Shown here: positions 1 to 64,000 of the stretch, one piece after another
How positions within the stretch are numbered: the first letter of the stretch is position 1
Layout: every line of letters starts with the position of its first letter
Source: a phage
Reading direction: 5' to 3' (one strand)
Assembly (NCBI GenBank): GCA_018015315.1
Contig: GCA_018015315.1_3629.1
Length of the DNA: 64,000 nt
Position numbers and translations under genes: made by a program
Notes under the pieces: model-generated
What the model was told of the DNA's origin: nothing
What the model saw: only the letters and a program-made list of their open reading frames with translations
The model's database searches: none

Positions 1-114
1 AAACATAGTGTACTTTACATCGCTTTCAGTTTGCTGCTCTGCCTTTTCAGCCTTTGGAGATTTAACCTCTTGAGGCTTGTACAGGTCTTTTTCATCAACT
101 ATATTGCTTGGCAT
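1..114 (-). CDS. hypothetical protein, N-terminal 38 codons only (continues past window start)
   Basis: ATG at 112-114 (minus) preceded by GGAGAGG; open frame to window edge; directly downstream of tape-measure gene. Confidence 0.35.
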   Translation of the reverse strand, partial: MPSNIVDEKDLYKPQEVKSPKAEKAEQQTESDVKYTMF

Positions 115-181
115 AACCTCTCCAGGACACTCCGATACCATCTAAATATTGTATCATAAAATAGCCGTTTTTACAACACCG

Positions 182-208
182 ATAAAATAAAGGGGGCCGG
201 AGCCCCCC
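182..208 (-). terminator. rho-independent terminator after tape-measure gene
   Basis: GGGGGC-CGGA-GCCCCC hairpin followed on minus strand by TTTATTTTAT. Confidence 0.55.
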
Positions 209-219
209 TGCACAGTTTA

Positions 220-2556
220 TTACCAAAGGTCGGTAGACATGAAGTTGATATCTTTATTGTTCTCCCACTCAAGTTTTGCATCAAATATTTTGTTAAACTC
301 ACCCTCATCTATTGAAATCGTGATTTTCCCATCACTGATCTCTAAAGGTAGCATTTCCATAGTTCTTAATTGAGAAGCAAAACCAGGGCCACCCGGCAAC
401 GGAAGAGTCCCGCCAGGCAAGGTGTCCAAAGGATTAACAAACCCGTTACCTCCCGATATGATATCTTTGCGAATCATATCGCTGATAGTATCCAGCTGCT
501 GATTTCTTTCACTTAGTGGGTTGTAACGGTCATTAAATAATTCCCCGGCGCTTAGTATTGTACCGATAATACCCAGCTTACCGAGCAGACCAACTTTGCC
601 ACCAGGTGTCTTGAGGCCACCTCCACCTTTTCCTGCCGGAGCTCCACCACCAGACCCTTCTGTAGTAGCGGCACCCGCTGCTCCAGCTGCACCCCTTAGA
701 GAGTTAAGGAATTTAAAGGTTTTTACAAGCATGGATGCCATGACAAAACCTTTTGTTAGGGCGTTGACTACCAGCATGATGGCAGCAGCAAACCCTGCCC
801 ATTTAGCATAGCTAAAGGTGTCATGAAGCTCTTCAGAATATTCCTTCGTCTTAGCTGTTATGAATCCCCATTTAATCCCCCATTCAAGGAAAAACATGCG
901 GATCTTGACTATAGTGTTGTTTAGTTCACCAACTACCCAGTTAAGGCCTCTCACAAACCCGCTAACAAAATCACCAGAGGCATCCCACACAAATTGCAGA
1001 GTCTCACCAGTGCGGATTAGTGTATAATAGAACTCTGTTAGTTCGTCAGACCAACGGGTGAACAGTTTCTGACGAGTCAGTTCGATGAAGGTTTTCAGTC
1101 TGTTTTCTGCCAGCACGTTAGACTTCTGCATTCTTTCATAACCAGCTGCAGATGCCTCGTTCATGTACTTAGCCACATACTTCATGATCTTGGCTGTTTT
1201 AACCTCACCTTTCTTCATCATGTCCATGAACTGATCCATGGAGAGTTCAGAAAGACCAAAAGCCTCTTTGGTGGCCTTGATAAAAGGTTCGTATGCACCA
1301 GGCAATGCTTCAGCAAGTTGTTGCTTCAGTTCTTCGGACATTACTTGTCCCTTGCCAAGCATCTGTTGGATTGCCATAATACCGCGCTGGTATTTTACCT
1401 CATCGGCACCATAAGCAGCAGCATACTGGGAGTATGCAGAAAACAGCTCATGCACTTCCTGATTTGTCATCTGGTTTTTGGCGTTTACCGACATCTGGGC
1501 GTAACCTTGAAGACCAGATTTGAGATCAAAACCAAGACGCATAGCCTCTTGCTGGACAAACGCAACCTCACTGTTAGCTTTGTTTGGATCTCCAGTAACA
1601 GCTGTAAGAGCAGCACTTGCCCCCTCCATCATGTGACCGGATCTGTTAACCGCAGCAAATCCAGAAAAAGCCGTATACGCAGCTGTTGCATTAATAACAG
1701 ATCTACGTAGGTCTCTCATGGCATCGCCTAGTGTAAGCGTTTGGCTGGTGGCGCTTTTAAACCCAGACTGCAGCGCTGACAGGTGGGCGTTAAAGGTTGA
1801 CTTCTTCATCTCCCCGCGAGCAAACCTGGACTCTAACTCTGAGTATCCTGGCAAGCTTCCACGGAATCCGGCCCCATACTTGGCAGAAAGTCTTATCGCT
1901 GAGTTGTAGAGGTGGGTTCTCCTTGCCTCACGATCCGACATAAGCCTATTATCCATACCAGCTTTACTGTCTCTTCTTAGCTGTCTATGATAACGATTCA
2001 TAGCGGCTGTCTGAGCTTTCACAAGGTTAGGGTCGGAAGCCACACCACCCATATTAGGGTTACCGGGGATATATTTGAAAGATTTGGCATTAGCCAAAAC
2101 TCTTGCCTTAGGTGCCTTATAACCACCGTAAGACACTGGTGCAGATTTGGCAGCCTTTTTGGCCTCTTTAGCTTGCTGCTGGTAGAACTTACGCATCCTA
2201 GCCATTTCTGGATTTTTAGCGGTAAGATTACCTACAGCTTGTTTACGTCTCGCATTCTCCCTACGTTCTATTGCAGCCCTTACTGCAGCCTCTTTCTTGG
2301 CCTGTGCTACGCTCTCTCTGTGCAGTTTAGCATTTGCCTGAGATTGCTGTCTGGCAACCCTCTGCATTGTCTGCTGGGTTTTAACAGCTACCGCCTGCCA
2401 TCTACTCATGGGGTTGGATGAGTTAAAATCCTCGCCCAGTTTCCTGAACTCCCTCCCAATACTGCGAATTTTCTCTACAGCTTTTTTGTAGGAGGAGTTC
2501 TCTATCTCAAAGCCAATCTTGTTGACTGTTGTGGCAACTATTTTGTTTGTAGCCAT
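220..2556 (-). CDS. tail tape measure protein
   Basis: 778 aa; Ala/Lys/Gln-rich coiled-coil N-half, Gly-rich segment near C-terminus; sits after sheath, tube and chaperone genes. Confidence 0.6.
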   Translation of the reverse strand: MATNKIVATTVNKIGFEIENSSYKKAVEKIRSIGREFRKLGEDFNSSNPMSRWQAVAVKTQQTMQRVARQQSQANAKLHRESVAQAKKEAAVRAAIERRENARRKQAVGNLTAKNPEMARMRKFYQQQAKEAKKAAKSAPVSYGGYKAPKARVLANAKSFKYIPGNPNMGGVASDPNLVKAQTAAMNRYHRQLRRDSKAGMDNRLMSDREARRTHLYNSAIRLSAKYGAGFRGSLPGYSELESRFARGEMKKSTFNAHLSALQSGFKSATSQTLTLGDAMRDLRRSVINATAAYTAFSGFAAVNRSGHMMEGASAALTAVTGDPNKANSEVAFVQQEAMRLGFDLKSGLQGYAQMSVNAKNQMTNQEVHELFSAYSQYAAAYGADEVKYQRGIMAIQQMLGKGQVMSEELKQQLAEALPGAYEPFIKATKEAFGLSELSMDQFMDMMKKGEVKTAKIMKYVAKYMNEASAAGYERMQKSNVLAENRLKTFIELTRQKLFTRWSDELTEFYYTLIRTGETLQFVWDASGDFVSGFVRGLNWVVGELNNTIVKIRMFFLEWGIKWGFITAKTKEYSEELHDTFSYAKWAGFAAAIMLVVNALTKGFVMASMLVKTFKFLNSLRGAAGAAGAATTEGSGGGAPAGKGGGGLKTPGGKVGLLGKLGIIGTILSAGELFNDRYNPLSERNQQLDTISDMIRKDIISGGNGFVNPLDTLPGGTLPLPGGPGFASQLRTMEMLPLEISDGKITISIDEGEFNKIFDAKLEWENNKDINFMSTDLW

Positions 2557-2610
2557 GGTTTCCTCATAATAAAAAGGGCCAGATCCCAGAAAAGGAATCC
2601 GGCCCTTAGA

Positions 2611-2859
2611 TTATCCTCTCCTGCGCTTAGCTTTCGCAGCAGCTGCGGCAGCCTTCTGCTCCCGCTCCATTTCCCTGTTTTGGACGGTATCTAGGAATTC
2701 TTCAATATCAAGATACTCACAGAGCTTCAGGAAATACGCCATATCTGCAAGATTTAGCGATTCAAAATTTTCCCCTTTGAAATTCTTGAGCACCCTGCAC
2801 CAAAGAAAGTCGAACCAGTTGAGTGAACTGTTCTTGGCTGCCCACTCACTGGCCCTCAC
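2611..2859 (-). CDS. tail assembly chaperone extension ORF (possible -1 frameshift product)
   Basis: 82-codon frame, -1 relative to upstream 2871-3344 ORF and open across its stop; GTG start; position as lambda G/GT. Confidence 0.35.
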   Translation of the reverse strand: MRASEWAAKNSSLNWFDFLWCRVLKNFKGENFESLNLADMAYFLKLCEYLDIEEFLDTVQNREMEREQKAAAAAAKAKRRRG

Positions 2860-2870
2860 AACAACCTTGC

Positions 2871-3344
2871 TTATTCCTGCTCTTCCGGAGTCTGATCCAG
2901 GTTGTTCACCTGCTGAATCATACCCATCTGCTGTAACATCTCCAGAAGGCTTCCTAAACCGTCTTGTGTGAAAAAACAGCCGTAGTTAACCTCCAGAACC
3001 TTACCTGCCAGCTTAATCATCTCCAGCAGATGCCCCGCAAACACAACATCCGGGTTAAGCTTATCCACACCATCTACGGTAATATCTTCGAACAAGATTT
3101 TAAATAGCTCTTCAATAGAGTTATCATCAAGTTCTTGGAACAGGTAAGCCAGAGCAGTAGGAAGGACCTCTGCCATGTTCTGACCGCCTGAGATAATAGA
3201 TCCACCGATAGCACCTAGCGGGACAGCCACAATCTTACCGATTTTAGGCATGTTTTTCATTGCTTTCATCGGTCCCCAATGGGTGATCACAAAGTTGTGC
3301 CCTGCTAAATCAATCTCTGTTGTAGGTCTAAAGTTTATAGCCAT
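2871..3344 (-). CDS. putative tail assembly chaperone
   Basis: 157 aa acidic protein between tail tube and tape measure genes. Confidence 0.4.
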   Translation of the reverse strand: MAINFRPTTEIDLAGHNFVITHWGPMKAMKNMPKIGKIVAVPLGAIGGSIISGGQNMAEVLPTALAYLFQELDDNSIEELFKILFEDITVDGVDKLNPDVVFAGHLLEMIKLAGKVLEVNYGCFFTQDGLGSLLEMLQQMGMIQQVNNLDQTPEEQE

Positions 3345-3505
3345 TTTATAGCATCCTTATTAGTCATGTTGTGCACCATATTTGTGTATTTTACCATGAT
3401 TAGGGTGCATTGTCAATTTAACCTTTCAAGCAATTCAAGAACGTGTGTCAAAACCATAAAAGCAAAAAGCCCCACCCGAAGGTGAGGCTTATGCTAAAGT
3501 TGCCC

Positions 3506-3979
3506 TTAGATAATACCTGCAAGACCTGCTAGGCCAGTAAGAGCACCAGTGATGTTATCACGGTTGAGCCATGCATCCAGAATACCGATATCCCAGTCCA
3601 GTTGACCTACTTCGGTTCCGTAAGTCAGGTCAGGCTGTTTCTGGATCCAACCGATTGTGGAAATACCAGGACCCTGGCTACCTTCCAGCAGAACCGGGAA
3701 GAATACCAGACCAGTAATCGATGCCTGTTTCTGCCAGTCAGAAAGGTAAGCGTTCCATACAGAAGTGTTCTGCAAAGATACAGTCATAACACCAGATTGG
3801 TTACGAGACAGGGCCGCAGACATTTCGCCATCCACACCAACGTGAGGGTAGATGTTGTCTTCGTTTCTTGAAACAACGATCTTGGTGTCAGCAGCGAAGC
3901 CAGTGACACGCTGCTGCATCAGGTACAGTTTGACCTTTTTAGGATCATAAGCATAAGGAGTTAAAATTTGAGTTTCCAT
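3506..3979 (-). CDS. tail tube protein
   Basis: 157 aa ORF immediately downstream of sheath gene; high-expression codon usage. Confidence 0.5.
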   Translation of the reverse strand: METQILTPYAYDPKKVKLYLMQQRVTGFAADTKIVVSRNEDNIYPHVGVDGEMSAALSRNQSGVMTVSLQNTSVWNAYLSDWQKQASITGLVFFPVLLEGSQGPGISTIGWIQKQPDLTYGTEVGQLDWDIGILDAWLNRDNITGALTGLAGLAGII

Positions 3980-3989
3980 CTAGTCTTCC

Positions 3990-5366
3990 TTATTCAGTCA
4001 TTGCAACAGCATTGGTGGATTTAGAACCAACTTTGTCCAGAAGGACGTTGATCCGGATACGAACGAAGTGCAGGGCGTTGTTATACACCAGTTCTACTTT
4101 CACACCTTCCAGAACACGAGCAGCCAACTGATTGGTTGGAATCTCTGCACGTTTAGGAACTGTGATGATCGGGTCGTAGAACACATTGTTGTCTTCGTCA
4201 AAACCTGTCAGGATCGCACCATTCTTAATGCCAGTGTTGATTGGGTTGTTCATCAGGACAGACTTGATAACCGGAAGATCATCATCAGACATCTTCATGC
4301 TTAAACCCATGTTGGAGCGACGATGCATGTACCCAAACATAGATTCTTCAGATCTGAACTTGATCCAGTGTGCAAAACGAATAGCGTCTGCATACTGACC
4401 TGAAGCACACTTACCTTCCCAGAAAGCACCAACACCGTTAATCATTCTGTAGAAGTTAACGTGGTTTTCCCAAATAGCCATACGCTGAGTTAAAGTCAGA
4501 GACGGTGCAATCACACCTGGCATCTGTTTTAAGTGCAAGCTGTCGCCGTAAGACGGATCGTTGGATGCCATAGCACCTATGATACCACCCTCCGGGAAGT
4601 CCTTATCTGCACGAGGATCGTACATGCCGACACTGTCATATTGTGCAGCTTTCAGTTTGGTGGCGATGTTATTATCTTTACCCGTCACATCTTCTGCAGT
4701 AGAGTAGACATGCAGCTTGTAGTTAGCCTGAGCCCACTTAGCACATGCTTCAATGTCGGTGTGGTCTTCATGGCACAGGAAGTACCAATTGTCACGCTCA
4801 GCATTGATCTTATCAACTACTGTAGAAGGTTTTTCAGCATTGGCGATATTTTTGATTGTATAGTTACCAGTATGGTAACCAACAGTACAGTCACCAGTGA
4901 TGGTGAGAACACCTTCAGAAGCCTCTACAGTGATATCGTCCAAGTTATCATCTGCTTCGATTTTAGTCTTCATTGACTCTGCAATCTGAGTTGCAGCTGT
5001 TCCACCAGAGATAGGGACTATCAAAGAGGTATTGTAGCTACCTTTTGCAATAGTCATTACGACATCGGTATCAGCTGCGGCAGCAATACCTTTAAAATCT
5101 ACAGTGGTCTTTTCTTTGGCCTGTCTGCCGATCATAACGTATTGTGGAGGGAATACACCACCAAAAGCTTTTGCTGCAAACTCATACGCTGCAGAGCCTT
5201 GTGCGAAACCATCTTCCACCATCTGATCCAGCTCTGCATATACGCGAGCTCGCTCAGTAAAGTTGTTGTGGATAGCGATGAACAGGGGAGTTTCGAAACC
5301 TACAGTGTCAATAGGCTGGGTTCCGAGGTTAACTGTAACATCTACCACTTTATCTAAATATGGCAT
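3990..5366 (-). CDS. contractile tail sheath protein
   Basis: 458 aa; size and position (before tube, chaperones, tape measure); strongly biased codon usage. Confidence 0.6.
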   Translation of the reverse strand: MPYLDKVVDVTVNLGTQPIDTVGFETPLFIAIHNNFTERARVYAELDQMVEDGFAQGSAAYEFAAKAFGGVFPPQYVMIGRQAKEKTTVDFKGIAAAADTDVVMTIAKGSYNTSLIVPISGGTAATQIAESMKTKIEADDNLDDITVEASEGVLTITGDCTVGYHTGNYTIKNIANAEKPSTVVDKINAERDNWYFLCHEDHTDIEACAKWAQANYKLHVYSTAEDVTGKDNNIATKLKAAQYDSVGMYDPRADKDFPEGGIIGAMASNDPSYGDSLHLKQMPGVIAPSLTLTQRMAIWENHVNFYRMINGVGAFWEGKCASGQYADAIRFAHWIKFRSEESMFGYMHRRSNMGLSMKMSDDDLPVIKSVLMNNPINTGIKNGAILTGFDEDNNVFYDPIITVPKRAEIPTNQLAARVLEGVKVELVYNNALHFVRIRINVLLDKVGSKSTNAVAMTE

Positions 5367-5438
5367 TTGTTTCCTCTTAATATCTGTGCACGGATATCAA
5401 ACACGCAGTGTAATCATTACACTACACAATTATAACGA

Positions 5439-5990
5439 TTACTGACCACTGTCTGTAACCGCTTTACCAGAATTGGGTGAAGGGAAGTGTGTGGTTATTT
5501 CAGCCTTAATTCCCTGAAGATCCTCAAAAGCCCCAATGTCTGTTTCAACAAACCTTACGTTAAATGTCAGCATCACAGTGGCTCTATTTTCATACGTCTG
5601 CTTATTCAACGGCACTCTTTGAGGTGAGATTGTTGAATTGTTAGAGTAGGCAAAGCACGATCCCAGAGGGAAATACTTGTCATAAAACATTGGAAGGTTT
5701 ATTGCTTGCAATACTCTGCTAAGTGCAGCATATGCCCTGCCACGATAAGCTGTTAACAGATAAGTAACAGTGTAGCTGTGGGTGACGTAAGCATTACCCT
5801 CCGCATCTTGAAACTCATTATCTTCCCAAGTGGTGGGATTGATCGCCAAGGTTTGTAAAAGCACAAACTCACCTTCCGGCTTCGGTATGGTAGAGCTTTC
5901 TGCCAGAACTACAGTTCTTCCTGTGGCAACCTTGACAAGCTTAGCAATGATTGTTTCAAGATCAGAAAAAACTTTTTCGAAAGCTTCCAT
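5439..5990 (-). CDS. hypothetical virion protein (tail completion/terminator candidate)
   Basis: 183 aa ORF between head-tail genes and sheath. Confidence 0.4.
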   Translation of the reverse strand: MEAFEKVFSDLETIIAKLVKVATGRTVVLAESSTIPKPEGEFVLLQTLAINPTTWEDNEFQDAEGNAYVTHSYTVTYLLTAYRGRAYAALSRVLQAINLPMFYDKYFPLGSCFAYSNNSTISPQRVPLNKQTYENRATVMLTFNVRFVETDIGAFEDLQGIKAEITTHFPSPNSGKAVTDSGQ

Positions 5991-6415
5991 CAGTCTTCTC
6001 CTTCAGGCTCTTCTACCACAAAAAATCTATATCTCCCACCACCAGAGGTAACATATGCATCGCATTTTAAAACGGTAAACCATTTCAAGTCACCACGGAT
6101 GTCAGGCAGCTGAATTTGATCAGCCATTGCATATGTTCCTTCATCTGGACTATACAACTTGGTTGAGGAGTAGACTGTAAAAGCCTCGTACTGTCTGTCA
6201 CCTTCTGGATTTATTTGAGAGGAGTAATCTTTAGCTGCCCTTCCTGTCAACGGCTGCACAACACACTCTAAGACATCAAACTCTTCATACTCAAGTTCTA
6301 ACCCCTCGTTAGCAAAAGGACCACCAACTGTTTTGTTATACACTCTGTGGCGACCTTTGAATGTTTTACGGGGTATTAGCCTGTTCTTTCCTATCAGCTT
6401 ATAACCTGCTGCCAC
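5990..6415 (-). CDS. hypothetical virion protein (head-tail joining region)
   Basis: 141 aa ORF, start/stop overlap with neighbour. Confidence 0.4.
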   Translation of the reverse strand: MAAGYKLIGKNRLIPRKTFKGRHRVYNKTVGGPFANEGLELEYEEFDVLECVVQPLTGRAAKDYSSQINPEGDRQYEAFTVYSSTKLYSPDEGTYAMADQIQLPDIRGDLKWFTVLKCDAYVTSGGGRYRFFVVEEPEGED

Positions 6416-6424
6416 TCAACCCCC

Positions 6425-6901
6425 TTATTTTTGCTGTCCAATTTTAAAGGTTGCAGATTCCAGCAGCACATCGTAATGCCGCATAGCCTCGTTGAAGCCC
6501 TTCTCTTGTGCCCACTGCTCACTAACAGTAGGGTTACTAAACTGACCAGCCTCAATAACAAACTGGATAGCTTTGGCCCCTGTGTCCCCCATCTGCTTAA
6601 GAATAGCCTCTGCACTTGATCCTCTAGCCATAGCTCTCAACAATTTTTCTGTCAAGGTCTGTAGTTGAGTGCTGTGAAATGCAAAAGCTGTCTCCATGAA
6701 ATTGCGAACAGGCAGCCCGTTCCAACCGAAGTTGTGAATGGCTGCCAATGTTGCCATATTTAAGCCTGACGGGTGAGGTTCGTCATAAAAGCCGTAGGTT
6801 ATTGTTTTACTTTCAAGTCTCACAAGTTCTTTGTAGAAGCGATCTAAACGCTTTAGGTTGAACCTTGTTTGACATTTAACCTTTAGCATTATATCTCTCA
6901 C
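6425..6901 (-). CDS. hypothetical virion protein (head-tail joining region)
   Basis: 158 aa ORF in structural operon. Confidence 0.4.
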   Translation of the reverse strand: MRDIMLKVKCQTRFNLKRLDRFYKELVRLESKTITYGFYDEPHPSGLNMATLAAIHNFGWNGLPVRNFMETAFAFHSTQLQTLTEKLLRAMARGSSAEAILKQMGDTGAKAIQFVIEAGQFSNPTVSEQWAQEKGFNEAMRHYDVLLESATFKIGQQK

Positions 6902-6942
6902 TAATGTATTTTACCACAAAGATACATCAAAAGCAACAATTT

Positions 6943-7563
6943 TTAAAAACTGCGTTTGCGTCTTGGGTGGCGAGGAGGTTGGTTATTTAGACCGCTGATA
7001 GGTGTAATCCCCTGGACATCGAACGGTCCGTTGCTGTTTTCATTAAATTTAACCCGAATTCCTTCGTCTACACGAACACCACCAATGATAATCATTCTGC
7101 TGTAAGCATCTAGCTCAGAATCTACATAATCTGGGTGTGCCAGCAGCCAATCAAGAAAATCTTTCCACTGAGCGTAGGAAGATCCACCACGAATCTCTAT
7201 GGTCTCATCACCTATTTTTTCCAGACGAGAAGTTATACTTGCATTACCGCTGGAAACTTCCTGCATCATCAGCCACCGCACAAGCTGCACAAGCACATTG
7301 TACTTAAGCAGGGGTAGCTTATCAGGGTCTGCCGGATAATTTAGTTTCAACTTCTCCATGTCAAGGAATGTTTTAATTACCCCATCAGGGAGTGTTTCCT
7401 CATCAACATTTCCAAGCAATAACCTCATAATATCAATAAGAGGTTGGTCTGGATCAGGTTCTGGGGGCACAGGATCTTCTTTTGGTGGTTCTTCTGGGGT
7501 ATCGACTACACCATCATGGTTAGGCGGTGACGGGATAATCTCTTCATCTTCATACCATGCCAT
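6943..7563 (-). CDS. hypothetical virion protein, acidic Pro-rich N-terminus
   Basis: start moved to internal ATG (MAWYEDEE) with GAGG RBS, downstream of stop of 7623-8477. Confidence 0.4.
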   Translation of the reverse strand: MAWYEDEEIIPSPPNHDGVVDTPEEPPKEDPVPPEPDPDQPLIDIMRLLLGNVDEETLPDGVIKTFLDMEKLKLNYPADPDKLPLLKYNVLVQLVRWLMMQEVSSGNASITSRLEKIGDETIEIRGGSSYAQWKDFLDWLLAHPDYVDSELDAYSRMIIIGGVRVDEGIRVKFNENSNGPFDVQGITPISGLNNQPPRHPRRKRSF

Positions 7564-7579
7564 TTGAAAATACCTCGTA

Positions 7580-7612
7580 AAAATAAAGCCCCATTCCTGA
7601 TTTGGAAGGGGC
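7580..7612 (-). terminator. terminator-like hairpin
   Basis: GCCCC..GGGGC hairpin followed by TTTATTTT on minus strand. Confidence 0.35.
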
Positions 7613-7622
7613 CTTAACAAAA

Positions 7623-8477
7623 TTATGCCAGTGCAGCCTCAAAATCTTTCATCATATTTTGGAAAGTTTTTGCCTTACTTAAGGTAACACCGTGCTCTTT
7701 AGCGAAGGTTTGGAGTGCATCTTTCGAACCACTTTTGTCATCTTCGTTGTTAAGAGCTGCGGCTTGGTGCAGTATGGCATCAACATCGCCGTGAGAAGAT
7801 CTTGATTCTTGTGCCTGCTCAGGATCCTGTTCAGTACCTTCCGTACCCTCCTGTGCGGTCGGGCCTGGTGATTCCTCACTGCCACCACCAGGTTCAGTAG
7901 GGCCTACAGGTGGCTCCGGCTCTGGTTCAGGTTCTGGGGCTACTGTAGAAGTCAGCCCAAGATTTACAACCTGAGAACGTTTCTTAGGCCACTCAATGGT
8001 GAAAGTCTGGGTATCTTCTGCATAAGCAACATCGCATTGCTCATCGTTTATGGTCACTTTTTTGGGCATCCCTTCAGGGTCCCACAGATGGCCCTCTGCC
8101 ACTGAAACTTTGAAAGCGGCATCTACCTCTTTAAACACTGACGGGGTGAGTGTGATATTGACATCACCGCTTTGCAGTGTTAAAGTGCTTTCATCAAGGT
8201 TCTCTGTGAAGAACAGAAGAATAACACCCATACGGATAGTTGAGATACCAGTATCAATTGGCAGGCCTGTGTGTTTTGCAATCTTCTCGAAGAAGTCTAC
8301 AATCGTTCTGCATGGATAGTGAACACTTCCAATAACGAACTCTGTTGGTGGCAGCAGGGCTGATAAACCAACATTGATTTCTGGATTGTATTGTGCTAAA
8401 AATTGATAAAAACTTAACTGATTGTTGAAAACTCTTAATAGAGGATCATACTCGACTGGATATACAACTCTATTCAC
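7623..8477 (-). CDS. hypothetical structural protein with (PE)n linker
   Basis: 284 aa; central PEPEPEPEPP low-complexity linker; immediately after major capsid gene. Confidence 0.4.
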   Translation of the reverse strand: MNRVVYPVEYDPLLRVFNNQLSFYQFLAQYNPEINVGLSALLPPTEFVIGSVHYPCRTIVDFFEKIAKHTGLPIDTGISTIRMGVILLFFTENLDESTLTLQSGDVNITLTPSVFKEVDAAFKVSVAEGHLWDPEGMPKKVTINDEQCDVAYAEDTQTFTIEWPKKRSQVVNLGLTSTVAPEPEPEPEPPVGPTEPGGGSEESPGPTAQEGTEGTEQDPEQAQESRSSHGDVDAILHQAAALNNEDDKSGSKDALQTFAKEHGVTLSKAKTFQNMMKDFEAALA

Positions 8478-8498
8478 GGGACACTCCTGTTAAACCCT

Positions 8499-8534
8499 AA
8501 TAAATAAAAAGGGGAGGGGGAGAACCCCCTCCCC
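8499..8534 (-). terminator. strong rho-independent terminator after major capsid gene
   Basis: 10-bp perfect stem GGGGAGGGGG/CCCCCTCCCC, loop AGAA, followed by TTTTTATTTATT on minus strand. Confidence 0.7.
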
Positions 8535-8558
8535 ATATGGGATGAATCACCTTAGTGA

Positions 8559-9575
8559 TTAGTCACCACCTTTCAGAGTTGCTTTAACAACCAGCTCTGG
8601 ACGGGTGTTAACTGCCAGCATAGAGGTTTCAGATTCGATTTTCTGTTCTCTCAGGTAGGCAGAGTGTTTATACCACATATACAGCTCTTGAGCTGGGGTA
8701 TTTGCATCTTCCACAGTGTCAGCCGGGGCAAAGTGCAGCTGGAACATCTGATCGATACCCATAGGCATCAGGCGAGCCTCACCGTCCGGAATGTTGCCAG
8801 AAATATCTTCGATAAAGGTCATACCCTTGTGTTCAAACACACGGTAAATGCTTTGTTCGCCACCTGCACCCAGACGACGACGCAGCGGTTCCTGAGAAGA
8901 GCTGTAGTAGGTGTAGGCCAGCTCTACCAGTGGGTGATGAACCAGTGCAGAGAAGAATTTCGGAGAGCACAGCGCGATGATGTTATAAGCACCAGCGTTG
9001 TCACCAGCCTGCAGAGCAATGTGCAGACGTGCATCTTCGATTACTTCCATCGGGTCCTGTGCTGCATTTTTAGGATCGATTTCGATAGATTTCTGAGAAA
9101 CGCCCCACAGCGTGTAATAGTCATACTGGCAAGTTTTGTCACCAGGTGCATAGGATTTACCCAGAATTGCAGAAAAAAGAGCTTTTTCACGCAGGGTTTC
9201 GTGGCTCAGACGAATACGACGAACTACACGAGTAACCACGTCTTGCACAGTTTTCGGTGCATCTGGGGTGAAGTAGCGACGAAAGTTCTGAACGTCCGCA
9301 GCAGTAATGCCCTTATCCAGCGGGAAGAACGGGATGTTCAGGTTTTTGATCTGTGCACGTTCGCTATCAACGTAGTTACGTTCACCACCACGACGGCGAG
9401 CGGCGATATCACCAACCACTTCATCAACACGTTCGATCTGTGCGATTGTTGAGGTGCCGAGATGGGTTTCAAACAGATCCATACCAGTGATCAGGCGATA
9501 TTGGCGCGGAACCAGTTCAAGAGTAGCACCTAAATCAACAATACCAAAATCATCTTTACGCATTATTTTCTCCAA
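8559..9575 (-). CDS. major capsid protein
   Basis: 338 aa; last gene of portal-scaffold-decoration-capsid order; strong codon bias; strong terminator downstream. Confidence 0.6.
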   Translation of the reverse strand: MEKIMRKDDFGIVDLGATLELVPRQYRLITGMDLFETHLGTSTIAQIERVDEVVGDIAARRRGGERNYVDSERAQIKNLNIPFFPLDKGITAADVQNFRRYFTPDAPKTVQDVVTRVVRRIRLSHETLREKALFSAILGKSYAPGDKTCQYDYYTLWGVSQKSIEIDPKNAAQDPMEVIEDARLHIALQAGDNAGAYNIIALCSPKFFSALVHHPLVELAYTYYSSSQEPLRRRLGAGGEQSIYRVFEHKGMTFIEDISGNIPDGEARLMPMGIDQMFQLHFAPADTVEDANTPAQELYMWYKHSAYLREQKIESETSMLAVNTRPELVVKATLKGGD

Positions 9576-9609
9576 ATAACTTTAAAATTTGTTTCCCAAA
9601 GATCTAGGA

Positions 9610-9984
9610 TTATTCCTGAACTTTGTTGCCTTTGGCTTCGAGAGCTTCCAGAACTGCAGCAGGTGCAGCTTCGCCGCTGGCTACTTTCAGGTGTTTTTTA
9701 GCGAAAGTAACGCCACGAACAGCAACGACTAATTTGTATTTCTGACCCACAGTCAGAGGCTCTGCCAGATTAACTTTGCCAGCAGAGTCCGGCAGAAGTG
9801 CACGGTCAACCAGAACACCAAATGTGTCTGTACCATCTTTGTTAGCCAGAGTGCCAGTTTTGGTAACTACTGCGCCAGCAACGTGATCAGCAGTAAGGGT
9901 AATTTCAATCTCTTTAAAGTTGAAACCTGCATCGCTTGCATCTACTTTGCCGAGCACGATATCAGAATATTGAGTGGTGATCAT
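9610..9984 (-). CDS. putative head decoration protein
   Basis: 124 aa ORF between scaffold and capsid genes (lambda D position). Confidence 0.4.
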   Translation of the reverse strand: MITTQYSDIVLGKVDASDAGFNFKEIEITLTADHVAGAVVTKTGTLANKDGTDTFGVLVDRALLPDSAGKVNLAEPLTVGQKYKLVVAVRGVTFAKKHLKVASGEAAPAAVLEALEAKGNKVQE

Positions 9985-10005
9985 TATTTTCCCCTATTAA
10001 GCAGA

Positions 10006-10986
10006 TTATTTATTAGATTCTTTACGTGCACGAGCCAGAGCTTTAGCGACGTTTTCAGCAATAATATCTTCAGCAGATTTAGCAATGTCATCTACTACGA
10101 CATCACCATCTTTGCCTTGCTCGGTGGTTGCGAACTCTTCTTTAGCTTTTTCAACTTTAGCTTCCAGTTCAGCAATACGAGCTTGAGCTTTTTCCAGCAA
10201 TTCAACAACAGGAGCGTTAGCTTTATCCAGCATGAATTCGACCAGAGATGCGTGGTCTTCTTCAGTGGTGAAGCTTAACGCCTGAGCTTTTTCCAGCATT
10301 TTAGCTTTTTCAACTTCTACCTGAGCCTTGATGATTTCTTCAGCTTTTTCATTGGTAGCTTTCAGTTCTTCGAACTGTTTCAGCAGGTCCAGGTACTCTT
10401 GAGACTTGGTTACGTCTTCCACCGGATTCTCCTCGGTATTTGCGGATTTATCAACATTGTCCACAGCGTCTGTAACAACTTCTTCTGTGGTTTCCTGCGC
10501 CGCTTTAATAAGTTTCCCTTCTTCATCGAAGAGATCAGCGGTCATCTGCTCAAAAACTTGTTGGGTTTTCAACAGAGTGTATTGGTCAACAATACTTAAA
10601 TCTTTACCTTCTTTAGCAGCTTTGTGAATGGTTACGTTATCACAACGTTCTTCTAACCACTGCACACAAGCCTCTGCATCAGCCTGTGCCCACTCCCAAT
10701 CTGGGTGTTCTTTTGCCCAAGCTTCTTCCTCAATCTCGAACCCAAGCAGGTGAGCCAGTGCCTTAGCATCGTCATACCACATATCGAAAAAACGACGCAG
10801 GTATTCTTCAAAACTGAGCTCCACAGTAACTTGGCGAAGTGCCTTAACAATATCGTCTGTTAACTGCTCAGGCTTAAGATCGCTCTTCATTAAAAGAGAT
10901 ACAGGCCGATTGTTAGCGCTATAGCCTTGCGCCTTATGGCACAGGGCAATACCCTTCTCTTTAATAGTGATTGTTTTTTCAGACAT
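10006..10986 (-). CDS. putative scaffolding protein
   Basis: 326 aa, highly acidic, coiled-coil C-terminal half; between portal and capsid genes. Confidence 0.5.
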   Translation of the reverse strand: MSEKTITIKEKGIALCHKAQGYSANNRPVSLLMKSDLKPEQLTDDIVKALRQVTVELSFEEYLRRFFDMWYDDAKALAHLLGFEIEEEAWAKEHPDWEWAQADAEACVQWLEERCDNVTIHKAAKEGKDLSIVDQYTLLKTQQVFEQMTADLFDEEGKLIKAAQETTEEVVTDAVDNVDKSANTEENPVEDVTKSQEYLDLLKQFEELKATNEKAEEIIKAQVEVEKAKMLEKAQALSFTTEEDHASLVEFMLDKANAPVVELLEKAQARIAELEAKVEKAKEEFATTEQGKDGDVVVDDIAKSAEDIIAENVAKALARARKESNK

Positions 10987-11417
10987 TATTCATTGCCCTC
11001 TTCTACAACACTGATCCCGAAATTTACATTGGTAATTTCGCCCGTCTCTTCATCAACATTACCTGTTGCCTGAATGCTTAGGCCACCAACAATGCCAGCC
11101 TTCTTAGCTTCCCATAATTCAGGATTATTGTATTTAACTTTAGCAACCCAAGAGCCAGCCTTGATGACCTGCTCAGTACCAATTACTACAACATCAAACT
11201 CTTCTTGAATCCACGTCTTTTCAATAGTGAAAGCATCTGTAGAGGTCAAGTGGAAAAGGTTTTCAGAAACTAGGCCTGCGGCGTATGCTGCGTCCCAATT
11301 ATCTTTAGCCTTTTTGATGGTGTCTTTACTCATCCACTCACCGTGAGCGTCTTTAGTGTCCGGTTCGTAGATGATTTCGTAGGAAATCATTTCTTCCTGT
11401 GGCATCTTATTCCCCAT
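10986..11417 (-). CDS. hypothetical head morphogenesis protein
   Basis: ORF between portal and scaffold; start uncertain (track ORF overlaps portal 3-prime end, internal ATG chosen); no protease motif seen. Confidence 0.3.
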   Translation of the reverse strand: MGNKMPQEEMISYEIIYEPDTKDAHGEWMSKDTIKKAKDNWDAAYAAGLVSENLFHLTSTDAFTIEKTWIQEEFDVVVIGTEQVIKAGSWVAKVKYNNPELWEAKKAGIVGGLSIQATGNVDEETGEITNVNFGISVVEEGNE

Positions 11418-11472
11418 GTGGATTATTTTATCACGCCAAAGGAGGTTTTGCAACCCCCTGTGTTGATAATTT

Positions 11473-13029
11473 TTAATTTTCCATGTTGGATATGGAATTA
11501 TCTCTGGTTGATGACATCTTAGAAGTGCCGTTGCCAGCGGATCCTGCAGCCATTCCATCGCCAGCCCTACTGATGTCCTGGCCCAAGAGCTTCATTAGCT
11601 CTTCCTGATCCATGTCCTCGTCAAATCTTTCATCAAACCCACCTACTTCAAGAATCTTATTAATTACTGCAGGAGTTTTTGGCAAGTAACCTACAGCACC
11701 GATCCTCTGGACAAACTTGGAGAAGCTCTCCATGTCCACCTCTTCAATCAGGCCAGGTTTCAGTTTAGGCATATCATCATCTTCAAGGATGATACCATTC
11801 AATGCCAGAAGCTGTGGAATAAGATCTTTATTGAAGGCCTCAGTGATAATATCTATATCACGCTGAACAAAATGACCATGGATAGACTGTTTTGACTCAG
11901 ACAGAGAGAAGGATCCGACGTTATCGTTACCGAGGTTAATAAAGCCAGCACCGAAACGGTCAAGAATCGCCTTCTTACGGGCATCAATCAAATCTTTAGT
12001 TGAATACTGCTTGCCCATACCGTCAACCCCCTTCAGGGTCATGGAGTAAAGCTCTTTACCAGACTTATCTCTATCAGACGGAAGTATAAAGAAACTTTGC
12101 TCCCCACTATGGGCGTTTGCTGCGTCAAGCATAAGATCTGCAACCATTCTCCCTTCCATTGAATTCGGGTCAATACTGGCCTTGTTCAAAATATTGGAAG
12201 GAATTTTCAGCTCAAGCACACCACCAAGGTCTTTGGAACAGCCAACAACCTCAAGGTTTTCAATCAAAACTTTCTCACGGAAAGATCTGTAGCAACCTAT
12301 CATCGGTGACACACCTGCAGGGTTAGATTCTGTTCCTGACAGAGTCATGAGCATAAGCTTTTTAGCAGGGATGAAAATTTCAGGCTCATTAAAGCCTTTT
12401 GAAGGCATTGCAGCGAGAGGACCAGCCCAGCGTGCATTCTGCGTGTTTAGAAATGCATTAGGTGATTGATAAATACCTGTCAGTGTTCTACTATTCTTGT
12501 CAAAGACAAACGGCTCTGATCTGGACAAACTGGCCTGTGGTCGGAACGCAATCTTATCAATAAGAAGCATCCCGGCGTATTTACCTTCTTTCTCTCTGCG
12601 GTATACTTTCTCAAACAGTGAAAAACCATACTCGTTAAAGGTAGCTGCGCTTCTTGCAATATCTCGAAGAGTTTGTTGGTTTGCCAAATTACGCAAAGAA
12701 TACTCTATAAGCTCGGCAGCTTTCTTAGAGTCTTCACTTTTAACATTATAAAGGATCTTAAAATCATTAAATGCTTTCGTGATGAAAACATATTTTGTAT
12801 CTAAGGCAGTAGCAACTGTGGAATCACATTTCATAGTCTCCACTGTGGCAATCAGTTGAGGCCAACGCAATTCCTCAACCATCATAGATTGTGATTCTGC
12901 CATAATTTGGGAAAGTGCGCCAGAACCGATCTCACTCATACGAACATTATGAGTTGGTGCGCCTGCGTTCCCAGATTTATTCACAGTTTTGGCTGTGGCG
13001 TTGTGTTTCCTGCGGTTCTTTTTGGACAC
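11473..13029 (-). CDS. portal protein
   Basis: 518 aa ORF directly downstream of terminase large subunit; acidic C-terminus. Confidence 0.6.
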   Translation of the reverse strand: MSKKNRRKHNATAKTVNKSGNAGAPTHNVRMSEIGSGALSQIMAESQSMMVEELRWPQLIATVETMKCDSTVATALDTKYVFITKAFNDFKILYNVKSEDSKKAAELIEYSLRNLANQQTLRDIARSAATFNEYGFSLFEKVYRREKEGKYAGMLLIDKIAFRPQASLSRSEPFVFDKNSRTLTGIYQSPNAFLNTQNARWAGPLAAMPSKGFNEPEIFIPAKKLMLMTLSGTESNPAGVSPMIGCYRSFREKVLIENLEVVGCSKDLGGVLELKIPSNILNKASIDPNSMEGRMVADLMLDAANAHSGEQSFFILPSDRDKSGKELYSMTLKGVDGMGKQYSTKDLIDARKKAILDRFGAGFINLGNDNVGSFSLSESKQSIHGHFVQRDIDIITEAFNKDLIPQLLALNGIILEDDDMPKLKPGLIEEVDMESFSKFVQRIGAVGYLPKTPAVINKILEVGGFDERFDEDMDQEELMKLLGQDISRAGDGMAAGSAGNGTSKMSSTRDNSISNMEN

Positions 13030-13052
13030 AAGCTTTACCCCTCAAAACAGTA

Positions 13053-13081
13053 TAACAAAATAGCCCTCGTGTTAGAGGGCT
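13053..13081 (-). terminator. hairpin between terminase and portal genes (attenuator?)
   Basis: AGCCCTC-GTGTTA-GAGGGCT followed by weak U-tract on minus strand. Confidence 0.3.
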
Positions 13082-13131
13082 AGTATCTCCGATTAATCTA
13101 TTCTACCACATCTAATTAAGATTGGCAACAC

Positions 13132-14679
13132 TTAGATAAAACGCTTGAACATAGAAGGTGATGAGATTGATGGAATCACACAAGGAAGTGCTACCTCCTC
13201 TTTCTCCAGGAAATTAATTGCAGAAGCTACACAGTCAGCCCAGTCGTCTTTTCTGTTAAATGTTGATCTTTCCCCGTTGAATTTTTCAAGTTCGGTCAGA
13301 AATGCTTCCAGAGTATCAGGATGGAAACTGGATTTTACAATCCTCACCATCCCTTGTTGGGCAAGATTGGCAAAAGGTGAGAACCTTGTCAGTTTAGACT
13401 TGTTGGAAGGCATTGGGTCTTCTTCAACCCTGAACCCTTCTGCGAGCAAGGATCTGGATGAGGTTAAGAACTCACTCTTACCTGCCTGACCAGGGTCCAC
13501 AGAGAATACGATTATACAATCATCACCATCAAACTGCGCCTGTTTCCTGATGATCACATCTCGTTCACCAGCCTTTTTACAGAACTTGCCTTCCAGACCT
13601 GTGGAATACCTCCCGTCATCCACGTTTTCAGGACAATAATCCCCTGACAGGTAATAAAATCCGTCGCTATCTTTACTTACCTTAACACTGGCGGTAAAGT
13701 CAGGAAATTTATTACCGGAAGTTCTCTCGGTTCCTGCCTTATCCCATGCCCTGCAAGATACTGATCCAAGGGGTACTCTATCGGCATCACGAAGGAAAGA
13801 TCTTTGAAAATAGTTTGCACCCTCAGGCTTTGCAAACCAGTTACCATGGAGAAGCTGAGCTTTTTCCAGCTCTGGTAGACCTTCGAGGAAAGCAAGGTAT
13901 TCTGGGTTGTCTCTCAAACAGACAGGATTATCGAATATTGTTGCGCCTATGAACGAGAATGACAACGGTCTTGGCTTGATCTCCACACCCAGTCCGTTAA
14001 CCGTGGTGTATTTCTCTATCAACTCTTCCTTAGAGTCTCCCCAAATAAATTCACCGTCGCGTCGGATAAAATATCTTTTCTTACCACATTTCTCCGGATC
14101 TGGATACCCTTCATCGTCCAACCACCATCTAACCAGTTTGGCAAGCATGTGTTCTGAATCAGGGTTACAGCTGATAACCATCCTTGATGGATACTTTGAC
14201 TGAGATCGCAGACGAGACATCAGGTAGTCTATCTGCTCCCATTCGAACTGCGTGCCCTCATCGAAGCAAACCATGGTGTACTCAAGCCCCTGATGGTTAA
14301 GCTTATCTTGTACATACTCCATGTGGCAGTATTTTACAACAGCTCCCTTTTTGCTTCTATCCCACTTGCCAGTGCTCGGATCAAACCGTGGAAAAATGAA
14401 CTTATGATCCTTCTCTCTAAACTTTGGCTTAATGTTTTCAGGCAGATCACTATAAATAGCTACTGCTTTAGGCCATAGTCCACCCTCACCTTCCAACTGC
14501 GGGGTTGTTCTTCGGAACATAACCACAGAGCTGTGGGGGTCATCAATAATTTTAAGCGGCATCAACTGCAAGAGGAACGACTTGCCAGACCCTGCGGCAC
14601 CGCCGATTACCAAAATATCTGCATCGTTTTCGAGGATCATCTTCTGCTTTTCAGAACACGGTCCGTAAATCTTAGACAT
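13132..14679 (-). CDS. terminase large subunit
   Basis: 515 aa; Walker A GGAAGSGKS near N-terminus, Walker B-like VCFDEG, C-terminal nuclease-sized domain. Confidence 0.85.
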   Translation of the reverse strand: MSKIYGPCSEKQKMILENDADILVIGGAAGSGKSFLLQLMPLKIIDDPHSSVVMFRRTTPQLEGEGGLWPKAVAIYSDLPENIKPKFREKDHKFIFPRFDPSTGKWDRSKKGAVVKYCHMEYVQDKLNHQGLEYTMVCFDEGTQFEWEQIDYLMSRLRSQSKYPSRMVISCNPDSEHMLAKLVRWWLDDEGYPDPEKCGKKRYFIRRDGEFIWGDSKEELIEKYTTVNGLGVEIKPRPLSFSFIGATIFDNPVCLRDNPEYLAFLEGLPELEKAQLLHGNWFAKPEGANYFQRSFLRDADRVPLGSVSCRAWDKAGTERTSGNKFPDFTASVKVSKDSDGFYYLSGDYCPENVDDGRYSTGLEGKFCKKAGERDVIIRKQAQFDGDDCIIVFSVDPGQAGKSEFLTSSRSLLAEGFRVEEDPMPSNKSKLTRFSPFANLAQQGMVRIVKSSFHPDTLEAFLTELEKFNGERSTFNRKDDWADCVASAINFLEKEEVALPCVIPSISSPSMFKRFI

Positions 14680-14966
14680 TAACCTCTCTCCTTTGGAAAC
14701 AGTGTTCTAATATAGTCTTGCAAAATGATCAATTTAGCTCTATCATTGCTACAAGACAAATTATTATCCCTCATAATGCCAGAATTTACTGCATCTGGAG
14801 CACCTTTCTTCAAAGGCATAGCTTTAGCAGGTGGTTTCATGGCACCTTCCGGGGGTTTAACAATCAACCTTCCTACATCTGGAGGGTCAATCTTGTATTC
14901 TCTCTCAACGCTGGTTGCACACCCACATAATAACAAGCACACAATAAACAGTGTAGCAACTCTCAT
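14679..14966 (-). CDS. o-spanin-like outer-membrane lipoprotein (Rz1-like)
   Basis: 95 aa; signal peptide with lipobox LLLCGC; Pro-rich mature region; start overlaps stop of upstream gene. Confidence 0.55.
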   Translation of the reverse strand: MRVATLFIVCLLLCGCATSVEREYKIDPPDVGRLIVKPPEGAMKPPAKAMPLKKGAPDAVNSGIMRDNNLSCSNDRAKLIILQDYIRTLFPKERG

Positions 14967-15361
14967 CTACCCTCCTGATTAATACTCTCATTATAAATAT
15001 CTATAAGCTGATCAGGGAGTGTTGACTTCTTACCCTCAGGTGACTGGAGGTAAATAATCTGCTTTTCTTTACCTGCCTTCTCAGCCATATTTAATTTATC
15101 CTGTAGATCAGAAAGGGATTTTTCAAGGTTTTTAACCTCCTCTGCGTGGCCCATTTTAATTTTGTCGGCCTGCTTTTGTTGCTGATCAAGGATCCGTTCC
15201 CACTTTAACTCTGTTGCTGACACACCTTCTTGGTAGGCATCATTAAGCTTAGAGTTAAACCAATACACGGCCCCAAGATAAGCTGTACCTATCGCAGCTG
15301 CAAAAACTAAACCTTTTATGATCCCTCTATACCTGCTCAGCCATGTTAAAACTGAAATCAT
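14963..15361 (-). CDS. i-spanin-like protein (Rz-like)
   Basis: 132 aa; single N-terminal TM segment then coiled-coil periplasmic domain. Confidence 0.55.
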   Translation of the reverse strand: MISVLTWLSRYRGIIKGLVFAAAIGTAYLGAVYWFNSKLNDAYQEGVSATELKWERILDQQQKQADKIKMGHAEEVKNLEKSLSDLQDKLNMAEKAGKEKQIIYLQSPEGKKSTLPDQLIDIYNESINQEGR

Positions 15362-15378
15362 TTTAAGGCTCCAGAAAC

Positions 15379-15410
15379 GAAAAAACCCCGCAGCTATACA
15401 GCTAACGGGG
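15379..15410 (-). terminator. rho-independent terminator
   Basis: CCCCG..CGGGG hairpin followed by TTTTTTCG on minus strand. Confidence 0.4.
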
Positions 15411-15466
15411 CGGGTTAAAATTGAGTAACCTAAATAGATCGAAACTAACTAAAAGGAGACTAATAC

Positions 15467-15736
15467 TTATCGAGGCACTCGGTGGATGATTCTAACAGTA
15501 ACTGCATTTTCATTCATCAAGTATGCATCTACATCTCTGTAAATATAAAACTTCTGCTCACTATCAACAACACAAGCTACCGCCCCTTCAGAGTTGTCTT
15601 CAAAAAAGACCACCACTGCATCGCAGCTGAGTTCATGATATGACTCTCGAAGATTTACAGCCAGAGGATTGAAATCGTCACGAAAATCTACGGTATGGGT
15701 TGGATTTACACGCTCTACAATTTTAAGTGTATACAT
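15467..15736 (-). CDS. hypothetical protein
   Basis: start moved to internal ATG (MYTLKIV) with AAAGGAA RBS because track ORF would overlap tRNA-Pro. Confidence 0.4.
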   Translation of the reverse strand: MYTLKIVERVNPTHTVDFRDDFNPLAVNLRESYHELSCDAVVVFFEDNSEGAVACVVDSEQKFYIYRDVDAYLMNENAVTVRIIHRVPR

Positions 15737-15782
15737 TTTAAAGGTTCCTTTTGTTTGTATATGTTTAAAGTATAACTGAAAG

Positions 15783-15859
15783 TGGTCTCCACGGAGTGAT
15801 TCGAACACTCGACCTCCTGATCCCAAATCAGGCGCTCTACCAAGCTGAGCTACGCGGAG
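15783..15859 (-). tRNA. tRNA-Pro (anticodon TGG)
   Basis: cloverleaf by eye: 7-bp acceptor stem (one G-T), anticodon loop TTTGGGA, T-loop TTCGAAT, encoded CCA. Confidence 0.8.
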
Positions 15860-15870
15860 TATTTACTATT

Positions 15871-15945
15871 TGGTGGCCCTGGGTGGAATTGAACCACCGT
15901 CTGGCGATTATGAGTCGCTTGCTTGAACCTTCCAGCTACAGGGCC
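15871..15945 (-). tRNA. tRNA-Met (anticodon CAT; initiator, elongator or Ile-lysidine not distinguishable)
   Basis: perfect 7-bp acceptor GGCCCTG/CAGGGCC, loop CTCATAA, T-loop TTCAATT, encoded CCA. Confidence 0.8.
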
Positions 15946-15946
15946 T

Positions 15947-16022
15947 TGGTGCTGATGGCAGGACTTGAACCTGCAACATATTGATTACAAATCAATTGCA
16001 CTACCAATTGTGCTACATCAGC
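15947..16022 (-). tRNA. tRNA-Thr (anticodon TGT)
   Basis: acceptor GCTGATG/CATCAGC, anticodon loop TTTGTAA, T-loop TTCAAGT, encoded CCA. Confidence 0.8.
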
Positions 16023-16029
16023 AAAAAGG

Positions 16030-16126
16030 TGCTAGGTGATGGAATCGAACCATCTATGTATTCAACGACTACCTCGTCTATTTTCAGGATTAAAAATCCT
16101 CGCCCTTGCCAAAGGGCTTACCTAGC
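16030..16126 (-). tRNA. atypical type-II tRNA-like gene (Leu-like scaffold, apparent anticodon TTT)
   Basis: perfect acceptor GCTAGGT/ACCTAGC, D-arm, perfect T-arm GATGG-TTCGATT-CCATC, discriminator A; anticodon hairpin AGGATTTTTAATCCT; about 30-nt variable region with GACGA/TCGTT hairpin; CCA not encoded. Confidence 0.45.
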
Positions 16127-16224
16127 TCAGTATGTTGACCATGTTGCTAGTCGGCGATGACGACTGTAACATTTGATAATCCGGTTCTGCTTCCGGCTTT
16201 CGCTTAATTACAAGGTCAACAATG

Positions 16225-16315
16225 TGGCAGAGGATAATGGAATCGAACCATCATCGAGTCATCCTCAACGGGACGGTTTTCAAGACCGCTTGAGCACCAT
16301 TGCTCCCTACCCTCT
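16225..16315 (-). tRNA. tRNA-Ser (anticodon TGA)
   Basis: type-II: acceptor AGAGGGT/ATCCTCT, anticodon loop CTTGAAA, about 20-nt variable arm, discriminator G, encoded CCA. Confidence 0.7.
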
Positions 16316-16432
16316 TTTATTATAAACAATACTGATAATGACACTGATTTTCGAGCAGTTAGTGACTAGTATAAACGACGATAAATACCAATGCCATTAT
16401 CTGTATGATTTATGCATCTAAAAATATAAATT

Positions 16433-16519
16433 TGGTGGGGAGTGGTGGAGTCGAACCACCCGAGTCGCAATGACAATAGATTTACAGTCTACACCGCTAC
16501 CTCTACGGGATAACTCCCC
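16433..16519 (-). tRNA. tRNA-Tyr (anticodon GTA)
   Basis: type-II: acceptor GGGGAGT/ACTCCCC, anticodon loop CTGTAAA, long variable arm, discriminator A, encoded CCA. Confidence 0.8.
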
Positions 16520-16523
16520 AATT

Positions 16524-16598
16524 TGGCACCCCGTACTGGACTCGAACCAGTGTCAACGGCTTAGAAGGCCGCTGCTTTATCCACTAAGCTAACAGGGC
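16524..16598 (-). tRNA. tRNA-Arg (anticodon TCT)
   Basis: anticodon stem-loop GCGGC-CTTCTAA-GCCGT, T-arm ACTGG-TTCGAGT-CCAGT, acceptor with two G-T pairs, encoded CCA. Confidence 0.75.
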
Positions 16599-16694
16599 AC
16601 TGGGTGGCTTTCTTTTACACCTTAGCCGCCAGAAAAGGTGGGAGACCATGTTTACAATATTACACTGTTAAGCAAAGTTTGTCAAGAAAATATT

Positions 16695-17033
16695 TTAGCT
16701 ATTGCTAACAGGCTGTATTTCTGTGGTGAATGGCATAAAAGGTGCTGGTTTTTCAGCCTCTTCTACTACCACCTCTTCCTCTTCACCAAACATCTCATCA
16801 TATTCTTCCTGCATTCGGTCTGCCTTATCAAGAACATACTCTGCAATGCTTTGACGAATATTTTGTTTGGTTTTCGGGTCCAACATCAGCTCTCTTAGAA
16901 CTTTGTGAGCTTCTGGAACCATCGCTATAAAAGATTCCTTCATATCAAGGATGTTCTTCTCTAGCTGAATGGCGTTGGACTCCTCTTTCAGAGGTCTGCC
17001 TCTACGGCGACGCTTTTTAGTTGTATCCGCCAT
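16695..17033 (-). CDS. hypothetical protein (basic N-terminus, acidic C-terminus)
   Basis: start moved to internal ATG (MADTTKKRRRRGRP) with GGAGG RBS. Confidence 0.4.
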   Translation of the reverse strand: MADTTKKRRRRGRPLKEESNAIQLEKNILDMKESFIAMVPEAHKVLRELMLDPKTKQNIRQSIAEYVLDKADRMQEEYDEMFGEEEEVVVEEAEKPAPFMPFTTEIQPVSNS

Positions 17034-17377
17034 GTTTCCTCCATTATCACGTGATAGGTGGATTTTATCATAGCAAATACTGATTGTCAAGTTCGCCGCA
17101 GGGTGGTATTCCCTGCGACTTGTCCAGCGTCCTGGACCAGCAAGACCCAACAAGTGGGTTACCAGAGCCCATTACCGCGCTTTGGCTAGACCTTATTACA
17201 GGTTGGCTGGGGTCACATCGTCATGTGCTGGCTGCCCCTACCATTTTAAGTGTGGTGCACTATCAAGCTCTCTAAGGGGAACTCAGCCTTCTCCGAACCC
17301 TGTTTCAAAGCATCCGGAGATAAAGCCATCAAATTCATCTTTAAATTGGATATTCATCATGATACACGAAAACAACC

Positions 17378-17620
17378 TCATTGTAAAGCACAAATAAATA
17401 AAACATACTTAATTTGTTTGTTATCAGGCTCAGGGTAGAAGTAGAAGATCTTGCTATCACCGATCTGAACACCACCATCCCAACAGCATAGCCCATAACC
17501 CGTATTCATACAAGCTAAGTCGTTGGCAAAATCTATTGCATCATCCAGTGCACGAAATTCACCTTCATCTTCTAAATAATCCTCATTCATGGAACGAAAA
17601 ACGAGCTTAACCTTAAACAT
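17378..17620 (-). CDS. hypothetical protein
   Basis: 80 aa ORF in minus-strand gene run. Confidence 0.4.
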   Translation of the reverse strand: MFKVKLVFRSMNEDYLEDEGEFRALDDAIDFANDLACMNTGYGLCCWDGGVQIGDSKIFYFYPEPDNKQIKYVLFICALQ

Positions 17621-17696
17621 AGCATTACCTGTAGACCTCGTAAGTTAAAATTGTATCACATCATATTGCAGATCTTATCAGGTAACATTATTTTTG

Positions 17697-17885
17697 TCAA
17701 CAGATTCCGGCCTTATCTCGCCTGTCTGTGTATTCTTTAATCGCAACCTCATCTGCATTAGTGACCAGGTCTTCAAAGTAACTCTCAAGCTCCTCGTCAA
17801 TGTCAGGAGACCAGCCCTTTTTCCTGTCAGTGTGAATCGCAGACTTGTTAAACTTAGTACAGTTCTTTGCTACCGGATTGTTCAT
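17697..17885 (-). CDS. hypothetical protein
   Basis: internal ATG (MNNPVAKN) with GAGGGG RBS after stop of upstream gene. Confidence 0.3.
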   Translation of the reverse strand: MNNPVAKNCTKFNKSAIHTDRKKGWSPDIDEELESYFEDLVTNADEVAIKEYTDRRDKAGIC

Positions 17886-17895
17886 TAAGCACCCC

Positions 17896-18474
17896 TCAGC
17901 GTTCATAGTAAATCTTATTTAACATTACCTCATCCTTTGCAGAAAGGATATCTAGATATGCATCACCGAATCTACCTGCAACAACCTCTGCATGATACAT
18001 CACTTCGTTAATATCGTCAAGAGTGATAACTGGATGACCGTATCTCTCTGAGTATTGTCTCAGAGTGCGATGTAGGGAGTCATCATCATAGGCAGACTTT
18101 TTAATATCACAAACACGACGAATAGCCTTGATGTCGAAAAACCCTGTACGATACCAACCAAGAAAAAGGTTTCGTGCAGTGTCAACATCTACATCAATAC
18201 CATTAAGAACCTTATCTACAAGATAGCTGTCATCCTTTGGACCAGCTTCCTTAGTGCGAATGTAGTTGCCATCTTTTCCAGGTGACATCTCCTTCTCATC
18301 ACCAACCTGCATGCCATCATTTGGCGGTGTTAGCCACTTATCCGGATGCTTACGATCACGAGCGTTAGAATGATTACGCTGGAAACCAGGCTTCCACTTG
18401 AAAGTTTTCTCCATCTGTTCTTCATTCTGATAACGTTTTGCAATCTTTTCACGGTCATCTTTGCGTGAACCCAT
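17896..18474 (-). CDS. hypothetical protein
   Basis: 192 aa ORF; no recognisable motif. Confidence 0.45.
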   Translation of the reverse strand: MGSRKDDREKIAKRYQNEEQMEKTFKWKPGFQRNHSNARDRKHPDKWLTPPNDGMQVGDEKEMSPGKDGNYIRTKEAGPKDDSYLVDKVLNGIDVDVDTARNLFLGWYRTGFFDIKAIRRVCDIKKSAYDDDSLHRTLRQYSERYGHPVITLDDINEVMYHAEVVAGRFGDAYLDILSAKDEVMLNKIYYER

Positions 18475-18978
18475 AGCTGCCTCCTCTTCAAGTTATAGAA
18501 AAACTCACTGTATCACTTTGTAACGAGCTTTTCTATCAAACTGGTGCGATTGCATTACCTGGTATAGTTTATATAGCTGTGGAGCGATTTAGGGGCCTTC
18601 TTGTCAGTTTCCACACATAAACTTCATCCAAGCTCGCGCGGGAGACTCTCAACCGACTCCTTACGGCGCTGGCAAGCTTTCGTCGGTGGTCCACATCAGT
18701 GCTCGGCCTTTGGCCTGCGCTATCGCTTCGCTCCCACACATGTTAACAGACCTGCATGTATGCACTTCTGTTATTGTGTGCACCAAGGAGGCCCGGCATC
18801 TCGCCCATCGTAGGCGAGTGCCAATGAAGGGCCGACACTACCTATAGTAAGTAATAATTTTAAAACATGGTACTTAGGATCTAGTATATTCTACATAAGT
18901 TAAGTATATGTACTTAGTACCATAAGTACTAGATCTTTTATTTTTTATTATTTAGTTATTTTAGTTATATTCTTTATG

Positions 18979-19059
18979 TGTCCGTATCACGGACAGTTAG
19001 TGTCCGTATTACGGGCAGATGTGTCCGCGTGACGGACAGTAGTGTCCGTATCACGGACA
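18979..19059. repeat. four phased 17-bp palindromic sites TGTCCGT-nnn-ACGGACA
   Basis: sites at 18979-18995, 19001-19017, 19022-19038, 19043-19059; centre spacing 22/21/21 bp; flanked by AT-rich DNA. Confidence 0.8.
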
Positions 19060-19134
19060 GTTACTGACCTCTGTTCCAGAGCGAACATAAAACATACGAA
19101 TCCTTATAGTACAGATATTTAAGTTTTTACTGGT

Positions 19135-19485
19135 CTAACCAGTTGTTGACATTCGAATAACCTCTTCTGGTGGCAAAACTTTGGAAAATGTACATCTTTT
19201 ACCTCTCCCTTGTGTGGATATTTCAACCACTCCTGCACATTCTAAAGTTTTAACGCACGCTGCTGCTTTTGTTTTCTTTATCCCAACATCTGCTGCAATT
19301 TTCCTTGTGCTTGGTGTGAAGCGTGAATTTCCTCCAAGCTTATACCAGTTGTGCAGGTAGCAGTATACGATCTTGTCATATAAGTCAAGAACAACAACCT
19401 CCCCAGTTGTGTCATTCAAAACTTTTGACATAGACAGTATTTCAAGGGGGACTTTAAGATATAGCAGCTTATCCCCATCTTTCAT
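19135..19485 (-). CDS. putative winged-helix DNA-binding protein
   Basis: 116 aa; C-terminal segment resembles HTH/winged-helix; gene ends about 60 bp from palindrome array. Confidence 0.4.
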   Translation of the reverse strand: MKDGDKLLYLKVPLEILSMSKVLNDTTGEVVVLDLYDKIVYCYLHNWYKLGGNSRFTPSTRKIAADVGIKKTKAAACVKTLECAGVVEISTQGRGKRCTFSKVLPPEEVIRMSTTG

Positions 19486-19532
19486 ATCTCCTGATTCTCC
19501 TTGTGTGGCAATTTTCTTTAAAATAGCAGGGA

Positions 19533-20087
19533 TTACTCCCCGCTGTCAATAGCAAGACTCATTGCAATAAGGTATGCCTCTTCTAATGGTAAGAGTCTCC
19601 CCCACACATCCCAACCGACATCAAACTGCCTGCCAAACAACTGCTGTGTGGTTCCGTGAGCATGACCGAACAGTTGGACTGATCCGTGAGGCTTTCTGTT
19701 CCACTTTGCAAACTGGTAATGGCTCATACAGATCAAATTCTTGTTGTGGCGAAGCTCGTAATAATCTACAACCTCATGACCGAACTCTTTCATAATTCTG
19801 ACAGTCGTCCTTGTGTCATGGTTACCACGAACAAGAATAATATGTCCGTTCAACATATTTAGAACATCTGGGAGCAATTTGTTGATATTCTTATCATTAG
19901 TGCACGCAATATCTCCCAAGTGAAACACAGTGTCTGCAGGCGACACAACAGAGTTCCACTCGGCGATGATTCCCGCATTCATACTGTCAAGATTGTGATC
20001 ATACTGAGATCTGTGTTTTTGACATGAATCAAACTCCATGACCCGCTGGTGGAGAAAGTGTGTGTCGCTTGTTACAAAGTATTTCAT
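19533..20087 (-). CDS. calcineurin-like metallophosphoesterase
   Basis: motifs DTHF, GDIA, GNHD in order; start moved to ATG (MKYFVTSDTHF) with GAGGA RBS overlapping stop of kinase gene. Confidence 0.75.
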   Translation of the reverse strand: MKYFVTSDTHFLHQRVMEFDSCQKHRSQYDHNLDSMNAGIIAEWNSVVSPADTVFHLGDIACTNDKNINKLLPDVLNMLNGHIILVRGNHDTRTTVRIMKEFGHEVVDYYELRHNKNLICMSHYQFAKWNRKPHGSVQLFGHAHGTTQQLFGRQFDVGWDVWGRLLPLEEAYLIAMSLAIDSGE

Positions 20088-20094
20088 ACATTCC

Positions 20095-20505
20095 TCATTT
20101 AAGTTTAATGCAGTTTTTAAGCTGGCGTTCCATACGATCCACAACCTTGTCTGGAACATCATGAATGCTTTTATTACCGTGGCGGTTTTCAACCACGATC
20201 ACGGTATAACTATACCCATGACTGATTGCCATGTCAACATATTCCTGCACATGTTTTTCTTTTGTAAACGTATTACTTACCACGATACGGTCGTATCCCA
20301 TACGCATCATATCTTCTACGTTATCTTTGCACCATTTTGCTGCGAGTGTTACTTTACTTGCATCCCAGTTGTAATTGCCGTCATCGTCATACCAGAACAT
20401 ATCGTTCTCAAAATGTGGATACAGACCTTCTAAAGATAGCGCATTTGCCAGTGTTGATTTGCCAGACCCTGGCAGACCACGCACGATATATAGCATTTTA
20501 GACAT
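20095..20505 (-). CDS. P-loop kinase (polynucleotide-kinase-like)
   Basis: Walker A GLPGSGKST at N-terminus, about 135 aa; start at ATG (MSKMLYIV) with GGAGG RBS. Confidence 0.6.
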   Translation of the reverse strand: MSKMLYIVRGLPGSGKSTLANALSLEGLYPHFENDMFWYDDDGNYNWDASKVTLAAKWCKDNVEDMMRMGYDRIVVSNTFTKEKHVQEYVDMAISHGYSYTVIVVENRHGNKSIHDVPDKVVDRMERQLKNCIKLK

Positions 20506-20533
20506 AGCAATCCTCCGTTTTAATTTTAATGAT

Positions 20534-20562
20534 AGTATACCTAACTGTTTTGTTAATTTCAA
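20534..20562 (-). promoter_or_regulatory. sigma70-like promoter for kinase/phosphoesterase operon
   Basis: minus-strand TTGAAA-17 bp-TATACT upstream of RBS. Confidence 0.45.
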
Positions 20563-20623
20563 GTGTTGACACTAGGTTATTTGTGTGGCAGGATAGACTG
20601 ACAAAATGACAAATGAGGAACGT

Positions 20624-21541
20624 ATGATGAAGTATTTTAATGCAGATGACCTAGTAGACAAAGGTCTTGTAACCAGTCGGTATTATCCAGATCTTGGATT
20701 AAAGATCTATAAATATGCCAGAAAAGTATTCTACAACAATCTGTGGCATTTGTCTCCGCGTTTACTGGAGTGCCGAGGTATTGTTGTTGGCAATGAGGGG
20801 AATGTTGTGGCATGGCCTTTCACAAAAGTATTCAACTTAGGAGAAAACTCCACCAACCTACCGGACAGTAAACTTGTTACTGCGGTAGAGAAAAAGAACG
20901 GATTCCTCGGTGTGGTATCATCTCATAAAGGTGAACTATTGTTCTCAACAACCGGGTCTCTTGATTCTCCATATTGTAACCTTGCAAAGGAAACCATCCA
21001 AGAGCAATGTGGTAATTTAGATCTTATCAAGAAGGTTATGGGCAATGAAAACATGACATTCATGTTTGAAATTTGTCACCCTTCAGATCCGCATATTGTT
21101 CAAGAAGACCATGGCGCATATTTGATAGGTTGCAGATATAATGATTCTGGAATAATGCTACCAGAAGCAGCTTTAGATGGGATTGCCAAATACCTTGGTG
21201 CAAAACGTCCTCACACTGTGCGTGAAATCCCGTTCAGCTATGCAAAAGAATTAGCTGCAGAAACAAGGGGCGAAGGGTATATGATCCGTAAGCCTTACTA
21301 CCCTTATGACCTGCAGCTGAAGATCAAGTCTCCATACTATTTGGCACGGAAGGCCGTAATGAGAGGTAAAGCATGGAAGATTTGGGATGACGATATTTTT
21401 AAACGTGTTGACGAGGAGTTTTACGGTATGGTAAAATTTATTCGTAGCAACTATACAGAAGATGTGTGGAATTGCTTATTAGAGCAGGAGCGTCGCGAGA
21501 TACTGGACTGCTATTTCCACAACGAGGACTACATGAAATGA
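20624..21541 (+). CDS. RNA-ligase-like nucleotidyltransferase
   Basis: ligase motifs: I EKKNGF, III FMFEI, IV EGYMIRK, V LKIKSP; start taken at ATG 20624 after GAGGA (track start 20606). Confidence 0.5.
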   Translation: MMKYFNADDLVDKGLVTSRYYPDLGLKIYKYARKVFYNNLWHLSPRLLECRGIVVGNEGNVVAWPFTKVFNLGENSTNLPDSKLVTAVEKKNGFLGVVSSHKGELLFSTTGSLDSPYCNLAKETIQEQCGNLDLIKKVMGNENMTFMFEICHPSDPHIVQEDHGAYLIGCRYNDSGIMLPEAALDGIAKYLGAKRPHTVREIPFSYAKELAAETRGEGYMIRKPYYPYDLQLKIKSPYYLARKAVMRGKAWKIWDDDIFKRVDEEFYGMVKFIRSNYTEDVWNCLLEQERREILDCYFHNEDYMK

Positions 21542-21888
21542 AGAAGTGGATTGTGTGGCTTGATGATTTTAGAGATCCGTCAGATTATGGACTCCCAGAC
21601 GCTCTGTGGCTAAAGAATTCTTCTGAATTTATGGATTTTCTTAATGATAAGAGAAAGCTCTACAGACGCGTATCTGAATGGTATTTTGACAATGATCTAG
21701 GTGAAGTTCTTGAAGGGTACGACTGCTTCTCTGCGCTAGAGGAGAAACTTGTATTCGGAAAGCCACCACTTATTGACAACGTGATTATTTTCGTGCATAC
21801 TTCTAATCCATCGGCAGCTCGTAAATTTATGCTTGCTGCTGACTCATTCAAGAAGTTTGGAATAGAGATCAAACAAAACATCTACTGA
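21538..21888 (+). CDS. hypothetical protein coupled to Sir2-like gene
   Basis: 116 aa; ATG overlaps ligase stop (ATGA); ends 9 bp before Sir2-like start. Confidence 0.4.
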   Translation: MKKWIVWLDDFRDPSDYGLPDALWLKNSSEFMDFLNDKRKLYRRVSEWYFDNDLGEVLEGYDCFSALEEKLVFGKPPLIDNVIIFVHTSNPSAARKFMLAADSFKKFGIEIKQNIY

Positions 21889-21896
21889 GGACACTT

Positions 21897-22658
21897 ATGC
21901 GACGACTGATTATTATCTCCGGTGCTGGTTTGAGCGCTGAATCTGGTATTCCCACTTTCCGATCTGGTAGCACTGCAATGTGGGAGAATTTCAGCATCGA
22001 TGAGGTGTGCAACATCCACACCTTTGCCAAGAACTACTATAAGGTGCATGACTTTTACAATGCACGTCGTGTAGCTCTGGGCAGTGTTGATCCTAACCTT
22101 GCACATCTTCGGATCGCTGAGTGGTATTCCCGCTGGTCTGGTCGTGTGATCAACCTTACCACCAATGTAGATGATTTGCTGGAGCGTGCTGGTGTAAAAC
22201 ATGAAGATATTTTACATGTCCACGGGTATTTGCCTGAAATCACCTACGAAGATGCTGAAGGTAATGATGTAATTAAAAATATCGGATACACGGAGGTAGA
22301 TACAGGCAAGTATACCTGGGTTAAGCCCAATGTAGTGTTCTTCGGTGAGGTTGCTCCTAAGTATACAGACATGTATGACCTGTTGACATCTCTCACAAGC
22401 AATGATATGGTGATCCTAGTAGGTTGTTCTAACACAGTTATTAATTTTAACTGGGAATTGTTTCCTGCTACTTGTAAAGGCACAAAACTGCTGATTGTAA
22501 ACAAGTATGACTCGCAGAGTGCAGATGGAAGTGGCATTTCACGTAGCGACCTTTATCAATATGAGGATCGCGGGATCCCTGTATGGTTTAACGGTGCTGT
22601 TGACGCTTTCTCTGATAAAGCATTTATTGAAACTGTAGAAAACTTTATGGAACTTTAA
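21897..22658 (+). CDS. Sir2-family protein (no zinc ribbon)
   Basis: GAGLSAESGIPTFRS, TTNVDDL, catalytic HG, VVFFGE motifs; no CxxC pairs. Confidence 0.75.
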   Translation: MRRLIIISGAGLSAESGIPTFRSGSTAMWENFSIDEVCNIHTFAKNYYKVHDFYNARRVALGSVDPNLAHLRIAEWYSRWSGRVINLTTNVDDLLERAGVKHEDILHVHGYLPEITYEDAEGNDVIKNIGYTEVDTGKYTWVKPNVVFFGEVAPKYTDMYDLLTSLTSNDMVILVGCSNTVINFNWELFPATCKGTKLLIVNKYDSQSADGSGISRSDLYQYEDRGIPVWFNGAVDAFSDKAFIETVENFMEL

Positions 22659-22671
22659 AAGGAGACCTTTA

Positions 22672-23385
22672 ATGCTGAATACTAAACTGATCGACAACCT
22701 GGAAAAACTGTCTCAGCCTGAAAACTACCTTTGGTCTGCCAACTGGGTGGAAAACTGGAACCGTGTGGCAGCTAAAGTGAAAAAATCATACACACCATTC
22801 GAATTACAGCTTAGCTTCATTGAGGAAGAGTTCAATGAGGTTTTGGAAGAGCTGGAGAAAGGTGATGGTGGAGATCACCTGCTAAAAGAGGCCTGCGATC
22901 TTCACGTTGTCACAAGTTATGCCGCTTATCTTGTTAATGATAATCACGAAAAGTGGTCAAACCTGTTTGATAATCCACGAGGTCTTAAGTTCAAGATCGG
23001 TGAGTTCTATGATACACTGATCGCTGCGAAAAACACATCCAAGCAAAGAGCGTCAGCTTACCGCTTAGCGGAGTTGTCAACAGCTTTGCTGTTCCAGCTT
23101 CGCGGCGATGTGTGTGGGATGATGCGGAAGGTTCTCAAATCTAATGACAGTAAGTTTGCACGGATCAACCATCTACGATATTCTCACAGTGCCAGTGCAG
23201 ATATGTCTACTGAATTGCTCATAGAGTTAGAGATTGAAGATCTTGAGCGTCGTTTTGGTGGTCGCTACGAAGGTTTCGTTGCTAAAGAGGAGTTCTACAA
23301 CGGTAATAAAGTTATTATATTCCTTGACAGTAAAGGTAAGATTATGAAGCCTTCGAGCTTCAAGGATGTAACAGAGTATATTTAA
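22672..23385 (+). CDS. MazG-like nucleotide pyrophosphohydrolase domain protein
   Basis: N-terminal EEEFNEVLEELEKGD...KEACDLH resembles MazG EExxE/D motif. Confidence 0.4.
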   Translation: MLNTKLIDNLEKLSQPENYLWSANWVENWNRVAAKVKKSYTPFELQLSFIEEEFNEVLEELEKGDGGDHLLKEACDLHVVTSYAAYLVNDNHEKWSNLFDNPRGLKFKIGEFYDTLIAAKNTSKQRASAYRLAELSTALLFQLRGDVCGMMRKVLKSNDSKFARINHLRYSHSASADMSTELLIELEIEDLERRFGGRYEGFVAKEEFYNGNKVIIFLDSKGKIMKPSSFKDVTEYI

Positions 23386-23391
23386 CAACAT

Positions 23392-23418
23392 AGCCGGGAT
23401 TACCCGGCTTTACTTATT
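23392..23418 (+). terminator. rho-independent terminator
   Basis: AGCCGGG-ATTA-CCCGGCT followed by TTTACTTATT. Confidence 0.5.
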
Positions 23419-23447
23419 ATGGAAAGTATGCAGTGAGGTAGTTAGTT

Positions 23448-23756
23448 ATGTACAAGCATTCCAGAGATCTTGAAAAAGATGCTGTGTTTGGCGACCAGAT
23501 GAAGGAGCTGATCAAACTTATAGGTAGAATGGAAGATAAGTTTGACACTAAAATCTACATCGATAGCAAGATCTTCAACCACAAAATATGGACAAATGTG
23601 TGTGTTGGGCTACATGGTGATAAAGATATTGTAAATTTGGTTGTAATAAAGTTCATAGTGTGGCAGAATAGGACTATACGTTATTCCGATCCACACTTAC
23701 TTGTTTATCCTATAAAAGACCTACTACAGAAGGAGGACTGCAATGCCGTTATTTAA
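23448..23756 (+). CDS. hypothetical protein
   Basis: 102 aa ORF. Confidence 0.4.
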   Translation: MYKHSRDLEKDAVFGDQMKELIKLIGRMEDKFDTKIYIDSKIFNHKIWTNVCVGLHGDKDIVNLVVIKFIVWQNRTIRYSDPHLLVYPIKDLLQKEDCNAVI

Positions 23757-24012
23757 TCTTGCTAAACCTGTAGAAGCACACCAGTTTGATGGAAGCTCTT
23801 CATCAGTATCTGATCTGCAACGGTGGATTGATACAGGTGTGTTTACATCGTCACCTGTTCGGACCAGAGATATTCGTCGCATGTGTGAGCTTGTTGAGCC
23901 GTTTGGCAACTTGGTTTTGTACCAGGGAGATTGGTTAGTTGACTTTATGGGAGACTGGTCGGTAATGAGTAAAGAAGAGATGTTTAAAATTTTTAAGGAA
24001 GAGGCCGAGTAA
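23743..24012 (+). CDS. hypothetical protein
   Basis: 89 aa ORF overlapping neighbours. Confidence 0.4.
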   Translation: MPLFNLAKPVEAHQFDGSSSSVSDLQRWIDTGVFTSSPVRTRDIRRMCELVEPFGNLVLYQGDWLVDFMGDWSVMSKEEMFKIFKEEAE

Positions 24013-25295
24013 TGCATCAAATCAAAACAACACTGTACGCACTGAACAAAGATGGCAGCTACCAACAGTGGAAAGTATTCACTGATGGCGAAAAGGTTAT
24101 CGTAGAGTTTGGCAAGCTTGACGGTAAATTGCAGTACAAAGAGACGGTATGCACACCTAAAAACGTAGGTCGTGCCAACGAGACTACAGCTGAGCAACAG
24201 GCCGAGCTTGAGGCTATCAGCAAGTGGGAAAAACAAGTCCGTCTGGGGTATGTTGAAAACATGGAAGATTGCGAGCAGGGTGTTGATCTTTTACCTATGC
24301 TGGTGCATGACTACCTGAAGCGTGGCAAGGCACTTAAATTACCTTGCTGGATCTTGCGTAAGTTAGATGGCCTTCGTCTGCTTGTTGTTTTCCAAAATGG
24401 TGAGCCTAAATTTATTTCCCGTGGTAATAAGTCCTACCCTATTCAAGGAAAGCTTTTAGAGCAACTTCGTTCTTTCCATTCTACCACTGGGATTAAACAA
24501 CTTGATGGGGAACTATACATTCATGGTCTTCCTTTGCAGAAAATAGTGTCTCTTGCTAAACGGTGGCGCACACAGGAAGAGATTCAGGCCGAGATCGATA
24601 AAGACTATGAGGCAGATAAAAAACGCCGTCATGCAGCAATTAAGGCAGGCTTATCAACATACAAAAACTTCAACAAGGTAGATATTCCTGTCGATGTTGA
24701 GCCTGTTCGTGATGATTTGCGTTACGGTGGGTACTGTAGCTACGATCTGGAGTATCACATTTTTGATATTCCTAGCGACAAGGTGTGGTGGGATCCAGAA
24801 ACAGAGTCTGGACGCTGCAAGGATCTTATGGATGCAGAGGATACCGTTACCACTCTGATGCTTGATCATATCAAGGTTGTTGACGCAGAGCTTGCGTACA
24901 CAGTTGATCATTGCGAAGAATCTGTTGGTATATTCATGTCCGAAGGATATGAAGGTACTATCATGCGTAATTTCTGCGGTAAATATGAGTATGGTCAGCG
25001 AACATCTGAAGCATTGAAATGGAAAAAGTTCAACGACGCAGAGGTGAAAGTTATTGACGTTGAGAAAGATAAGAATGATGAAGGTGTTCTTATCTGTGTT
25101 GACAAGGAAGGTGTTGTTGTTAAAATGAAGATGAAAGGCACGCACGAGGAGCGTAGCTATGACAGGATGCAGGAAATGATCGGCAAGTTTGTCACCTTCA
25201 AATACCAAGCAAGGACAGAAGACAACAACTACCAATTCCCTGTCGGTATCTGCGTCCGAAATGTTAACCCAGACACTTGGGAGGTGCTTGAATGA
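24012..25295 (+). CDS. ATP-dependent DNA ligase
   Basis: 427 aa; motif I KLDGLR (KxDGxR) and downstream ligase-like motifs. Confidence 0.8.
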   Translation: MHQIKTTLYALNKDGSYQQWKVFTDGEKVIVEFGKLDGKLQYKETVCTPKNVGRANETTAEQQAELEAISKWEKQVRLGYVENMEDCEQGVDLLPMLVHDYLKRGKALKLPCWILRKLDGLRLLVVFQNGEPKFISRGNKSYPIQGKLLEQLRSFHSTTGIKQLDGELYIHGLPLQKIVSLAKRWRTQEEIQAEIDKDYEADKKRRHAAIKAGLSTYKNFNKVDIPVDVEPVRDDLRYGGYCSYDLEYHIFDIPSDKVWWDPETESGRCKDLMDAEDTVTTLMLDHIKVVDAELAYTVDHCEESVGIFMSEGYEGTIMRNFCGKYEYGQRTSEALKWKKFNDAEVKVIDVEKDKNDEGVLICVDKEGVVVKMKMKGTHEERSYDRMQEMIGKFVTFKYQARTEDNNYQFPVGICVRNVNPDTWEVLE

Positions 25296-25418
25296 TGTAG
25301 GAAGGTTCAGTAGGTAACGGTAGCCAATTGAATGATGGTTTTCAATCGGCACCTACATAACCACACTGTGTAGTGTTGTTGATCGTGTTAGTTATGAGTA
25401 AACTGGAGAGTATGAAAA

Positions 25419-25889
25419 ATGAAACTTGATAAAAATGTTCAACGAAAAGCTTTCTTGGACATGATCGCATATTCGGAAGGCACAGATAATGGTAGGCAAC
25501 CCACTAAGGATCGGGGATACGATGTCATAGTTGGTGGCAAGCTGTTTAGCGATTACAGCAAGCATCCAGGTGTGTACGTTAAGCTAAATGCTAAACTTAC
25601 CTCCTCCGCTGCTGGTCGTTACCAGGTTTTGGAGAAGTTTGCTAAACACTACATGGAACAGTTAGGATTGCCAGATTTTGGCCCTGCCAGTCAGGACAAG
25701 ATTGCGTTGCAACTGATCCGTGAGTGCAAGGCTCTCGCCGACATTGACGAAGGGCGTATCCACGAGGCTATCCATAAATGCCGTTCCCGCTGGGCTTCGT
25801 TACCTGGTGCTGGATATGGTCAGCATGAACAGAAGATCGAGAAGTTGATCGAGGTGTTTAAAAAGGCAGGCGGTGTTGTCCTTGATTGA
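25419..25889 (+). CDS. endolysin, lambda R-type lytic transglycosylase
   Basis: 156 aa; near-colinear similarity to lambda R from memory (QRKAFLDM..SEGTDNGRQ..GYDVIVGG..ASLPGAGYGQ). Confidence 0.9.
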   Translation: MKLDKNVQRKAFLDMIAYSEGTDNGRQPTKDRGYDVIVGGKLFSDYSKHPGVYVKLNAKLTSSAAGRYQVLEKFAKHYMEQLGLPDFGPASQDKIALQLIRECKALADIDEGRIHEAIHKCRSRWASLPGAGYGQHEQKIEKLIEVFKKAGGVVLD

Positions 25890-25952
25890 TCATTGACATA
25901 ACCACACGGACGTGGTATTGTTACCTCATAAAATGTTTAGGAGGGCTTAACC

Positions 25953-26159
25953 ATGAAAGATTTTCTGTTGGCAATTTTGTTCATGGCAGCATGTCTGGCC
26001 TGTGGTGTCGTGTTTGCAGGTGAAACAGCGTATCTTGTCGATGTATATCGGGACAATGGTAAACGTATTTGCCTTTATGAGACAAGTCAAGGTGAGCTCT
26101 ACGAGCTTGTGAAACAAGGCGAGGCTGGATCTTGTCCTCGCACCCATTTCTTTGAATGA
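25953..26159 (+). CDS. small secreted/lipoprotein-like protein after endolysin
   Basis: 68 aa; single N-terminal hydrophobic segment with Cys; not holin-like topology. Confidence 0.4.
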   Translation: MKDFLLAILFMAACLACGVVFAGETAYLVDVYRDNGKRICLYETSQGELYELVKQGEAGSCPRTHFFE

Positions 26160-26168
26160 GGAGAATAC

Positions 26169-26633
26169 GTGGAAGACGGACGTTTAATGAAGTCTGAACG
26201 CAGGCTTATTGTGCAACTGATCCCAGAAACAGCTTGGTATAATAACCTCCGAAACGCTGTGAAGAAGAGTGAGTGGGATAAGATCCGTAAGAAGTGCTAC
26301 AGAGAAGCAAACTACACTTGCGAGGTGTGCGGAGGTAAAGGCAGCAAACATCCAGTTGAGTGTCATGAACTTTACACTTTCGAAGAAGGAGTGATCCGGC
26401 TTGTCGGACTGATAGCGTTGTGCCCAGATTGTCACACATCGGTGCATCCTGGGTTAGCAAATATCCGTGGAAAGTATGCTCAGGCAGTTAATCAGTTGGC
26501 TAAGGTGAATAAGATCACCAAGGGTATGGCAGAGGCGTATTACCGAGACTGCTTTGCAGAGTGGCGTGAGCTTAGTAAAGTTCCAGAATGGAAGACTGAC
26601 TTTTCGTGGATAGAGGGTTACCTTGATGGCTAA
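26169..26633 (+). CDS. zinc-finger protein, HNH-like nuclease candidate
   Basis: CEVCGG...ECHELY...CPDCH cysteine/histidine pattern; GTG start after GAGGAG. Confidence 0.4.
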   Translation: MEDGRLMKSERRLIVQLIPETAWYNNLRNAVKKSEWDKIRKKCYREANYTCEVCGGKGSKHPVECHELYTFEEGVIRLVGLIALCPDCHTSVHPGLANIRGKYAQAVNQLAKVNKITKGMAEAYYRDCFAEWRELSKVPEWKTDFSWIEGYLDG

Positions 26634-26916
26634 GAAACCTGTAAAAGAGAAATTTGATAAGACAGCTTTTGTATTCGATACACCTTTGGACGATATCATC
26701 AGAGGTATGCAAGCCTTGTATCGGAAGTCTGAATCTGAGCAGCTGTCGGAATCAGAGCTTTACTGGTTGGGTTGGTGGGAGCTTAATCTACCTAAAGCTG
26801 AAAGCTCTGATCTAAAAACCGTTAAAACGTGTGCCCAAGAAAATGCTGCACTTGGAATTTACCACAAAAGAAAAAGATCAACAAAAAGCTCTCCAAGAAA
26901 GACTAAAAAGTCTTGA
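26626..26916 (+). CDS. hypothetical basic protein
   Basis: ATG overlapping upstream stop; Lys/Arg-rich C-terminus. Confidence 0.4.
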   Translation: MAKKPVKEKFDKTAFVFDTPLDDIIRGMQALYRKSESEQLSESELYWLGWWELNLPKAESSDLKTVKTCAQENAALGIYHKRKRSTKSSPRKTKKS

Positions 26917-26942
26917 CAAATGAGTCTCTGATCTGATATTAT
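26913..26942 (+). promoter_or_regulatory. sigma70-like promoter
   Basis: TTGACA-18 bp-TATTAT. Confidence 0.5.
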
Positions 26943-26975
26943 CAGTTAACTATTTATTAACTAGGAGAACTAGGT

Positions 26976-27284
26976 ATGCTTAAAATTTTTATTGTTGAAG
27001 ATAAAGATATCGTCCAGTTGTATGCAAACGAGAATCACAAAGGTATGATTCTGAAGAAGGCAAAAAACCTTCATGAAAACACAATTCAACCGGGCGATGT
27101 AATTAAGATCTGTGGTTATATGATACCAGACTCCTTGATGAAAATAACCCACCACTGGGGGTCTAATCCGTTCCTTTTTGAAAAGTATTGGGATGTTGAG
27201 TCACTTATTGCAGAGAGTGATGATGCATTTCATTACAGCATCCAACCATCTTGCAGAATAACTAACAGGAGGGGCTTTGAGTAG
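26976..27284 (+). CDS. hypothetical protein
   Basis: 102 aa; AGGAGAA RBS. Confidence 0.45.
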   Translation: MLKIFIVEDKDIVQLYANENHKGMILKKAKNLHENTIQPGDVIKICGYMIPDSLMKITHHWGSNPFLFEKYWDVESLIAESDDAFHYSIQPSCRITNRRGFE

Positions 27285-35778: not shown

Positions 35779-38090
35779 TCACCAAGGTAATTAAAAGCAA
35801 CGGATGTGAAGTGGCATTCGATCCAGAACGTTTAAATAAGGCAGCTATTTTCGGTGACGACGGTAACGGCAATTGGTCACACATTGCACTGGATGCATAC
35901 AAACGACTGTATGATGGATGTACAACTAAAGAAGTTAACCAAGCTATCATAGACTCCTGTGTTAGCCGTAAAGACGAAGAACATTCCCGTATGGCTGGTC
36001 GTGTTCTTATTGGTCAGATTTATAAAGAGGCTTTTGGAGGGTTTACAAAGATCCCTTCCTTACCATCATTTTACAATACCATGGTTGAGAAAGGGTATTG
36101 GGAGGATATGGGCTATAGCTTTACCGAGCTAAACACTTTAGACGCTGTTATTGACCACAGTAAAGATCTCGGTTATGGCTATGCAGTCCTTAAACAGTTT
36201 CGCGACAAATACGGGATCAAGGATACTCTTAAAGACACCTTGTTTGAATCTCCCCAGATGATGTTTATGGGGATAGCAATGGCTGTCATGAAGAATATGC
36301 CGAAAGAACGTCGTATCAACGATGTTGTAAAATTATACACTTATCTGTCCGACTTAAAGATCAATGCCCCGACACCGTACTTAAACGGGCTGCGCACAGG
36401 TAAGACAGGGTATGCATCTTGTTGTGTAATAAAAGCTGATGATACAGCAAAATCTATTGGTGTGGCACGTGAAGTTGCGTACACAATGACGGTTAACCAA
36501 GCAGGTATCGGCTACTATTTATCATCAAGATCTGCAGGCGATGGTGTTCGTGGTAACACTATTAAACACATGGGTAAGATTCCATATTATCGAGGTATTG
36601 ATGCTGGGGTTAAGGAGAACAGACAACAATCACGTGGCGGTTCTGCAACAGTATCATTCCTTGCACTAGACCCGCAGATTGATGAGCTAATCCGTTTGAG
36701 AAACCCTATGACTGTTGCTTCAAAAAGAATCAACACCATGGACTACTCTATAGGTATTAATAGATCGTTTATCAACCGTGTGGCTAAGAATTTAGATTGG
36801 ATGCTTGTTTCTTATAAGCACGCGCCTCAACTGCATGAAGGTATCTTCACCATGTCTATGGAGGAGTTTGATGCAGAGGTTGATCGTATCGCTAAAGATG
36901 ACAGTATTCCTAAAACATGGATCCGAGCTAGAGATCTTGCTGTTGAACTGCTCACGCAGCGTATTGAGGTTGGAAGGCTGTTCGTATACTGGACAGACGA
37001 GATGAATAGACATACACCTTTTAAAGATGTGATCTATTCAAGTAACCTGTGTGCAGAAATAGCCCTCCCGACAAAAGGCTATTCAGATATGCGTAATATC
37101 TTCAAGCACGATGTTGATGATGGCGAAGTTGCATTGTGCTTCCTGTCATCACTTGTAGCTGGAAGGGTTACCCCAGAGGAGTATGAGGATGTTGCATATT
37201 ACACGGTGCTTATGATTGACAATGTTATGGAAATCATGACATATCCGTATGAAAATATGGAGAGCACTGTTAAAAAACGCAGATCCATCGGAGTTGGCCT
37301 TACCAATGTTGCACATTTTATTGCCAGCCACAAGGTTACTTACGGATCTCCTGAAAGTAAACAGCTTGTTCACGATCTTGCAGAACTTCACAGCTACAGC
37401 TTGCATAAGGCAAGTTTACGATTGGCAAAAGAGCGTGGTGTCTGTGAGTGGATGCATAAAACAAAATACCCGGAGGGTTGGTTACCAATCGACACCTATA
37501 ACAAAGAGGTCGATAGCGTGGTGAAAGATCCTTCTCTTAAACAGGATTGGGAAGGGTTACGTAAAGAAATCATTGAAAATGGTGGGCTACGTAATAGCGT
37601 TCTTGAAGCATATATGCCTAATGAAAGCTCTTCGCTGGCAACAAACACCACTAACGGGGTTTATCCTGTCCGTGAGCACATTATCTTTAAAAAGTCGCCA
37701 CAAGGGCAGGTGCTATTTATCGTTCCTGACTATGATGAGTTGAAAAAGTATTACACTTCGGCTTGGGACGTTGATACTAACGACATGATCGATATGTATG
37801 CTGTGATTCAAAAATTCACAGGTCAGGCAATCAGCGCGGATTTATACATAGACTACACCAAGTTGAAAGATGGTAAAATTTCAATGAAGGAGCAGCTAGG
37901 GTACCTTATCCGTGCCACTAAATTCGGGATGAAGACATGGTATTATTTAAACTCTAGGGTTGGTGCTGGTGACTCCTTGGCAGAGGAACTTCATGCCAAG
38001 AAACAGGCTGAAGATGAAACCAGAAAGAACTACCCTTTGATTGCAGATAGTTCAGTTGAAGATCCGTATTGCGAAAGCTGTGCACTATAA
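35775..38090 (+). CDS. nrdA: ribonucleotide reductase class Ia alpha subunit
   Basis: 771 aa; N-terminal ATP-cone, active-site NLCAEIALP, C-terminal CESCAL tail. Confidence 0.95.
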   Translation: MITKVIKSNGCEVAFDPERLNKAAIFGDDGNGNWSHIALDAYKRLYDGCTTKEVNQAIIDSCVSRKDEEHSRMAGRVLIGQIYKEAFGGFTKIPSLPSFYNTMVEKGYWEDMGYSFTELNTLDAVIDHSKDLGYGYAVLKQFRDKYGIKDTLKDTLFESPQMMFMGIAMAVMKNMPKERRINDVVKLYTYLSDLKINAPTPYLNGLRTGKTGYASCCVIKADDTAKSIGVAREVAYTMTVNQAGIGYYLSSRSAGDGVRGNTIKHMGKIPYYRGIDAGVKENRQQSRGGSATVSFLALDPQIDELIRLRNPMTVASKRINTMDYSIGINRSFINRVAKNLDWMLVSYKHAPQLHEGIFTMSMEEFDAEVDRIAKDDSIPKTWIRARDLAVELLTQRIEVGRLFVYWTDEMNRHTPFKDVIYSSNLCAEIALPTKGYSDMRNIFKHDVDDGEVALCFLSSLVAGRVTPEEYEDVAYYTVLMIDNVMEIMTYPYENMESTVKKRRSIGVGLTNVAHFIASHKVTYGSPESKQLVHDLAELHSYSLHKASLRLAKERGVCEWMHKTKYPEGWLPIDTYNKEVDSVVKDPSLKQDWEGLRKEIIENGGLRNSVLEAYMPNESSSLATNTTNGVYPVREHIIFKKSPQGQVLFIVPDYDELKKYYTSAWDVDTNDMIDMYAVIQKFTGQAISADLYIDYTKLKDGKISMKEQLGYLIRATKFGMKTWYYLNSRVGAGDSLAEELHAKKQAEDETRKNYPLIADSSVEDPYCESCAL

Positions 38091-38097
38091 TTTTAAA

Positions 38098-38116
38098 GGG
38101 GCTTCGGCCCCATTTT
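38098..38116 (+). terminator. hairpin terminator/attenuator between nrdA and nrdB
   Basis: GGGGC-TTCG-GCCCC followed by ATTTT, 12 bp before nrdB start. Confidence 0.45.
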
Positions 38117-38128
38117 AGAGGTAGAATA

Positions 38129-39217
38129 ATGGCTGTATTTAATGCTGAGAACACCGCTCATAAAACTGGTGACTATCCGCTGTTTCTGGGACAGCAAATG
38201 GGTATGTACGACTCTATCAACAAAAAATATCCACAACTGTTCGAACTGTACAAAAAACAAAAAGAACAAGACTGGGCAGAGGATGAAGTGGATTTGTCGC
38301 AATCTATTTCAGATTTTGTAACATGCTCCAAGTCAACTTATGATGTGATGGTGCAGACCTTGATGTGGCAATGGGAGGCTGATAGCGTTGCGGCAAGATC
38401 GATCATCTGCCTCTTTTCACCATTCATCACTAATAGTGAGCTTTTCACTCTATTGATGAAACAGTCAGAGATTGAAGTTCTTCACGCACTAACTTACTCA
38501 GAGATTGTTAGACAATGCCTCCCCAATGCCCGTGAGATTATAGAAGAGATTCAGGAAAACCAAAACGTTCTGAGCAGATCTGGCGTTATTGTCAAATACA
38601 TGCAAGAGCTTGAGGTTATTGGTGCAAAATACCGACTGGATCCTTCTAGTGTTGAAGAGGATATTGTGCGGAAATGCATTCTTAGAGCGCTTTTTGCACT
38701 TTTAGCCCTGGAAAGTATTGAGTTTATTGCAAGTTTTGCATGCACTTTCGCAGTAGCTGAACAGGGTATTTTTGTTCAGGTGGCGCAGCTTGTTCAAAAA
38801 ATCATGCTTGACGAAATGCTACATTCGAAAGGTGATTTTGCCATCATTGATATCCTGCTTAATGATCCGGCATGGGAGAAAAGCTTCCTTGAGATAAAAG
38901 GGGAGTTAAAAGAGATTCTTGATGAAGTACGAACCAAAGAGTACGGTTGGAGTGACTACATTTTCAGCGAAGGAAGAGCGATTATAGGTCTTAACTCACC
39001 GTTGCTTAAAGAATGGGTTGACTATAACTGCTCACCGATTTATGATTACTACGGCATCGACAAAGACTTTGTGCCGCCAACAAAGGACCCTCTACCGTTT
39101 ATGCAGGTGTGGATGAAACCTTCATTGCAACAGACGGCGAACCAAGAAATGTCGAACACTGACTACCGCGTCAACACAACTGTTAATGACGCTGAAGAAG
39201 AAATTTGGGAGTTTTAA
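38129..39217 (+). CDS. nrdB: ribonucleotide reductase class Ia beta subunit
   Basis: start at MAVFNAENT with AGAGGTAG RBS; ferritin-like di-iron fold implied by size and context. Confidence 0.9.
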   Translation: MAVFNAENTAHKTGDYPLFLGQQMGMYDSINKKYPQLFELYKKQKEQDWAEDEVDLSQSISDFVTCSKSTYDVMVQTLMWQWEADSVAARSIICLFSPFITNSELFTLLMKQSEIEVLHALTYSEIVRQCLPNAREIIEEIQENQNVLSRSGVIVKYMQELEVIGAKYRLDPSSVEEDIVRKCILRALFALLALESIEFIASFACTFAVAEQGIFVQVAQLVQKIMLDEMLHSKGDFAIIDILLNDPAWEKSFLEIKGELKEILDEVRTKEYGWSDYIFSEGRAIIGLNSPLLKEWVDYNCSPIYDYYGIDKDFVPPTKDPLPFMQVWMKPSLQQTANQEMSNTDYRVNTTVNDAEEEIWEF

Positions 39218-39220
39218 TAC

Positions 39221-39499
39221 ATGAGCTGTGAAAAATCTTTTTTCTTTATTATTTACGGTAAAGATAACTGCCCACATTGTGTAAGAGCAAAAGAATTTGC
39301 AGTCAGTAAAGGTCTGCCTTTTGTATATAAGACACTTGGCGAGGGTTACACAAAAGAAGAGCTTATTGAGAAGTGCAGTCCAATCGTACCCAGAACGTTG
39401 CCGCAGATCTTCTTAGAAAGCAATCTTGAAAGTGTCCATATAGGCGGTGCCGACGATTTCATCTCTTTTGTTAAGAATGGTTTTGGAGAGAAAAAGTGA
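39221..39499 (+). CDS. glutaredoxin/NrdH-like redoxin
   Basis: 92 aa; CPHC active site near N-terminus; between nrdB and nrdD. Confidence 0.8.
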   Translation: MSCEKSFFFIIYGKDNCPHCVRAKEFAVSKGLPFVYKTLGEGYTKEELIEKCSPIVPRTLPQIFLESNLESVHIGGADDFISFVKNGFGEKK

Positions 39500-41619
39500 A
39501 AGTTGTAAAACGGGACGGTAGAGAAGAGGTCTATAACGGAATTAAGGTGATCAAGGCGGCAGAGTCCGCCTTACTTGAGTCTGGACATACTGAAGAAGAA
39601 GCTTACCGGATCGCCTGTGCGGTTAATGAAGTTGTTGCTAACAATCTACCAACCGATCAGTGCACGATCTCTGTAAAAAATATCCATATCCTTGTTGAAG
39701 ATGCTCTTATGGATATGGGTTTAAAATGTGCAGCCAGAGAATACATCCAGTATAGGCAGACAAGAGATAATAACAGAGAGGCAGGTGGAAAACTGCTTGC
39801 AGATATTAGTGGCTTCTTGGATCGCACTTGTGATGAATTTACAAAAGAAAACGCAAATAAGCCTACCAATCATGTACACACTCATCGTGACCTGCTTGCA
39901 GGCATCCTTAGCAAACACCTTGCATCAACACAGATCCTGCCAGACCGTGTCTCAGAAGAGCACAATAAAGGCTTCATCCATGTGCATGATCTTGACTACT
40001 TGATCAGTCCGTTAACAAACTGTTGTTTGGTAAATTATCCAGATATGTTGGAAAACGGATTCAACATTGGCAACGCCCATGTCAGTAAGCCGAAGTCAAT
40101 AGGGGTTGCAACAACAATCCTTAGCCAAATCTCTAGTGCAGTAGCTAGTGCTCAATATGGAGGTCAGACTATGAGCCATATTGATCATTATCTGGCACAG
40201 TATGCTGAGGCGACCTATGAGAAGAATCTTAAATTTTGCCAGGAACACTGGTTGCCAGATGCTGAGACTGTTGCAATGCAAATGACAGATAAAGACGTAT
40301 TTGACAGCATGCAGACTTTGCTCTATCAAATCAATACGTTAACCTCTGTCAACGGGCAAACTCCATTCATCACATTAAGTTTAGGACTGGATACCTCGGT
40401 CTTTGGTAGAATGATTACCAAAAACTACTTGAAAGTCCACAAAATGGGTCTTGGTGAAGAACGTATCACACCTGTGTTCCCTAAAGTGCTGTTCTTCCTA
40501 GAAGAGGGTGTCAACATGAGCCCTGGAGATCCCAACTATGATTTGAAACGATTAGCTCTGGAATGCTCTGCAGAGCGGATTTATCCTGACTTTGTTTCTG
40601 TTCCACTAAATCGTAAAGTGACAGGCTCGACAGATGGCAAAGTAACGAGCATGGGTTGCCGGAGTTTTCTTAGCAAATACAATGACTTGGAAACAGGCGA
40701 GGAGAAATACCTTGGTAGATTTAACTTAGGCGTTGTTAGCCTTAACCTGCCAATGATTGCGGCAAAAGCTAAAACGGAAGGTGTTGATTTCTTTGCAGTT
40801 CTTGACGAATACCTGGATCTTGCATACGAGGCTCACCTTGTAAGGGTTAACCGTCTAAAAGGAACAAAGGCAGGGCAGAACCCTATCATGTGGTGTGAAG
40901 GCGCTCTTGCTCGCCTGGATCCTGAAGAGAGTATTGATAAACTCTTCTATGACGGGTACGCTTCCATCAGTATTGGGTATATTGGTGTGTATGAAACCTG
41001 TCAGATTTTGGGCAGGGAGGGTGACAAGGCTTTAGCTCTTGGAATACTCCAGCACATGAGAGATGCTTGTGAGCGATACAAGAAGGAAAGTAGACTAGCG
41101 TTTAGCTTGTACGGCACCCCTTCTGAGAGTCTATGCTATAAAGCTGCAACCTGTCTGGATCGTGAATATCCTGAAGTGTTGAAGCACGAGCATGAATATC
41201 TCACCAACAGTTTCCATCAGCCAGTATGGATCAATAGCTCTCCTTTTGATAAGTGGGAGTATGAGGAAGGTTTTGCTATGATCTCCTCTGGTGGCAACAT
41301 CGGATACGTAGAGACACCAAATCTGAAAAACAACTTAGATGCTTTGGAAGCTCTTGTTGATTTCGGATATAAACACATTATGTATTTTGGTATCAACCAG
41401 CCTGTGGATAAATGTCTTAAGTGTGGTTTCTCTGGTGAGTTCAGTGCAACAGCTAAGGGATTCGTATGCCCAGAGTGTGGAAACCATGAAGAGGGAACGA
41501 TCAGTGTGATCAGACGTGTATCCGGGTACCTGTCTAGTCCAAACTCCCGTCCTTACAATAAAGGTAAGCAAGCGGAAGTTATAGAACGGGTTAAGCACTA
41601 CGGAAGTTGTGGTTGCTGA
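39496..41619 (+). CDS. nrdD: anaerobic ribonucleotide reductase class III
   Basis: 707 aa; N-terminal ATP-cone; C-terminal zinc site CLKCG...CPECG and glycyl-radical motif RRVSGYL. Confidence 0.9.
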   Translation: MKVVKRDGREEVYNGIKVIKAAESALLESGHTEEEAYRIACAVNEVVANNLPTDQCTISVKNIHILVEDALMDMGLKCAAREYIQYRQTRDNNREAGGKLLADISGFLDRTCDEFTKENANKPTNHVHTHRDLLAGILSKHLASTQILPDRVSEEHNKGFIHVHDLDYLISPLTNCCLVNYPDMLENGFNIGNAHVSKPKSIGVATTILSQISSAVASAQYGGQTMSHIDHYLAQYAEATYEKNLKFCQEHWLPDAETVAMQMTDKDVFDSMQTLLYQINTLTSVNGQTPFITLSLGLDTSVFGRMITKNYLKVHKMGLGEERITPVFPKVLFFLEEGVNMSPGDPNYDLKRLALECSAERIYPDFVSVPLNRKVTGSTDGKVTSMGCRSFLSKYNDLETGEEKYLGRFNLGVVSLNLPMIAAKAKTEGVDFFAVLDEYLDLAYEAHLVRVNRLKGTKAGQNPIMWCEGALARLDPEESIDKLFYDGYASISIGYIGVYETCQILGREGDKALALGILQHMRDACERYKKESRLAFSLYGTPSESLCYKAATCLDREYPEVLKHEHEYLTNSFHQPVWINSSPFDKWEYEEGFAMISSGGNIGYVETPNLKNNLDALEALVDFGYKHIMYFGINQPVDKCLKCGFSGEFSATAKGFVCPECGNHEEGTISVIRRVSGYLSSPNSRPYNKGKQAEVIERVKHYGSCGC

Positions 41620-41682
41620 TACTTGACAAAAGCCACAAGGATGTGGCATATTATTGACACACAGTGAGCTAGGAGGTACAGT

Positions 41683-41799
41683 ATGTCTACAGGTATTTAT
41701 AAAATTTGCAAGTGTGGTTGTCGTTGCAATCTTCGTTGGTGCAAGGCACTGGACGATTTTATTTGGCATTGCCCTAAATGTGATGCGGAGTATCTATGA
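41683..41799 (+). CDS. small Cys-rich zinc-ribbon-like protein (38 aa)
   Basis: AGGAGG RBS 7 bp upstream of ATG; 8 Cys in 38 aa; stop overlaps nrdG ATG. Confidence 0.4.
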   Translation: MSTGIYKICKCGCRCNLRWCKALDDFIWHCPKCDAEYL

Positions 41800-42269
41800 A
41801 TATTGCCGGATACACAGAAATATCTTACACCGAAGGGCCAGGTATTAGAACTGCCTTGTGGGTATCTGGGTGCCCACACGCTTGCCCTGGTTGCTTTAAT
41901 CAGGCATTTTGGTCAAAAGATAAGGGAAGGGAGTTTACTGAAGAAGACTTGCAAAAAATCTTGTCAGATTTAGATAACCCGTCTGTGTGCGGTATCTCTC
42001 TGCTGGGTGGAGAACCCTTAGCATACTATAATGAGCCAGATATTATTAGCCTGATGGAGAAAATTAAGGAAAAATTTGGTGACAAGAAAACTATTCTTGT
42101 ATATACTGGGTTCACATTTGACCATATCTCTAGTGATGTTCTTAAACTGGCTGATATCATCATTGACGGTAAGTATGTAAAAGATTTACCAACCAAGAAA
42201 CCGTTCCGAGGCAGTGATAACCAAAGAATGTTTAAAAAAGTATCAGGCGGTTGGGTTCAGGTAGACTAG
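41796..42269 (+). CDS. nrdG: anaerobic RNR activating enzyme (radical SAM)
   Basis: 157 aa; CPHACPGC cluster motif; follows nrdD. Confidence 0.85.
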   Translation: MNIAGYTEISYTEGPGIRTALWVSGCPHACPGCFNQAFWSKDKGREFTEEDLQKILSDLDNPSVCGISLLGGEPLAYYNEPDIISLMEKIKEKFGDKKTILVYTGFTFDHISSDVLKLADIIIDGKYVKDLPTKKPFRGSDNQRMFKKVSGGWVQVD

Positions 42270-42272
42270 CTG

Positions 42273-42302
42273 TTGACAAAGCTTTGTTTAGATAGGTATA
42301 GT
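42273..42302 (+). promoter_or_regulatory. sigma70-like promoter
   Basis: TTGACA-18 bp-TATAGT. Confidence 0.45.
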
Positions 42303-42333
42303 TATCGTAAAATGAAAGCAGAGGAGGTGCCAA

Positions 42334-42447
42334 ATGGCTAAAAAAGCCTTGAAGAAGGCGTACAAAAAAGAAATTGCGCTTGAGCTTAAGAAAAAACACA
42401 AGCGTGAAAAGAAACATCATGAGGATGAAGAGGTGGTGCAACAGTGA
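42334..42447 (+). CDS. small basic protein (37 aa)
   Basis: GAGGAGG RBS; Lys-rich; stop overlaps GTG start of next gene. Confidence 0.3.
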   Translation: MAKKALKKAYKKEIALELKKKHKREKKHHEDEEVVQQ

Positions 42448-42794
42448 CACAAGAACGTATCGATTTGGCTAATAAGTTTGTAGATCTCATTTTGCCACGG
42501 TTAGTTACTCAACATGCAGACGCTATTTCTACTAATCTTGATGGCTTACGCCTAATGCTGAATCGCACAGATGACCCTCGCATTCGGGCTGATTTAGAAG
42601 CCTCTGCCAACAAACTGGAAAAGTTCTTGCAAGTAGACACGCAAGAAGCCTTACACAAGATTATGGTGGAAGGTTTCTCTAAAGAATTTACCATTAAAGA
42701 GCTTAAGGAGCTGATCCACCAAGAAGAGATGAATATCCGAGTTCAGGCTGTTGCAAGCAGCATGGAAGAGGCTATTGAAAAACTGTTGCAGTAA
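42444..42794 (+). CDS. hypothetical protein
   Basis: 116 aa ORF. Confidence 0.4.
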   Translation: MTQERIDLANKFVDLILPRLVTQHADAISTNLDGLRLMLNRTDDPRIRADLEASANKLEKFLQVDTQEALHKIMVEGFSKEFTIKELKELIHQEEMNIRVQAVASSMEEAIEKLLQ

Positions 42795-42832
42795 AAGTAC
42801 TTGGCACATCTCAATCTAAAAGGAGTCCCAAC

Positions 42833-43621
42833 ATGGGTCGAGCTAAAGAAACAAAACGCATGCGTGATGAAGCTAGAGAGGCTCGCAAATCTGATCGCCT
42901 GCGTAAGGCTGCTGAGAAATTTGCTGACGAAAGAGAGTACACCGCTCCAGCTCTCCGACCAATGAATAAGAAGCAGCAAAAGTATCTTGATTATCTAGGG
43001 TCACGTAAGATTATCATTGTAAACGGTGTGTTTGGATCCGGTAAGACATTCATGGCATCTGCATATGCAGGTGATCTTCTGCGTAAGAACGAGATTGATA
43101 AGATCATTGTTGCACGTCCTTACGTTCAGACAGGAAAGACTTCAGGATTTAAACCTGGAAATGCAATGCAGAAACTGTGGCCCTATCTTCGAAGCATGAT
43201 GGACACGATTTGTCGTCGTGTTGGCAAAGGTGCTTTTGCCGCAATGCTGGGAGACGGTCAGAACAGCCGTATCGAGATTTGTGAGGTTGAAAGCATTCGT
43301 GGTCGTAGTTTCGATGAGCGATGCTTTGTCCTGATTGACGAGGCACAGCAAACTAACCCTGAAGAAATGTTGTCAATTATCACAAGGATCTCTGATCAGG
43401 CCACCCTTGTAATTATGGGCGATAATAGCCAACGTGACATCCCTGGTAAATCTGGCCTTGCATGGGTGACGGATTTCTTTACTCGTCATCCAGATCCTGA
43501 GGTTGGAATGATCAGCTTTGATAGTCCAGACGATGTTGTTCGTTCCGGGTTGGGTCGTCAGATTGCACTCAATCTTATTGAGGATCGTGCAAATCATATT
43601 TGGACCCCTGTTTCCGAGTAA
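42833..43621 (+). CDS. phoH: PhoH-like ATPase
   Basis: 262 aa; Walker A GVFGSGKTF, Walker B-like VLIDEAQ. Confidence 0.8.
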   Translation: MGRAKETKRMRDEAREARKSDRLRKAAEKFADEREYTAPALRPMNKKQQKYLDYLGSRKIIIVNGVFGSGKTFMASAYAGDLLRKNEIDKIIVARPYVQTGKTSGFKPGNAMQKLWPYLRSMMDTICRRVGKGAFAAMLGDGQNSRIEICEVESIRGRSFDERCFVLIDEAQQTNPEEMLSIITRISDQATLVIMGDNSQRDIPGKSGLAWVTDFFTRHPDPEVGMISFDSPDDVVRSGLGRQIALNLIEDRANHIWTPVSE

Positions 43622-43665
43622 TACAGAAGGGTGGTTATTCCACCCTTAGATATCTAAAACAGCTG

Positions 43666-43694
43666 TTGACAAACAGGTAAGATTTAGATATTAT
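43666..43694 (+). promoter_or_regulatory. sigma70-like promoter
   Basis: TTGACA-17 bp-TATTAT. Confidence 0.5.
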
Positions 43695-43724
43695 TACCGG
43701 ACAAGACAAGGAGAAGGAGATAGT

Positions 43725-44036
43725 ATGGCTACAATACAAGAGAGACTGAATAAAATATACTGCCTGTTTGTCTATAACGGCGAGACAATTTTGGCAAATA
43801 AAGGATCCAAGAATGTGTGGATCAAGGACAGTGGTGGTAATATAATCAACTTAGCGTTGCTACGTGAGCGCCGACACAGATTCTTTATCGAGTCTCGGAT
43901 TATTGAAAGCAGCACCTGCTACAGAACAGGCGATAAAGTAATTGTTGACAATGATACGTGGTATGTGGTAGACTGGCAATCATTGAGCTGTGATGCTTCT
44001 GACAATCGTAAGTATTCCCTAGTGATTGCTAAATAA
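43725..44036 (+). CDS. hypothetical protein
   Basis: 103 aa; AGGAGAAGGAG RBS. Confidence 0.45.
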   Translation: MATIQERLNKIYCLFVYNGETILANKGSKNVWIKDSGGNIINLALLRERRHRFFIESRIIESSTCYRTGDKVIVDNDTWYVVDWQSLSCDASDNRKYSLVIAK

Positions 44037-44096
44037 AGGTAAATGTGAATCAGGTTTAAATAAATAGCTTTCAACTTCCAATATTAAGGATTTCTC

Positions 44097-45146
44097 ATGA
44101 ATTTAACACCTCGCAGCACCATGGTACACGGCATGAAAGAAAAACAGAACGGTTTCGAACCTATGAGTAATAAAATGTTTGGTATGCCGGGTGGTATTAT
44201 GGAAACATACAGCTACCCAACACCTGTTGTTGACCACGTTCTTTATATCGACGATTTGGAAGACTTACAAGATCATATGTCTCGTCTGCAGACGATCCGT
44301 ATGGCTCAGCCGGAAGAAAGCATTCGGGTGATCATCAATAGCCCTGGGGGTTGCGTGCACATTGCAATGGCCTATCTGCAGGCATTCCGCGAGTCTCAGG
44401 CAAGCGTTGTTGCACATGCTGAAGGGATGTGCTGCTCTGCTGGAACAATCTTATGGCTTGGTTGTAAAGAACGTACTGTGGCTCCGGACACAGAGTTTAT
44501 GTTCCACTACTATCAAGGTGGCACTTATGGTAACGGTGTGAACATGAATACTCAGGTCAGCTACTGGAAAAAACGTTTTGAACGCCTGATCGAAAAATAC
44601 TACGGTGGGGTGCTGACAGAAGATGAGATCGCATCCATCACAGCTGGTGGCGAAGTGTGGTTGGACGGAGAAGAGCTGGCAGCACGCACTGGAGCTATTA
44701 TTCTGGATGAAGGCAACATACAACGCATCCAGAACGGACAAAAACCGAAAAAGCTTCTGGCAAAAGGTGATGAAGAAGGCGTGTTAGGTGAAGCAGGTCT
44801 TCCGGAGATTCACCAGTGCACATCTTTAGATGAGTTAGTTCATGCTGTTGAATCTGCAAAAGCGGGTGGTTCGAAAGGTGATGTTCACACTGTGTTCCTG
44901 AATCTGCAGATGGAGAGTGGCGAGACCGTCAGAATTGCCCTGGGTGAGATTACTTCAGAAGATCTGCAGAGATTCTCTGTCGTTGAACTTCAGGATATTC
45001 TGTCTCAATTGAAGACTACTCTGAACGGCGGTGAAGAGGTTAAGGTGAAAGATAAGACGCGCAAGCGTCTGGTGGACAATATTATTAAAACAGCAAAAGA
45101 GCTCAATGAAAAAATCCTGGGTGCAGGAATTGTCGAAGAAGCTTAA
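44097..45146 (+). CDS. ClpP-like serine peptidase with C-terminal extension
   Basis: INSPGG, MCCSAG (Ser), MFHYYQGG (His) match ClpP landmarks; about 130 aa extra C-terminal region. Confidence 0.65.
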   Translation: MNLTPRSTMVHGMKEKQNGFEPMSNKMFGMPGGIMETYSYPTPVVDHVLYIDDLEDLQDHMSRLQTIRMAQPEESIRVIINSPGGCVHIAMAYLQAFRESQASVVAHAEGMCCSAGTILWLGCKERTVAPDTEFMFHYYQGGTYGNGVNMNTQVSYWKKRFERLIEKYYGGVLTEDEIASITAGGEVWLDGEELAARTGAIILDEGNIQRIQNGQKPKKLLAKGDEEGVLGEAGLPEIHQCTSLDELVHAVESAKAGGSKGDVHTVFLNLQMESGETVRIALGEITSEDLQRFSVVELQDILSQLKTTLNGGEEVKVKDKTRKRLVDNIIKTAKELNEKILGAGIVEEA

Positions 45147-45158
45147 ACATTAATTCTA

Positions 45159-45182
45159 AAGCCCTCTTCGGAGGGCTTTTAT
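45159..45182 (+). terminator. rho-independent terminator
   Basis: AAGCCCTC-TTCG-GAGGGCTT followed by TT-rich run. Confidence 0.6.
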
Positions 45183-45197
45183 GATCTGGAGATTTGC

Positions 45198-45731
45198 ATG
45201 ACTTGTGCTAGAAAACCTGATGAACAACGTAACGCCTACGATGAGTATGTGACACCGGAGTGGTGTGCAGAAGGGCTGTATGACCTTATTCCGTTCCCAG
45301 AAGACTGGACCTACTTAGAGCCTTGCAGGAATAGTGCCTCAGGTGTGTTCTACTCCCGTATGCCGTTAGGATCTGCATGGGGAGAAATCCAAGAAGGTGT
45401 TGACTATCTGAATACAGAATACAACCATGTTGACTGTATTATCACCAACCCGCCGTACAGCCTGGCTCGTGAGTTTGTGGACAAGGCGTTGAAAGATGCC
45501 GACGTAGTTATTATGCTTTTGCGTCTTAATTTTCTGGAAAGCAAGGCCAGATTTGAATGGTGGCTTGATAATGCACCTACCACTGTGATCACAATATCTA
45601 AGCGCCCGTCATTCCAATCCAATGGTAGAACGGATGGGCAGGCATATGCATATTTTGTATGGGACAAGAAAAACCGTCTAAACTTGCCGCCATTTATGTG
45701 GTTGGCACCACCAGAGGCAGATTTGAAATGA
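45198..45731 (+). CDS. small DNA adenine methyltransferase-like protein
   Basis: 177 aa; catalytic IITNPPY motif. Confidence 0.6.
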   Translation: MTCARKPDEQRNAYDEYVTPEWCAEGLYDLIPFPEDWTYLEPCRNSASGVFYSRMPLGSAWGEIQEGVDYLNTEYNHVDCIITNPPYSLAREFVDKALKDADVVIMLLRLNFLESKARFEWWLDNAPTTVITISKRPSFQSNGRTDGQAYAYFVWDKKNRLNLPPFMWLAPPEADLK

Positions 45732-46012
45732 AAATGAGTGCTAAGGACAAGTTGCACCAGTTAGCGCTAAAACGTCCTGTAACGCTCCCTGACGAGCTTA
45801 ACTCCATTTATGATGCGATTGTAGGGGAGATACAAAATAAAGCGTTAGCAGGCTTTCTGGGATGCGGATTTTCGATAAATCTACCCTCACATCTCTCAGA
45901 TTACTTCCCGCATATTGTTGGGGATTTGAGGGCAGGAGGTCTGCAGGTAGATGTTGTTGGCATCTCTCCAGAGAAAAATAACACGGTTGCCTACTTGACA
46001 GTAACCTGGTAG
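45728..46012 (+). CDS. hypothetical protein
   Basis: ATG overlapping upstream stop. Confidence 0.4.
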   Translation: MKMSAKDKLHQLALKRPVTLPDELNSIYDAIVGEIQNKALAGFLGCGFSINLPSHLSDYFPHIVGDLRAGGLQVDVVGISPEKNNTVAYLTVTW

Positions 46013-46046
46013 TTATGTATTGTTGTTCTCAACAAGGGGGTCATTT

Positions 46047-46286
46047 ATGTACAAGTCATTTTCAATTTACTCAAGACAGGCGAAACACTACACAGAGATC
46101 CTGATTACTCAGAAAAAATCTGTAGAAGGTGAGTGGGAGTATCACCATAAAATGTTGCGCCCAGATTGGGTTTTTGATAGACTTATTGCTATGATCCCTC
46201 TTGGAGAAGTATACCCTCTGACAGGTCATAGGGATGCTTGGGATTTAATTGATTACATAGATTCATTTAAGGAGCCCAGTGTATGA
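46047..46286 (+). CDS. hypothetical protein
   Basis: ATG after AGGGGG RBS. Confidence 0.4.
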   Translation: MYKSFSIYSRQAKHYTEILITQKKSVEGEWEYHHKMLRPDWVFDRLIAMIPLGEVYPLTGHRDAWDLIDYIDSFKEPSV

Positions 46287-46681
46287 AGATTGAGATCACT
46301 AAAGAAGGTAAGAAAGTGTCTGGAGACTATGCAACAGTAATTCGAGATTTAATGTTTGAAACCACCAAGTTCGGCACATCTAAAGTTGGTCAAACGGTGA
46401 GTGTGCAAGGTAATATCACCTCAGGAGAGAAGATAATCATCGTGATCAAAGGACAAGATCCTGTGGAAGGAACAGTGGGCCGAGGAGGCTACCTGTGCAT
46501 TTCTGAAGAACCGCGCATGCTGGTCGCTGATGACTCCACAGGTAAAAAGCGGGTATGTAACACTGACGAGGTGATGATTATCTATCCAGTCAACCCAGAT
46601 GATCCTGCAACATGGATTGTGGGGAATGAAATCTTCTCTTTAGAAGAGTTATCCTTCCCAGCTCCGCGCTCTGTTCAGTAA
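46283..46681 (+). CDS. hypothetical protein
   Basis: 132 aa ORF. Confidence 0.4.
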   Translation: MKIEITKEGKKVSGDYATVIRDLMFETTKFGTSKVGQTVSVQGNITSGEKIIIVIKGQDPVEGTVGRGGYLCISEEPRMLVADDSTGKKRVCNTDEVMIIYPVNPDDPATWIVGNEIFSLEELSFPAPRSVQ

Positions 46682-46720
46682 TAATTTATCTTACCAGAGA
46701 CGGTAGAAGTAGGAGGTAGC

Positions 46721-46954
46721 ATGAAAGTTAAATTTCTTACAGATTTAGGGTACCCTTCCTTGGTTGACTGCGTTGGTAAAATTGTGGAAGCAAAACGACT
46801 ATCTGCAAACGATAATGTTGTCATGGTTAAGGGAAAAGATTTACTATCTGCAGGTGCAGAGTCTGGCAGGATCTCTCCTGACTATACGTATTACCTGTCT
46901 TTAAGTAATCTACCAGAACGAGGCGGCAAAGGCCTTGAAGTTGTGGAGGAGTGA
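46721..46954 (+). CDS. small acidic protein, MKVK paralog family
   Basis: MKVKFL N-terminus, VKGKDLLSAGA core, C-terminal LEVVEE. Confidence 0.5.
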   Translation: MKVKFLTDLGYPSLVDCVGKIVEAKRLSANDNVVMVKGKDLLSAGAESGRISPDYTYYLSLSNLPERGGKGLEVVEE

Positions 46955-47478
46955 CAGGTATGCTACTGGTTGATTGGAAAGATTTTTATGGCGATAAAGA
47001 CCCGAAAGCATTTATATATAAGCCTTGGAGATACTCAGAGAGTCAAATTGCTGCAATAAACCTTACAGCAAAGCGCCGAAAAATTATTGAAAGTAAATAT
47101 AGATACGCCCAGCTAGTGGCTGGTGTTTCTCCACAGGTAGAGGGTTTTGTACTTAAACTGTACGAAAAGTTTATGAATTACGATTTGTCATTCGTGAAGG
47201 TGGGCGAGGATTTATCCCCTGGTAACAACGTAACCCGTTGGAAAGTTTCGTGTGACAAAAAACTCCCGATCAGTATTGAGGTGTGTCGATACTGGGGGTA
47301 TCATGATTGTGGATTGTATGACTACCATGATGTGGAAATAAAGCCACGCAATCATCTAAGCGACCCAGAAAAAGATTACTTGAAGCATGTGATTCTTTCC
47401 ATGTTTGGAGGGTATATCACAGAGAAAAATAGCGAAGACAGAGTATCCTTTCTTAACAGTTTGAACCAGGAGATGTAA
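46951..47478 (+). CDS. hypothetical protein
   Basis: 175 aa ORF. Confidence 0.4.
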   Translation: MTGMLLVDWKDFYGDKDPKAFIYKPWRYSESQIAAINLTAKRRKIIESKYRYAQLVAGVSPQVEGFVLKLYEKFMNYDLSFVKVGEDLSPGNNVTRWKVSCDKKLPISIEVCRYWGYHDCGLYDYHDVEIKPRNHLSDPEKDYLKHVILSMFGGYITEKNSEDRVSFLNSLNQEM

Positions 47479-47479
47479 T

Positions 47480-47716
47480 ATGGCCATAGATACTGTGTTG
47501 GTTTGGTATTGCGCATTGACCTTTCTGACAATGGTTGTTTTAGCAACTCTTTGCATCATATCTTGTAGAAAAATTAAGTTTGACGACTTTATAACTATAA
47601 TCACTGCCGCACCTTTTTGGCCTGTCGTTCTCTTCATTGTTGTTATGTGCTTGGTAGATCACTGTAAAACCGTCAGAAAAATGAAGGAGGAAGATAAGAA
47701 TGGTAACAGTGACTGA
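47480..47716 (+). CDS. small membrane protein (holin-like topology)
   Basis: 78 aa; two hydrophobic segments and charged C-terminal tail. Confidence 0.35.
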   Translation: MAIDTVLVWYCALTFLTMVVLATLCIISCRKIKFDDFITIITAAPFWPVVLFIVVMCLVDHCKTVRKMKEEDKNGNSD

Positions 47717-47830
47717 AACTGTTTATACTGTTCTTAGGGAGATTGCATTCTATACAGACCTTAGTTCAGTATCTTCATGGGAAAAGAGTGTGTATTTAAA
47801 ATGGTGCGTGAAATTAGAGGGGACCTTCTA

Positions 47831-47950
47831 ATGTTTCAAGCCATGTTTATTGAAATGCTCTCCGGAGTATTACTGCTGGTAGCCATTTTGGGTGGTGCGG
47901 CACTAATGTATAATTATCTTGAAAAAGGGGACAGTAATGACAAAAAATAA
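47831..47950 (+). CDS. small hydrophobic peptide (39 aa)
   Basis: GAGGGGA RBS; single TM-like segment; below track size cutoff. Confidence 0.3.
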   Translation: MFQAMFIEMLSGVLLLVAILGGAALMYNYLEKGDSNDKK

Positions 47951-48122
47951 ATCCTTAGAACAGGCTGAAAACCTTCTCCACGAGCTGGTAAAGGAGTGGA
48001 AAGTCGAATACTCAGATTTTAATGCAAGAGAGGGTGAAGATTATTGGCCTACGGAGCGCTCAGAGGGAGAGTGGTATCAAGATTTCATAGAATGGTTATA
48101 TCAGACGTGTGATGAGGGGTGA
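47937..48122 (+). CDS. hypothetical acidic protein
   Basis: ATG after AGGGGA, overlapping upstream peptide. Confidence 0.35.
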   Translation: MTKNKSLEQAENLLHELVKEWKVEYSDFNAREGEDYWPTERSEGEWYQDFIEWLYQTCDEG

Positions 48123-48580
48123 CGATGTTTGTTAAATATGTAAAAACGTGCCTCAACAACCTTGGTAGAGAGCATTGGTACACCTTGCTTGAAAAAGGAG
48201 AAATTTTAACAAAATCTGGAAAGATAACTTTGATACCCTTGGATGATAAAGACCCGTCACTACTTGTCATAGATGATTACGTTACAGGTGTGTCGTACGA
48301 GGTCTCTGTGGAGAGGTTAATACGCAGATCTGGAGGGCCTTATGACCGAAGAGAGTATGTTTTCGATTCTGTTACAGAGAAGGAGGATCCGTCTCTAATG
48401 TTTAGGATGGTAATCAGGGATATGAAATCATCTATAAATAGGATCGTAAAGGACATTAAAGAGCCTTTTAGGGTAAAAGTTAAGAAGTTTTTTGATTCTA
48501 AGATTAACATACTCGCCGTTGTGCTAGGCGTAATTCAACTTCTGTTAATTTTGCACTATCTTGAACTGTTGTTCAAGTAG
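48119..48580 (+). CDS. hypothetical protein with C-terminal TM segment
   Basis: 153 aa; C-terminal hydrophobic stretch. Confidence 0.4.
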   Translation: MTMFVKYVKTCLNNLGREHWYTLLEKGEILTKSGKITLIPLDDKDPSLLVIDDYVTGVSYEVSVERLIRRSGGPYDRREYVFDSVTEKEDPSLMFRMVIRDMKSSINRIVKDIKEPFRVKVKKFFDSKINILAVVLGVIQLLLILHYLELLFK

Positions 48581-48640
48581 TGTGCAACAAGGCACAAAGG
48601 ATGTGCCATGATTAAATAAACTAAGAAAGAGGTAGAGAGA

Positions 48641-48988
48641 ATGCCAAAGATTAAGTCGGTATTAATGTGGGCAGCTGTTGTAGCTTTTGTAGGATACTGG
48701 ACTTGGGAAACTGAATTAAAAGATATCGGATATACCAGTCTTGAGAGCAAGGCATGCATTGGCATAACCGATGCATTCAGGCAAAATGCTATGGATCATG
48801 AATGTGTTGATGCAGATATAGATGAGAAACTGTCTAAGGACAAGGATTTTTACCATGGGCATGCTTTGCTTGATAGTGGTGACACTGTAGAGTTCTGGTC
48901 GTGGTTCCGTGAAGATGGAACAATAAAAACAGCAGTAAAGATCTCTAACAAAGAGTTAATGCTGTTGCAGCAGAAGGAGGCTCAATGA
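48641..48988 (+). CDS. hypothetical protein with N-terminal TM/signal segment
   Basis: 115 aa; AAGAGGTAGAGAG RBS. Confidence 0.45.
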   Translation: MPKIKSVLMWAAVVAFVGYWTWETELKDIGYTSLESKACIGITDAFRQNAMDHECVDADIDEKLSKDKDFYHGHALLDSGDTVEFWSWFREDGTIKTAVKISNKELMLLQQKEAQ

Positions 48989-49272
48989 TCTGGATATCCT
49001 ATACTGATGGCACCATGCTGTATACTGCAGGTACCCGATATGAGGTTCAGGAGGACGATAAAAAATTTATCGTAAAAACATTTGACAAGGACGACAACCT
49101 TTTGCTAGAATTGACTTACAAGGTTGGAGAGGTATCCGATATCCAATTGGATTGTGGTCATAAAGATAATCCACTCAAAAAACCTGGAATAGGCAAGGCT
49201 TCAGAAGAACGTTTGTCTCGTATTGCAGAAAGCGTTTCTCCCCAAAAATCTAAGAAGAGGAGTAGAAAATGA
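48985..49272 (+). CDS. hypothetical protein
   Basis: 95 aa ORF. Confidence 0.4.
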   Translation: MIWISYTDGTMLYTAGTRYEVQEDDKKFIVKTFDKDDNLLLELTYKVGEVSDIQLDCGHKDNPLKKPGIGKASEERLSRIAESVSPQKSKKRSRK

Positions 49273-49469
49273 GTGACAAAATTCTTAAATTTAATACCTA
49301 CTATGAGAATGATTTGAACGATCTGTATTATATAGTGCGTAGCGAAAACCCGAATGTAGTACTGTTTTGCCGAGAACCTTTCAAAGGAGAGGAGATTGAA
49401 TCTACCATGAATGTGGATCAGATTTCACACCTGCTGCTCCTTGGATCATTAAAAGAGGCAGTATTCTAA
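49269..49469 (+). CDS. hypothetical protein
   Basis: 66 aa ORF. Confidence 0.35.
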   Translation: MSDKILKFNTYYENDLNDLYYIVRSENPNVVLFCREPFKGEEIESTMNVDQISHLLLLGSLKEAVF

Positions 49470-49488
49470 ACCAGGATGGAGGGTTTTT

Positions 49489-49677
49489 ATGAAGCACTAT
49501 TGTCTGTCTGGTAGGATGGGTGCAGATTGTGATTGGGTTTTCTTAAAACTTGTCAGTATTCGAGAGTTCATTCCAGAGGAAGAGCAAGAAAGTGAGCTGA
49601 TGTCATGGATCAACCATTACGGTAACACTTTTCGGCATGTTAAGGTGGAAGAGTTGCCAAGCGAGGCTGAATTATGA
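49489..49677 (+). CDS. hypothetical protein
   Basis: 62 aa ORF. Confidence 0.35.
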   Translation: MKHYCLSGRMGADCDWVFLKLVSIREFIPEEEQESELMSWINHYGNTFRHVKVEELPSEAEL

Positions 49678-49967
49678 AACTTTTTGAGTGGTTTAAAAAG
49701 TTTAAATATAAAGCTGTAGCCATCGTGCCGTGGTCCATTCAGTGGGTGGACGATGATGGATTACCAATTCCAGGTGATAAAGACACGGGATACTGGATCA
49801 TGCTTGAGAACGGGTTCGGTAAACGGAAATATTCCTGCACGGATACCTCAGGAGCATCTTTTAGGAGAATTCCTGGGTATAAATGTATGATTGTGTGGAA
49901 GATGTCTGGTGTACCTCCGGCCAATGCACAATATCTTACTACCAATCCAACCACAGAAGAGGACTAG
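49674..49967 (+). CDS. hypothetical protein
   Basis: 97 aa ORF. Confidence 0.4.
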   Translation: MKLFEWFKKFKYKAVAIVPWSIQWVDDDGLPIPGDKDTGYWIMLENGFGKRKYSCTDTSGASFRRIPGYKCMIVWKMSGVPPANAQYLTTNPTTEED

Positions 49968-49969
49968 TA

Positions 49970-50251
49970 ATGAAAAAGATTTGCGATACAGATGTGGAGT
50001 TCAAGGTGTGTAGTAAGGAGACCTATTGGGAAGTGAGACAAAAGGTATATTTGTTTGGACTTATCCCATATTGGTCTAAATTCTACTGGGGAGCAGATGA
50101 ATTAGGGAGATATGCCACCAAAGCTATGGCGCTTATAGGTATAGCTGAATATATTGCTGCTAGGGACAGGGCTGGAAAAACCTGCTACTACACTGCTGAC
50201 GAGATTCGTAACAGTGTTTACGTCCCACAACCACCTGATGGAGACCGTTGA
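49970..50251 (+). CDS. hypothetical protein
   Basis: ATG after GAGGA RBS directly after upstream stop. Confidence 0.4.
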   Translation: MKKICDTDVEFKVCSKETYWEVRQKVYLFGLIPYWSKFYWGADELGRYATKAMALIGIAEYIAARDRAGKTCYYTADEIRNSVYVPQPPDGDR

Positions 50252-50475
50252 TGAAAGTTAAAGTTTTAGATTCAAGCTTCTATATTGGTCAGGAGCCTTT
50301 AGTAGGGAAAGTGTTTACTGCTGTCCCTAACGAAGATTACCCTGACCTTTTAAAAATAAAAGGGGCAGATCTTATTGCCGCTGGTGCATCTCAGGACTGC
50401 TTTGACAGCCAGTGGGACTACAACTTTGCCCTAGGTGAGGATGTAGAGATAGTGGAGGACGATCATGAAGGTTAA
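50248..50475 (+). CDS. small acidic protein, MKVK paralog family
   Basis: MKVKVLDSSFYIGQ, IKGADLIAAGA, C-terminal VEIVEDD. Confidence 0.5.
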   Translation: MMKVKVLDSSFYIGQEPLVGKVFTAVPNEDYPDLLKIKGADLIAAGASQDCFDSQWDYNFALGEDVEIVEDDHEG

Positions 50476-50719
50476 AATTCTTGATTCTAACGTCTACTTG
50501 GGGCAATCCTTCCTGAAAGGAAAGGTCGTCCCTGCGGTATACTTTGAAGGGTTGCCGTGGGATGATCCTGTGCGGCAACATCACAGTTATGTAGGCCACA
50601 ACGTGGTGTTTATTTTAGGATCAGACCTGATCACCGCTGGTGCACCTGAATATTATTTCGGGGAAGAGTCCTATTATGCCTTTGGGGTAGGGTCAGATGC
50701 AGATATTGTAGAGCTGTGA
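50465..50719 (+). CDS. small acidic protein, MKVK paralog family
   Basis: MKVKILDSNVYLGQ, ILGSDLITAGA, C-terminal DIVEL. Confidence 0.5.
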   Translation: MKVKILDSNVYLGQSFLKGKVVPAVYFEGLPWDDPVRQHHSYVGHNVVFILGSDLITAGAPEYYFGEESYYAFGVGSDADIVEL

Positions 50720-50731
50720 TGGGTAACCGTT

Positions 50732-51130
50732 GTGAAAAATAAACTGTTCAAAGTTACAATGAAAATTCGCGGAGCTTGGAGCGTAAAGCAAGGGCGTATC
50801 CCAGAATTTGAGAAAGACTTCTACGTAGTCTCCACCTCGGAGGAGGCTGCATGCTGGCAGGCTGGCTATGCCTATGCAAGAACCTGGTACGAAGGATACC
50901 AGACTGGGGGCTATGACGGAGAAATTGTCAGCAAGGGTGTAGAAGAAATTAATGTGTTGACAAGTGAAAAAGTTTTTGTTATAGTGCATCCAGATTCCAG
51001 AGTGAAGCATTACTGGAATGCCAGAACAAAAACTTGGACACCGTTTGCAGATTCTGCTACTCCACTTTTAAACCAGAAAGCTCTTGACTCTGCCCCAAGT
51101 TATGGGGTTGTTGAAGAAAAGCTAAACTGA
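50732..51130 (+). CDS. hypothetical protein (paralog of 52941-53336)
   Basis: shared segment HPDS..YWN..WTPF with 52941-53336 product. Confidence 0.45.
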   Translation: MKNKLFKVTMKIRGAWSVKQGRIPEFEKDFYVVSTSEEAACWQAGYAYARTWYEGYQTGGYDGEIVSKGVEEINVLTSEKVFVIVHPDSRVKHYWNARTKTWTPFADSATPLLNQKALDSAPSYGVVEEKLN

Positions 51131-51147
51131 AACAGTGAGGTGTCACC

Positions 51148-51438
51148 ATGATGGATTTAATTCTAAATATTGATAACGCAGGAGAGTTTAAAGACGATGG
51201 TGTAACAAGCATGGACAAACCCTGCTCTGCTAAGGTTGACTCAAAATGGACCTATAAGTTTGATGGAGAGATCTTCGCAAATGATGAGAAGGTTGTAGAT
51301 GCTGCAGCCATTTTGAACGCTCTAGGTTACGACCCTGTGAATTCTTTGATCAAGGATCCTGTTGAGTTTGCGGAGTATGTTCGAAAAATGGCAGATCTTG
51401 CTGTAGATATTTTAAAAACTATCGACAACAAGCTATAA
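51148..51438 (+). CDS. hypothetical protein
   Basis: 96 aa; GAGGTG RBS. Confidence 0.4.
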   Translation: MMDLILNIDNAGEFKDDGVTSMDKPCSAKVDSKWTYKFDGEIFANDEKVVDAAAILNALGYDPVNSLIKDPVEFAEYVRKMADLAVDILKTIDNKL

Positions 51439-51443
51439 AACTG

Positions 51444-51472
51444 TTGACACAATGCTTCAGCTATAGTATTAT
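51444..51472 (+). promoter_or_regulatory. sigma70-like promoter upstream of hpf-like gene
   Basis: TTGACA-17 bp-TATTAT, then leader hairpin AGAGAGA..TCTCTCT and AAAGGAG RBS. Confidence 0.5.
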
Positions 51473-51524
51473 TGTTTTCAAAGAGAGATGGTTGTTACTC
51501 TCTCTTCCTTAAAAGGAGCACGTT

Positions 51525-51842
51525 ATGCAAATTGAAATCACTGGCAACGTAGAAATCACTGAAGGTATGGTGTCTTTCATTTCCCACAAAATGTCTAAGC
51601 TGGAGCGTTTGCACCCATCTGCCAACTATGCACGTGTGAGTGTAAAAGTTGAAAATGATCACCAGGAAGTCATGGCGTTCATTTTTGACACTTCCGGAAA
51701 AGAAGTTATTGCCAAAGCTAAAGGCAGTGACGCTTACGAGGCAACTGACCGTATGGTAGATGTTGCAGCACGTCAGTTGGCTAAATGCGGTGGAAAGAAA
51801 GGTAAAGGGAAAGGCAAAGTAAAGATTGACTTTGGAGAATGA
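51525..51842 (+). CDS. hpf: ribosome hibernation promoting factor / RaiA-family homolog
   Basis: MQIEITGNVEITEGM closely matches E. coli HPF N-terminus MQLNITGNNVEITEA (from memory); about 100 aa; basic Gly/Lys tail. Confidence 0.7.
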   Translation: MQIEITGNVEITEGMVSFISHKMSKLERLHPSANYARVSVKVENDHQEVMAFIFDTSGKEVIAKAKGSDAYEATDRMVDVAARQLAKCGGKKGKGKGKVKIDFGE

Positions 51843-51979
51843 GGTGCTACAATGGGCGTGATTAAGAAATTAGTCCCAAATGTAGAGATTGCATGCTTTG
51901 AAATTATGTTTGCAATCGCAGTTGTAGTTAATGTGTTAGGTTACGGCTATTAATATCAAATAATTGAGGAGACCTCTAA

Positions 51980-52249
51980 ATGAAAATTAAATTATTCAAA
52001 ACTGAGCTGGCAGACAAAAACTGTGGACTGGTTGAAGGCATGATTGTTGAAGCACAACCAGTGGACTATATGAAAGTGGTTCGTGATGCCCTGGGTGAAG
52101 GTTTTGATCTGATGGAGCCAGCTCTGCGCGAAGATGTTATCGAGATGGCTAAAAAGCACACACCTGAAGGTTTGGTGGTGTTTGTTGCACCGGGTAACGG
52201 AGAAGAGTTGATTGTAACTCCTGATGTGTATGAGATTGTAGAGGAATAA
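51980..52249 (+). CDS. small acidic protein, paralog family (YEIVEE tail)
   Basis: MKIKLFK N-terminus, C-terminal PDVYEIVEE. Confidence 0.45.
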   Translation: MKIKLFKTELADKNCGLVEGMIVEAQPVDYMKVVRDALGEGFDLMEPALREDVIEMAKKHTPEGLVVFVAPGNGEELIVTPDVYEIVEE

Positions 52250-52340
52250 TCCTGCTTGGATTAGCATACTTACTCGATAAGGAAGATTTGTAATTATTTG
52301 TGGGAAAGGAATCCCAATCTCTTACCAGAGGTGATACTAT

Positions 52341-52604
52341 ATGATTGTTTATTTTAAAACTTCAGGTGGATACCCTGATTCTCAAAGCTTGATCGGGAAA
52401 ACGTGCACAGCATACTCACCTCTTGATGAAGAGGTAGGTGATATTCTACGAAATATGTATCGGATTGACCCCCAAGAAGCTTTTGATCAAAACCTTGTAT
52501 TTGTCAAGGGCTCAGACATGAAGTCTTTGGGAGCATTCCCTGAAGCAGATGATGATGCCGTTTATTCGTTCATGACCCCTTTTGAAGCTATGGTTGTTGG
52601 GTGA
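52341..52604 (+). CDS. small acidic protein, MKVK family relative
   Basis: VKGSDMKSLGA core. Confidence 0.45.
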   Translation: MIVYFKTSGGYPDSQSLIGKTCTAYSPLDEEVGDILRNMYRIDPQEAFDQNLVFVKGSDMKSLGAFPEADDDAVYSFMTPFEAMVVG

Positions 52605-52608
52605 TAAT

Positions 52609-52941
52609 ATGAAAGTACGCTTTATTGGTGAAACAATTCCTGTGCATCTCCGGTCGCCTGAAGATTCTGCAGATCTTGCATCTCAGAAGGCGAGAGGTTA
52701 TGATAAGAAAGTAATCTCAACCGATGTAGAACTTGAGGCTACTAGTCTACCTGACCCTGCTGCATTCTTTAATCATTATGGATACTATTTCAGCAATCTG
52801 ATGAATATCGGTGAGCTTGTGTTTATTAGTGGTGGAGAAATTGTTAGCAAGCTTGGCGGCGATCCGGATGTCTTTCATGAAACCTGTCCTTTTGCATTTG
52901 TGGTAGGTTCAGATGTGGAAGTTATTGAGGAGGTGCGGTAA
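52609..52941 (+). CDS. small acidic protein, MKVK paralog family
   Basis: MKVRFIGE, VVGSDVEVIEE tail; internal ATG chosen. Confidence 0.45.
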   Translation: MKVRFIGETIPVHLRSPEDSADLASQKARGYDKKVISTDVELEATSLPDPAAFFNHYGYYFSNLMNIGELVFISGGEIVSKLGGDPDVFHETCPFAFVVGSDVEVIEEVR

Positions 52942-53336
52942 TGGTAAGACTATACCGTGTTGAGTATAGCTCAGATACTGTATACAATGTAAGAAGCAAA
53001 GATCGCAGCGACAGAGTGCAAGAAATGTATGTTCTTGCCGACAGTCCGTTATCTGCAGCGTTCAAGGCAGGGTCTCTTGCATCTCGTTGGAAATTTGAAG
53101 GTGGATCTTTCTATGAAGAAACCCTTGAAGATTCTGTTGTTATTTCTTCTGCAGAGGTTTCAGATGACTACGAAGGGAAAAAGTTCGTAATGCGGCACCC
53201 ACACAGCAACATTGCGTACTACTGGGATGTTCTGAACAACGAGTGGACCCCAGATCTTCAGAAGGCCACTGTGCTAACACCGTTTTTGGCAGATAAGTTT
53301 CCACCAGAAGGTAATTTATCCGCACTGTTTCAGTAA
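52941..53336 (+). CDS. hypothetical protein (paralog of 50732-51130)
   Basis: RHPHS..YYWD..WTPD segment shared with 50732-51130. Confidence 0.45.
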   Translation: MVRLYRVEYSSDTVYNVRSKDRSDRVQEMYVLADSPLSAAFKAGSLASRWKFEGGSFYEETLEDSVVISSAEVSDDYEGKKFVMRHPHSNIAYYWDVLNNEWTPDLQKATVLTPFLADKFPPEGNLSALFQ

Positions 53337-53354
53337 TTTTCTTGCACACAGGTG

Positions 53355-53383
53355 TTGACAACGCCAACCCTGTGTGAAATAAT
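53355..53383 (+). promoter_or_regulatory. sigma70-like promoter (weak -10)
   Basis: TTGACA-17 bp-AATAAT. Confidence 0.35.
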
Positions 53384-53412
53384 ACCTTCATCTTAACAAG
53401 ACAGGAGACCGA

Positions 53413-53673
53413 TTGATGAAGATTAAATTGAAAAACCTTGAAACGGCAGAGATTCAGGACGGTGTGGATTTCCGTTCTAAAGATGGTGACATCTTAGAGG
53501 TAAATATTCCAACCTACGAGCTGATCAAAGGTTTTGGCAACGTCCCCGAGGAAGGTATCGCAGACGTTCTTCTAATGTTAATCGTTAGTGGGACAGTGTT
53601 CTTGGGGGAAGGTGAGAACGCTATTGCAATCCCAAGCCATTTTTATGAAGTAGTTGACGAAGAGGCGCTGTAA
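53413..53673 (+). CDS. small acidic protein, paralog family
   Basis: MMKIKLKNLE, C-terminal YEVVDEEAL. Confidence 0.45.
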   Translation: MMKIKLKNLETAEIQDGVDFRSKDGDILEVNIPTYELIKGFGNVPEEGIADVLLMLIVSGTVFLGEGENAIAIPSHFYEVVDEEAL

Positions 53674-54024
53674 ATGAAAGTAGAAATTACTGGTTTTGAT
53701 GTGAATGTGGTTCCGGAAGATATTTTAGCTAAACTCCCGGAAGGTTTTGGTAACGGTGTTGTGGTGGATGCTGTTCCTCCTACCAAAGACATTCTGCTGC
53801 AGTATGGTGTAGCAGAGGAAGATGTTGATAAAGTTCTTACAATGATGGCAATCGATCGTGTTGTCGTTGTTAAAGGTCTCGATAATTTTGAGAGTGATCC
53901 TCTGATTATTCGTGGAGATGACTACAAAATCATCGATAATGAAGGCCAAGAGTTCTATGAGCCTTGTGCAGAAGATATTCTTAACTTATTACTGGAAGCA
54001 GGCACCGAAGAGGAGGACGAATAA
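53674..54024 (+). CDS. small acidic protein
   Basis: MKVEITGFD N-terminus, acidic C-terminus EEEDE. Confidence 0.4.
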   Translation: MKVEITGFDVNVVPEDILAKLPEGFGNGVVVDAVPPTKDILLQYGVAEEDVDKVLTMMAIDRVVVVKGLDNFESDPLIIRGDDYKIIDNEGQEFYEPCAEDILNLLLEAGTEEEDE

Positions 54025-54353
54025 TGAAGATTGACCCGTTACTGAAGGCTCGTGCAGAAAAAGCGTACACCATTAAGCTGACCAACCTGGTTCCTACTTG
54101 TCATCCAGATGTAGGTTGGCCCGAAGGTTTGGTGGAGGGAACTGTAACAGCTGCATACCTTCCTAACATCAAATACCTCATGGAGATCTTAGAGATGGAT
54201 GAGGAAACTGCAGAACAGTTCCAGTTGGATATGAAACAGAGTGGGACTCTGGTTATTCACGGGTGGTATAATACTAAAGATGCAGAAGACCCTCTGGTAA
54301 CTTCTAATCTGGCATATGAAATCTTAGGGCCTTTGAACCTGGAGGAAGACTAA
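54024..54353 (+). CDS. small acidic protein
   Basis: 109 aa, ATGA-coupled to neighbours. Confidence 0.4.
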   Translation: MKIDPLLKARAEKAYTIKLTNLVPTCHPDVGWPEGLVEGTVTAAYLPNIKYLMEILEMDEETAEQFQLDMKQSGTLVIHGWYNTKDAEDPLVTSNLAYEILGPLNLEED

Positions 54354-54640
54354 TGAAAGATCTGGTTAAGATTAAGATTAAAGATACCAATGGGGAGCTC
54401 AGCCATTTTGGAATTAATGATGGTGACGAGCTGATCGCACACCTGCCTACCAAGGAGGTTGTAAGCAAAGCAGTTGCCGGAGAAGAAGCTGCAATGCAGG
54501 CTGCAGGTGTGGATGAAAACTATGTAGCTATGTGCATGTGCCGAGATCAGGTTGTTCTGTATAAAGCGTATCGACCAAACGGAGCCACGGAGTGGCTTGT
54601 ATTCCGACCCGAAGGATATGAAATCTTAGAGGCACTATGA
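54353..54640 (+). CDS. small acidic protein, paralog family
   Basis: KIKIKDTNGE, C-terminal EGYEILEAL. Confidence 0.45.
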   Translation: MKDLVKIKIKDTNGELSHFGINDGDELIAHLPTKEVVSKAVAGEEAAMQAAGVDENYVAMCMCRDQVVLYKAYRPNGATEWLVFRPEGYEILEAL

Positions 54641-54729
54641 TAAATCTTGCCAAGGTTGCAACGGCACTGTTAATTATTTGCTGGTCAGTAACCTTAACAC
54701 TGTGTCTTGTATTTCAGTGAGGTGCTTGT

Positions 54730-54993
54730 ATGAACATCCTGATGTGGGTTATAGCAGTGGCGTTTGTTGCATGTTTTTGCTGCTGGGTTGCGGTGAGGAT
54801 TTCTGTAGCTACCCTTCGGAAGTTGGGGTTCTCAGAATGGGATATTGATATCCTTTCTTTTCGCAATGAGACAATATCAGCCGCCCTGCTTTGTAAGAAA
54901 TTCAAGTGGGAACCTTGTGAGGTCATGAACTATCTAAGAACGGGAGATATCCCTGAAAGATTTAAAAAAGTTCTTGACGGTAAGGATAAATGA
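54730..54993 (+). CDS. small membrane protein
   Basis: 87 aa; N-terminal TM segment. Confidence 0.4.
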   Translation: MNILMWVIAVAFVACFCCWVAVRISVATLRKLGFSEWDIDILSFRNETISAALLCKKFKWEPCEVMNYLRTGDIPERFKKVLDGKDK

Positions 54994-55002
54994 TAGTATA
55001 GT
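54974..55002 (+). promoter_or_regulatory. sigma70-like promoter
   Basis: TTGACG-17 bp-TATAGT. Confidence 0.45.
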
Positions 55003-55021
55003 GACTAACAAGAGGTGAGGA

Positions 55022-55162
55022 ATGACAGATTTTACTGAAGCTTTAATGATGGCCTTGTCTGTTTTAGCGCTATCGGTGTGTTTTGGGGCGTTATTCACAT
55101 CTCTGGTTAAAGTTTTACATACAGTATTATTACCCAAGGAGCGCAGTAATGACGAAGATTGA
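55022..55162 (+). CDS. small hydrophobic peptide (46 aa)
   Basis: AGGTGAGGA RBS; hydrophobic core; below track size cutoff. Confidence 0.35.
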   Translation: MTDFTEALMMALSVLALSVCFGALFTSLVKVLHTVLLPKERSNDED

Positions 55163-55400
55163 CTTGAATGCTGGCGACCATGTTGTTGTCAAATGCATCG
55201 GAGATTATCTTGGATTCACAATCGGCAATACTTACGAGGCGGTAGTGGCGAAGGTTTATCATGATAAAGTCCTCAGTCTTGTATTTGACTGCGATGATGA
55301 TGGGGATGACCGATACGTCTGTGAGGTGCTGGCACGAGACGATAGTGAAGACCAGAAATTCCTGGTTATTGAACTGAACGGTATTTTTGTAGAACGTTAA
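55149..55400 (+). CDS. hypothetical protein
   Basis: ATG after AGGAGCG, overlapping upstream peptide. Confidence 0.4.
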   Translation: MTKIDLNAGDHVVVKCIGDYLGFTIGNTYEAVVAKVYHDKVLSLVFDCDDDGDDRYVCEVLARDDSEDQKFLVIELNGIFVER

Positions 55401-55428
55401 TTTAAAACAACATAAGGAGACTCTTACT

Positions 55429-55734
55429 ATGGCTAAATCTAAAGTTGAACTGTTCACCTCTCTTCCTTCTGACACTGCAGAGCGTGATCGCCTTCGCAAA
55501 ACAATCGAAGAACTGGTGGAACTCCAACTTCAGATTAAAGATCTGAAAGATGCCATCAAGGATATCATTCTTGTTGAGAAGCAGGATCATCTGTATTCTC
55601 CTAAATTCATCAAATCTCTGGTGGCTACCGAGTTCGATATTCGATATGAGGCTGAAAAACGTCGAGCTAAAATCGAAGAAGAGGTTGAGCACATGTCCGA
55701 GGCAGACATTCTGTTCAAACGCTCTGTAGAATAA
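55429..55734 (+). CDS. hypothetical coiled-coil protein
   Basis: 101 aa; AAGGAGA RBS; terminator downstream. Confidence 0.45.
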   Translation: MAKSKVELFTSLPSDTAERDRLRKTIEELVELQLQIKDLKDAIKDIILVEKQDHLYSPKFIKSLVATEFDIRYEAEKRRAKIEEEVEHMSEADILFKRSVE

Positions 55735-55742
55735 TGACAAAG

Positions 55743-55768
55743 AGAGGGGCTTGGGCCCCTCTTTTTAC
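55743..55768 (+). terminator. rho-independent terminator
   Basis: AGAGGGGC-TTGG-GCCCCTCT followed by TTTTTACT. Confidence 0.65.
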
Positions 55769-55789
55769 TATCTATGAAGGAGATTTGAG

Positions 55790-56116
55790 ATGGGTATACC
55801 GATCACTGTAAAAGAATTGAATGAACGTGATGCAGGTGGTCTATGGCCTGCACGAAAAATACGCTGCGTCTACATGAAAGAGAACCTTGAACATCTTGAT
55901 CAACAGATCAAGGTCGGTGATATTTTCGAGGTCTTCTATTCCAATCGTCGCAACTGGGAAACCATTCAGCCTTCTGGTTTTGTTCTTGCCAAACTTGACA
56001 CTGGAGAAGTGATTATCCCAGGGTTGGATATTGTCTTCGAAATTATCCAGGAGTGGGATCCGGATAAGATTAGATATGAAGAGTTATTCGGTGAAGGTAT
56101 TATCAAACCTGTGTGA
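55790..56116 (+). CDS. hypothetical protein
   Basis: 108 aa; GGAGA RBS. Confidence 0.45.
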   Translation: MGIPITVKELNERDAGGLWPARKIRCVYMKENLEHLDQQIKVGDIFEVFYSNRRNWETIQPSGFVLAKLDTGEVIIPGLDIVFEIIQEWDPDKIRYEELFGEGIIKPV

Positions 56117-56424
56117 GGTGGATTATGTCTACAAAGACGGCTAAATACTCCTACATGCCATCAACCTCTGCAGAGGTAGATTTTAGTTTCGATGTGTTTC
56201 CACTGTTTGAGGTGGTTCTGGCATACCCAACAATACTATCTACTCCGGAATCACTTGTGCCTGTTAAGTTGCAGAACGCCATGCATTCTATGCACTACAA
56301 CAATAAATGCAGGCACAGATGGTGTCAGGACGAGGAAAAAGATCTGGATAGTTTGAGAGATTTTGACAGTCACCTTTTGACACCTTTCAGCTACTCCAAC
56401 CTTGATAAGCCATCATGGGTATAG
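56113..56424 (+). CDS. hypothetical protein
   Basis: 103 aa; terminator downstream. Confidence 0.4.
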   Translation: MRWIMSTKTAKYSYMPSTSAEVDFSFDVFPLFEVVLAYPTILSTPESLVPVKLQNAMHSMHYNNKCRHRWCQDEEKDLDSLRDFDSHLLTPFSYSNLDKPSWV

Positions 56425-56448
56425 CAAAATATCAAATTTAAGACACCT

Positions 56449-56479
56449 AGGACGCTCTGTGGCGTCCTTTTCTTTATTT
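56449..56479 (+). terminator. rho-independent terminator
   Basis: AGGACGC-TCTGTG-GCGTCCT followed by TTTTCTTTATTT. Confidence 0.65.
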
Positions 56480-56637
56480 AGTGCACGATTGCATACCTTG
56501 GACAGATAATCTCATTACAGAGCGTTTAAGAGCTTCCTACAAACAACTCCATATTTCGAGCGTAGCGAGAACGCACGTCCGTTTTGACCCAAATCACCAT
56601 ACGCTCGGATTTTAACCAAACCCTCGCGGCGTTTCTG

Positions 56638-56666
56638 TTGACACATTATCGCTCCAGTGATAATAT
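56638..56666 (+). promoter_or_regulatory. sigma70-like promoter
   Basis: TTGACA-17 bp-TAATAT; lies inside track ORF 56584-56997. Confidence 0.5.
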
Positions 56667-56686
56667 CCACACATCATTTGGAGAAT

Positions 56687-56788
56687 ATGGAATACACAAT
56701 GAAAACACTGTCCGAAGTTTTGGTGGTGATCCTGATGATCATTACGTCCATAGCAGCTGTTGCCGGAATACTCACGGGTGGAACATGA
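56687..56788 (+). CDS. small hydrophobic peptide (33 aa)
   Basis: ATG after GGAGA (short spacing); single TM-like segment; stop overlaps next ATG. Confidence 0.3.
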   Translation: MEYTMKTLSEVLVVILMIITSIAAVAGILTGGT

Positions 56789-56997
56789 TCAACACACATG
56801 TATCTGAAGAGACATCCGAAGGAGTTACCATATGTCCATTGGCTGAGCCAGTGAAAGAGGAAAACTTCGATTCTGATGACTCTTCATCTTCGCTCCAGGT
56901 AGACCCTGAGGCTGATGACCTGACGTGGGAAGACATCGTAGATATCTGGTTCTCTATTATGCCTGAGCACGAAGAGTTCAGGGGCGGTAGACTATGA
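56785..56997 (+). CDS. small acidic protein
   Basis: 69 aa; C-terminal part of track ORF 56584-56997, restarted downstream of promoter. Confidence 0.4.
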   Translation: MINTHVSEETSEGVTICPLAEPVKEENFDSDDSSSSLQVDPEADDLTWEDIVDIWFSIMPEHEEFRGGRL

Positions 56998-57117
56998 AGC
57001 ACCGAGCCCACACAGGTTCCTCATGCTAAAGCATGGCCTGAAGAGGCAAACGTGCATAATTCCTGTGCATTGTGACGTATAAAACCCGTTCACACTCTCA
57101 TTTCCAGAGGAGATTTC

Positions 57118-57333
57118 ATGAAGATAGAAATATTTGGTGGAGTTGACAACACTCGTGGCCTGATTTACCTTGAATTCGATGAATCATACCTGCCAGAGGT
57201 GTTAAATATAGACTCTGTTGCTGAGGCTTTGGGAGTAAACCCTAAAGAACTCCACTCTTGTGCTGAGATCGATGGTTGGGAAGAGACCATGAACATTGAT
57301 TTCAGTGAAGTAGAGGATGAACCGCTGGACTGA
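57118..57333 (+). CDS. small acidic protein
   Basis: MKIEIFGG N-terminus like other family members; last plus-strand gene before non-coding region. Confidence 0.45.
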   Translation: MKIEIFGGVDNTRGLIYLEFDESYLPEVLNIDSVAEALGVNPKELHSCAEIDGWEETMNIDFSEVEDEPLD

Positions 57334-57683
57334 CACACAATTAGCTGCCAGGCTAAAGTGCTGGAAGCACCTATAACACATCTTTCAACTAAATTTCCTA
57401 CCACCACAATCACTTACCTCCCACACATGACTGTTTGCTTGTTTAGTGAGCAGTCATGCCTTGACATTCTTGCCTATCCTGATAAAATTAAGTTCTTCTC
57501 TTTTCTTTTACCGAGTAATTCGGGTTTTCTGTTCTCTTCGGTTTGAAGGGGTATGGAGATACACCTGAGTGAACAGGGTGAACAACCGAACATTTGGCTA
57601 TGGCATTAGCATGGCGAAGCGGACGGGTGACGAAAGAGGGGCCGGAGGACACCAGTCACTGCCATATGGTATATGGGTGATAA

Positions 57684-58224
57684 CCTGAAGAGTCTGAATA
57701 AGTGTTTAAGTACCAGTCAGAGGAAAAGGTGAATGGTAGCCGAAGGGGGAGGGGGGTTTCTTGTATCTTTAATTTGTATATTATGTATACACTTGTAAAC
57801 CAATCTCATTTGAATTTGTTTACCACACAAAGTGGATAGAGACAAATATTACCTATTAAACTTGAATTATTTATAGAAAATACCACAACACTACTTAAGT
57901 CTTTGATTTTACACACAAATCCTGCAGATATTCACCCTCCATATTTAACATACTTGTAACATATTCCATACTCTACCTGCCCGATCAATTCACCCAACTA
58001 CATCCCCATATTTTCCCTGTCTGTACTACCCCTGCCCCGCCGGGAGTCCCGTCATATCTGGCTTTCCAGCAAATATCACACCCACAAATATCATTGCCTG
58101 AAGAGGGTTTCATCCCATAGTACATGCCTTACCTGAAGAGCGCTTCATATACCCCGTAAATTTTTTAATTGACACCCTCCCCGCCGCCGGAGGGGGTTGG
58201 CTTTTCCCACACAGACCTGAAGAG
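57684..58224 (+). repeat. dispersed direct repeat CCTGAAGAG (4 copies)
   Basis: exact 9-mers at 57684, 58097, 58132, 58216 in non-coding DNA. Confidence 0.7.
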
Positions 58225-58785
58225 CCAGCCAGAAATATCTGAACAGGTCCAGCTATGCCACGATTTTGTGCTTGTCCTACAGGAGTGCTTCCCTGTCAGG
58301 AGCCGGTAGCGACTGGAGTGCTGCCAGGCGGACGAAATGGGAATACTTCTCATTCTTATAACAATTCTCAAATATCGAGGCAGTGAGACAAATTAATAGG
58401 CTTTGCCGTTCACACAATGGCACAACATTTGCAGCCTATCTTGTGGGGGGTGAATGAGAATACCTATCATTGCGAGAATAGTTATCATTACGGGCAATTT
58501 AACATAATACCCATTATGCGCACCACTGGCGATATATACAGGGGTTAATAACATGGTGGACTGTTTACGCACATTACAATTGCATTACTTATTATTTGTG
58601 TGGGATATAGTTAGCCACCAACAGATTGCATAATAACCTGCAGACTTCCAGCCGTCCAGACGCCTAAGCGCCTACACAATAAGGATTATACATACACAAC
58701 TGAATGTAAACAGGGCCGCAAAAATGCTACCATACAAGATTGTAAATTTTTCATGCAGCACTTGACAAAGAGGAGAAAAACTTGT

Positions 58786-58875
58786 CTGACATACTGGTGA
58801 CATAATATGACACTTTAGACACAATAGTGACATACTGGACACGATATGACACACTGGGCATAATTGACATACCTG
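58786..58875 (+). repeat. iteron-like array of (A/T)GACA(C/T)A motifs at 10-11 bp spacing
   Basis: about 8 copies, including TGACATACTGG twice and TGACACACTGG once. Confidence 0.7.
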
Positions 58876-58983
58876 ACTGTTTACGCTGTCACTATTCACT
58901 CGCTTACATGCTTAATAGACTACATGACTAATAGTTTACATAGCTAACTGTTCACGTATAGATTGTTTACTTAAAAATGATAA

Positions 58984-59264
58984 GCCATGCCATTCGTTTG
59001 CATGATAAAGATTAGCAAGTTAATAATCTTTCACTGGCTATGCCAGGTGACCTTTTGTCACCTCTTCGGGTGTTTCTATGACATAATATAAAAGCAGGGC
59101 AACTATTAGCAGATCTATAGTTGCCTTGCTTGTTATGTCATGATTAACTAAATACAAGGCAACTATGATCTGATTAATAGATTGCAGACAAACTATCACG
59201 GGGGTGATGGTTACTGCTTTTATATTATGTCGCGACTCCGTCGCGCCATGCCATTCGTTTGCAT
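58984..59264 (+). repeat. 20-bp perfect direct repeat GCCATGCCATTCGTTTGCAT (2 copies)
   Basis: copies at 58984-59003 and 59245-59264. Confidence 0.8.
59098..59125. repeat. palindrome GGCAACTAT-10 bp-ATAGTTGCC
   Basis: 9-bp inverted repeat; further half-site copies near 59160 and 59265. Confidence 0.75.
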
Positions 59265-59880
59265 AGTTGCCTTATTGTTACAGATAAAATAATTATATTG
59301 TTAATTATTTCTTATCTTTCTCTTAGTCATCTAATGATTCCAGTCAGTATAGTAATGTACAGTAAACATTAGACGACTAAAGATTTATCTGCTTATAATA
59401 ACTTACCGTGACAATTCCGGACTGTTTACGAAAAATGTTGACACCTGAGCTGATTTATGTTATGCAATTTACACGAATAATTATTTTATGCAGGTATTGA
59501 CTATTACGTTATTCTATGGTCGGAATAAATACTTAGCGGACTATAGAATGGTGACGCTACGTGAATTCTGGAATTTAGTGGCTATAGTTATACCCGATTT
59601 TTCACGTAGAACACGCTTTTGTGGTTATGTAAGTGTATGACTTATAAAGATTTTTAGTTGTTGACAAGGCACTGAAGATATGCATCAGGTTAAATTTTGT
59701 GCAATAGCTGCATTACGTGCAATTTTGGAAGGAAAAACGTGTAAAAATGGCCCTGCTACCACACAATGAAAGATTATGCAATAGCTATTTTACATGTATA
59801 TTTGTACAGTGTGTGGGATTGATGGCTAGTCAATTATTCCACTTGCCAGGCTGGGCCGTTTGTGGTAGGAGAAATACAGA

Positions 59881-59909
59881 CAAAAAGAAAGGGGCCTTTT
59901 AAAGCCCCT
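59881..59909 (-). terminator. rho-independent terminator
   Basis: GGGGC..GCCCC hairpin followed by U-tract on minus strand; 20 bp downstream of stop of 59928-60347. Confidence 0.6.
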
Positions 59910-59927
59910 GATAGTTTAGTTAAGAAA

Positions 59928-60347
59928 TTATAATGATTCGTATATTTGATAGATTCGATTTGCCAGGTCATTACGATAGCGGAATTTTTCATCACGCTTG
60001 ATCATCAGATCTTTGAAGCCATATTCTTTAAGCACTTCATTAACTTTATAGCGGCATACCTTCATATTATCTTGCGCGTCACCGATAAACTTGTTGCTAT
60101 GATGCATGGCTTTGATCTCTTCCTCCAGGACCAGGGCAACTACGCGGACCGGATCAAGCTGATATGCGGTAACATCAATGCGGCATTGTAAACGGCTTTT
60201 AACGTCTGCCACCGGATATACTGCAACCTCTTCCCCGTCAACATTCACAATAACCAGTTTACCATCAATTTCAAAACCTTTTGCGGCTGGGCCGTGACAA
60301 AAAGCGTTATCAAAGCTGTATGCGGGATTGTTAGATTTAATATTCAT
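59928..60347 (-). CDS. hypothetical protein
   Basis: 139 aa; own promoter and terminator. Confidence 0.5.
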   Translation of the reverse strand: MNIKSNNPAYSFDNAFCHGPAAKGFEIDGKLVIVNVDGEEVAVYPVADVKSRLQCRIDVTAYQLDPVRVVALVLEEEIKAMHHSNKFIGDAQDNMKVCRYKVNEVLKEYGFKDLMIKRDEKFRYRNDLANRIYQIYESL

Positions 60348-60393
60348 GGTGTTTACCTCTTAGATAATTTTCTTACAACTTCCCTTCAAAAAG

Positions 60394-60422
60394 AATATAG
60401 CAAAACTGCCGATCCCTGTCAA
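60394..60422 (-). promoter_or_regulatory. sigma70-like promoter
   Basis: minus-strand TTGACA-17 bp-TATATT. Confidence 0.5.
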
Positions 60423-60483
60423 CAAGGGATAGCATAATTTTTGTGTGGGCAATAGGGGCCGTAGCCCCTGGTTGTATCGCCTG

Positions 60484-60747
60484 TTATTTGTTATTCATCC
60501 AGTTTTCCCAAGATGCCTGATACTCGGCCTCACTGCGGCGGATCTCTTCTTGTTCTGCAAGGCGGATCTCTTCTTCCAGGTAGCCTAAGATGTCAGCTTT
60601 TTTGGTCTGGCGTAACATCCAATCGTCCTTTTTGCGAGTAAAGATTTTATATGCTTTCTCACAAACTTCTTTTTTGCTACCTTTCTGTACTTCAAGGATA
60701 CGGTAGGCCATGTATTGAACTAATTTAAGTTGGTCGATACGTTTCAT
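60484..60747 (-). CDS. hypothetical protein
   Basis: 87 aa ORF. Confidence 0.45.
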   Translation of the reverse strand: MKRIDQLKLVQYMAYRILEVQKGSKKEVCEKAYKIFTRKKDDWMLRQTKKADILGYLEEEIRLAEQEEIRRSEAEYQASWENWMNNK

Positions 60748-60806
60748 GATGTTTTCCTCTTTTGTGGTCTTGATTAGTGGGCCTTCCGGCCCGTGTCATT
60801 ATCTTA

Positions 60807-61079
60807 TTACTTACGGCGGCAGAATTCAAGGGTTTTTAATTGATAATCTTCCTCGGCCTGGAGTACAACCGCCTCGATCATTTCGTTGGCATTGTTGAAG
60901 CCATAACCTTTAGCGAACTCATCCGCACCACCTTTGTGATCATGTTCTGCGTTCATCGCTTCCACAAAATGGAATTCCAGATTGTTAAGGTATGGGCTTG
61001 ATGTTCCGTCCTCTTTTTCGATGAGATCCCAAATAGCATTAAAACGTGATTCGACTTCTTGATTAATCCAGCTTGACAT
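60807..61079 (-). CDS. hypothetical acidic protein
   Basis: 90 aa; GAGAGAGGAAAA RBS. Confidence 0.45.
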   Translation of the reverse strand: MSSWINQEVESRFNAIWDLIEKEDGTSSPYLNNLEFHFVEAMNAEHDHKGGADEFAKGYGFNNANEMIEAVVLQAEEDYQLKTLEFCRRK

Positions 61080-61244
61080 AATGTTTTCCTCTCTCCTGGT
61101 TGTTGTGTGGGCACCTTTGCCCCTTCAAGATAAATGTTAACTCACTTATCGAAAGGTGTCAACGGTTTTTATAGTTCTTATATGACAGGCAGGCCCGGTG
61201 ATTGTCTCCCCCCGTCGCCAGGTGCCTGCCGTATAATAAGTATA

Positions 61245-61276
61245 ACAAAAAACAGGACCATTGCAAGCCCTGTTTT
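61245..61276 (-). terminator. rho-independent terminator
   Basis: AACAGG..CCTGTT hairpin with T-runs on both strands. Confidence 0.5.
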
Positions 61277-61283
61277 GTAAAGA

Positions 61284-61487
61284 TTAGATGATCTGCATAT
61301 CCTCCACGATAATTTCTAATTTACAAACAAGATGATCTAAGCTCCCTGATAAAAATGATTCCGATACATAACCGCCATCGGATACTGTAGCAAGGATCTC
61401 TCCATTTGCTTGCTCTTTGATTTGAACGTCTAGGCGGTTAGCCTTTGCTTTGTTCAGGACGGCAATCAGGCGGTTAGCTGTAGTCAT
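61284..61487 (-). CDS. small protein, early-gene paralog group
   Basis: 67 aa; GGAAGG RBS; conserved leader GTAGGGCGGC upstream. Confidence 0.45.
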   Translation of the reverse strand: MTTANRLIAVLNKAKANRLDVQIKEQANGEILATVSDGGYVSESFLSGSLDHLVCKLEIIVEDMQII

Positions 61488-61570
61488 GGTTTTTCCTTCC
61501 AGTGGTTAGCGGCACCATTGCCGCCCTACAAAACACATCTTACACTATCCGGCACATCATGCAAGCTATT

Positions 61571-61762
61571 TTAAATCTTATCGCCAATATAATCTGATCT
61601 ATTCTTCTCTGTCATGCGTTTAAGCAATTCTTGCATATGGCTGATAGCTTGTAGCGTGTCTTCTTCCAGGCTTGAATCTACATAATCAGGATCGTCTATC
61701 ACCTTTCTATGATTATGATAACGCAGTACTGCTAATACCTTTCTGACTTGTTCAGTATTCAT
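61571..61762 (-). CDS. hypothetical protein
   Basis: 63 aa ORF. Confidence 0.4.
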   Translation of the reverse strand: MNTEQVRKVLAVLRYHNHRKVIDDPDYVDSSLEEDTLQAISHMQELLKRMTEKNRSDYIGDKI

Positions 61763-61778
61763 TTTACATCGCCCTTGC

Positions 61779-62069
61779 TTATTGTTGGCGGTTTACATAA
61801 GCTTTACCGTTTACCGTCATCGGCAGATCTTCCAGGTTTGGATCTTCCTTAAGGTCGCGCGCAAGCTCACCGCACCGGATACCCTCGAATCCGTAGTACT
61901 CTGTTGTACCGTCATTAAAAGTTTTAGCGGCAAGGCATAAGCGATAAGTAACCCCGATTTGATTGACGGCATGGATATCCGTTAGATCAACCTCTTTTGC
62001 CAGCTCTTTAGCCATTACAGGTGCGTTAAGTCCAACAACCAGGGCAACTACTGCGATCATCTTTTTCAT
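61779..62069 (-). CDS. secreted protein with signal peptide
   Basis: N-terminal MKKMIAVVALVVGLNAPVMA signal-like segment. Confidence 0.5.
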   Translation of the reverse strand: MKKMIAVVALVVGLNAPVMAKELAKEVDLTDIHAVNQIGVTYRLCLAAKTFNDGTTEYYGFEGIRCGELARDLKEDPNLEDLPMTVNGKAYVNRQQ

Positions 62070-62216
62070 TGTGTCTAGCCTCTTTCCGCTACGTTTAAGG
62101 CGGCGGTAACCGCCTGTTTATGCTTTGTTGGTTAATTTTCAGGTATCGCTATAAATTAAACTATGCTGTACGCTCAACTATAACAACGGTTTGGGGGATC
62201 TCACCTTCCACCACTA

Positions 62217-62375
62217 TCAAGGCTTTTTCTGCGTGATGGATATCTTTACCCGTTGCAGTGTGGCGGTGAAGTCTTTCATTTCGTCACGTGGTGTTTTAGT
62301 GCAATGCCAGATCTCAGGCTTACCTATTTGCAAGCCGCGTAAAAATTCTGTTTTGCCTGTTTTGTTAGTGATCAT
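62217..62375 (-). CDS. small protein (52 aa)
   Basis: minus-strand ORF with AAGGTG RBS; preferred over antisense track ORF 62191-62409. Confidence 0.3.
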   Translation of the reverse strand: MITNKTGKTEFLRGLQIGKPEIWHCTKTPRDEMKDFTATLQRVKISITQKKP

Positions 62376-62385
62376 TTGTTACACC

Positions 62386-62490
62386 TTAACCGATACCATT
62401 GGAAGATAGGATCATGTTAGCCAGAGTCGCAACCACTCCAACCGATAACACCAGGCCCACTATTACAACCGTGAAAATTTTCTCTAACAT
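62386..62490 (-). CDS. small hydrophobic peptide (34 aa)
   Basis: GAGGG RBS; single TM-like segment. Confidence 0.3.
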   Translation of the reverse strand: MLEKIFTVVIVGLVLSVGVVATLANMILSSNGIG

Positions 62491-62532
62491 GATTCTACCC
62501 TCATTGATGGGCGTTACTGCCCCGCTTATGGT

Positions 62533-62769
62533 TTATTGATTGATGTTATAATGAAAGTTATTTTCTTCAGTAGCTTTTAAAATAAAAGCCGTGATCGCTT
62601 TTGTGTCTACTTGTTCGAACGTATCAGAATAGCACCAATAATAATCATCCCCTACTTTCGGCGGGTAAACCTGGACAAGGAGATCGCCACCTGGTTGATC
62701 TATAATCTCAACATGCAAGCCGGATGATTCAGCGGTTTTAACGGCGGTTAATACTGTTGCAATACTCAT
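62533..62769 (-). CDS. small protein, early-gene paralog group
   Basis: 78 aa; conserved leader upstream. Confidence 0.45.
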   Translation of the reverse strand: MSIATVLTAVKTAESSGLHVEIIDQPGGDLLVQVYPPKVGDDYYWCYSDTFEQVDTKAITAFILKATEENNFHYNINQ

Positions 62770-62849
62770 AATCTTTTCCTTTCCGATGTGGGGGCGTTGC
62801 CTTATTGCCCCGCCCTACGAAATACATTCTATCAGATAACAAATTATCG

Positions 62850-62996
62850 TTAAGATTTATTTTTTACTTCCCAAACGGAAAATTCACTACCTATCGGGAG
62901 CATTCTTTTAATCTTGTTTGCTGCCGCTACCAGATCCACGGCTTGCACTGTAATAATATAACCAATTGTCGAGGCTGTTGCGTTGAAAGTTTTCAT
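62850..62996 (-). CDS. small protein
   Basis: internal ATG (MKTFNATAS) with AGAGGA RBS downstream of promoter. Confidence 0.4.
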   Translation of the reverse strand: MKTFNATASTIGYIITVQAVDLVAAANKIKRMLPIGSEFSVWEVKNKS

Positions 62997-63067
62997 TATA
63001 TTATCCTCTAATCCAGGCCGCCCTACGTGATACATCTTACACTATTTGAAAATGTTGTCAAACTATT

Positions 63068-63247
63068 TTAACGATAATCATCATATGCTTTATTTACCTG
63101 GCGAATATAACATTCAAAAGCCAGATCAATAGATTCATATTCACGGATATATTCACCATAGGAAACCACGTACATCTTTATAGCTTCCTCATATGCTAGG
63201 AGAATAGAATCTAACCCTACGATCTCAGTCTTTGCAATAATAGCCAT
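63068..63247 (-). CDS. small protein (59 aa)
   Basis: AGAGGA RBS; TTGACA-16-TAATAT promoter upstream. Confidence 0.4.
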   Translation of the reverse strand: MAIIAKTEIVGLDSILLAYEEAIKMYVVSYGEYIREYESIDLAFECYIRQVNKAYDDYR

Positions 63248-63322
63248 GATTTTTATCCTCTTTGTGGTTGGTGGGGCTTGTTGCCCCCTTTGATTTATAT
63301 ATTACAGTCTTATATGGTCATG

Positions 63323-63556
63323 TCAACTATTTTCAAAAAATTTTTCTGCTGTGATATTCTTCCCGGTGGGGTTCGCTACTTTTAAAATTTTATCATGCAC
63401 TGGACGCCCAAAAGAATAAGATCCGTATGCAGTAAACCAATAATCGCCGTCAGGCTGTACTATTACCGCCGCATATGGTACGCCTTTCTCGTTATTGCTC
63501 ACAAAATAGATCACATTGCCATTAATAGCCTCAGCGCGTTTAATTTGTTCCATCAT
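63323..63556 (-). CDS. hypothetical protein
   Basis: 77 aa; AAGAGG RBS. Confidence 0.45.
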   Translation of the reverse strand: MMEQIKRAEAINGNVIYFVSNNEKGVPYAAVIVQPDGDYWFTAYGSYSFGRPVHDKILKVANPTGKNITAEKFFENS

Positions 63557-63618
63557 GATAATTTACCTCTTTTTATTTTCATAATCTCAGGTTAGGGGCC
63601 TTATCGGCCCCTCCAGGC

Positions 63619-63903
63619 TTATTTATTGATAGCGTGCAGCGGGAAAGGTGCGCCAGGTTGATAAATAACTTTTACAACCTCATCAGGGCAAAAGAAGTTG
63701 CAGAACTCACCCCGATAAGCTTCCTCTTCTTTCAATTCGTCATCAACATACTCGAAAAAATAATCTACGCTTGGATAGTCCTGCCCGGGGTTGTAGTCAA
63801 CCATTGTAAGCACCAGTTCAAGATCATTGCGGATGATATGCATACCCGCTTTTAAATATTTTGCTTCCATTTTTACTACATCGCCAGCGGTAACAATAGC
63901 CAT
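63619..63903 (-). CDS. hypothetical acidic protein
   Basis: 94 aa; AGGAG RBS. Confidence 0.45.
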   Translation of the reverse strand: MAIVTAGDVVKMEAKYLKAGMHIIRNDLELVLTMVDYNPGQDYPSVDYFFEYVDDELKEEEAYRGEFCNFFCPDEVVKVIYQPGAPFPLHAINK

Positions 63904-64000
63904 GGTTTTAACTCCTGTTCAGGTTAATGATTGATTGGAGGCATCACCTCCTGACAACTCCTATTATCCACATTGTCAGGCTTGATGCAAGCAATTATTT

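Follow-up and report, generated by a model that had tools for sequence, protein, structure and literature searches.

Two open reading frames separate the tail tube gene from the tape measure gene in the phage described here, and the question raised by this locus is whether they are two genes or a single gene read in two frames. The sequence analyzed, called the window below, is a stretch of 64,000 nucleotides from an rV5-like, contractile-tailed myovirus of E. coli. An earlier, sequence-only reading of this DNA had suggested that the tail assembly chaperone is made with a -1 frameshift of the lambda G/GT type, and every test that sequence permits (family, context, heptamer, conservation, synonymous sites, and start codons) agrees with that proposal. 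We predict, with a probability of about 0.88, that a programmed -1 ribosomal frameshift yields two tail assembly chaperones, G and GT, from one start codon.

The tail module and the chaperone gene

The locus belongs to the tail module of an rV5-like Vequintavirus, which lies on the minus strand and comprises, in turn, the genes for sheath, tube, and chaperone, the small ORF, and the tape measure gene. The placement of two ORFs between the tube and tape measure genes is that of the lambda G/GT type. The features of this region are as follows.

3990..5366, minus strand: tail sheath gene, 458 aa (DUF3383; phrog_205 tail sheath, 2e-118)
3506..3979, minus strand: tail tube gene, 157 aa, adjoining the chaperone gene on its upstream side (KPP10_Orf10 in Pfam; phrog_280; annotated "tail tube protein")
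3490-3467, minus strand: terminator-like hairpin after the tube gene (pattern match)
3388..3416, minus strand: sigma-70-like candidate promoter before the chaperone gene, TTGACA, 17 nt, TAAAAT, with a TG extension (11/12 consensus matches)
2871..3344, minus strand: tail assembly chaperone G, the zero-frame product, 157 aa, 17.3 kDa, stop TAA at 2873-2871 (Pfam, PHROGs)
2611..2859, minus strand: small ORF, customarily annotated as an 82-aa "hypothetical protein" with a GTG start (public records), read here as the 3' part of GT
2574..2607, minus strand: terminator-like hairpin with T-run in the gap from the GT stop to the tape measure start (pattern match)
220..2556, minus strand: tape measure protein gene, 778 aa, adjoining the small ORF downstream (Pfam TMP_3; phrog_5255)

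The element at 3388..3416 was recognized by pattern matching and may function as a promoter. A terminator is annotated at the junction of GT and the tape measure gene in some related records (EdH4, Gotham).

The product of the upstream ORF belongs to a chaperone family. It matches Pfam PF21822 (Phage_TAC_15) with 83.6 bits against a cut-off of 22 (2.3e-23), covering positions 2-125 of the 127 in the model, and the PHROGs tail assembly chaperone family phrog_3840 at 5.4e-69. In the AF2 model of G, residues 1-126 form a folded domain and residues 127-157 a low-confidence tail, so the end of the folded domain, at about residue 126, coincides exactly with the slip site described below. Among solved structures, the profile and the model of G weakly match 5ir0 alone, which is ORF19 of a Vibrio cholerae PICI-like element; the match was too weak for use, and 5ir0 was dropped as a structural relative. 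The C-terminal peptide predicted to be specific to G is VLEVNYGCFFTQDGLGSLLEMLQQMGMIQQVNNLDQTPEEQE.

Frame relation, slippery heptamer, and predicted fusion

The codon starts of the upstream ORF (3344-2871) fall at 2 mod 3 and those of the downstream ORF at 0 mod 3. Both ORFs being on the minus strand, these phases place the downstream ORF in the -1 frame of the upstream one, as had been read from the sequence. From 2985 to its stop at 2613-2611, the -1 frame has 124 open codons, 37 of them before the G stop, in line with the earlier claim of at least 30. The sequence-only reading erred in finding no canonical slippery heptamer near the overlap: T_TTT_TTC stands at 2976-2970 in the correct phase, three codons past the opening of the -1 frame. 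It is the sole in-phase X_XXY_YYZ in the whole chaperone gene, and no further in-phase slip site was found within the overlap in this phage. The elements of the overlap and of the shifted product are listed below.

2986..2988, minus strand: last stop of the -1 frame, TAA (frame scan)
2970..2976, minus strand: slippery heptamer T_TTT_TTC in the X_XXY_YYZ phase of the G frame (codons Cys123 TGT, Phe124 TTT, and Phe125 TTC)
2875..2970, minus strand: transframe linker in the -1 frame, HTRRFRKPSGDVTADGYDSAGEQPGSDSGRAG, Gly/Ser/Asp-rich, overlapping the 3' end of G and differing in length between lineages
2611..2874, minus strand: conserved C-terminal T domain, ISKVVVRASEWAAKNSSLNWFDFLWCRVLK...RRRG plus stop, beginning at the G stop codon (alignment across 14 phages; phrog_10409)

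Two other slips were considered and set aside. An overlapping C_CCT_TTT one codon upstream occurs in phi92-like phages and is absent from other lineages. The other is a +1 or -2 shift: across the G stop, the +1 frame has only 19 open codons here and 6-63 in relatives, and it is not conserved.

Under the proposed mechanism, the majority of ribosomes would read 3344-2871 and produce the 157-aa G. A minority would slip 1 nt back at the point where the P site holds peptidyl-tRNA-Phe paired with UUU (codon 124) and the A site holds aminoacyl-tRNA-Phe paired with UUC (codon 125); the two tRNAs would then re-pair on UUU UUU within U_UUU_UUC (2976-2970). These shifted ribosomes would go on with CAC (His) in the -1 frame as far as the stop at 2613-2611, giving the 244-aa GT, which probably makes up a few per cent of the product. 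If lambda gpG/gpGT (Xu et al. 2004) is a guide, the shared N-domain would coat the tape measure protein encoded just downstream, and the T domain of the rare fusion would recruit the tube protein, so that tube polymerization begins on the tape measure.

In the predicted fusion of 244 aa and 27.1 kDa, the first 125 residues of G are followed by a flexible linker rich in Gly and Ser and then by a C-terminal domain that is helical and conserved, and the predicted tryptic transframe peptide, specific to GT, is VLEVNYGCFFHTR. The T part matches phrog_10409, a family labelled function unknown, at 9.6e-51; searches found no Pfam family for the T domain at E <= 0.1 and no match for the T part among PDB sequences. 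Single-sequence AF2 modelling of the -1 product gave residues 1-35 a pLDDT below 50 (disordered) and then helices, with a mean pLDDT of 53, and the model was therefore used qualitatively and excluded from the fold search. A search of the 244-aa fusion against 5.8 billion proteins returned 73 matches of 149-159 aa, all of them to the G half and none spanning both halves; in that database, the fusion is neither annotated nor present as a natural in-frame gene.

Conservation of the slip site and competing explanations

In-frame heptamers occur in the long ORFs of the window at a rate of 0.0027 per codon, which gives a P of ~0.09 for at least one in 37 codons, and codon shuffles of the chaperone gene put the chance of an in-phase heptamer in the overlap at 0.20. 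The heptamer in the overlap of one sequence alone is thus weak evidence, with a chance of ~0.1-0.2, but its conservation across relatives, as judged from aligned loci, exceeds chance. The comparison set was built from 62 related loci, of which 50 are unique; these fall into 15 clusters at less than 80% aa identity and span several genera and two subfamilies. The heptamer and the open -1 frame are found in 62/62 of these loci, at identities down to 28-30% aa. Among the GenBank relatives (Seunavirus, Henunavirus, Mydovirus, Certrevirus, Phapecoctavirus, Justusliebigvirus, and unclassified phages), all 13 carry T_TTT_TTC at this Phe-Phe pair and keep the -1 frame open, and the same heptamer and open frame recur in 48/48 IMG/VR loci. 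It is important to consider that one of the two peptide patterns that retrieved the IMG/VR loci included the NYG[CP]F motif, so that sampling is biased in amino acids but not in synonymous sites.

The synonymous sites of the heptamer are constrained. NNT-TTT-TTC is kept in 50/50 unique loci, whereas other Phe codons vary freely. Counted per cluster, Phe124 is TTT in 15/15 and Phe125 is TTC in 15/15, always after an NNT codon; among the control codons, Phe18 is TTT in 7 clusters and TTC in 8, and Phe102 is TTC in 10 and TTT in 5. The third-position entropy of the whole gene reaches its minimum at residues 120-125 (0.38 bits versus a median of 1.61). Furthermore, the slip site, which follows a conserved V-N-Y-G-x motif, is kept in Vequintavirinae, Stephanstirmvirinae, Plateaulakevirus, and Felix O1-like phages. 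Aeromonas phage 4_L372D has the same heptamer and architecture, as do the Felix O1-like contigs, with T_TTT_TTC at the same place in 23/23; in Barbavirus, T_TTT_TTC is replaced by the G_GGA_AAG of lambda, a few codons downstream. Judging from these alignments, the same heptamer at the same codon is retained since before the split of these subfamilies.

Three other explanations have to be weighed against a programmed ribosomal shift. The arrangement might be functionless, an accidental heptamer within an accidental overlap, as the single-sequence probability of ~0.1-0.2 for the 37 codons would allow and as would fit the lack of enrichment of TTTTTTC in the window (17 observed versus 21.9 expected). 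However, neither the site nor the open frame varies over 15 diverged clusters in which other synonymous sites are randomized, and the related loci are not near-identical (28-30% aa at the lowest); these comparative data refute a chance arrangement, to which we give practically no credence. It is also very improbable that the ORFs are two independent genes, with the small ORF starting at GTG 2859 (82 aa, 9.7 kDa) and the overlap and heptamer being incidental. This GTG has a weak AAGG 6-9 nt upstream, the public records examined annotate a separate hypothetical protein or nothing, and PHROGs keeps the small ORF as a family of its own, the 82-residue phrog_10409. On the contrary, the start is not conserved among relatives: the first ATG, GTG, or TTG lies anywhere from 17 codons before to 27 after the LxW motif, and in other genera it falls deep within the conserved domain, as in Mydo, where the -1 product has no possible start before residue 86, and in pEp_SNUABM_01, where the first is residue 70. 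The T domain begins before the annotated GTG, and in the alignment across 14 phages a conserved ISKVV block lies upstream of this GTG and runs across the G stop codon. The frame is open from the heptamer in 62/62 loci despite indels in the linker, the distance from heptamer to LxW motif varying from 39 to 58 codons across lineages and being in frame every time, and the heptamer shows no synonymous variation. Independent initiation at GTG 2859 could nevertheless occur alongside the frameshift in this phage.

Transcriptional slippage, in which RNA polymerase would add an extra U on the T6 run (2976-2971) and the mRNA would encode the same 244-aa fusion, is improbable, though less so than two separate genes. 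The conserved element is a homopolymer, an mRNA with an extra U would give an identical protein (Cys-Phe-Phe-His...), and no downstream RNA stimulator was found. Additionally, PMC12846349 cites Vladimirov et al. 2022 as proposing a mechanism other than ribosomal frameshifting for the T4-like chaperones, and the GenBank record of the Felix O1-like phage CL1 has T7 at this place, giving an in-frame fusion of 213 aa; a one-base change in run length thus yields the long form. This T7 form, however, was found in 0 IMG/VR contigs, against 23 with T6. In the comparison set, T7 was never seen and position 7 is C in 50/50 unique loci, even though T7 would keep Phe-Phe in G and favor slippage. T7 would also change the next codon of the -1 frame, which is a stop in phi92-like phages. 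A run of T6 falls short of the ~8-9 or more needed for efficient slippage by bacterial polymerases (PMC5009743). Moreover, the T run stands in the exact X_XXY_YYZ phase every time, and Barbavirus uses the non-homopolymeric G_GGA_AAG, a classical ribosomal slip site.

Candidate stimulators, known systems, and annotation

The sequence-only reading had advised a search for structure downstream of the slip site, and no conserved structure was found. The 90 nt after the heptamer folded with a z of -0.8, RNAalifold on 11 diverged sequences gave 0 conserved pairs, and separate folds of 15 lineages showed no consistent hairpin, with z from -2.6 to +1.7. No dnaX-type stem-loop or pseudoknot was found 5-9 nt downstream of the heptamer, and an Rfam scan of 2400-3600 at E <= 1 gave no element, only two sub-threshold irrelevant matches. 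Upstream, one further feature was found.

2990..2994, minus strand: Shine-Dalgarno-like GGAGG, 13 nt upstream of the heptamer, a candidate dnaX-type stimulator (16S duplex)

In the tau/gamma gene dnaX of E. coli, a Shine-Dalgarno-like sequence 10-14 nt upstream of the heptamer A_AAA_AAG stimulates -1 slippage together with a strong downstream hairpin, and the shift reaches ~50%. The GGAGG of this phage lies at 13 nt, and its duplex with the 3' end of 16S has -10 kcal/mol, in the top 3% of gene windows. There is also a synonymous bias toward GGAGG: the Glu118 codon is GAG in 11/12 Glu-bearing clusters, against a GAA:GAG ratio of 120:49 elsewhere, for a naive P of 1e-5, a probability of the kind that is overstated because the 15 clusters are phylogenetically non-independent. 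Unlike in dnaX, no conserved downstream hairpin accompanies the site, and the upstream element is weak or missing in some lineages (CR3-like, L037, and A73). The GGAGG may stimulate slippage here, a role suggested by its position and codon bias. The candidate cis-elements, namely GAGG/GGAGG 12-13 nt upstream and an invariant AAC-TAY-GG, are under synonymous constraint even though the -1 frame is untranslated there. It is conceivable, though doubtful, that a single ancient slip site is driven by such an upstream cis-element rather than by downstream structure, or that part of the long form arises from U-insertion by RNA polymerase on the T6 run. If either is true, the locus would offer a natural and easily manipulated E. 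coli model of structure-independent frameshift stimulation.

In phage P2, E/E+E' is the classical myovirus case, lying between the tube and tape measure genes, and the capsid gene 10A/10B of T7 has the slip site G_GUU_UUC. Like both of these, the predicted shift here would be a -1 slip on a U-rich heptamer read by tRNA-Phe in an enterobacterial host. In lambda, a -1 frameshift reportedly yields the tail assembly chaperones gpG and gpGT (Levin, Hendrix & Casjens 1993; Xu, Hendrix & Duda 2004). For lambda, the comparison draws on established knowledge. Both have the gene pair directly upstream of the tape measure gene, a shared N-part to which a C-domain is added, and no need for strong downstream structure. 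They differ in that lambda is a siphovirus with G_GGA_AAG, whereas here a myovirus would use U_UUU_UUC and shift 32 codons before the G stop, with G in another Pfam chaperone family, Phage_TAC_15. The lambda chaperones are reviewed in PMC5009743.

A close parallel was described in December 2025 (PMC12846349) as the TAC-N/TAC-NC frameshift of the Pakpunavirus phage Adele and of Vandenendeviridae (56 alleles) and Andersonviridae (231 genomes); its scope did not include Vequintavirinae or Stephanstirmvirinae. That system belongs to a related lytic myovirus lineage, the tube protein here matching KPP10_Orf10, and its -1 frame is likewise open in every genome, with TAC-N carrying a conserved poly-T motif, GTTTTT, at its 3' end. 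Its downstream ORF is also routinely misannotated as a hypothetical protein (PMC12846349). In contrast to GTTTTT, phi92/phAPEC8-like phages have C before the run (CCC_TTT_TTC), so the "G" of that motif lies outside the conserved core. The frameshift predicted here is unannotated yet ordinary, and the same frameshift was described in 2025 in these sister families.

In public records, the small ORF is a separate hypothetical protein, is omitted, or is split, and its annotated starts vary by record, so that the ORF measures 132, 156, 243, or 267 nt. The MiataMamis record divides it into two parts, which hinted at a stop codon; with no interruption of the -1 frame there, the division is an annotation artefact. 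No joined, frameshifted CDS was found among the public records inspected, and a search of one literature library found no paper that connects a chaperone frameshift with rV5, PVP-SE1, phi92, or phAPEC8; neither frameshift nor chaperone is mentioned in the paper on the genome and proteome of rV5.

These results add a further large clade of contractile-tailed phages to the groups in which the tail chaperone frameshift is conserved. Their main value is practical, as an annotation correction, and no new question is opened. The region is annotated as a chaperone followed by a "hypothetical protein" with inconsistent starts, or is left unannotated, in over 100 genomes of rV5-like phages and in several hundred from their relatives in Vequintavirinae and Stephanstirmvirinae. 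With the coordinates and the heptamer given here, these genomes can be re-annotated uniformly, with tail assembly chaperones G and GT, in phages that are common in biocontrol and therapy collections against E. coli, Salmonella, and Klebsiella.

Tail gene order and the overlapping frame

On the minus strand, the genes run 5' to 3' as sheath, tube, 157-aa ORF, 82-aa ORF and tape measure, in a window whose DNA is 99.7% identical to that of rV5-like Escherichia phages (genus Vequintavirus).

Tail genes around the chaperone locus in the window
5366-3990, minus: tail sheath (phrog_205, 2e-118)
3979-3506, minus: tail tube (Pfam KPP10_Orf10; phrog_280)
3344-2871, minus: tail assembly chaperone, 157 aa (Pfam PF21822 Phage_TAC_15; phrog_3840)
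2859-2611, minus: small ORF, 82 aa, GTG-initiated (phrog_10409 only)
2556-220, minus: tape measure protein (Pfam TMP_3; phrog_5255)

Profile matches (83.6 bits to PF21822 against a cut-off of 22, and 5.4e-69 to phrog_3840) identify the product of the 157-aa ORF as a tail assembly chaperone, here called G. The only family matched by the small ORF is of unknown function. Terminator-like hairpins lie 3' of the tube gene (3467-3490, minus) and between the stop of the predicted G-T fusion (GT) and the tape measure start (2574-2607, minus), and a near-consensus extended -10 promoter (TTGACA, 17 nt, TAAAAT; 3388-3416, minus) lies 5' of the chaperone gene. These signals on either side of the chaperone gene suggest that tube, chaperone and tape measure levels are tuned separately.

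The -1 frameshift of tail chaperone genes is textbook knowledge (Xu, Hendrix & Duda 2004). The sequence-only reading proposed such a lambda G/GT-type shift between two ORFs at 2611-3344. Both are present, though on the minus strand, and the small ORF does lie in the -1 frame of the chaperone (codon starts at 0 mod 3 and 2 mod 3, respectively). The claim that this frame is open for at least 30 codons upstream also holds, as we counted 37 before the chaperone stop; a TAA (2988-2986) bounds it on the 5' side, and the 124 codons from 2985 run uninterrupted until the stop codon 2613-2611. The same reading saw no canonical slippery heptamer by eye near the overlap, and there it was mistaken: T_TTT_TTC occurs at 2976-2970 in the exact X_XXY_YYZ phase (GGC TGT TTT TTC ACA, with Cys123-Phe124-Phe125). 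It is the only in-phase heptamer in the chaperone gene and lies three codons after the -1 frame opens. Slippage there would yield a 244-aa, 27.1-kDa fusion composed of chaperone residues 1-125, then HTRRFRKPSGDVTADGYDSAGEQPGSDSGRAG, then ISKVVVRASEWAAKNSSLNWFDF...RRRG.

Conservation of the probable slip site among relatives

Taken from a single sequence, the heptamer is no more than chance would give. The window's 45 long ORFs contain 0.0027 in-phase heptamers per codon, which corresponds to P ~0.09 for at least one in the 37-codon overlap; codon shuffles of the chaperone gene gave a probability of 0.20, and the string TTTTTTC itself showed no enrichment within the window. Decisive for a putative slip site beyond chance is the sequence comparison with relatives, which excludes a purely chance arrangement. 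We compared 13 GenBank loci from annotated phages, namely Seunavirus (GAP31, PVP-SE1 and others), Henunavirus, Mydovirus, Certrevirus CR3, the unclassified A73 and ABPH49, Phapecoctavirus phAPEC8, Justusliebigvirus alia and KP2025, with 48 IMG/VR loci and the window (n=62). Duplicate removal left 50 unique sequences in 15 clusters of <80% amino-acid identity, the most distant being 28-30% identical to the window. One of the two IMG/VR peptide patterns included NYG[CP]F, which biased amino-acid sampling and left codon choice unbiased.

T_TTT_TTC is found at the same Phe-Phe, behind a conserved V-N-Y-G-x motif, in 62/62 loci. The -1 frame is likewise open in every locus from upstream of the heptamer to a stop 82-92 codons beyond the chaperone stop, apart from one locus that runs off its contig end.

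Codon choice at the slip site and at control phenylalanines in the 15 clusters
Codon 123, preceding the run: third base T in all (TGT, CCT, AGT or TCT)
Phe124, slip site: TTT in 15/15
Phe125, slip site: TTC in 15/15
Phe18, control: TTT in 7, TTC in 8
Phe102, control: TTC in 10, TTT in 5

From the randomised control codons it is clear that the other synonymous sites are saturated. Third-position entropy in 5-codon windows is nowhere lower in the gene than at residues 120-125, where it drops to 0.38 bits (median 1.61). Naive binomial probabilities are <=1e-9, a figure that is overstated because the clusters share ancestry. In Stephanstirmvirinae (phi92/phAPEC8-like), the site reads C_CCT_TTT_TTC, with overlapping in-phase C_CCT_TTT and T_TTT_TTC, and lies only 22 codons upstream of the chaperone stop, compared with 31-36 in Vequintavirinae.

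The aligned -1 products comprise a short conserved FF(H/R/Q)xxRFR, dual-coded with the chaperone tail, then a Gly/Ser/Asp-rich linker of variable length, and then a well-conserved domain from about (I/V)SKVV / AxExA...SLxW(F/Y)(D/E). The distance from the heptamer to LxW varies from 39 to 58 codons across relatives and the frame is never broken. The first ATG, GTG or TTG may precede that motif by as many as 17 codons or follow it by as many as 27; in Mydo (residue 86 of the -1 product) and pEp_SNUABM_01 (residue 70), it falls well inside the conserved domain. With no conserved start, the domain would be reachable only from the chaperone start codon through a -1 shift. Public records place the start inconsistently, with ORFs of 132, 156, 243 and 267 nt, and some split or omit the ORF; in MiataMamis (PP925834.1), an intact -1-frame ORF is annotated as two hypothetical proteins. 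Initiation at GTG 2859 may occur in addition to frameshifting in the window's phage; the conserved domain begins at 2874, on the chaperone stop codon and upstream of that GTG, and such initiation leaves the conserved upstream residues and the other genera unexplained.

Probable slippage mechanism and a possible stimulatory element

The chaperone family, the in-phase heptamer and its conservation at all 62 loci support the proposed lambda G/GT-type frameshift, and we put the probability that recoding at 2976-2970 produces a G-T fusion at about 0.9. The recoding is very probably ribosomal. Transcriptional slippage on the T6 run would yield the same protein and is improbable: T6 is short for bacterial RNA polymerase, and a seventh T, which would keep Phe-Phe and favor slippage, is absent from 50/50 unique loci. 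Moreover, Barbavirus has, in place of this site, the classical ribosomal slip sequence G_GGA_AAG located a few codons further downstream. This is seen in Rheinheimera phage Barba18A (NC_048189.1), whose chaperone lacks the T-run (motif HYGCLTSGKSF) and carries this lambda heptamer at locus position 1224, where the -1 frame continues without a stop into the following ORF; from these sequences, the slip site appears swapped and the recoding kept.

For ribosomal recoding, simultaneous slippage of two tRNA-Phe is the best-supported mechanism. Both tRNAs would end up paired with UUU, the P-site one having left UUU and the A-site one UUC, and decoding would resume with CAC. No phage tRNA-Phe is encoded in the window. 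A seven-tRNA cluster (15783-16598, minus) comprises Pro, Met, Thr, Ser, Tyr, Arg and one odd gene (16028-16126) of 97-99 nt, to which ARAGORN assigns a 4-base anticodon (atcc) and which scores 37.5 bits against the Rfam tRNA model (cut-off 29); an enlarged anticodon loop, a long variable arm or a mis-parse could account for it.

Downstream structure, which the sequence-only reading named as a check, was not found: the 90 nt past the slip site fold like shuffles (z = -0.8), RNAalifold recovered no conserved pairs in 11 diverged sequences, lineage-by-lineage folds were inconsistent and no Rfam family matched the locus. This is no objection, since the lambda G/GT shift likewise works without downstream structure. 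Upstream, a GGAGG (2994-2990) that precedes the heptamer by 13 nt forms a -10 kcal/mol duplex with the 3' end of 16S rRNA, among the strongest 3% for windows of this gene; it is a candidate for the upstream Shine-Dalgarno (SD) stimulator known from dnaX. Codon 118 is GAG in 11/12 Glu-bearing clusters, although the other Glu codons of these genes favor GAA over GAG by 120:49 (naive P = 1e-5), and Asn120 is AAC in 15/15. Because the -1 frame is untranslated upstream of the slip site, this synonymous constraint points to a cis-acting signal. We consider a dnaX-type stimulator no more than possible, as the CR3-like, L037 and A73 lineages have only a weak form of the element or lack it.

Predicted products, related families and annotation

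In the chaperone model (mean pLDDT 67.7), a folded domain extends to roughly residue 126 and the tail, 127-157, is of low confidence, so that G and GT would part exactly where the folded domain ends. For the -1 part, the single-sequence model is of poor quality (pLDDT 53) and fits a disordered 35-residue linker followed by helices. By analogy with lambda (PMC5009743), we infer that the domain common to both products would bind the tape measure and that the rare fusion would recruit the tube protein through its T domain. The best structural match to the chaperone is PDB 5ir0, ORF19 of a Vibrio cholerae O1 PICI-like element, of unknown function (sequence profile E = 0.13 over the full length; Foldseek on the AF2 model, probability 0.97, target TM 0.61); this is a weak hint that a chaperone-like protein might be among the products of that phage-parasitic element.

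A paper of December 2025 reported this -1 frameshift, with GTTTTT as its conserved motif and the downstream ORF similarly mis-annotated, in Vandenendeviridae (Pakpunavirus) and Andersonviridae. Its authors point out a relationship of both families to Vequintavirinae and Stephanstirmvirinae; the chaperone locus of the latter two subfamilies lay outside their analysis (PMC12846349). Sequence comparison with Felix O1-like IMG/VR contigs confirmed this link: T_TTT_TTC occurs at the homologous Phe-Phe in 23/23, followed by 13 zero-frame and 94 -1-frame codons, and Aeromonas phage 4_L372D has a matching arrangement. In Escherichia phage CL1 (OK040806.1, Felixounavirus; locus 874-1515), the run at 1230 is T7 rather than T6, and a single in-frame product of 213 aa, annotated 'tape measure chaperone', amounts to a G-T fusion. 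T7 is found in 0 IMG/VR contigs against T6 in 23; the likeliest explanations are an error in sequencing the homopolymer and a mutation. The record does show that the long form reads through continuously.

Two labeling problems were also observed. About 20 unannotated records (GenBank MG065644-MG065689, 'Campylobacter phage A147, A141, C2, D1 ...') are labeled Campylobacter jejuni and are 99-100% identical at the chaperone locus to E. coli rV5-like or phi92-like phages, so this host label looks doubtful. Salmonella phage vB_Sen_SG_WM_RUS_R7 (PQ002170.1) is filed as Demerecviridae and has a Seunavirus-like tail locus.

The paper on the rV5 genome and proteome is silent on both frameshifting and chaperones, and literature on PVP-SE1, phi92 or phAPEC8 combined with 'frameshift' yielded no chaperone frameshift. 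No joined CDS was present among the database records examined, nor any protein spanning both halves among 5.8 billion. The finding is thus an unannotated further case of a known chaperone frameshift; it is solid, if expected, biology, and useful for re-annotating several hundred genomes.

What the first reader, a model, noticed from the sequence alone, without database searches (positions are those of the whole stretch)
14679..15361. Spanin pair sits beside the terminase, separated from the endolysin; no small terminase recognised
An Rz-like/Rz1-like overlapping pair lies immediately upstream of the terminase large subunit, where a small terminase subunit is usually found. The lambda R-type endolysin is 10 kb away (25419) with no adjacent holin; the only holin-like ORF seen (47480-47716) is elsewhere. 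Lysis genes are therefore dispersed, and the small-terminase function is unassigned.
Basis: partly seen in the sequence, partly recalled or inferred. Interest (0 to 1): 0.45.

Follow-up and report, generated by a model that had tools for sequence, protein, structure and literature searches.

The report
rV5-type spanin pair beside terminase
This is the ordinary, already published gene layout of rV5-like E. coli phages, with the two outer-membrane-lysis (spanin) genes directly in front of the DNA-packaging enzyme much as in phage T7; the "missing" small packaging subunit is probably an unannotated 112-residue protein encoded 1.3 kb further upstream.

Summary
The window is a Vequintavirus (rV5-like myophage), 98-99% identical to MiataMamis, FFH2 and Murica.

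**Observation: correct.**
- On the minus strand, a 132-aa i-spanin (one N-terminal TMD) is followed by a 95-aa o-spanin (lipobox LCGC, Pro-rich). They overlap by ATGA.
- The o-spanin stop overlaps the TerL start (TAATG).
- A lambda-R-type endolysin lies 10 kb away on the other strand.
- The only small two-TMD ORF (47480-47716) is the homologue of rV5 gp129.

**All of this is published.**
- Kropinski 2013: lysin and gp129 as putative holin.
- Kongari 2018: rV5 spanin families.
- Buttimer 2020: spanins next to TerL in rV5, CB7 and PVP-SE1.
- T7 has the same logic: holin, TerS, spanins, TerL.

**New here: a small-terminase candidate at 16695-17033(-), the rV5 ORF74 homologue (phrog_3330).**
- It has an invariant RGRP AT-hook-like arm and an acidic tail.
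- Its helical hairpin aligns to the oligomerisation hairpin of the solved PaP3/NV1 TerS (hhalign 85-89%; controls ≤1.2%).
- Distant homologues sit directly upstream of TerL.
- This assignment is inferred, not shown.

The holin remains unidentified.

The parts
14963..15361 (-). i-spanin (Rz-like), 132 aa; homologue of rV5 gp068
   Evidence: One N-terminal TMD (residues 14-32); charged periplasmic part with no Cys. phrog_4297 at E=1.5e-49. Annotated i-spanin in JeffSchatz and Murica, and 'Rz-like spanin' in RefSeq rV5.
14679..14966 (-). o-spanin (Rz1-like lipoprotein), 95 aa; homologue of rV5 gp067
   Evidence: Lipobox LCGC with Cys16, Ala at +2, 9 Pro, one periplasmic Cys at C72. phrog_1267 at E=1.3e-22. 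ATGA overlap with the i-spanin; its stop overlaps the TerL ATG (TAATG).
13132..14679 (-). Terminase large subunit, 515 aa, intact (no intron or HNH insert, unlike rV5)
   Evidence: Terminase_6N at E=4.6e-20 and Terminase_6C at E=2.7e-6. phrog_979 at E=1.7e-208. In rV5 the gene is joined from three pieces with an HNH gene inside.
11473..13029 (-). Portal protein
   Evidence: phrog_113 portal at E=1.8e-88. Annotated portal in JeffSchatz.
15379..15411 (-). Terminator-like hairpin plus U6 tract, ending about 18 nt before the i-spanin ATG
   Evidence: An 11-bp GC-rich stem followed by UUUUUU. Centroid -16.9 kcal/mol, z = -1.9 against shuffles; sequence read. Function not shown.
15467..15736 (-). 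89-aa ORF of unknown function between the tRNA array and the spanins (rV5 gp069 homologue)
   Evidence: phrog_8729, unknown function. No TMD. The slot is not conserved: CB7 has a 184-aa virion protein there and 4MG a 474-aa ORF.
15783..16598 (-). tRNA gene array (Pro, Met/Ile2, Thr, a 97-99-nt tRNA, Ser?, Tyr, Arg)
   Evidence: ARAGORN genes. Rfam tRNA reaches the gathering score for 6.
16695..17033 (-). Candidate small terminase subunit, 112 aa (rV5 ORF74 homologue, phrog_3330). Layout: AT-hook-like RGRP arm, helical hairpin, acidic tail, C-terminal PFTT[ED]I motif
   Evidence: phrog_3330 at E=2.3e-46. G12-R13-P14 invariant in 27 family members. hhalign to the PaP3/NV1 TerS family gives 84.6%, and to a phrog_2538-TerS-like family 88.6%; controls give ≤1.2%. 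Homologues lie directly upstream of TerL in distant contigs L008 and L009. AF2 model shows a two-helix hairpin, pLDDT about 90 over residues 20-80. Annotated 'hypothetical' in all 60 sampled records.
17062..17090 (-). Sigma-70-like promoter just upstream of the 112-aa ORF
   Evidence: TTGACA-17-TAAAAT with TG, 11 of 12 matches. The rV5 record annotates 'Sigma70-type promoter P74' at the same place. A consensus match only.
25419..25889 (+). Endolysin, lambda R type (lytic transglycosylase fold), soluble
   Evidence: 1AM7 lambda lysozyme at E=3.4e-56 over residues 4-154, with the SEGT catalytic-Glu motif aligned. phrog_90 at E=3.2e-56. No TMD or SAR segment.
25953..26159 (+). 68-aa signal/lipoprotein-like ORF immediately downstream of the endolysin; function unknown
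   Evidence: Hydrophobic residues 4-22 and a possible lipobox MAAC. phrog_4641, unknown function. At least 95% identical in 120 of 124 phage records, nearly all Vequintavirus; the other 4 are below 60%.
47480..47716 (+). 78-aa two-TMD protein with charged C-terminus; homologue of rV5 gp129, the published putative class II holin
   Evidence: TMDs at 11-29 and 40-58. phrog_10061 unknown function; no Pfam hit. rV5 paper (PMC3606486). Only 55-60% identical in most Vequintavirus records.

Best explanation
The locus is the head of the packaging/morphogenesis gene string of an rV5-like (Vequintavirus) myophage.

**What the sequence shows.** A separated-type two-component spanin pair is translationally coupled to itself (ATGA) and to the large terminase (TAATG). 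The portal and head genes follow.

**Spanin mechanism (inferred from the family).**
- The i-spanin is anchored in the inner membrane by its N-terminal TMD.
- The o-spanin is lipidated at Cys16 and sorted to the outer membrane.
- The two C-terminal periplasmic parts bind across the periplasm.
- Once the peptidoglycan has been cleaved, they fuse the inner and outer membranes as the last step of lysis.

**Other lysis functions.** These are unlinked, as in T4 and T7. A soluble lambda-R-type endolysin (25419-25889) must be released by a canonical holin. The best candidate, still unproven, is the 78-aa two-TMD protein at 47480-47716 (rV5 gp129).

**Small terminase (proposed here, inferred).** The spanin genes do not replace TerS. 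It is most likely the 112-aa protein at 16695-17033(-). Its order relative to TerL is TerS candidate, tRNA island, 89-aa ORF, i-spanin, o-spanin, TerL. This is a stretched version of the T7 order: 18 (TerS), 18.5/18.7 (spanins), 19 (TerL).

**Proposed action of the candidate (inferred).**
- It forms a ring through its alpha-hairpin, as PaP3/NV1 TerS does.
- It contacts DNA near the packaging start through basic RGRP (AT-hook-like) arms instead of helix-turn-helix domains.
- It recruits TerL through its acidic tail and the conserved C-terminal PFTT[ED]I motif.
For: **Identity of the phage and the published layout**
- 98-99% nucleotide identity to rV5-like phages, with identical gene order in MiataMamis, JeffSchatz and rV5.
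- Spanin features are. rV5 is in the spanin census (PMC6139136).
- Spanins next to TerL in rV5, CB7 and PVP-SE1, and by the paper's account in SP6 and VP4 (PMC7344957); CB7 also.
- T7 order: holin, TerS, spanins, TerL.
- PaP3 order: tRNAs, TerS, lysozyme-like gene, TerL.
- Endolysin matches lambda R. gp129 as putative holin.

**TerS candidate: sequence evidence**
- The family profile finds only 22 proteins among 1.84 billion. One is P0047 (E=4.2e-4), which hits phrog_2538 'terminase small subunit' at E=5.4e-9 and phrog_3330 at E=1.1e-7.
- Other family members hit TerS PHROGs weakly, at E=0.0025-0.007.
- hhalign of the family against the solved PaP3/NV1 TerS family gives Prob 84.6%, E=6.9e-6, over PaP3 residues 66-107.
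- That stretch is the alpha4-alpha5 oligomerisation hairpin, residues 64-105 (PMC7672466).
- Against the P0047 family the probability is 88.6%. P0047 family against PaP3 gives 97.4%.
- Reversed or column-shuffled templates give ≤1.2%.
- The AF2 model is a two-helix hairpin with pLDDT about 90.
- It has an acidic C-terminal tail, as PaP3 TerS does.

**TerS candidate: gene context**
- The order candidate, tRNAs, spanins, TerL is kept in CB7 and partly in 4MG.
- In a 110-kb metagenomic relative the homologue abuts TerL: its stop is followed at once by the TerL start, with the spanin-like pair upstream of it.
- In another contig it lies 55 bp before TerL exon 1.
- In a third it lies about 1.7 kb upstream of TerL exon 1, co-oriented.
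Against: - No experiment exists for any of these proteins in rV5-like phages.
- The TerS similarity covers only about 42 columns of a helical hairpin. It is below 90% probability.
- HMM-to-sequence hits to the solved TerS chains 7JOQ and 6W7T are not significant (E=0.26-0.46).
- The candidate lacks the HTH domain and the beta-barrel strand of PaP3-type TerS.
- It has its own near-consensus sigma-70-like promoter (annotated in rV5). A terminator-like hairpin lies between it and the spanin-TerL genes. It may therefore be expressed earlier than, and apart from, TerL.
- Members of the bridging P0047 family are not adjacent to an identifiable TerL in the two contexts examined. One is labelled a 'predicted transcriptional regulator' by its source.
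- The holin candidate has no homology to any known holin and is unusually variable.
Confidence: 0.6

Rival explanations
1. The 112-aa protein is not the small terminase. It would instead be an early or middle small DNA-binding protein, such as an AT-hook nucleoid or transcription modulator. The true TerS would then be another unrecognised small ORF, possibly outside this window, or the phage would package without a classical TerS.
For: - A near-consensus sigma-70-like promoter lies directly upstream. rV5 annotates a run of such promoters through this block of small ORFs.
- A terminator-like hairpin lies before the spanin-TerL genes.
- The protein has no HTH.
- Only a 42-column hairpin similarity links it to TerS.
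- Fold searches are uninformative.
- One member of the bridging family is called 'predicted transcriptional regulator' by its source and carries a weak GerE hit.
Against: - Distant homologues sit in the canonical TerS slot, abutting or 55 bp before TerL.
- The profile similarity falls exactly on the TerS oligomerisation hairpin and far exceeds the controls.
- The linkage to TerL is conserved across the Vequintavirinae genera.
- No other small ORF near TerL gave any TerS signal.
Confidence: 0.33
2. The 132-aa protein upstream of TerL is itself the small terminase, and its spanin annotation is a mislabel caused by a coiled-coil sequence.
For: - It occupies the position immediately 5' of the o-spanin and TerL.
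- It gives a weak hit to phrog_1206 'terminase small subunit' (E=0.014, 16 bits) over residues 47-130.
Against: - It has an N-terminal transmembrane segment.
- It matches a spanin family full-length at E=1.5e-49.
- It is translationally coupled to a lipobox protein.
- The same TMD-protein plus lipoprotein pair recurs in CB7 and in the metagenomic relative L008. There it is separated from TerL by other genes, while the 112-aa homologue abuts TerL.
- T7 shows that spanins can lie next to TerL with a separate TerS.
Confidence: 0.02
3. The holin is not the 78-aa two-TMD protein (the gp129 homologue). It would be another small membrane protein: either the well-conserved 68-aa ORF next to the endolysin (25953-26159) or one of the single-TMD ORFs at 47777-47950, 54730-54993 or 55022-55162.
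For: - The 78-aa protein has no homology to known holins.
- It is only 55-60% identical in most otherwise nearly identical Vequintavirus genomes.
- The 68-aa ORF is adjacent to the endolysin and ≥95% identical in 120 of 124 records.
Against: - The 68-aa ORF looks like a cleaved signal peptide or lipoprotein rather than a membrane-spanning holin.
- The 78-aa protein is the only small ORF with two TMDs and a charged C-terminus.
- Holins are generally fast-evolving (general knowledge).
Confidence: 0.3

Closest known systems
rV5 gp068/gp067 spanins and the Vequintavirinae layout (Kropinski 2013; Kongari 2018; Buttimer 2020)
   Same: The genes and their order are the same: spanin pair, TerL, portal. 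The lysin (gp89) is unlinked, gp129 is the putative holin, and no TerS is annotated. The window is 98-99% identical to members of the genus.
   Different: Nothing substantive. TerL here is uninterrupted, whereas rV5 and LL12 carry intron/HNH insertions.
Phage T7 late-region order: 17.5 (holin), 18 (TerS), 18.5/18.7 (spanins), 19 (TerL)
   Same: The spanin genes lie immediately 5' of TerL and 3' of a small TerS. The endolysin is encoded far away. LL12, an rV5 relative, is predicted to have short non-permuted terminal repeats like T7.
   Different: - The T7 o-spanin is embedded in the i-spanin gene; here the pair is end-to-end.
- The T7 holin is adjacent to TerS; here no holin is nearby.
- Here a tRNA island and an 89-aa ORF separate the TerS candidate from the spanins.
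- There is no detectable sequence similarity between the candidate and T7 gp18.
Phage T4 PseT.3/PseT.2 spanins and dispersed lysis genes
   Same: The i- and o-spanin genes have the separated architecture. The i-spanin has no Cys. Holin, endolysin and spanins are all unlinked.
   Different: The spanin sequence families differ. The T4 holin T has one TMD and a large periplasmic domain. The T4 spanins are not next to the terminase genes (general knowledge).
PaP3/NV1 small terminase (PDB 6W7T, 7JOQ; Pfam PF20901 Sf6_terminase)
   Same: The 112-aa candidate aligns to the alpha4-alpha5 oligomerisation hairpin and ends in an acidic tail. In PaP3 also, tRNA genes precede TerS and a lysis-type gene sits between TerS and TerL.
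   Different: The candidate has no N-terminal HTH domain; a basic RGRP arm takes its place. It has no evident beta-barrel strand. It is 40 residues shorter. Similarity is 85% hhalign probability over 42 columns only.
Lambda Rz/Rz1 and lambda R
   Same: [quoted passage not shown] The endolysin is a clear lambda R homologue.
   Different: Lambda has a contiguous S-R-Rz/Rz1 cassette with Rz1 embedded in Rz, and Rz has Cys99 and Cys152. Here the genes are scattered, end-to-end, and the i-spanin has no Cys.

Membership tests
Two-component spanin: i-spanin (Rz class) | Single N-terminal transmembrane domain with the bulk of the protein periplasmic | tested here: met
   A Kyte-Doolittle window at residues 14-32 scores 1.8, with no other hydrophobic segment. 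No dedicated topology predictor was available.
Two-component spanin: i-spanin (Rz class) | Sequence membership in a curated spanin family | tested here: met
   phrog_4297 at E=1.5e-49, covering 1-130 of 130 profile positions. rV5 is listed among the i-spanin families in Kongari 2018.
Two-component spanin: i-spanin (Rz class) | Gene adjacent to, overlapping or embedding an o-spanin gene | tested here: met
   ATGA start/stop overlap with the 95-aa lipoprotein gene.
Two-component spanin: o-spanin (Rz1 class) | Lipoprotein signal with lipobox and an outer-membrane sorting signal (no Asp at +2) | tested here: met
   MRVATLFIVCLLL-CGC gives L-C-G-C16 with Ala17 at +2. The -2 Cys departs from the strict consensus [LVI][ASTVI][GAS]C, but o-spanin lipoboxes are known to deviate.
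Two-component spanin: o-spanin (Rz1 class) | Short, proline-rich mature periplasmic domain | tested here: met
   The mature part is about 79 aa with 9 Pro.
Two-component spanin (complex) | At least one periplasmic Cys for an intermolecular disulfide (507 of 528 systems) | tested here: met
   The o-spanin has C72; the i-spanin has none.
Two-component spanin (complex) | Outer-membrane disruption, shown by complementation of lambda Rz/Rz1 | not testable with these tools
   Needs genetics. No such experiment for rV5-type spanins was found in the papers read.
Small terminase subunit (PaP3/Sf6-like TerS), for the 112-aa ORF | Alpha-helical hairpin oligomerisation core | tested here: inconclusive
   hhalign gives 84.6% to the PaP3/NV1 family over PaP3 residues 66-107, and 88.6% to a phrog_2538-like family; controls give ≤1.2%. 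AF2 predicts a hairpin. HMM-to-sequence E-values are only 0.26-0.46, and fold searches were non-specific.
Small terminase subunit (PaP3/Sf6-like TerS), for the 112-aa ORF | N-terminal helix-turn-helix DNA-binding domain | tested here: not met
   There is no HTH. Residues 1-15 are a basic arm with invariant G-R-P. Pfam AT_hook is just below threshold in family members, 16.1 bits against a cut-off of 17.4. The protein is therefore not filed as a PF20901 member, only as TerS-like.
Small terminase subunit (PaP3/Sf6-like TerS), for the 112-aa ORF | Gene co-oriented with and immediately upstream of TerL | tested here: met
   In the window itself it lies 2.0 kb upstream, with tRNAs and spanins between. 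In distant homologues it abuts TerL (L008) or lies 55 bp before TerL exon 1 (L009).
Small terminase subunit (PaP3/Sf6-like TerS), for the 112-aa ORF | Ring oligomer (8-12-mer), binding to the packaging site, stimulation of TerL | not testable with these tools
   Needs biochemistry or multimer modelling. Only single-chain prediction was available.
Lambda R-type endolysin (lytic transglycosylase) | Full-length homology to lambda lysozyme, including the catalytic Glu in the SEGT motif | tested here: met
   1AM7 at E=3.4e-56 over residues 4-154; 'AYSEGTDNGRQ' aligns to 'AWSEGTDNGRQ'. Pfam gave no hit at E≤0.01, while PHROG endolysin gave E=3.2e-56.
Class II holin, for the 78-aa ORF | Small protein with two TMDs and a charged cytoplasmic C-terminus | tested here: met
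   TMDs at 11-29 and 40-58; C-terminus KTVRKMKEEDKNGNSD. This agrees with the TMHMM and Phobius result reported for rV5 gp129.
Class II holin, for the 78-aa ORF | Homology to a characterised holin family, or linkage to the endolysin or spanins | tested here: not met
   phrog_10061 has unknown function and there is no Pfam hit. The gene is 22 kb from the endolysin and 32 kb from the spanins. It is therefore a candidate only.

The most novel reading that the evidence does not exclude
The Vequintavirinae and their uncultured relatives would use a previously unrecognised, minimal small terminase (phrog_3330, the rV5 ORF74 family). It keeps only the TerS oligomerisation hairpin and an acidic tail. 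It replaces the usual helix-turn-helix DNA-binding domain with an AT-hook-like RGRP arm that reads the minor groove. It carries a conserved C-terminal PFTT[ED]I peptide that could dock onto TerL. This would be a new variant of TerS architecture. It would also give a first handle on packaging initiation in a large, therapeutically used group of coliphages.
Probability: 0.5. Interest if true: 0.45.

Novelty: already known. Interest (0 to 1): 0.2.

Why it matters
**The finding as written matters little.**
- The spanin-beside-terminase layout, the scattered lysis genes and the unidentified holin are all in the rV5-group literature.
- They are also in the GenBank and RefSeq annotations.
- The layout mirrors T7.

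**The useful by-product is practical.**
- rV5-like phages are among the coliphages most often isolated for therapy and biocontrol.
- Yet all 60 records sampled for this ORF call it hypothetical, and none of the annotated regions examined names a small terminase.
- If the 112-aa ORF74-family protein is the TerS, annotation pipelines could label it.
- Genome ends could then be rationalised, given the 459-bp terminal repeat predicted for LL12.
- An HTH-less TerS with an AT-hook-like arm would widen the known range of DNA recognition by packaging motors.

The holin of this group remains an open, easily testable question.

Tried and rejected
**Direct annotation of the 112-aa ORF.** Pfam gave nothing and PHROGs gave only phrog_3330 'unknown function'.

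**Profile against PDB sequences.** The NV1 and PaP3 TerS chains appear among the top four hits. Their E-values (0.26-0.46) are no better than those of unrelated helical proteins such as uL30 and Rop. This is a lead, not a test.

**Structure route.**
- The first AF2 model (20 sequences) had pLDDT 69, and Foldseek against the PDB gave 0 hits.
- A two-helix monomer is too simple for fold search. I take this as neither support nor refutation.

**Comparison with T7 gp18.** No similarity: hhalign probability 0.1%.

**hhalign against the single PaP3 sequence.** Only 7%. A family alignment was needed.

**Context of the bridging P0047 family.**
- I looked for TerL adjacency and did not find it.
- In roughly 48-kb contigs these genes open a rightward operon.
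- They are followed by small ORFs and fibre-like proteins.
- The bridge therefore rests on profile similarity to PaP3/NV1 (97.4%) and on a PHROG label.

**Other small ORFs near TerL as TerS candidates.** The 89-aa, 80-aa, 62-aa and 192-aa ORFs all match unknown-function PHROGs with no TerS signal.

**The i-spanin as TerS.** Rejected: it has a TMD and a strong spanin-family match.

**Contigs too short to be informative.** P0044, P0048 and P0035.


Full report
**What the window is.** A 3-kb probe around the finding matches 634 phage records. The best are Escherichia phages MiataMamis (99.2%), FFH2, Murica and other rV5-like myophages of the genus Vequintavirus, at 98-99% identity over the whole probe. 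Gene order in the window is the same as in the annotated relatives MiataMamis, the manually curated BASEL phage JeffSchatz and the rV5 reference.

**The observation.** All of the following lie on the minus strand.
- A 132-aa ORF (15361..14963) is followed by a 95-aa ORF (14966..14679), a 515-aa ORF (14679..13132) and the portal gene (13029..11473).
- The 132-aa protein has one hydrophobic segment at residues 14-32, a charged remainder and no cysteine. It matches phrog_4297 'Rz-like spanin' end to end at E=1.5e-49.
- The 95-aa protein starts MRVATLFIVCLLLCGC. That gives a lipobox L-C-G-C with Cys16 and Ala at +2.
- Its roughly 79-residue mature part has 9 prolines and one further cysteine, C72. 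It matches phrog_1267 'Rz-like spanin' at E=1.3e-22.
- The two genes share only ATGA (stop and start), preceded by GGAGGG. The o-spanin stop overlaps the terminase start (TAATG). All three genes are therefore translationally coupled.
- Kongari et al. class a pair with an 8-bp overlap as 'separated', so this pair counts as separated, like T4 pseT.3/pseT.2, rather than overlapped or embedded.
- The 515-aa protein is a T4-type large terminase: Terminase_6N and Terminase_6C, and phrog_979 at E=1.7e-208.

**The other lysis genes.**
- The ORF at 25419-25889(+) is a full-length homologue of lambda lysozyme (1AM7, E=3.4e-56), with the SEGT catalytic motif aligned and no hydrophobic N-terminus. It is a soluble endolysin that needs a hole-forming holin.
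- The next gene (25953-26159) encodes a 68-aa protein with a signal- or lipoprotein-like N-terminus and unknown function (phrog_4641).
- In a crude hydropathy scan of all non-overlapping ORFs in the window, the 78-aa ORF at 47480-47716 is the only small protein with two TMDs. It has a charged C-terminus but no match to any holin family.

**It is already known.**
- The rV5 genome paper names gp89 as the lysin. It reports that a TMHMM and Phobius scan found one 78-residue, two-TMD, basic-tailed protein, gp129. [quoted passage not shown]
- The spanin census of Kongari et al. lists rV5 in its i- and o-spanin families (PMC6139136).
[quoted passage not shown] It also predicts a 459-bp non-permuted terminal repeat (PMC6658697).
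[quoted passage not shown] They note similar arrangements in SP6 and VP4 (PMC7344957; the CB7 locus is).
- RefSeq rV5 and several GenBank records already label the two genes as spanins.

**The placement is not an anomaly.** In T7 the order is 17.5 holin, 18 small terminase, 18.5/18.7 spanins, 19 large terminase. In PaP3 a lysozyme-like gene sits between TerS and TerL, and tRNA genes precede TerS.

**The small terminase.** None of the public annotations sampled names one. BASEL linearised its Vequintavirus genomes at the i-spanin, the first gene of the terminase operon.

I looked upstream of the spanins on the same strand. The order there is an 89-aa ORF, seven tRNA genes, then a 112-aa ORF at 16695-17033 (MADTTKKRRRRGRPLKEESN...). 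The 112-aa ORF is rV5 ORF74 and belongs to phrog_3330, 'unknown function'. All 60 sampled records out of 221 call it hypothetical.

*Family features.*
- An alignment of 27 family members shows an invariant G-R-P in a basic arm, with neighbouring R9 conserved in at least 90% of members.
- A conserved helical region follows, then a variable acidic linker.
- Most members end in a C-terminal PFTT[ED]I motif.
- Pfam's AT_hook model scores just under threshold in several members.

*Sequence evidence for TerS.*
- A profile search of 1.84 billion representative proteins returned only 22 hits.
- One hit, the 207-aa P0047, matches both phrog_2538 'terminase small subunit' (E=5.4e-9) and phrog_3330 (E=1.1e-7). 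Three other members give weak TerS-PHROG hits at E=0.0025-0.007.
- Profile-profile comparison of the family with homologues of the crystallised PaP3/NV1 small terminase gives 84.6% probability (E=6.9e-6) over 42 columns, covering PaP3 residues 66-107.
- In the PaP3 structure, residues 64-105 are the alpha4-alpha5 hairpin of the oligomerisation core. It is followed by a beta-strand and an acidic tail (PMC7672466).
- Against the P0047 family the probability is 88.6%. The P0047 family matches the PaP3 family at 97.4%.
- With reversed or column-shuffled templates the best probability was 1.2% and the best score 17, against 39-42 for the real alignments.
- AlphaFold2 with the wider alignment predicts two long helices (16-51 and 57-82) with pLDDT about 90.

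*Gene-context evidence for TerS.*
- The order candidate, tRNA(s), spanins, TerL holds in CB7. In 4MG the homologue likewise precedes the tRNA island and a membrane-protein gene, but the fetched stretch ends before TerL.
- In a 110-kb metagenomic relative (L008), a TMD protein and a lipobox (LAGC) protein come first, then a 413-aa gene. The 124-aa homologue follows, and its stop codon is followed at once by the TerL start. The portal comes next.
- In a second contig (L009) the homologue ends 55 bp before the first exon of an intron-split TerL.
- In a third (L013/L014) it lies about 1.7 kb upstream of TerL exon 1, with a tRNA and three small ORFs between.

Together these points make the 112-aa protein the best TerS candidate. 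The window's arrangement then reads as a T7-like TerS, spanins, TerL order, stretched by a tRNA island.

**What weakens the TerS assignment.**
- The similarity is confined to a helical hairpin and stays below 90% probability.
- HMM-to-sequence hits to the solved TerS chains are not significant.
- Fold searches were uninformative.
- The protein lacks an HTH and an obvious barrel strand.
- A near-consensus sigma-70-like promoter lies right upstream: TTGACA-17-TAAAAT with TG, at 17090-17062. It is also annotated in rV5.
- A terminator-like hairpin with a U6 tract (15411-15379) ends about 18 nt before the i-spanin start. The candidate may therefore be transcribed separately from, and earlier than, TerL.
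- In two contexts the bridging P0047-family genes are not next to a recognisable TerL, and one relative is labelled a transcriptional regulator by its source.

I put the TerS assignment at about one half, and the overall reading of the locus at 0.6.

**The 132-aa protein is not a terminase subunit.** It has a TMD. Its only TerS-family hit is a 16-bit coiled-coil match at E=0.014.

**The holin.** Nothing here improves on the literature.
- The 78-aa protein remains the only classical-looking candidate.
- It is restricted to Vequintavirus.
- It is oddly variable: 99 of 116 records are below 60% identity, in genomes that were 90-99% identical over the 3-kb probe.
- The 68-aa ORF next to the endolysin is ≥95% identical in 120 of 124 records.
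- Which of them, if either, is the holin needs an experiment.

**Verdict.** Interest is low. The one addition is a testable candidate for the unannotated small terminase: an HTH-less, AT-hook-armed TerS-like protein.

Noticed in passing
window 47480-47716: The 78-aa two-TMD holin candidate is hypervariable. 99 of 116 matching phage records are below 60% amino-acid identity to it. The same genomes were mostly 90-99% identical in nucleotides over the 3-kb probe at 13000-16000. This suggests allelic replacement or diversifying selection at this small membrane-protein gene.
   Followed up: partly
window 25953-26159: A 68-aa ORF lies directly downstream of the endolysin. It has a strongly hydrophobic N-terminus and a possible lipobox (MAAC/CLAC). 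It is ≥95% identical in 120 of 124 records and almost confined to Vequintavirus, and its function is unknown (phrog_4641). It could be a lysis accessory or a surface/exclusion lipoprotein.
   Followed up: partly
window 16028-16126 (-): An over-long tRNA-like gene of 97-99 nt. ARAGORN reports a four-base anticodon (atcc) and no isotype. Rfam tRNA scores 37.5 bits. JeffSchatz annotates the equivalent gene as tRNA-Lys. It may carry an insertion or intron, or be a frameshift-suppressor-like tRNA.
   Followed up: no
window 16225-16315 (-): ARAGORN calls a tRNA-Ser(tga) here, and rV5 annotates it ('discovered using ARAGON'). Rfam's tRNA model does not reach its gathering score, and MiataMamis and JeffSchatz do not annotate it.
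   Followed up: no
window 15379-15411 (-) and 16657-16685, 17062-17090 (-): A terminator-like hairpin with a U6 tract ends about 18 nt before the i-spanin ATG, leaving no room for a promoter after it. Near-consensus sigma-70-like promoters flank the 112-aa ORF, one before it and one before the tRNA array. Spanin and TerL expression would therefore need read-through or an unrecognised late promoter.
   Followed up: partly
window 13132-14679 (-): TerL is uninterrupted here. rV5 (three exons with an HNH gene), LL12, CB7 and the metagenomic relatives L009 and L013 have TerL split by introns or HNH genes, in L009 and L013 close to the Walker A motif. The phrog_979 profile carries about 146 extra N-terminal positions that this TerL does not match.
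   Followed up: no
search hits to window 13000-16000: About 18 GenBank records named 'Campylobacter phage' with host C. jejuni (MG0656xx series) are 98-99% identical to these E. coli rV5-like phages and carry no annotation. They are probably mis-attributed hosts or coliphage contaminants in those isolates.
   Followed up: no
L008 2998-5375 (metagenomic relative): A distant relative keeps a TMD-protein plus LAGC-lipoprotein pair in the terminase neighbourhood but in a different order: spanin-like pair, 413-aa CapR-domain protein, TerS candidate, TerL. Linkage of spanins and packaging genes is therefore older than the Vequintavirinae, but the order is permuted.
   Followed up: partly
window 26169-26633 (+): A free-standing HNH endonuclease gene (phrog_5200, E=2.1e-72) lies two genes downstream of the endolysin. 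BASEL annotates it as a putative homing endonuclease.
   Followed up: no

Follow-up and report, generated by a model that had tools for sequence, protein, structure and literature searches.

What does a phage tRNA cluster deliver besides tRNAs? An ARAGORN scan of the whole stretch of DNA analysed here (64,000 nt; hereafter the window) finds exactly seven tRNA-type genes and no others, all on the minus strand, with spacers of 11, 1, 5, 98, 117, and 4 nt between successive genes counted from the Pro side. The locus raises the questions of whether all seven are tRNAs and of what the two long spacers hold. The window is 98.3% identical to phage rV5 at the tRNA cluster and 98-99.5% identical to phages of the rV5 type, which have the same genes marked in their records along with a promoter, P(tRNA); we are confident that this is the tRNA operon of a coliphage similar to rV5 (Vequintavirus). 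Its features are the following:

15783..15859, minus strand: tRNA-Pro(UGG), reads CCA (ARAGORN; Rfam tRNA model, 66.4 bits)
15871..15945, minus strand: probable tRNA-Ile2(CAU, presumably lysidine-modified), reads AUA (ARAGORN, as Met; Rfam, 60 bits)
15947..16022, minus strand: tRNA-Thr(UGU), reads ACA (ARAGORN; Rfam, 78 bits)
16028..16126, minus strand: irregular tRNA-like RNA (ARAGORN, "???(atcc)"; Rfam tRNA, 37.5 bits; fold z = -4.03)
16130..16224, minus strand: predicted ~95-nt structured RNA, not a tRNA (covariance model R1, 92.4 bits)
16225..16315, minus strand: tRNA-Ser(UGA), class II, with A8 and an A1-U72 pair (ARAGORN; Rfam tRNA-Sec only, 39.4 bits)
16316..16432, minus strand: AT-rich spacer with a long hairpin, GATAATGGCATTGGT / ATCAGTGTCATTATC (fold z = -3.53)
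16433..16519, minus strand: tRNA-Tyr(GUA), class II (ARAGORN; Rfam tRNA, 29.9 bits, gathering score 29)
16524..16598, minus strand: tRNA-Arg(UCU), reads AGA, CCA encoded (ARAGORN; Rfam tRNA, 67.8 bits)
16657..16685, minus strand: predicted sigma-70 promoter of the tRNA operon (TTGACA, 17 nt, TAATAT; scan 10/12; "P(tRNA)" in the rV5 record)

The original prediction placed seven tRNA genes head-to-tail on the minus strand, and ARAGORN reproduces all of them with the same coordinates and spacers. The worry that most of the seven might score below threshold did not materialise, as all but Ser reach the gathering score of the Rfam tRNA model RF00005 (29 bits). The four best matches (Thr, Arg, Pro, and the CAU gene) have E-values of 1e-10 to 1e-15, far beyond chance; Tyr clears the gathering score by only 0.9 bit. 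tRNA-Ser has no RF00005 match, and its sole match in Rfam, to tRNA-Sec, lies below the gathering score of 47. In the cmscan alignments, the anticodon loop is 7 nt long, carries U33 and a purine in position 37, and is closed by a 5-bp stem in each of Thr, Arg, Pro, the CAU gene, Ser, and Tyr. Among close relatives, pair 1-72 of Ser is A-U, G-C, or U-A, a compensatory pattern, and its homologue in phage P7 shows compensatory changes in the acceptor stem and V arm. This combination of a class II cloverleaf, a UGA anticodon, and compensatory change suggests that 16225-16315 is a genuine tRNA-Ser. Six of the seven predicted genes stand as tRNAs; the seventh, at 16028-16126, is an irregular tRNA-like RNA whose anticodon loop is conserved in neither length nor identity among its orthologues.

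The CAU gene is labelled Met by ARAGORN and in the rV5 record and Ile/ATA in the BASEL records, and it had been suspected from the outset of being an Ile-lysidine tRNA. This suspicion is upheld by its E. coli relatives, all of which are annotated as tRNA-Ile; by the 60 of 75 positions that agree with E. coli tRNA-Ile(CAT), as against 51 of 75 for elongator tRNA-Met; and by homology to ileZ of Stx phages and to a T4-like gene, of which one copy is 98.7% identical. The gene has an Ile2-type acceptor (C4:G69, C5:G68) and anticodon stem. With E. coli tRNA-Ile2 (ileX/ileY) and Stx-phage ileZ it shares the CAU anticodon, an acceptor starting GGCCCT (the first six positions), and the anticodon stem-loop, GCGACUCAUAAUCGC, which is identical to that of E. 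coli tRNA-Ile2, whereas its D arm and T stem have diverged. This pattern suggests that the gene encodes tRNA-Ile2 and not Met, with lysidine presumably introduced by TilS.

A convincing predicted promoter lies upstream of the first gene, tRNA-Arg, at 16685-16657, where near-consensus sigma-70 hexamers are spaced within the expected 16-18 nt. The leader of ~52 nt that separates it from tRNA-Arg showed no significant structure (z = +1.09). Processing signals or a promoter had instead been proposed for the two long spacers, both described as AT-rich. That description fits the 117-nt spacer (26.5% GC, versus 42.8% in the whole window) but not the 98-nt spacer, which at 43.9% GC resembles the window. 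The promoter proposal fails for both: a scan of the spacers gave only a weak 9/12 match, in the 117-nt one, neither has a conserved promoter, the 98-nt one is taken up by a conserved structured RNA, and the TATAAT in the 117-nt spacer is the product of a 3-nt insertion specific to this window. The 117-nt spacer folds more stably than all of its shuffles (0 of 200 equally stable), and a divergent relative (L132) has compensatory changes in its stem; the hairpin may be a processing site. Host RNA polymerase would start at 16685-16657 and make one precursor containing, in order, Arg-UCU, Tyr-GUA, Ser-UGA, the ~95-nt structured RNA, the irregular tRNA-like RNA, Thr-UGU, Ile2-CAU, and Pro-UGG; RNase P and the 3'-end processing enzymes of the host would then separate these pieces. 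We infer this co-transcription and RNase P processing from the layout and from the precedent of T4. No terminator was seen downstream of Pro, so transcription probably runs on into the downstream genes.

The cluster itself is ordinary. It has already been published for rV5, with six of these tRNAs and an argument from rare codons (Kropinski et al. 2013, PMC3606486; DQ832317). Locus, the same six tRNAs, gene order, and annotated P(tRNA) are all shared with rV5, from which the window departs in a small number of substitutions, such as the A1-U72 pair in Ser, and in the 3-nt insertion in the 117-nt spacer. The rV5 paper and record, however, give the CAU gene as Met and mention neither the tRNA-like RNA nor the structured spacer. 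The clusters of T4 and other T-even phages are likewise polycistronic and include Pro-UGG, Ser-UGA, Thr-UGU, Ile-CAU, and Arg-UCU, but they differ in gene order and content: the present cluster lacks Gln, Leu, and Gly, and its Ser gene is of the P1-like type. Within its cluster T4 also has rnaC and rnaD, stable RNAs that are not tRNAs and have no assigned role; the two extra RNAs of the window have no similarity to the T4-like cluster.

Individual pieces of the cluster can be matched elsewhere. The Thr-Ile2 pair is 86.8% identical over 159 nt to a T4-like Thr-Ile pair, tRNA-Pro is 85.7% identical to a T4-like tRNA-Pro, tRNA-Tyr shares 95.6% identity over 91 nt with a copy that is left unannotated in the T4-like phage ime09, and Ser together with the ~95-nt RNA forms a module that is 81% identical over 179 nt in phage P7. 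Mobile modules thus make up the cluster as a mosaic: Thr-Ile2, Pro, and Tyr are common to T-even phages, Ser plus the structured RNA to P1-like phages, and the tRNA-like RNA to all Vequintavirinae.

The two extra RNAs are the part of interest. The most far-reaching reading, to which we assign a probability of roughly 0.3, is that the operon yields, in addition to six tRNAs, two functional RNAs that have not been described before. The first would be an irregular tRNA scaffold found throughout the Vequintavirinae, with an anticodon loop retargeted genus by genus, whose form in the window, with a Lys-type loop and A73, would act as a nuclease-proof substitute or decoy for the host tRNA that anticodon nucleases attack, alongside the ligase/kinase/phosphoesterase repair set of the phage. 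The second would be a ~90-nt three-way-junction RNA that travels with tRNA-Ser and would also be an unrecognised functional RNA in the lambda late leader and in P1-like phages. Covariation indicates that both are functional, since selection appears to keep their structures. For annotation, the CAU gene would become tRNA-Ile2, the "seventh tRNA" a conserved irregular tRNA-like RNA, and the 98-nt "spacer" a gene-sized structured RNA. If functional, the two RNAs would be cheap to test, and one of them sits unannotated in lambda, the best-studied phage.

The tRNA-like RNA is conserved across five genera of the Vequintavirinae. In an alignment of 14 distinct orthologues, pairing is kept in 100% of 320 cells, with changes on both sides in 9 of 23 pairs. 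The acceptor, D, and T stems and the elbow pair needed for an L shape are all present; the elbow is G19:C56 in 8 sequences and U19:A56 in 6, a replacement that was probably a single event. RNAalifold predicts the same cloverleaf. This conservation, with compensatory changes in every stem and in the D-loop/T-loop contact, argues against taking the tRNA-like RNA for a gene in decay.

From a normal tRNA it departs in four respects: position 8, the D arm, the anticodon stem, and the variable region. The acceptor/T branch is 7/5, yet in place of U8 and a normal D arm all 14 sequences have an invariant A8 and a 6-bp D stem with a 4-nt loop. The variable region measures 31 nt in the window and 31-40 nt overall, and it contains conserved single-stranded flanks, the invariant unpaired GAAAA and AAUACAUAG, that have no role in normal tRNAs; no site complementary to AAUACAUAG was found within the window. 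The anticodon stem has four Watson-Crick pairs plus a G/G juxtaposition rather than five pairs, and RNAalifold favours a 5-bp stem with a loop of 5-6 nt. In the window copy the loop is UUUUUAA, and A73 is followed by CC and then U; this copy also carries A50, unlike rV5. Orthologues have the loops UUUUUAA, UUUAUAA, CAUCAAA, CCAUCCAG, CCCACCAG, CCCUCCAG, CCAGCCAG, and CCCGCCAG; some have 8-nt loops (CCNNCCAG) and others UCA or UAU. The genus closest to that of the window differs by one base in the loop (UAU), has U or C at position 73, and encodes no CCA. A73 is found only in the genus of the window, U73 in most other genera, and U or C in Avunavirus, and most orthologues encode U73 and CCA.

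GenBank records treat the element in six ways (none, OTHER, TERM, Lys, Ser, and ???), and the BASEL records, annotated by tRNAscan-SE, give tRNA-Lys. Several of the possible identities can be set aside. No alignment or fold supports the 4-base anticodon "(atcc)" of ARAGORN, and an ochre suppressor reading (UUA) disagrees with the cmscan alignment, which gives UUUUUAA. In the candidate terminator within the tRNA-like RNA (16117-16102), the U run lies 5 nt off the stem and is missing from other genera. A tRNA-Sec would score at least 47 with RF01852 and have UCA and an 8/5 branch; the tRNA model scores best for the window element, the orthologue in KE22 reaches 26.5 bits with the tRNA-Sec model, and UCA occurs only in Henunavirus copies. 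The 7/5 geometry excludes membership of both tRNA-Sec and the allo-tRNAs.

Allo-tRNAs nevertheless offer a close parallel. In them an extended V-arm goes with a D arm like that of tRNA-Sec and with a wide range of anticodons; several do not work in translation and could have a regulatory role (Mukai et al. 2017, PMC5389517). Compared with that description, the tRNA-like RNA has the long V arm, the long D stem with a tetraloop, U73 in most members, and diverse anticodons, including UAU and UCA; like allo-tRNAs, it occurs in polycistrons and phages, and some members are probably unused in translation. It differs in having a 7-bp acceptor and a 5-bp T stem in all orthologues instead of an 8/4 or 9/3 branch, an anticodon stem that is shorter and not longer, long unpaired flanks, and some 8-nt loops. 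It is quite possible that the tRNA-like RNA does not decode at all and is a tRNA mimic acting as a decoy, sponge, or cofactor, whose conserved body and variable-region flanks would bind a protein of the host or of the phage, be it an anticodon nuclease, a synthetase, or a repair enzyme. The allo-tRNA precedent, the strictly conserved body, the drift of loop length and sequence between genera, and the invariant unpaired flanks all fit such a mimic. The U73 and CCA encoded by most orthologues are instead what chargeable tRNAs carry, and in two clades the anticodon-equivalent and discriminator fit one identity set: UUU with A73 in one, and NCC with U73, G1:C72, and C2:G71 in the other, which we take to be the Gly set.

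Our best guess is that the tRNA-like RNA stands in for, or decoys, a host tRNA hit by anticodon nucleases, and that this tRNA is tRNA-Lys in the genus of the window. The loop UUUUUAA matches 6 of the 7 positions in CUUUUAA, the tRNA-Lys loop in E. coli (PMC11464382), including U33, UUU, A37, and A38, and the anticodon stem (AGGA/UCCU) is unrelated to that of host tRNA-Lys. There are precedents for such a role in phages. AriB of PARIS cuts within the anticodon stem of tRNA-Lys, and phage T5 neutralises PARIS with a tRNA-Lys that escapes by changes in the anticodon stem-loop (Burman et al. 2024, PMC11464382); phage tRNA-Lys and tRNA-Tyr counter PrrC170 and retron-Eco7 (PMC11555353). The tRNA-like RNA resembles T5 tRNA-Lys in being a phage RNA with a Lys-type loop on an anticodon stem unlike that of the host. 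The T5 gene, however, is an otherwise canonical class I tRNA of proven function, whereas the tRNA-like RNA is irregular, with a Lys-like loop in one genus only. Three RNA repair genes lie 3-5 kb upstream of the cluster (annotated as ORF80-82 in the rV5 record):

19533-20192, minus strand: phosphoesterase (Pfam Metallophos; PHROGs phosphoesterase)
20095-20562, minus strand: P-loop polynucleotide-kinase-like ATPase (Pfam AAA_33; PHROGs ATPase/polynucleotide kinase)
20606-21541, plus strand: T4 RnlA-type RNA ligase (Pfam RNA_lig_T4_1; PHROGs RNA ligase)

A sequence search of the PDB with the kinase and the ligase gave no matches. T4 has a comparable Pnk and Rnl1 pathway for tRNA repair. The Lys-like loop, the genus-specific A73, the non-host stem, the PARIS, PrrC170, and retron-Eco7 precedents, and the nearby repair genes all support the guess of a substitute or decoy.

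The same precedents (PMC11464382, PMC11555353) bear on the cluster as a whole, which could serve mainly to replace host tRNAs lost to defence nucleases or infection-induced turnover and not to match codon usage. We hold this view tentatively. Besides the rescue of phages by tRNA-Tyr and tRNA-Lys and the proximity of repair genes, it draws on the tRNA-Tyr gene, whose 95.6% identity to the T4-like copy suggests recent spread and whose codon, UAC, is not used more by the phage than by the host (PMC3606486). Codon usage alone, though, accounts for most members, as the phage uses AGA, ACA, CCA, and AUA clearly more than the host does. In the 45 long ORFs of the window, AGA makes up 25% of Arg codons, and the corresponding shares of ACA, CCA, ATA, and TCA are 37%, 28%, 13%, and 17%. 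The expectation that Arg-UCU reads a codon rare in the host holds, with the 25% comparing with 5.1% of host Arg codons (PMC3606486). The six tRNAs would thereby add decoding of AGA, AUA, ACA, CCA, UCA, and UAC, most of which are used more by the phage than by E. coli. The two roles are not exclusive, and the data cannot separate codon supplementation from anti-nuclease supply.

A stricter version of the Lys guess takes the tRNA-like RNA, in the form found in this genus, for a functioning tRNA-Lys that resists nucleases, is charged by LysRS via UUU and A73, and decodes AAA/AAG after PARIS- or PrrC-type cleavage of host tRNA-Lys. The near-identical loop, the discriminator confined to this genus, the retained L-shape contacts and 7/5 branch, the unrelated anticodon stem, the BASEL label, and the repair genes close by all point this way, and Lys codons make up 7.3% of phage codons in the window ORFs. 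We nonetheless consider it unlikely. The four-pair anticodon stem, A8, and the very large variable region of 31 nt with its conserved unpaired flanks argue against decoding or a Lys role, as do the variable loops of the orthologues, with 8-nt loops or other anticodons in some and UAU without encoded CCA in the sister genus. The low Rfam score and the lack of any E. coli relative among 5,426 E. coli genomes count against it as well.

The second extra RNA, in the 98-nt spacer, is predicted to form a three-way junction with a closing stem, P1 (GTTGACC/GGTCAAC), and hairpins CCGG-AAGCAGAA-CCGG and AGTCG-TCATCGC-CGACT. It is 83% identical to lambda positions 44866-44952 and 88% identical to P7 and D6, and its core is nearly invariant across three unrelated phage groups. 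The lambda copy is unannotated and lies in the late leader between tR' and the S gene. In P1, 8 of 9 pairs have changed on both sides, 92% of cells are paired compared with 25-50% when the partners are slid, and 0 of 500 shuffles reach its score; the alignment behind these values was fitted to the model, and the distinct complementary stems can be read directly. Hairpin P2 is invariant and gives no evidence either way on pairing. The window copy has no match at E ≤ 10 among the 4227 models of Rfam 15, that of tRNA included, and the lambda copy has one chance-level match only (snoR114, 14.3 bits, E = 2.4). The core sequence was not found in the literature searched, and the prophage sRNAs of the Q-S region (AgvB, AsxR, Pas, and STnc100) are different RNAs. 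E. coli tRNA operons yield short, mostly unstructured pairing regions from their spacers, the 3'ETS-leuZ and ITS sponges. Like these, the ~95-nt RNA would be a stable product of tRNA precursor processing; unlike them, it is a three-way junction with a near-invariant core present in three phage groups.

The core might instead act as DNA, as a recombination linker or protein-binding site in which the inverted repeats are incidental. A DNA element would suit its location where mosaics join, in the Q-S "moron" region of lambda, the tRNA operon of P7, and the tRNA cluster of rV5, and also the existence of hybrid copies, such as a recombinant without the closing stem (L045). We find this improbable in view of at least five different closing-stem sequences that are all complementary, an inner pair changed on both sides from U-A to G-C, and the constant placement of the RNA on the transcribed strand of its operon. 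A reading of the atypical element and of the 98-nt spacer as tRNA pseudogenes in decay, or as junk from recombination between tRNA modules, as the inconsistent annotations, the degenerate tRNA-like fragments in the clusters of related phages, and the stemless copy might suggest, is very hard to sustain and largely refuted by the covariation in both RNAs, with full pairing over five genera in the one, a doubly changed closing stem and near-invariant core in the other, and no tRNA-model match for the latter.

A search of 185,579 genomes for divergent copies of the ~95-nt RNA returned 28 matches, of which one is a true new variant. Lambda-type copies account for 21 of the 28, and 20 of these match lambda exactly over the compared stretch. 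They have the look of contaminating lambda DNA: the taxa that carry them are unrelated, and the contigs are often small and of low coverage and in two cases ~48.4 kb long.

ARAGORN, run over the whole 64-kb window, gave seven genes in all, every one on the minus strand and exactly those of the original prediction.

Genes called by ARAGORN, with scores against the Rfam tRNA model (gathering score 29)
15783-15859, minus strand, Pro(tgg), 66.4 bits
15871-15945, minus strand, Met(cat), here the CAU gene, 60 bits
15947-16022, minus strand, Thr(tgt), 78 bits
16028-16126, minus strand, "???(atcc)", here the tRNA-like RNA, 37.5 bits
16225-16315, minus strand, Ser(tga), below the Rfam tRNA model
16433-16519, minus strand, Tyr(gta), 29.9 bits
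16524-16598, minus strand, Arg(tct), 67.8 bits

Far from most genes falling below threshold, six pass Rfam and tRNA-Ser alone fails, with no tRNA match and only a tRNA-Sec hit of 39.4 bits (threshold 47). Despite this miss, tRNA-Ser reads convincingly as a class II tRNA; its homologue in phage P7 is 81% identical, with compensatory changes in the acceptor and variable arm. Among ~98%-identical phages (the window and loci L001, L002 and L132), its pair 1-72 is A-U, G-C or U-A; compensatory turnover this fast is unusual for a position that bears on tRNA identity.

The locus is a published phage tRNA operon, ordinary as such. Over 1 kb it shares 99.5% identity with Escherichia phage MiataMamis and 98.3% with phage rV5, and over 100 Vequintavirus records match it from end to end. 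In the rV5 record, tRNAs for Arg, Tyr, Ser, Thr, Met and Pro are annotated, preceded directly by a sigma-70 "P(tRNA)" promoter upstream of the Arg gene. Since rV5 was described with "six tRNAs" and a codon-usage argument (PMC3606486), the cluster and its rare-codon interpretation were already known. Codon shares in E. coli O157 versus rV5 are 5.1% and 26% of Arg codons for AGA, 14.6 and 35% for ACA, 19.1 and 29% for CCA, and 42.7 and 46% for TAC (PMC3606486). Across 45 long ORFs of the window we found ACA at 37%, CCA at 28%, ATA at 13%, TCA at 17% and AGA at 25%, the last against 5.1% in the host (PMC3606486), which bears out the predicted reading of a rare codon by Arg-TCT.

A promoter scan found TTGACA and TAATAT, 17 nt apart, at 16685-16657 (minus strand), ~52 nt upstream of tRNA-Arg and in agreement with the rV5 P(tRNA) annotation. 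Within the cluster it gave one weak match (9/12), so that the promoter suspected in the two longer spacers finds its place upstream of tRNA-Arg instead. A TATAAT in the 117-nt spacer was rejected as it arises from a 3-nt insertion unique to the window. Both spacers had been called AT-rich, which is true of the 117-nt spacer (26.5% GC) but not of the 98-nt one (43.9%, window 42.8%). No terminator was seen 3' of tRNA-Pro, and the ORF that follows, with its ATG at 15736, comes with a ribosome-binding site of its own. The simplest reading would be a single polycistronic precursor from which host tRNA-processing enzymes would cut the pieces. The 117-nt spacer (16316-16432, minus strand) contains a long hairpin of ~15 bp, some of them wobble pairs (z = -3.5), and a divergent relative shows one compensatory change; the spacer may be an RNase III-type processing site.

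For the CAU gene, tRNA-Ile2 is by similarity a better call than Met. In 5,345 E. coli genomes, every relative of the gene carries a tRNA-Ile annotation. One such relative is identical at 60 of 75 positions, including the whole 15-nt anticodon stem-loop and the first six acceptor positions (GGCCCT, with a complementary 3' strand), while elongator tRNA-Met agrees at 51/75 with gaps. The gene is also homologous to Stx-phage ileZ and to the CAU gene of T4-like phages, one T4-like copy being 98.7% identical, and BASEL records label it Ile/ATA. Similarity to E. coli and phage relatives thus favors the earlier suggestion that this gene could be an Ile-lysidine tRNA.

The cluster as a whole is a mosaic of tRNA modules that unrelated phages exchange. 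With the T4-like phage ime09, the Thr-Ile2 pair shares 86.8% identity over 159 nt and tRNA-Pro 85.7%; with phage P7, tRNA-Ser and the 95 nt after it share 81% over 179 nt. The tRNA-like RNA is common to the other Vequintavirinae genera. An unannotated tRNA-Tyr in ime09 (NC_019503, L180:1839-1929), in the gap after its tRNA-'Met'(Ile), is 95.6% identical to that of the window, and points to recent tRNA gene exchange between T-even and rV5-like phages.

What survives of the first interpretation is the rare-codon cluster with its Ile2, and what does not is the count of seven tRNAs, the spacer promoter and the AT-rich 98-nt spacer. Novelty is confined to the irregular tRNA-like RNA and to a conserved structured RNA in the 98-nt spacer that lambda and P1-like phages also have; their mechanisms are hypotheses within reach of simple phage genetics.

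Six of the predicted seven genes stand as tRNAs, and the seventh is instead a conserved, irregular tRNA-like RNA supported by covariation. The cmscan alignment gives it an acceptor GCUAGGU/ACCUAGC, A8 and A9, a D arm GCCCUU-UGGC-AAGGGC, an anticodon stem AGGA/UCCU with an invariant G flanking either side, a loop UUUUUAA, a 31-nt variable region, a T arm GAUGG-UUCGAUU-CCAUC, and A73, then CC, then U. A total of 189 phage records contain homologues, from phages of Escherichia, Salmonella, Cronobacter, Klebsiella, Proteus, Erwinia and Enterobacter, and none was found in 5,426 E. coli genomes. In every cluster examined in detail it directly follows tRNA-Thr, sometimes with one tRNA between. GenBank treats it in six ways: nothing, tRNA-Lys, tRNA-OTHER, tRNA-TERM, tRNA-Ser and "???(atcc)".

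Over 14 distinct sequences, all 320 of 320 cells in the 23 proposed pairs are standard pairs, and both sides have changed in nine of the 23. None of 500 shuffles reached the covariation score, pairing falls to 36-49% when partners are slid, and RNAalifold independently predicts the same cloverleaf. The tertiary pair is G19:C56 in 8 sequences and U19:A56 in 6, probably a single event. The structure is under selection and is not that of a pseudogene.

Even so, it is no normal tRNA. A8 is invariant, the 6-bp D stem and tetraloop are tRNA-Sec-like, the anticodon stem has four Watson-Crick pairs, and the variable region (31-40 nt) consists of a covarying hairpin bordered by two unpaired stretches that do not vary, GAAAA and AAUACAUAG. 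Most copies end in U73 plus CCA, the rV5 type in A73 plus CC, and Avunavirus copies in U or C at position 73, then ACA. The anticodon loop differs by genus.

Anticodon loop of the tRNA-like RNA
Vequintavirus: UUUUUAA
Avunavirus: UUUAUAA
Henunavirus: CAUCAAA
Seunavirus / Mydovirus: CC[A/C][U/A/G]CCAG (8 nt)

Among described classes, the allo-tRNAs of Mukai et al. come nearest: their V-arm is long, their D arm resembles that of tRNA-Sec, position 73 is U or G, their anticodons are highly diverse, and several are inactive in translation (PMC5389517). Their defining branch is 8/4 or 9/3, whereas that of the tRNA-like RNA is 7/5, and on this ground we do not assign it to them. In Seunavirus and Mydovirus, the 200-300 nt 3' of the tRNA-like RNA hold tRNA-like fragments, e.g. 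GCATTAGCTCAG and GTAGAGCGCC, which no tool called (L006:1602-1796 in Salmonella phage KE22 and the corresponding intervals of GAP31, Mydo and FENT2); in several records, tiny ORFs have been annotated across these RNAs.

Of two readings of its role, the likelier, at a probability of about 40%, is a non-decoding mimic that would bind a nuclease, synthetase or repair enzyme. This is consistent with loops that drift between genera and reach 8 nt in some, with the single base (UUU vs UAU) separating the sister genus, and with the conserved unpaired flanks. The encoded CCA, and an anticodon-equivalent that agrees with the discriminator in two clades, argue instead for a tRNA. The other reading, somewhat less likely, is a chargeable, nuclease-proof tRNA-Lys. 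The discriminator in Vequintavirus has switched to A73, the Lys-type base under tRNA identity rules. The Vequintavirus loop matches that of E. coli tRNA-Lys, CUUUUAA (PMC11464382), at 6/7 positions, and the anticodon stem is unrelated to the host stem. PARIS AriB cleaves inside the host tRNA-Lys anticodon stem, and T5 tRNA-Lys evades PARIS via anticodon stem-loop changes (PMC11464382); PrrC170 and retron-Eco7 are overcome by phage tRNA-Lys and tRNA-Tyr (PMC11555353). Three genes lie 3-5 kb upstream of the cluster.

Candidate RNA repair genes
19533-20192, minus strand, phosphoesterase
20095-20562, minus strand, P-loop kinase/ATPase, polynucleotide-kinase-like
20606-21541, plus strand, T4 RnlA-type RNA ligase

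These are likely an RNA (tRNA) healing-and-sealing set that parallels the T4 Pnk/Rnl1 pathway, which mends PrrC-cut tRNA-Lys. Together, the Lys-like loop, the anti-nuclease precedents and the repair genes make tRNA damage plausible as a selective pressure on rV5-like phages. A Sir2-family protein (21897-22658, plus strand; Pfam E = 7e-28; PHROG 'NAD-dependent deacetylase') adjoins the ligase.

By BLAST, the 98-nt spacer (16127-16224) matches phage lambda 44866-44952 (83% identity) and the P1-like phages P7 and D6 (88%). We conclude that it holds a real structured RNA, a three-way junction of ~95 nt that would be released from tRNA or late transcripts and that is annotated in none of the rV5-type, lambdoid or P1-like phages.

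Copies of the structured RNA
16130-16224, minus strand, window
44866-44952, lambda NC_001416 (L004:587-681)
72354-72447, P7 AF503408 (L005:1488-1581)

The lambda copy is unannotated; it falls in the interval from tR'/orf-64 to the S gene, immediately to the left of the EcoRI site. Lambdoid prophage copies occupy the Q-to-holin interval and precede the start codon of the holin gene by ~250 nt. Of 5,426 complete E. coli genomes, 426 carry the RNA, and it is annotated in none. In P7 it is directly 3' of tRNA-Ser(tga), as in the window. That tRNA gene is itself unannotated (L005:1391-1477, AF503408; ARAGORN) and homologous to the window tRNA-Ser; the RNA is followed by a sub-threshold STnc100-like match (43 bits vs 47), then terB. 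The covariance model built for the RNA, R1, found none in the other Vequintavirinae genera examined, so the Ser-plus-RNA module was probably acquired by the rV5 lineage. No Rfam family matches it, a literature search for its core found no paper containing that sequence, and it is distinct from the sRNAs already known in the lambdoid Q-S region.

The core is nearly invariant: AAUUAAGCGAA..CCGG-AAGCAGAA-CCGG-AU.A.CAAAUG..ACAG.CG-UCAUCGC-CG.C.AGC. The closing stem takes at least five unrelated sequences, each complementary.

Closing stems
Window: GUUGACC/GGUCAAC
Lambda: GUUGUGCUG/CAGCACAAC
P7: UUGGCU/AGCCAA
Further variant: AGGAUCA/UGAUCCU
Further variant: GUUGUGGUG/CACCACA

With R1, both sides have changed in 8 of 9 pairs of the closing stem, and the share of paired cells, 92%, drops to 25-50% when partners are slid. 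The second hairpin has one U-A to G-C change, and its outer pair is A-U in the window, G-C in locus L070 and A/C in lambda; the first is invariant in all copies and hence gives no covariation evidence for or against. That the core acts instead at the DNA level, as a recombination linker, is improbable, its support being a hybrid copy without the closing stem (L045). This copy (IMGVR_UViG_3300045988_015603, 4065-4160) joins a P7-type 5' flank to a lambda-type 3' flank and is evidence for phage recombination inside the conserved core.

Lambda-type copies also occur in assemblies of unrelated taxa (L147-L174; Pseudomonas, Bacteroidia, Veillonella and Streptomyces relatives), in many cases on small contigs of low coverage and in two on contigs of ~48.4 kb. 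Over the stretch compared, 20 of 21 are identical to lambda, and public assemblies seem to have been contaminated with lambda DNA. About 18-19 GenBank MG0656xx 'Campylobacter phage' records (H5-H10, H33, H36-H39 and others) are ~98% identical to rV5-type coliphages at the tRNA locus and are probably mislabelled or contaminant genomes.

Follow-up and report, generated by a model that had tools for sequence, protein, structure and literature searches.

The element lies within a phage tRNA operon

The window, by which we mean the whole 64,000-nucleotide stretch of DNA that was analyzed, belongs to an rV5-like coliphage (Vequintavirus), and its 1-kb tRNA region is 99.8% identical to that of phage MiataMamis and ~98.5% identical to that of rV5 and many relatives. 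ARAGORN resolves this region into a minus-strand tRNA operon with the order Arg(tct), Tyr(gta), Ser(tga), element, Thr(tgt), Met/Ile(cat), and Pro(tgg), and a sigma-70-like promoter (TTGACA-17-TAATAT) is located upstream of tRNA-Arg. The position proposed in the initial annotation, 16028–16126 between tRNA-Thr and tRNA-Ser, was confirmed on the minus strand by both ARAGORN and the Rfam tRNA model RF00005, and the element is separated from its neighbors by gaps of 2–6 nt, a tRNA-like spacing. The features of the locus are listed below, with positions counted from the first letter of the window.

15947–16022, minus strand: tRNA-Thr(tgt) of the operon (ARAGORN), one neighbor of the element
16028–16126, minus strand: the whole tRNA-like gene, a 97-nt body plus CC (ARAGORN, Rfam tRNA, family model R1)
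16127–16224, minus strand: structured RNA of 98 nt between tRNA-Ser and the element (context)
16225–16315, minus strand: tRNA-Ser(tga) of the operon (ARAGORN), the other neighbor of the element
19533–21541: candidate tRNA break-repair genes, 3.4–5.4 kb from the element (context), comprising the next three
19533–20192, minus strand: metallophosphoesterase (Pfam Metallophos, 5e-6)
20095–20562, minus strand: P-loop kinase (Pfam AAA_33, 2e-10)
20606–21541, plus strand: Rnl1-family RNA ligase (Pfam RNA_lig_T4_1, 9e-15)

Between the window, L018, phage lambda, and phage D6, the closing stem of the 98-nt RNA varies in sequence without losing complementarity, around an interior that is invariant; we treat this RNA as context only. 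In phage MaxTheCat, the counterparts of the three repair genes are annotated as RNA ligase, polynucleotide kinase, and phosphoesterase. No protein partner linked to the element was found around the tRNA cluster, which is flanked only by small ORFs without Pfam hits.

The element reads as a cloverleaf with an enlarged variable region

The anatomy of the element, in the 5' to 3' order of the RNA, is as follows.

16120–16126, minus strand: acceptor stem 5' strand GCUAGGU, which pairs with 16031–16037 to form the 7-bp stem GCUAGGU/ACCUAGC
16102–16119, minus strand: A8, A9, and the D arm GCCC-UUUGGCAA-GGGC, read from the sequence
16086–16100, minus strand: anticodon-like arm AGGAUUUUUAAUCCU, 15 nt, read from the sequence, with stem pairs that covary
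16079–16085, minus strand: 5' flank of the variable hairpin, GAAAAUA, single-stranded and near-invariant in the 25-sequence alignment
16064–16078, minus strand: variable-region hairpin GACGA-GGUAG-UCGUU, with compensatory change at all 5 pairs
16055–16063, minus strand: 3' flank of the variable hairpin, GAAUACAUA, single-stranded and near-invariant in the 25-sequence alignment
16038–16054, minus strand: T arm GAUGG-UUCGAUU-CCAUC, whose loop fits the tRNA consensus
16028–16037, minus strand: acceptor 3' strand ACCUAGC, discriminator A73, and CC; the next base is U, leaving CCA incomplete

ARAGORN, a check proposed in the initial annotation, calls a tRNA-??? with anticodon (atcc) at 16028–16126. 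RF00005 aligns to 16030–16126 with 37.5 bits (E = 1.5e-5), above its gathering threshold of 29, in an alignment with 26 inserted nt in the variable region and one position of the anticodon stem left out. The single-strand fold is a cloverleaf (−34.8 kcal/mol, z = −4.0) that none of 200 shuffled sequences equaled, and a family covariance model (R1, described below) matches the window copy at 16027–16126 with 97.1 bits (E = 4e-21).

These results bear out the description of the gene as tRNA-like but atypical and of its variable region as long (31 nt in the window copy), as well as the reading of the loop as UUU (UUUUUAA within AGGAUUUUUAAUCCU) and of A73 as the discriminator. The claim that CCA is not encoded holds only in part, as CC is encoded and the final A alone is missing. 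The arm itself admits two readings, either 4 bp with the loop UUUUUAA or 5 bp with the loop UUUUA. Collapse of the loop to 3 nt, raised at the outset, is indeed predicted, but it is not diagnostic of an abnormal arm since the energy model collapses the arm of the phage's genuine tRNA-Thr as well. The D stem is read as 4 bp, although 6 bp closing a 4-nt loop could form; U14 occupies a position where tRNAs usually carry A14, and G26 is the sole base between the D stem and the anticodon-like arm.

A conserved family confined to phages

By blastn, the element is present in 128 phage records, 120 of them nearly full length, with one copy per genome. Diverged copies were identified in Avunavirus (Av-05 and 18-1-2), Seunavirus (PVP-SE1, 4MG, KE22, and Cronobacter and Enterobacter phages), and Mydovirus (Klebsiella phages KB57, DP, and KPP-1). 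Pattern scans of IMG/VR and metagenomes supplied extra lineages, and blastn from a scan-derived lineage led to Erwinia phage Hena1 (Henunavirus), whose copy is annotated tRNA-sup(tca), and to Salmonella phage UTK0002 (N4-like, Schitoviridae), whose copy is unannotated. Comparison with homologous loci, likewise suggested in the initial annotation, thereby replaced the picture of an isolated oddity with a conserved family of 27 distinct homologues, with covariation in every helix, that are distributed over Vequintavirinae genera (Vequinta-, Avuna-, Seuna-, Mydo-, and Henunavirus), one N4-like podovirus, and metagenomes. The N4-like copy has no obvious neighbor in common with the others, and the copies in Henunavirus and N4-like Schitoviridae point to horizontal spread without a linked protein gene.

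We aligned 25 of the 27 distinct sequences; MAFFT failed on the variable hairpin, and the register was therefore set by hand with N padding. The covariance model R1 built from this alignment scores members at 93–116 bits, ordinary tRNAs at no more than 27 bits, and a partly deleted copy in V18 at 32.5 bits, cleanly parting the family from ordinary tRNAs. The window copy carries the features by which the family is defined: A8/U14, a D loop of the form UUUG(G/U)(C/U)AA, an arm of 15–16 nt, a T loop UU(C/A)GAUU, and a variable region composed of GAAAA, the hairpin, and AAUACAUAG. Homologues are 97–110 nt long, and their variable regions measure 31–41 nt, with 7–10 conserved unpaired bases on each side of a hairpin that ranges from 15 to 24 nt across lineages. 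The discriminator is A73, U73, or C73 depending on lineage. A full CCA is encoded in most lineages, relatives showing U73 followed by CCA, while Avunavirus copies lack CC.

Outside phages, the diagnostic motif of the family gave 0 matches in one representative genome each for 100,044 bacterial and archaeal species, and blastn with the element matched none of 5,426 complete E. coli genomes. A host origin or prophage copy was rejected on these grounds, and the family is therefore phage-specific within the collections searched. Two natural relatives, V18 (where a deletion fuses tRNA-Tyr to the 3' half of the element) and JES2013, have lost the element, which is therefore dispensable in culture, as accessory counter-defense genes and phage tRNAs usually are. 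The element is a member of a conserved, mobile, phage-only family of tRNA look-alikes.

Selection on the helices and the elbow

Across the 25 aligned sequences, standard pairs occupy 97.7% of pair cells, a share that falls to 34–46% with slid partners, and compensatory change is seen at 18 of the 29 pairs, although the sequences represent approximately six independent lineages and cell counts overstate the number of evolutionary events. All seven acceptor pairs are kept in the 25 homologues, four with compensatory change; three of the four D-stem pairs covary; two pairs of the anticodon-like stem and the loop-closing pair are compensatory, as are all five pairs of the variable hairpin; and the five T-stem pairs are all kept, two of them with compensatory change. 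The tertiary pair 19–56, which joins the D loop to the T loop, is G-C in 16 sequences, U-A in 9, and broken in none. This switch provides strong evidence that the RNA forms the elbow of an L-shaped tRNA. Judged by this covariation, all helices (acceptor, D, T, variable, and anticodon-like) and the D-loop/T-loop elbow pair are evidently under selection.

Several unpaired positions are also constant in all 25 sequences, namely A8, U14–U16, A20–A21, and A37, as well as the G and four A residues of the 5' flank. The 3' flank AAUACAUA is likewise invariant, which is partly an ascertainment effect, as two of the collection scans required AAUACAUAG and so inflated its apparent invariance. Both flanks are too invariant for a pairing between them to be examined by covariation. 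As a guess, the flanks could adopt a loop-E-like or UAA/GAN-like arrangement (A.G, U-A, A.A, A-U).

The same data bear on whether the locus is a decaying tRNA gene, as the term pseudo-tRNA in the initial annotation implied, or else the signal of something other than a tRNA, such as the plus-strand 59-codon ORF at 15981–16160 or a terminator. Departures from tRNA rules, the mechanical overlap with the ORF, hypothetical proteins placed at this position in some records, and the match of the D arm and a following U run to a terminator-like scan could each be read in this direction. Decay is contradicted by the proportion of standard pairs, by compensatory change in every helix, and by a 19–56 pair that switches without ever breaking. 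Furthermore, rV5-type variants differ from one another only at wobble-tolerant stem positions, at position 9, in the hairpin loop, and in the 3' trailer, the length differences among homologues are not multiples of three, and the spacing to the neighbors is that of tRNA genes. We consider these explanations scarcely credible.

Departures from decoding tRNAs

Elongator tRNAs have a 17-nt anticodon arm (5 bp and a 7-nt loop with U33) and a tertiary pair between U8 and A14. Neither is present in the family: the arm is 15–16 nt in all members and never 17 (4 bp and 7 nt in the rV5, Avunavirus, and UCA types; 5 bp and 6 nt in the Seuna and Mydo type), and positions 8 and 14 are A and U. The contact of the G18/G19 elbow with the T loop (19–56) is that of an elongator. 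The loop triplet differs among lineages: rV5-like phages have UUU and Avunavirus has UAU, the Seuna and Mydo phages show UCC (GCC in 4MG), and UCA is read in Hena1, in UTK0002, and in three contigs from metagenomes. U33 is confined to the UUU and UAU types; UCA-type copies carry A33, and UCC-type copies have A, C, or U at this position. Neither ARAGORN nor the Rfam tRNA model at E<0.05 detects the Seuna and Mydo forms. Canonical tRNAs accompany some of these copies, phage EC152 encoding a canonical tRNA-Gly(UCC) within the cluster that holds its UCC-type copy and Hena1 a near-complete canonical tRNA set.

Because only G26 parts the D stem from the arm, the stacking layer that is missing would appear to have no substitute. 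Standard tRNA geometry predicts that the shortened arm would rotate the anticodon and bring it closer to the acceptor end, and we argue from this geometry that a 4-bp anticodon stem would bar use by the ribosome. The element is probably not an ordinary decoding tRNA.

The initial annotation had also described a Leu-like scaffold, which the comparison does not support. Relatives carry U73 or C73, the D stem is capable of 6 bp with a 4-nt loop, A8/U14 is constant, and tRNA-Leu scores no more than 27 bits with R1 as opposed to 93–116 bits for members. In tRNA-Leu the variable hairpin is joined to the core by 1–2 nt, whereas 7–10 unpaired bases flank it here.

The loop UUUUUAA of the window copy is an ordinary 7-nt loop that lies one base from the loop of the phage's own tRNA-Thr (UUUGUAA), and its UUU together with A73 fits the identity rules of LysRS. 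For this reason we leave room for a weak or specialized decoding role of the window copy. A stronger version of this idea holds that the element is a working, if odd, elongator tRNA-Lys(UUU) that is charged by LysRS, reads AAA and AAG, and supplies lysine decoding when the host tRNA-Lys is cut. It agrees with U33, A37, and A38 in the 7-nt loop, with a Rfam tRNA score above the gathering score, with BASEL phage records that annotate the same or a near-identical sequence as tRNA-Lys (codon AAA), and with the ARAGORN result that the rV5-type cluster contains no tRNA-Lys besides the element. A precedent exists in T5, whose tRNA-Lys(UUU) rescues infection from PARIS (PMC11464382, PMC12409363). Set against this are a stem of just 4 bp, one stacking layer below any standard tRNA, the unusual A8 and U14, a 31-nt variable region, and sister lineages that have 6-nt loops or A33 and are redundant with canonical tRNAs. 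The element moreover keeps UAAU, U39, and U16, features of AriB recognition that are lost in the resistant T5 tRNA. The working tRNA-Lys is in our judgment improbable.

A recoding tRNA, another proposal of the initial annotation, would be a suppressor or frameshifting tRNA that reads ochre (UUA, the label in JLBYU08), a quadruplet (AUCC, ARAGORN), or opal (UCA, relatives). Public labels such as tRNA-Stop(tta), tRNA-???(atcc), and tRNA-sup(tca) point this way. The fold behind the quadruplet label, a stem AUUUU/AAAAU with an 8-nt loop containing AUCC, was rejected: it has 48% of cells paired, equal to shuffled or slid controls, and no compensatory change. Of 52 genes sampled in Hena1, 37 end in TAA, 2 in TAG, and 13 in TGA; since TGA is used this freely, the Hena1 UCA copy cannot be an efficient opal suppressor, and an opal-suppressor role for UCA-type relatives was discarded. 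In MaxTheCat, TAA is the stop codon of 36 of 40 sampled genes, and suppression at ochre codons would therefore do harm. Together with an arm that is 1–2 nt short in every member, the presence of A33 in the UCA type, and the failure to keep U33 in the UCC lineages, these observations make any recoding role highly improbable.

Constant bases around a variable loop

Triplet and discriminator change together in a manner that partly fits synthetase identity rules, with UUU accompanying A73 and NCC accompanying U73, G1-C72, and C2-G71. In the UCC type, C35, C36, A37, U73, G1-C72, and C2-G71 are constant while positions 33 and 34 vary, a set that resembles the identity set of GlyRS. Because A37 is invariant, triplet and discriminator change in concert, and CCA is mostly encoded, some protein that reads positions 35–37, and perhaps the acceptor end too, probably still selects on the element.

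These features can also be accommodated by a stable tRNA-like RNA whose role is not centered on the anticodon loop, for example an aminoacyl carrier or sink, a ligand for a conserved host factor bound at the invariant flanks, or a helper in the processing of tRNA precursors. Among features foreign to tRNAs, the two flanks (GAAAAUA and GAAUACAUA) are the most conserved, in contrast to a loop that varies; most lineages encode U73 and CCA; and the likeness of the UCC-type constant bases to the GlyRS set can be counted on this side. The spread across unrelated phage families without a linked protein suggests that a conserved host component is involved, and the tRNA cluster of T4 also keeps two stable RNAs. 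Such a role sits less easily with a discriminator that varies among A, U, and C by lineage and with Avunavirus copies that lack CC. Furthermore, the loops have not drifted freely, as they still resemble genuine anticodon loops with an invariant A37. We regard a role of this kind as doubtful.

A proposed stable tRNA mimic as the best explanation

Taken as a whole, the best explanation is that the element is a stable, tRNA-shaped RNA, a non-decoding mimic that may act as bait for proteins that read the tRNA-Lys loop, to which we assign a probability of roughly 0.4; the reading as a non-decoding mimic, without regard to mechanism, merits a somewhat higher figure. Judged by its position and shape, the element would be co-transcribed with the phage tRNA operon and excised like a tRNA, by RNase P at the 5' end followed by 3' trimming and CCA repair. 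Its short arm, A8/U14, and 31-nt variable region with conserved flanks suggest that it would have no normal decoding role, and its function as a mimic is what we infer from this anatomy. It may then bait or compete for host proteins that recognize a tRNA-Lys-like loop, the candidate targets being the anti-phage nucleases that cut tRNA-Lys: PrrC, AriB of PARIS, and bacterial Schlafen. Such bait would work alongside the kinase, phosphoesterase, and Rnl1-ligase repair genes of the phage, and in other lineages the same scaffold would present other loop sequences.

Phage tRNA genes are in part counter-measures to tRNA-cutting immune nucleases, for which tRNA-Lys(UUU) is the commonest target. Over the loop and the inner stem, 10 of 11 bases in the arm of the element are identical to those of E. 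coli tRNA-Lys. The element retains UAAU and U39, has U16 in the D loop, and reads UAAUCC, which places a C at the position that corresponds to 41. Cleavage by AriB needs the UAAU motif and U39, is inhibited by A41C, and receives a contribution from U16 of the D loop (PMC12409363). Because UAAUCC and U16 can be set against these requirements, the element would appear to pair the recognition features of AriB with a base that impairs cleavage. tRNA-Lys(UUU) is a common target of PrrC, AriB, and RorSlfn5 (PMC13056530; PMC12409363), and a repair kit of the same kind in T4 mends tRNA-Lys cut by PrrC (PMC10264068). On account of the likeness of the arm, the AriB features, the shared tRNA-Lys target, and the nearby repair genes, we rank a bait or competitor mimic for tRNA-Lys loop readers first among the readings considered.

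The decoy named in the initial annotation is accordingly the most attractive functional reading of those it offered, yet a decoy explains neither the near-invariant flanks of the variable region nor the UCA and UCC loops of other lineages. We know of no host nuclease that matches UCA or UCC loops. The bait mechanism specifically is speculative, and we think it rather unlikely when taken by itself. The phage shows no sign of a specific adaptation to PARIS, since its own tRNA-Thr(UGU) retains the AriB-sensitive site UAAUCA.

A broader version, which we hold to be unlikely, is that Enterobacterales phages share a horizontally mobile family of tRNA mimics in which a nuclease-proof scaffold (shortened anticodon arm, remodeled core, and larger variable region) carries swappable, host-mimicking loops that act as decoys or inhibitors. 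The loops would be Lys-like in E. coli rV5-like phages, Gly-like in phages of Salmonella, Klebsiella, and Cronobacter, and UCA in Erwinia and N4-like phages, and the targets would be tRNA-targeting immune effectors or other host proteins that read anticodons. If true, this would constitute an RNA-based class of anti-defense apart from the "replacement tRNA" strategy of T5. More generally, a conserved mobile family that breaks the rules of decoding would imply a second use of the tRNA shape in the conflict between phages and host defenses, whether as bait, inhibitor, or carrier.

Annotation of the family

The genome paper of rV5 lists six tRNAs, with the element absent (PMC3606486), and the rV5 record has no feature at this position. 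Elsewhere, the same or nearly the same sequence is labeled tRNA-Lys in the BASEL records, tRNA-Stop(tta) in JLBYU08, tRNA-???(atcc) in the slur phages, and tRNA-OTHER or nothing in other records; most family members carry no annotation of any kind. The literature that we consulted on PARIS, Schlafen, and phage tRNAs does not mention the element, and keyword searches for phage tRNA-like decoys returned nothing relevant and no paper that discusses it. The element is a tRNA-like RNA of phage tRNA clusters, from a family that standard tools miss or label inconsistently. This creates an annotation problem, in which an identical sequence is called Lys, Stop, "???", OTHER, or nothing, and R1 offers a means of recognizing the family.

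Comparison with known systems

The element shares with canonical and type II tRNAs (RF00005) a 7-bp acceptor stem, a 5-bp T stem, the UUCGAUU loop, G18/G19, the 19–56 pair, a variable hairpin, a CCA or CC end, and a location and spacing typical of tRNA operons. It differs from them in having an arm of 15–16 rather than 17 nt, A8/U14 instead of U8/A14, and a variable region of 31–41 nt with 7–10 conserved unpaired bases on each side, and neither ARAGORN nor the Rfam tRNA model detects most members of its family. With the tRNA-Lys(UUU) of E. coli and T5 the window copy has UUU, A37, A38, and A73 in common, and like the T5 tRNA it is phage-encoded in a genome that also holds tRNA repair genes. 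It does not have the type I body with a short variable loop that characterizes tRNA-Lys, given its 31-nt variable region, its stem is one pair short, and sister lineages carry other triplets; in contrast to the resistant T5 tRNA, which has lost U39, it retains UAAU and U39.

In genomic setting, the closest analogues are the species 1 and species 2 RNAs of T4 (rnaC and rnaD), which are also small stable RNAs with tRNA-like ends inside a phage tRNA cluster. Their sizes (139 and 119 nt) and architecture are different, and they show no similarity in sequence or to the model. A search of T4 with R1 returned only tRNA-Thr and tRNA-Leu at 20–24 bits and nothing at rnaC or rnaD, and homology to these RNAs was rejected.

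tRNA-Sec and the allo-tRNAs resemble the element in a long variable arm, in a D stem that could form 6 bp around a 4-nt loop, and in varied anticodons on a constant scaffold. Allo-tRNAs are reportedly (Mukai and colleagues, 2017) tRNA-Sec-like tRNAs with varied anticodons, and the UCA-type loop CAUCAAA is close to the tRNA-Sec loop, CUUCAAA. The element has 7/5 acceptor/T helices rather than 8/5, 9/4, 8/4, or 9/3, lacks G73, and has a short arm. Assignment to tRNA-Sec (RF01852) was rejected, as relatives reach 29.4 bits against a gathering score of 47, with 7/5 helices, A73 or U73 as the discriminator, and UCA in some lineages only.

The Rfam YrlA model gave only chance-level matches near the locus, which overlap the neighboring tRNAs and not the element. 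The tRNA-Other of Bacillus cereus and the tRNA-like module of YrlA are tRNA-shaped RNAs that are maintained by selection without being ordinary adaptors. The element resembles them in spirit as a tRNA shape that is probably kept apart from ordinary adaptor use, but they come from other organisms and have different sequences.

A conserved structured RNA between tRNA-Ser and the tRNA-like element

The 98-nt "spacer" that separates tRNA-Ser from the tRNA-like element is a conserved structured RNA in its own right, and copies were located in the second rV5-like contig (L018) and in two further sequences of the comparison (L071 and L072):

16127-16224 of the window, minus strand: 98-nt conserved structured RNA
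L018 368-465, minus strand: copy of the 98-nt RNA
L071 about 795-880 and L072 about 795-880: copies of the 98-nt RNA

Its unchanging interior reads AAUUAAGCGA..CCGG-AAGCAGAA-CCGG..G(U/G)CG-UCAUCGC-CG(A/C)C and is enclosed by a closing stem of 6-9 bp, whose sequence varies while complementarity is kept at four sites (the window, L018, phage lambda and phage D6). The lambda copy lies between Q and S, ~80 nt beyond tR', and the copy in the P1-like phage D6 adjoins tRNA genes upstream of tciA. Searches with blastn returned matches to this RNA in 140 phage records; Rfam gave none.

Other features of the operon and its surroundings

A second spacer of the operon folds into a long imperfect hairpin:

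16316-16432, minus strand: Tyr-Ser spacer, long imperfect hairpin

The hairpin has a predicted energy of -25.9 kcal/mol (z=-3.5; equally stable shuffles, 0 of 200), and a weak promoter-like match lies inside the spacer at 16397..16368. Near the operon are three genes that likely form a tRNA break-repair set (19533-21541):

19533-20192, minus strand: metallophosphoesterase
20095-20562, minus strand: P-loop polynucleotide-kinase-like protein
20606-21541, plus strand: Rnl1-family RNA ligase

The identity of one operon tRNA differs between annotations:

15871-15945, minus strand: tRNA with anticodon CAU

ARAGORN and the rV5 record call this gene tRNA-Met, whereas BASEL annotations give tRNA-Ile (codon ATA). 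A lysidine-type tRNA-Ile would be consistent with the ATA usage of MaxTheCat, 13.7 per 1000 codons.

In the tRNA region, about 18 "Campylobacter phage" records (among MG065635-MG065690), with C. jejuni given as the host, share 98-100% identity with rV5-like coliphages, which suggests that the records are mislabelled or contaminating coliphage genomes.

The element and its neighbours in related phages

Two relatives have lost much of the element. In phage V18 (L006, about 651-746) a deletion has taken out tRNA-Ser and left a fusion in which the 5' portion of tRNA-Tyr runs into the 3' portion of the element, and in phage JES2013 (L007 509-730) most of the element is missing too.

Seunavirus and Mydovirus, genera with diverged copies of the element, carry an "Ile GAU"-like tRNA gene just upstream of it, and some Seunaviruses have 680-865 nt between the element and tRNA-Leu without an annotated gene or detected tRNA:

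L035 (PVP-SE1) 1123-1198; L005 819-894; L034; L031/L032/L033 1124-1198: "Ile GAU"-like tRNA gene
L035 1309-2172; L036 1309-1986: gap without annotated gene or detected tRNA

The anticodon loops of the "Ile GAU"-like genes are abnormal as well: AAGAUUC and ACGAUUC both lack U33, ACAGAUCC has 8 nt and ACGAUA has 6 nt, the last belonging to phage DP (L032), where ARAGORN reports tRNA-???(ga). EC152 and LNA4 have tRNA-Arg(GCG) in this slot.

Two metagenome contigs (L053 and L061) carry a homologue with the loop triplet UCA, together with two further features:

L053 1575-1712; L061 6380-6517: weak full-length match to the family model, 138 nt
L053 2791-2865; L061 7862-7934: tRNA with anticodon CUA, labelled "Pyl" by ARAGORN

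The 138-nt stretch lies directly downstream of the element, scores weakly against the covariance model of 25 aligned homologues (18.7 bits, E about 0.05) and may be a further enlarged tRNA-like RNA. The CUA-anticodon tRNA that both contigs additionally hold resembles amber suppressors.
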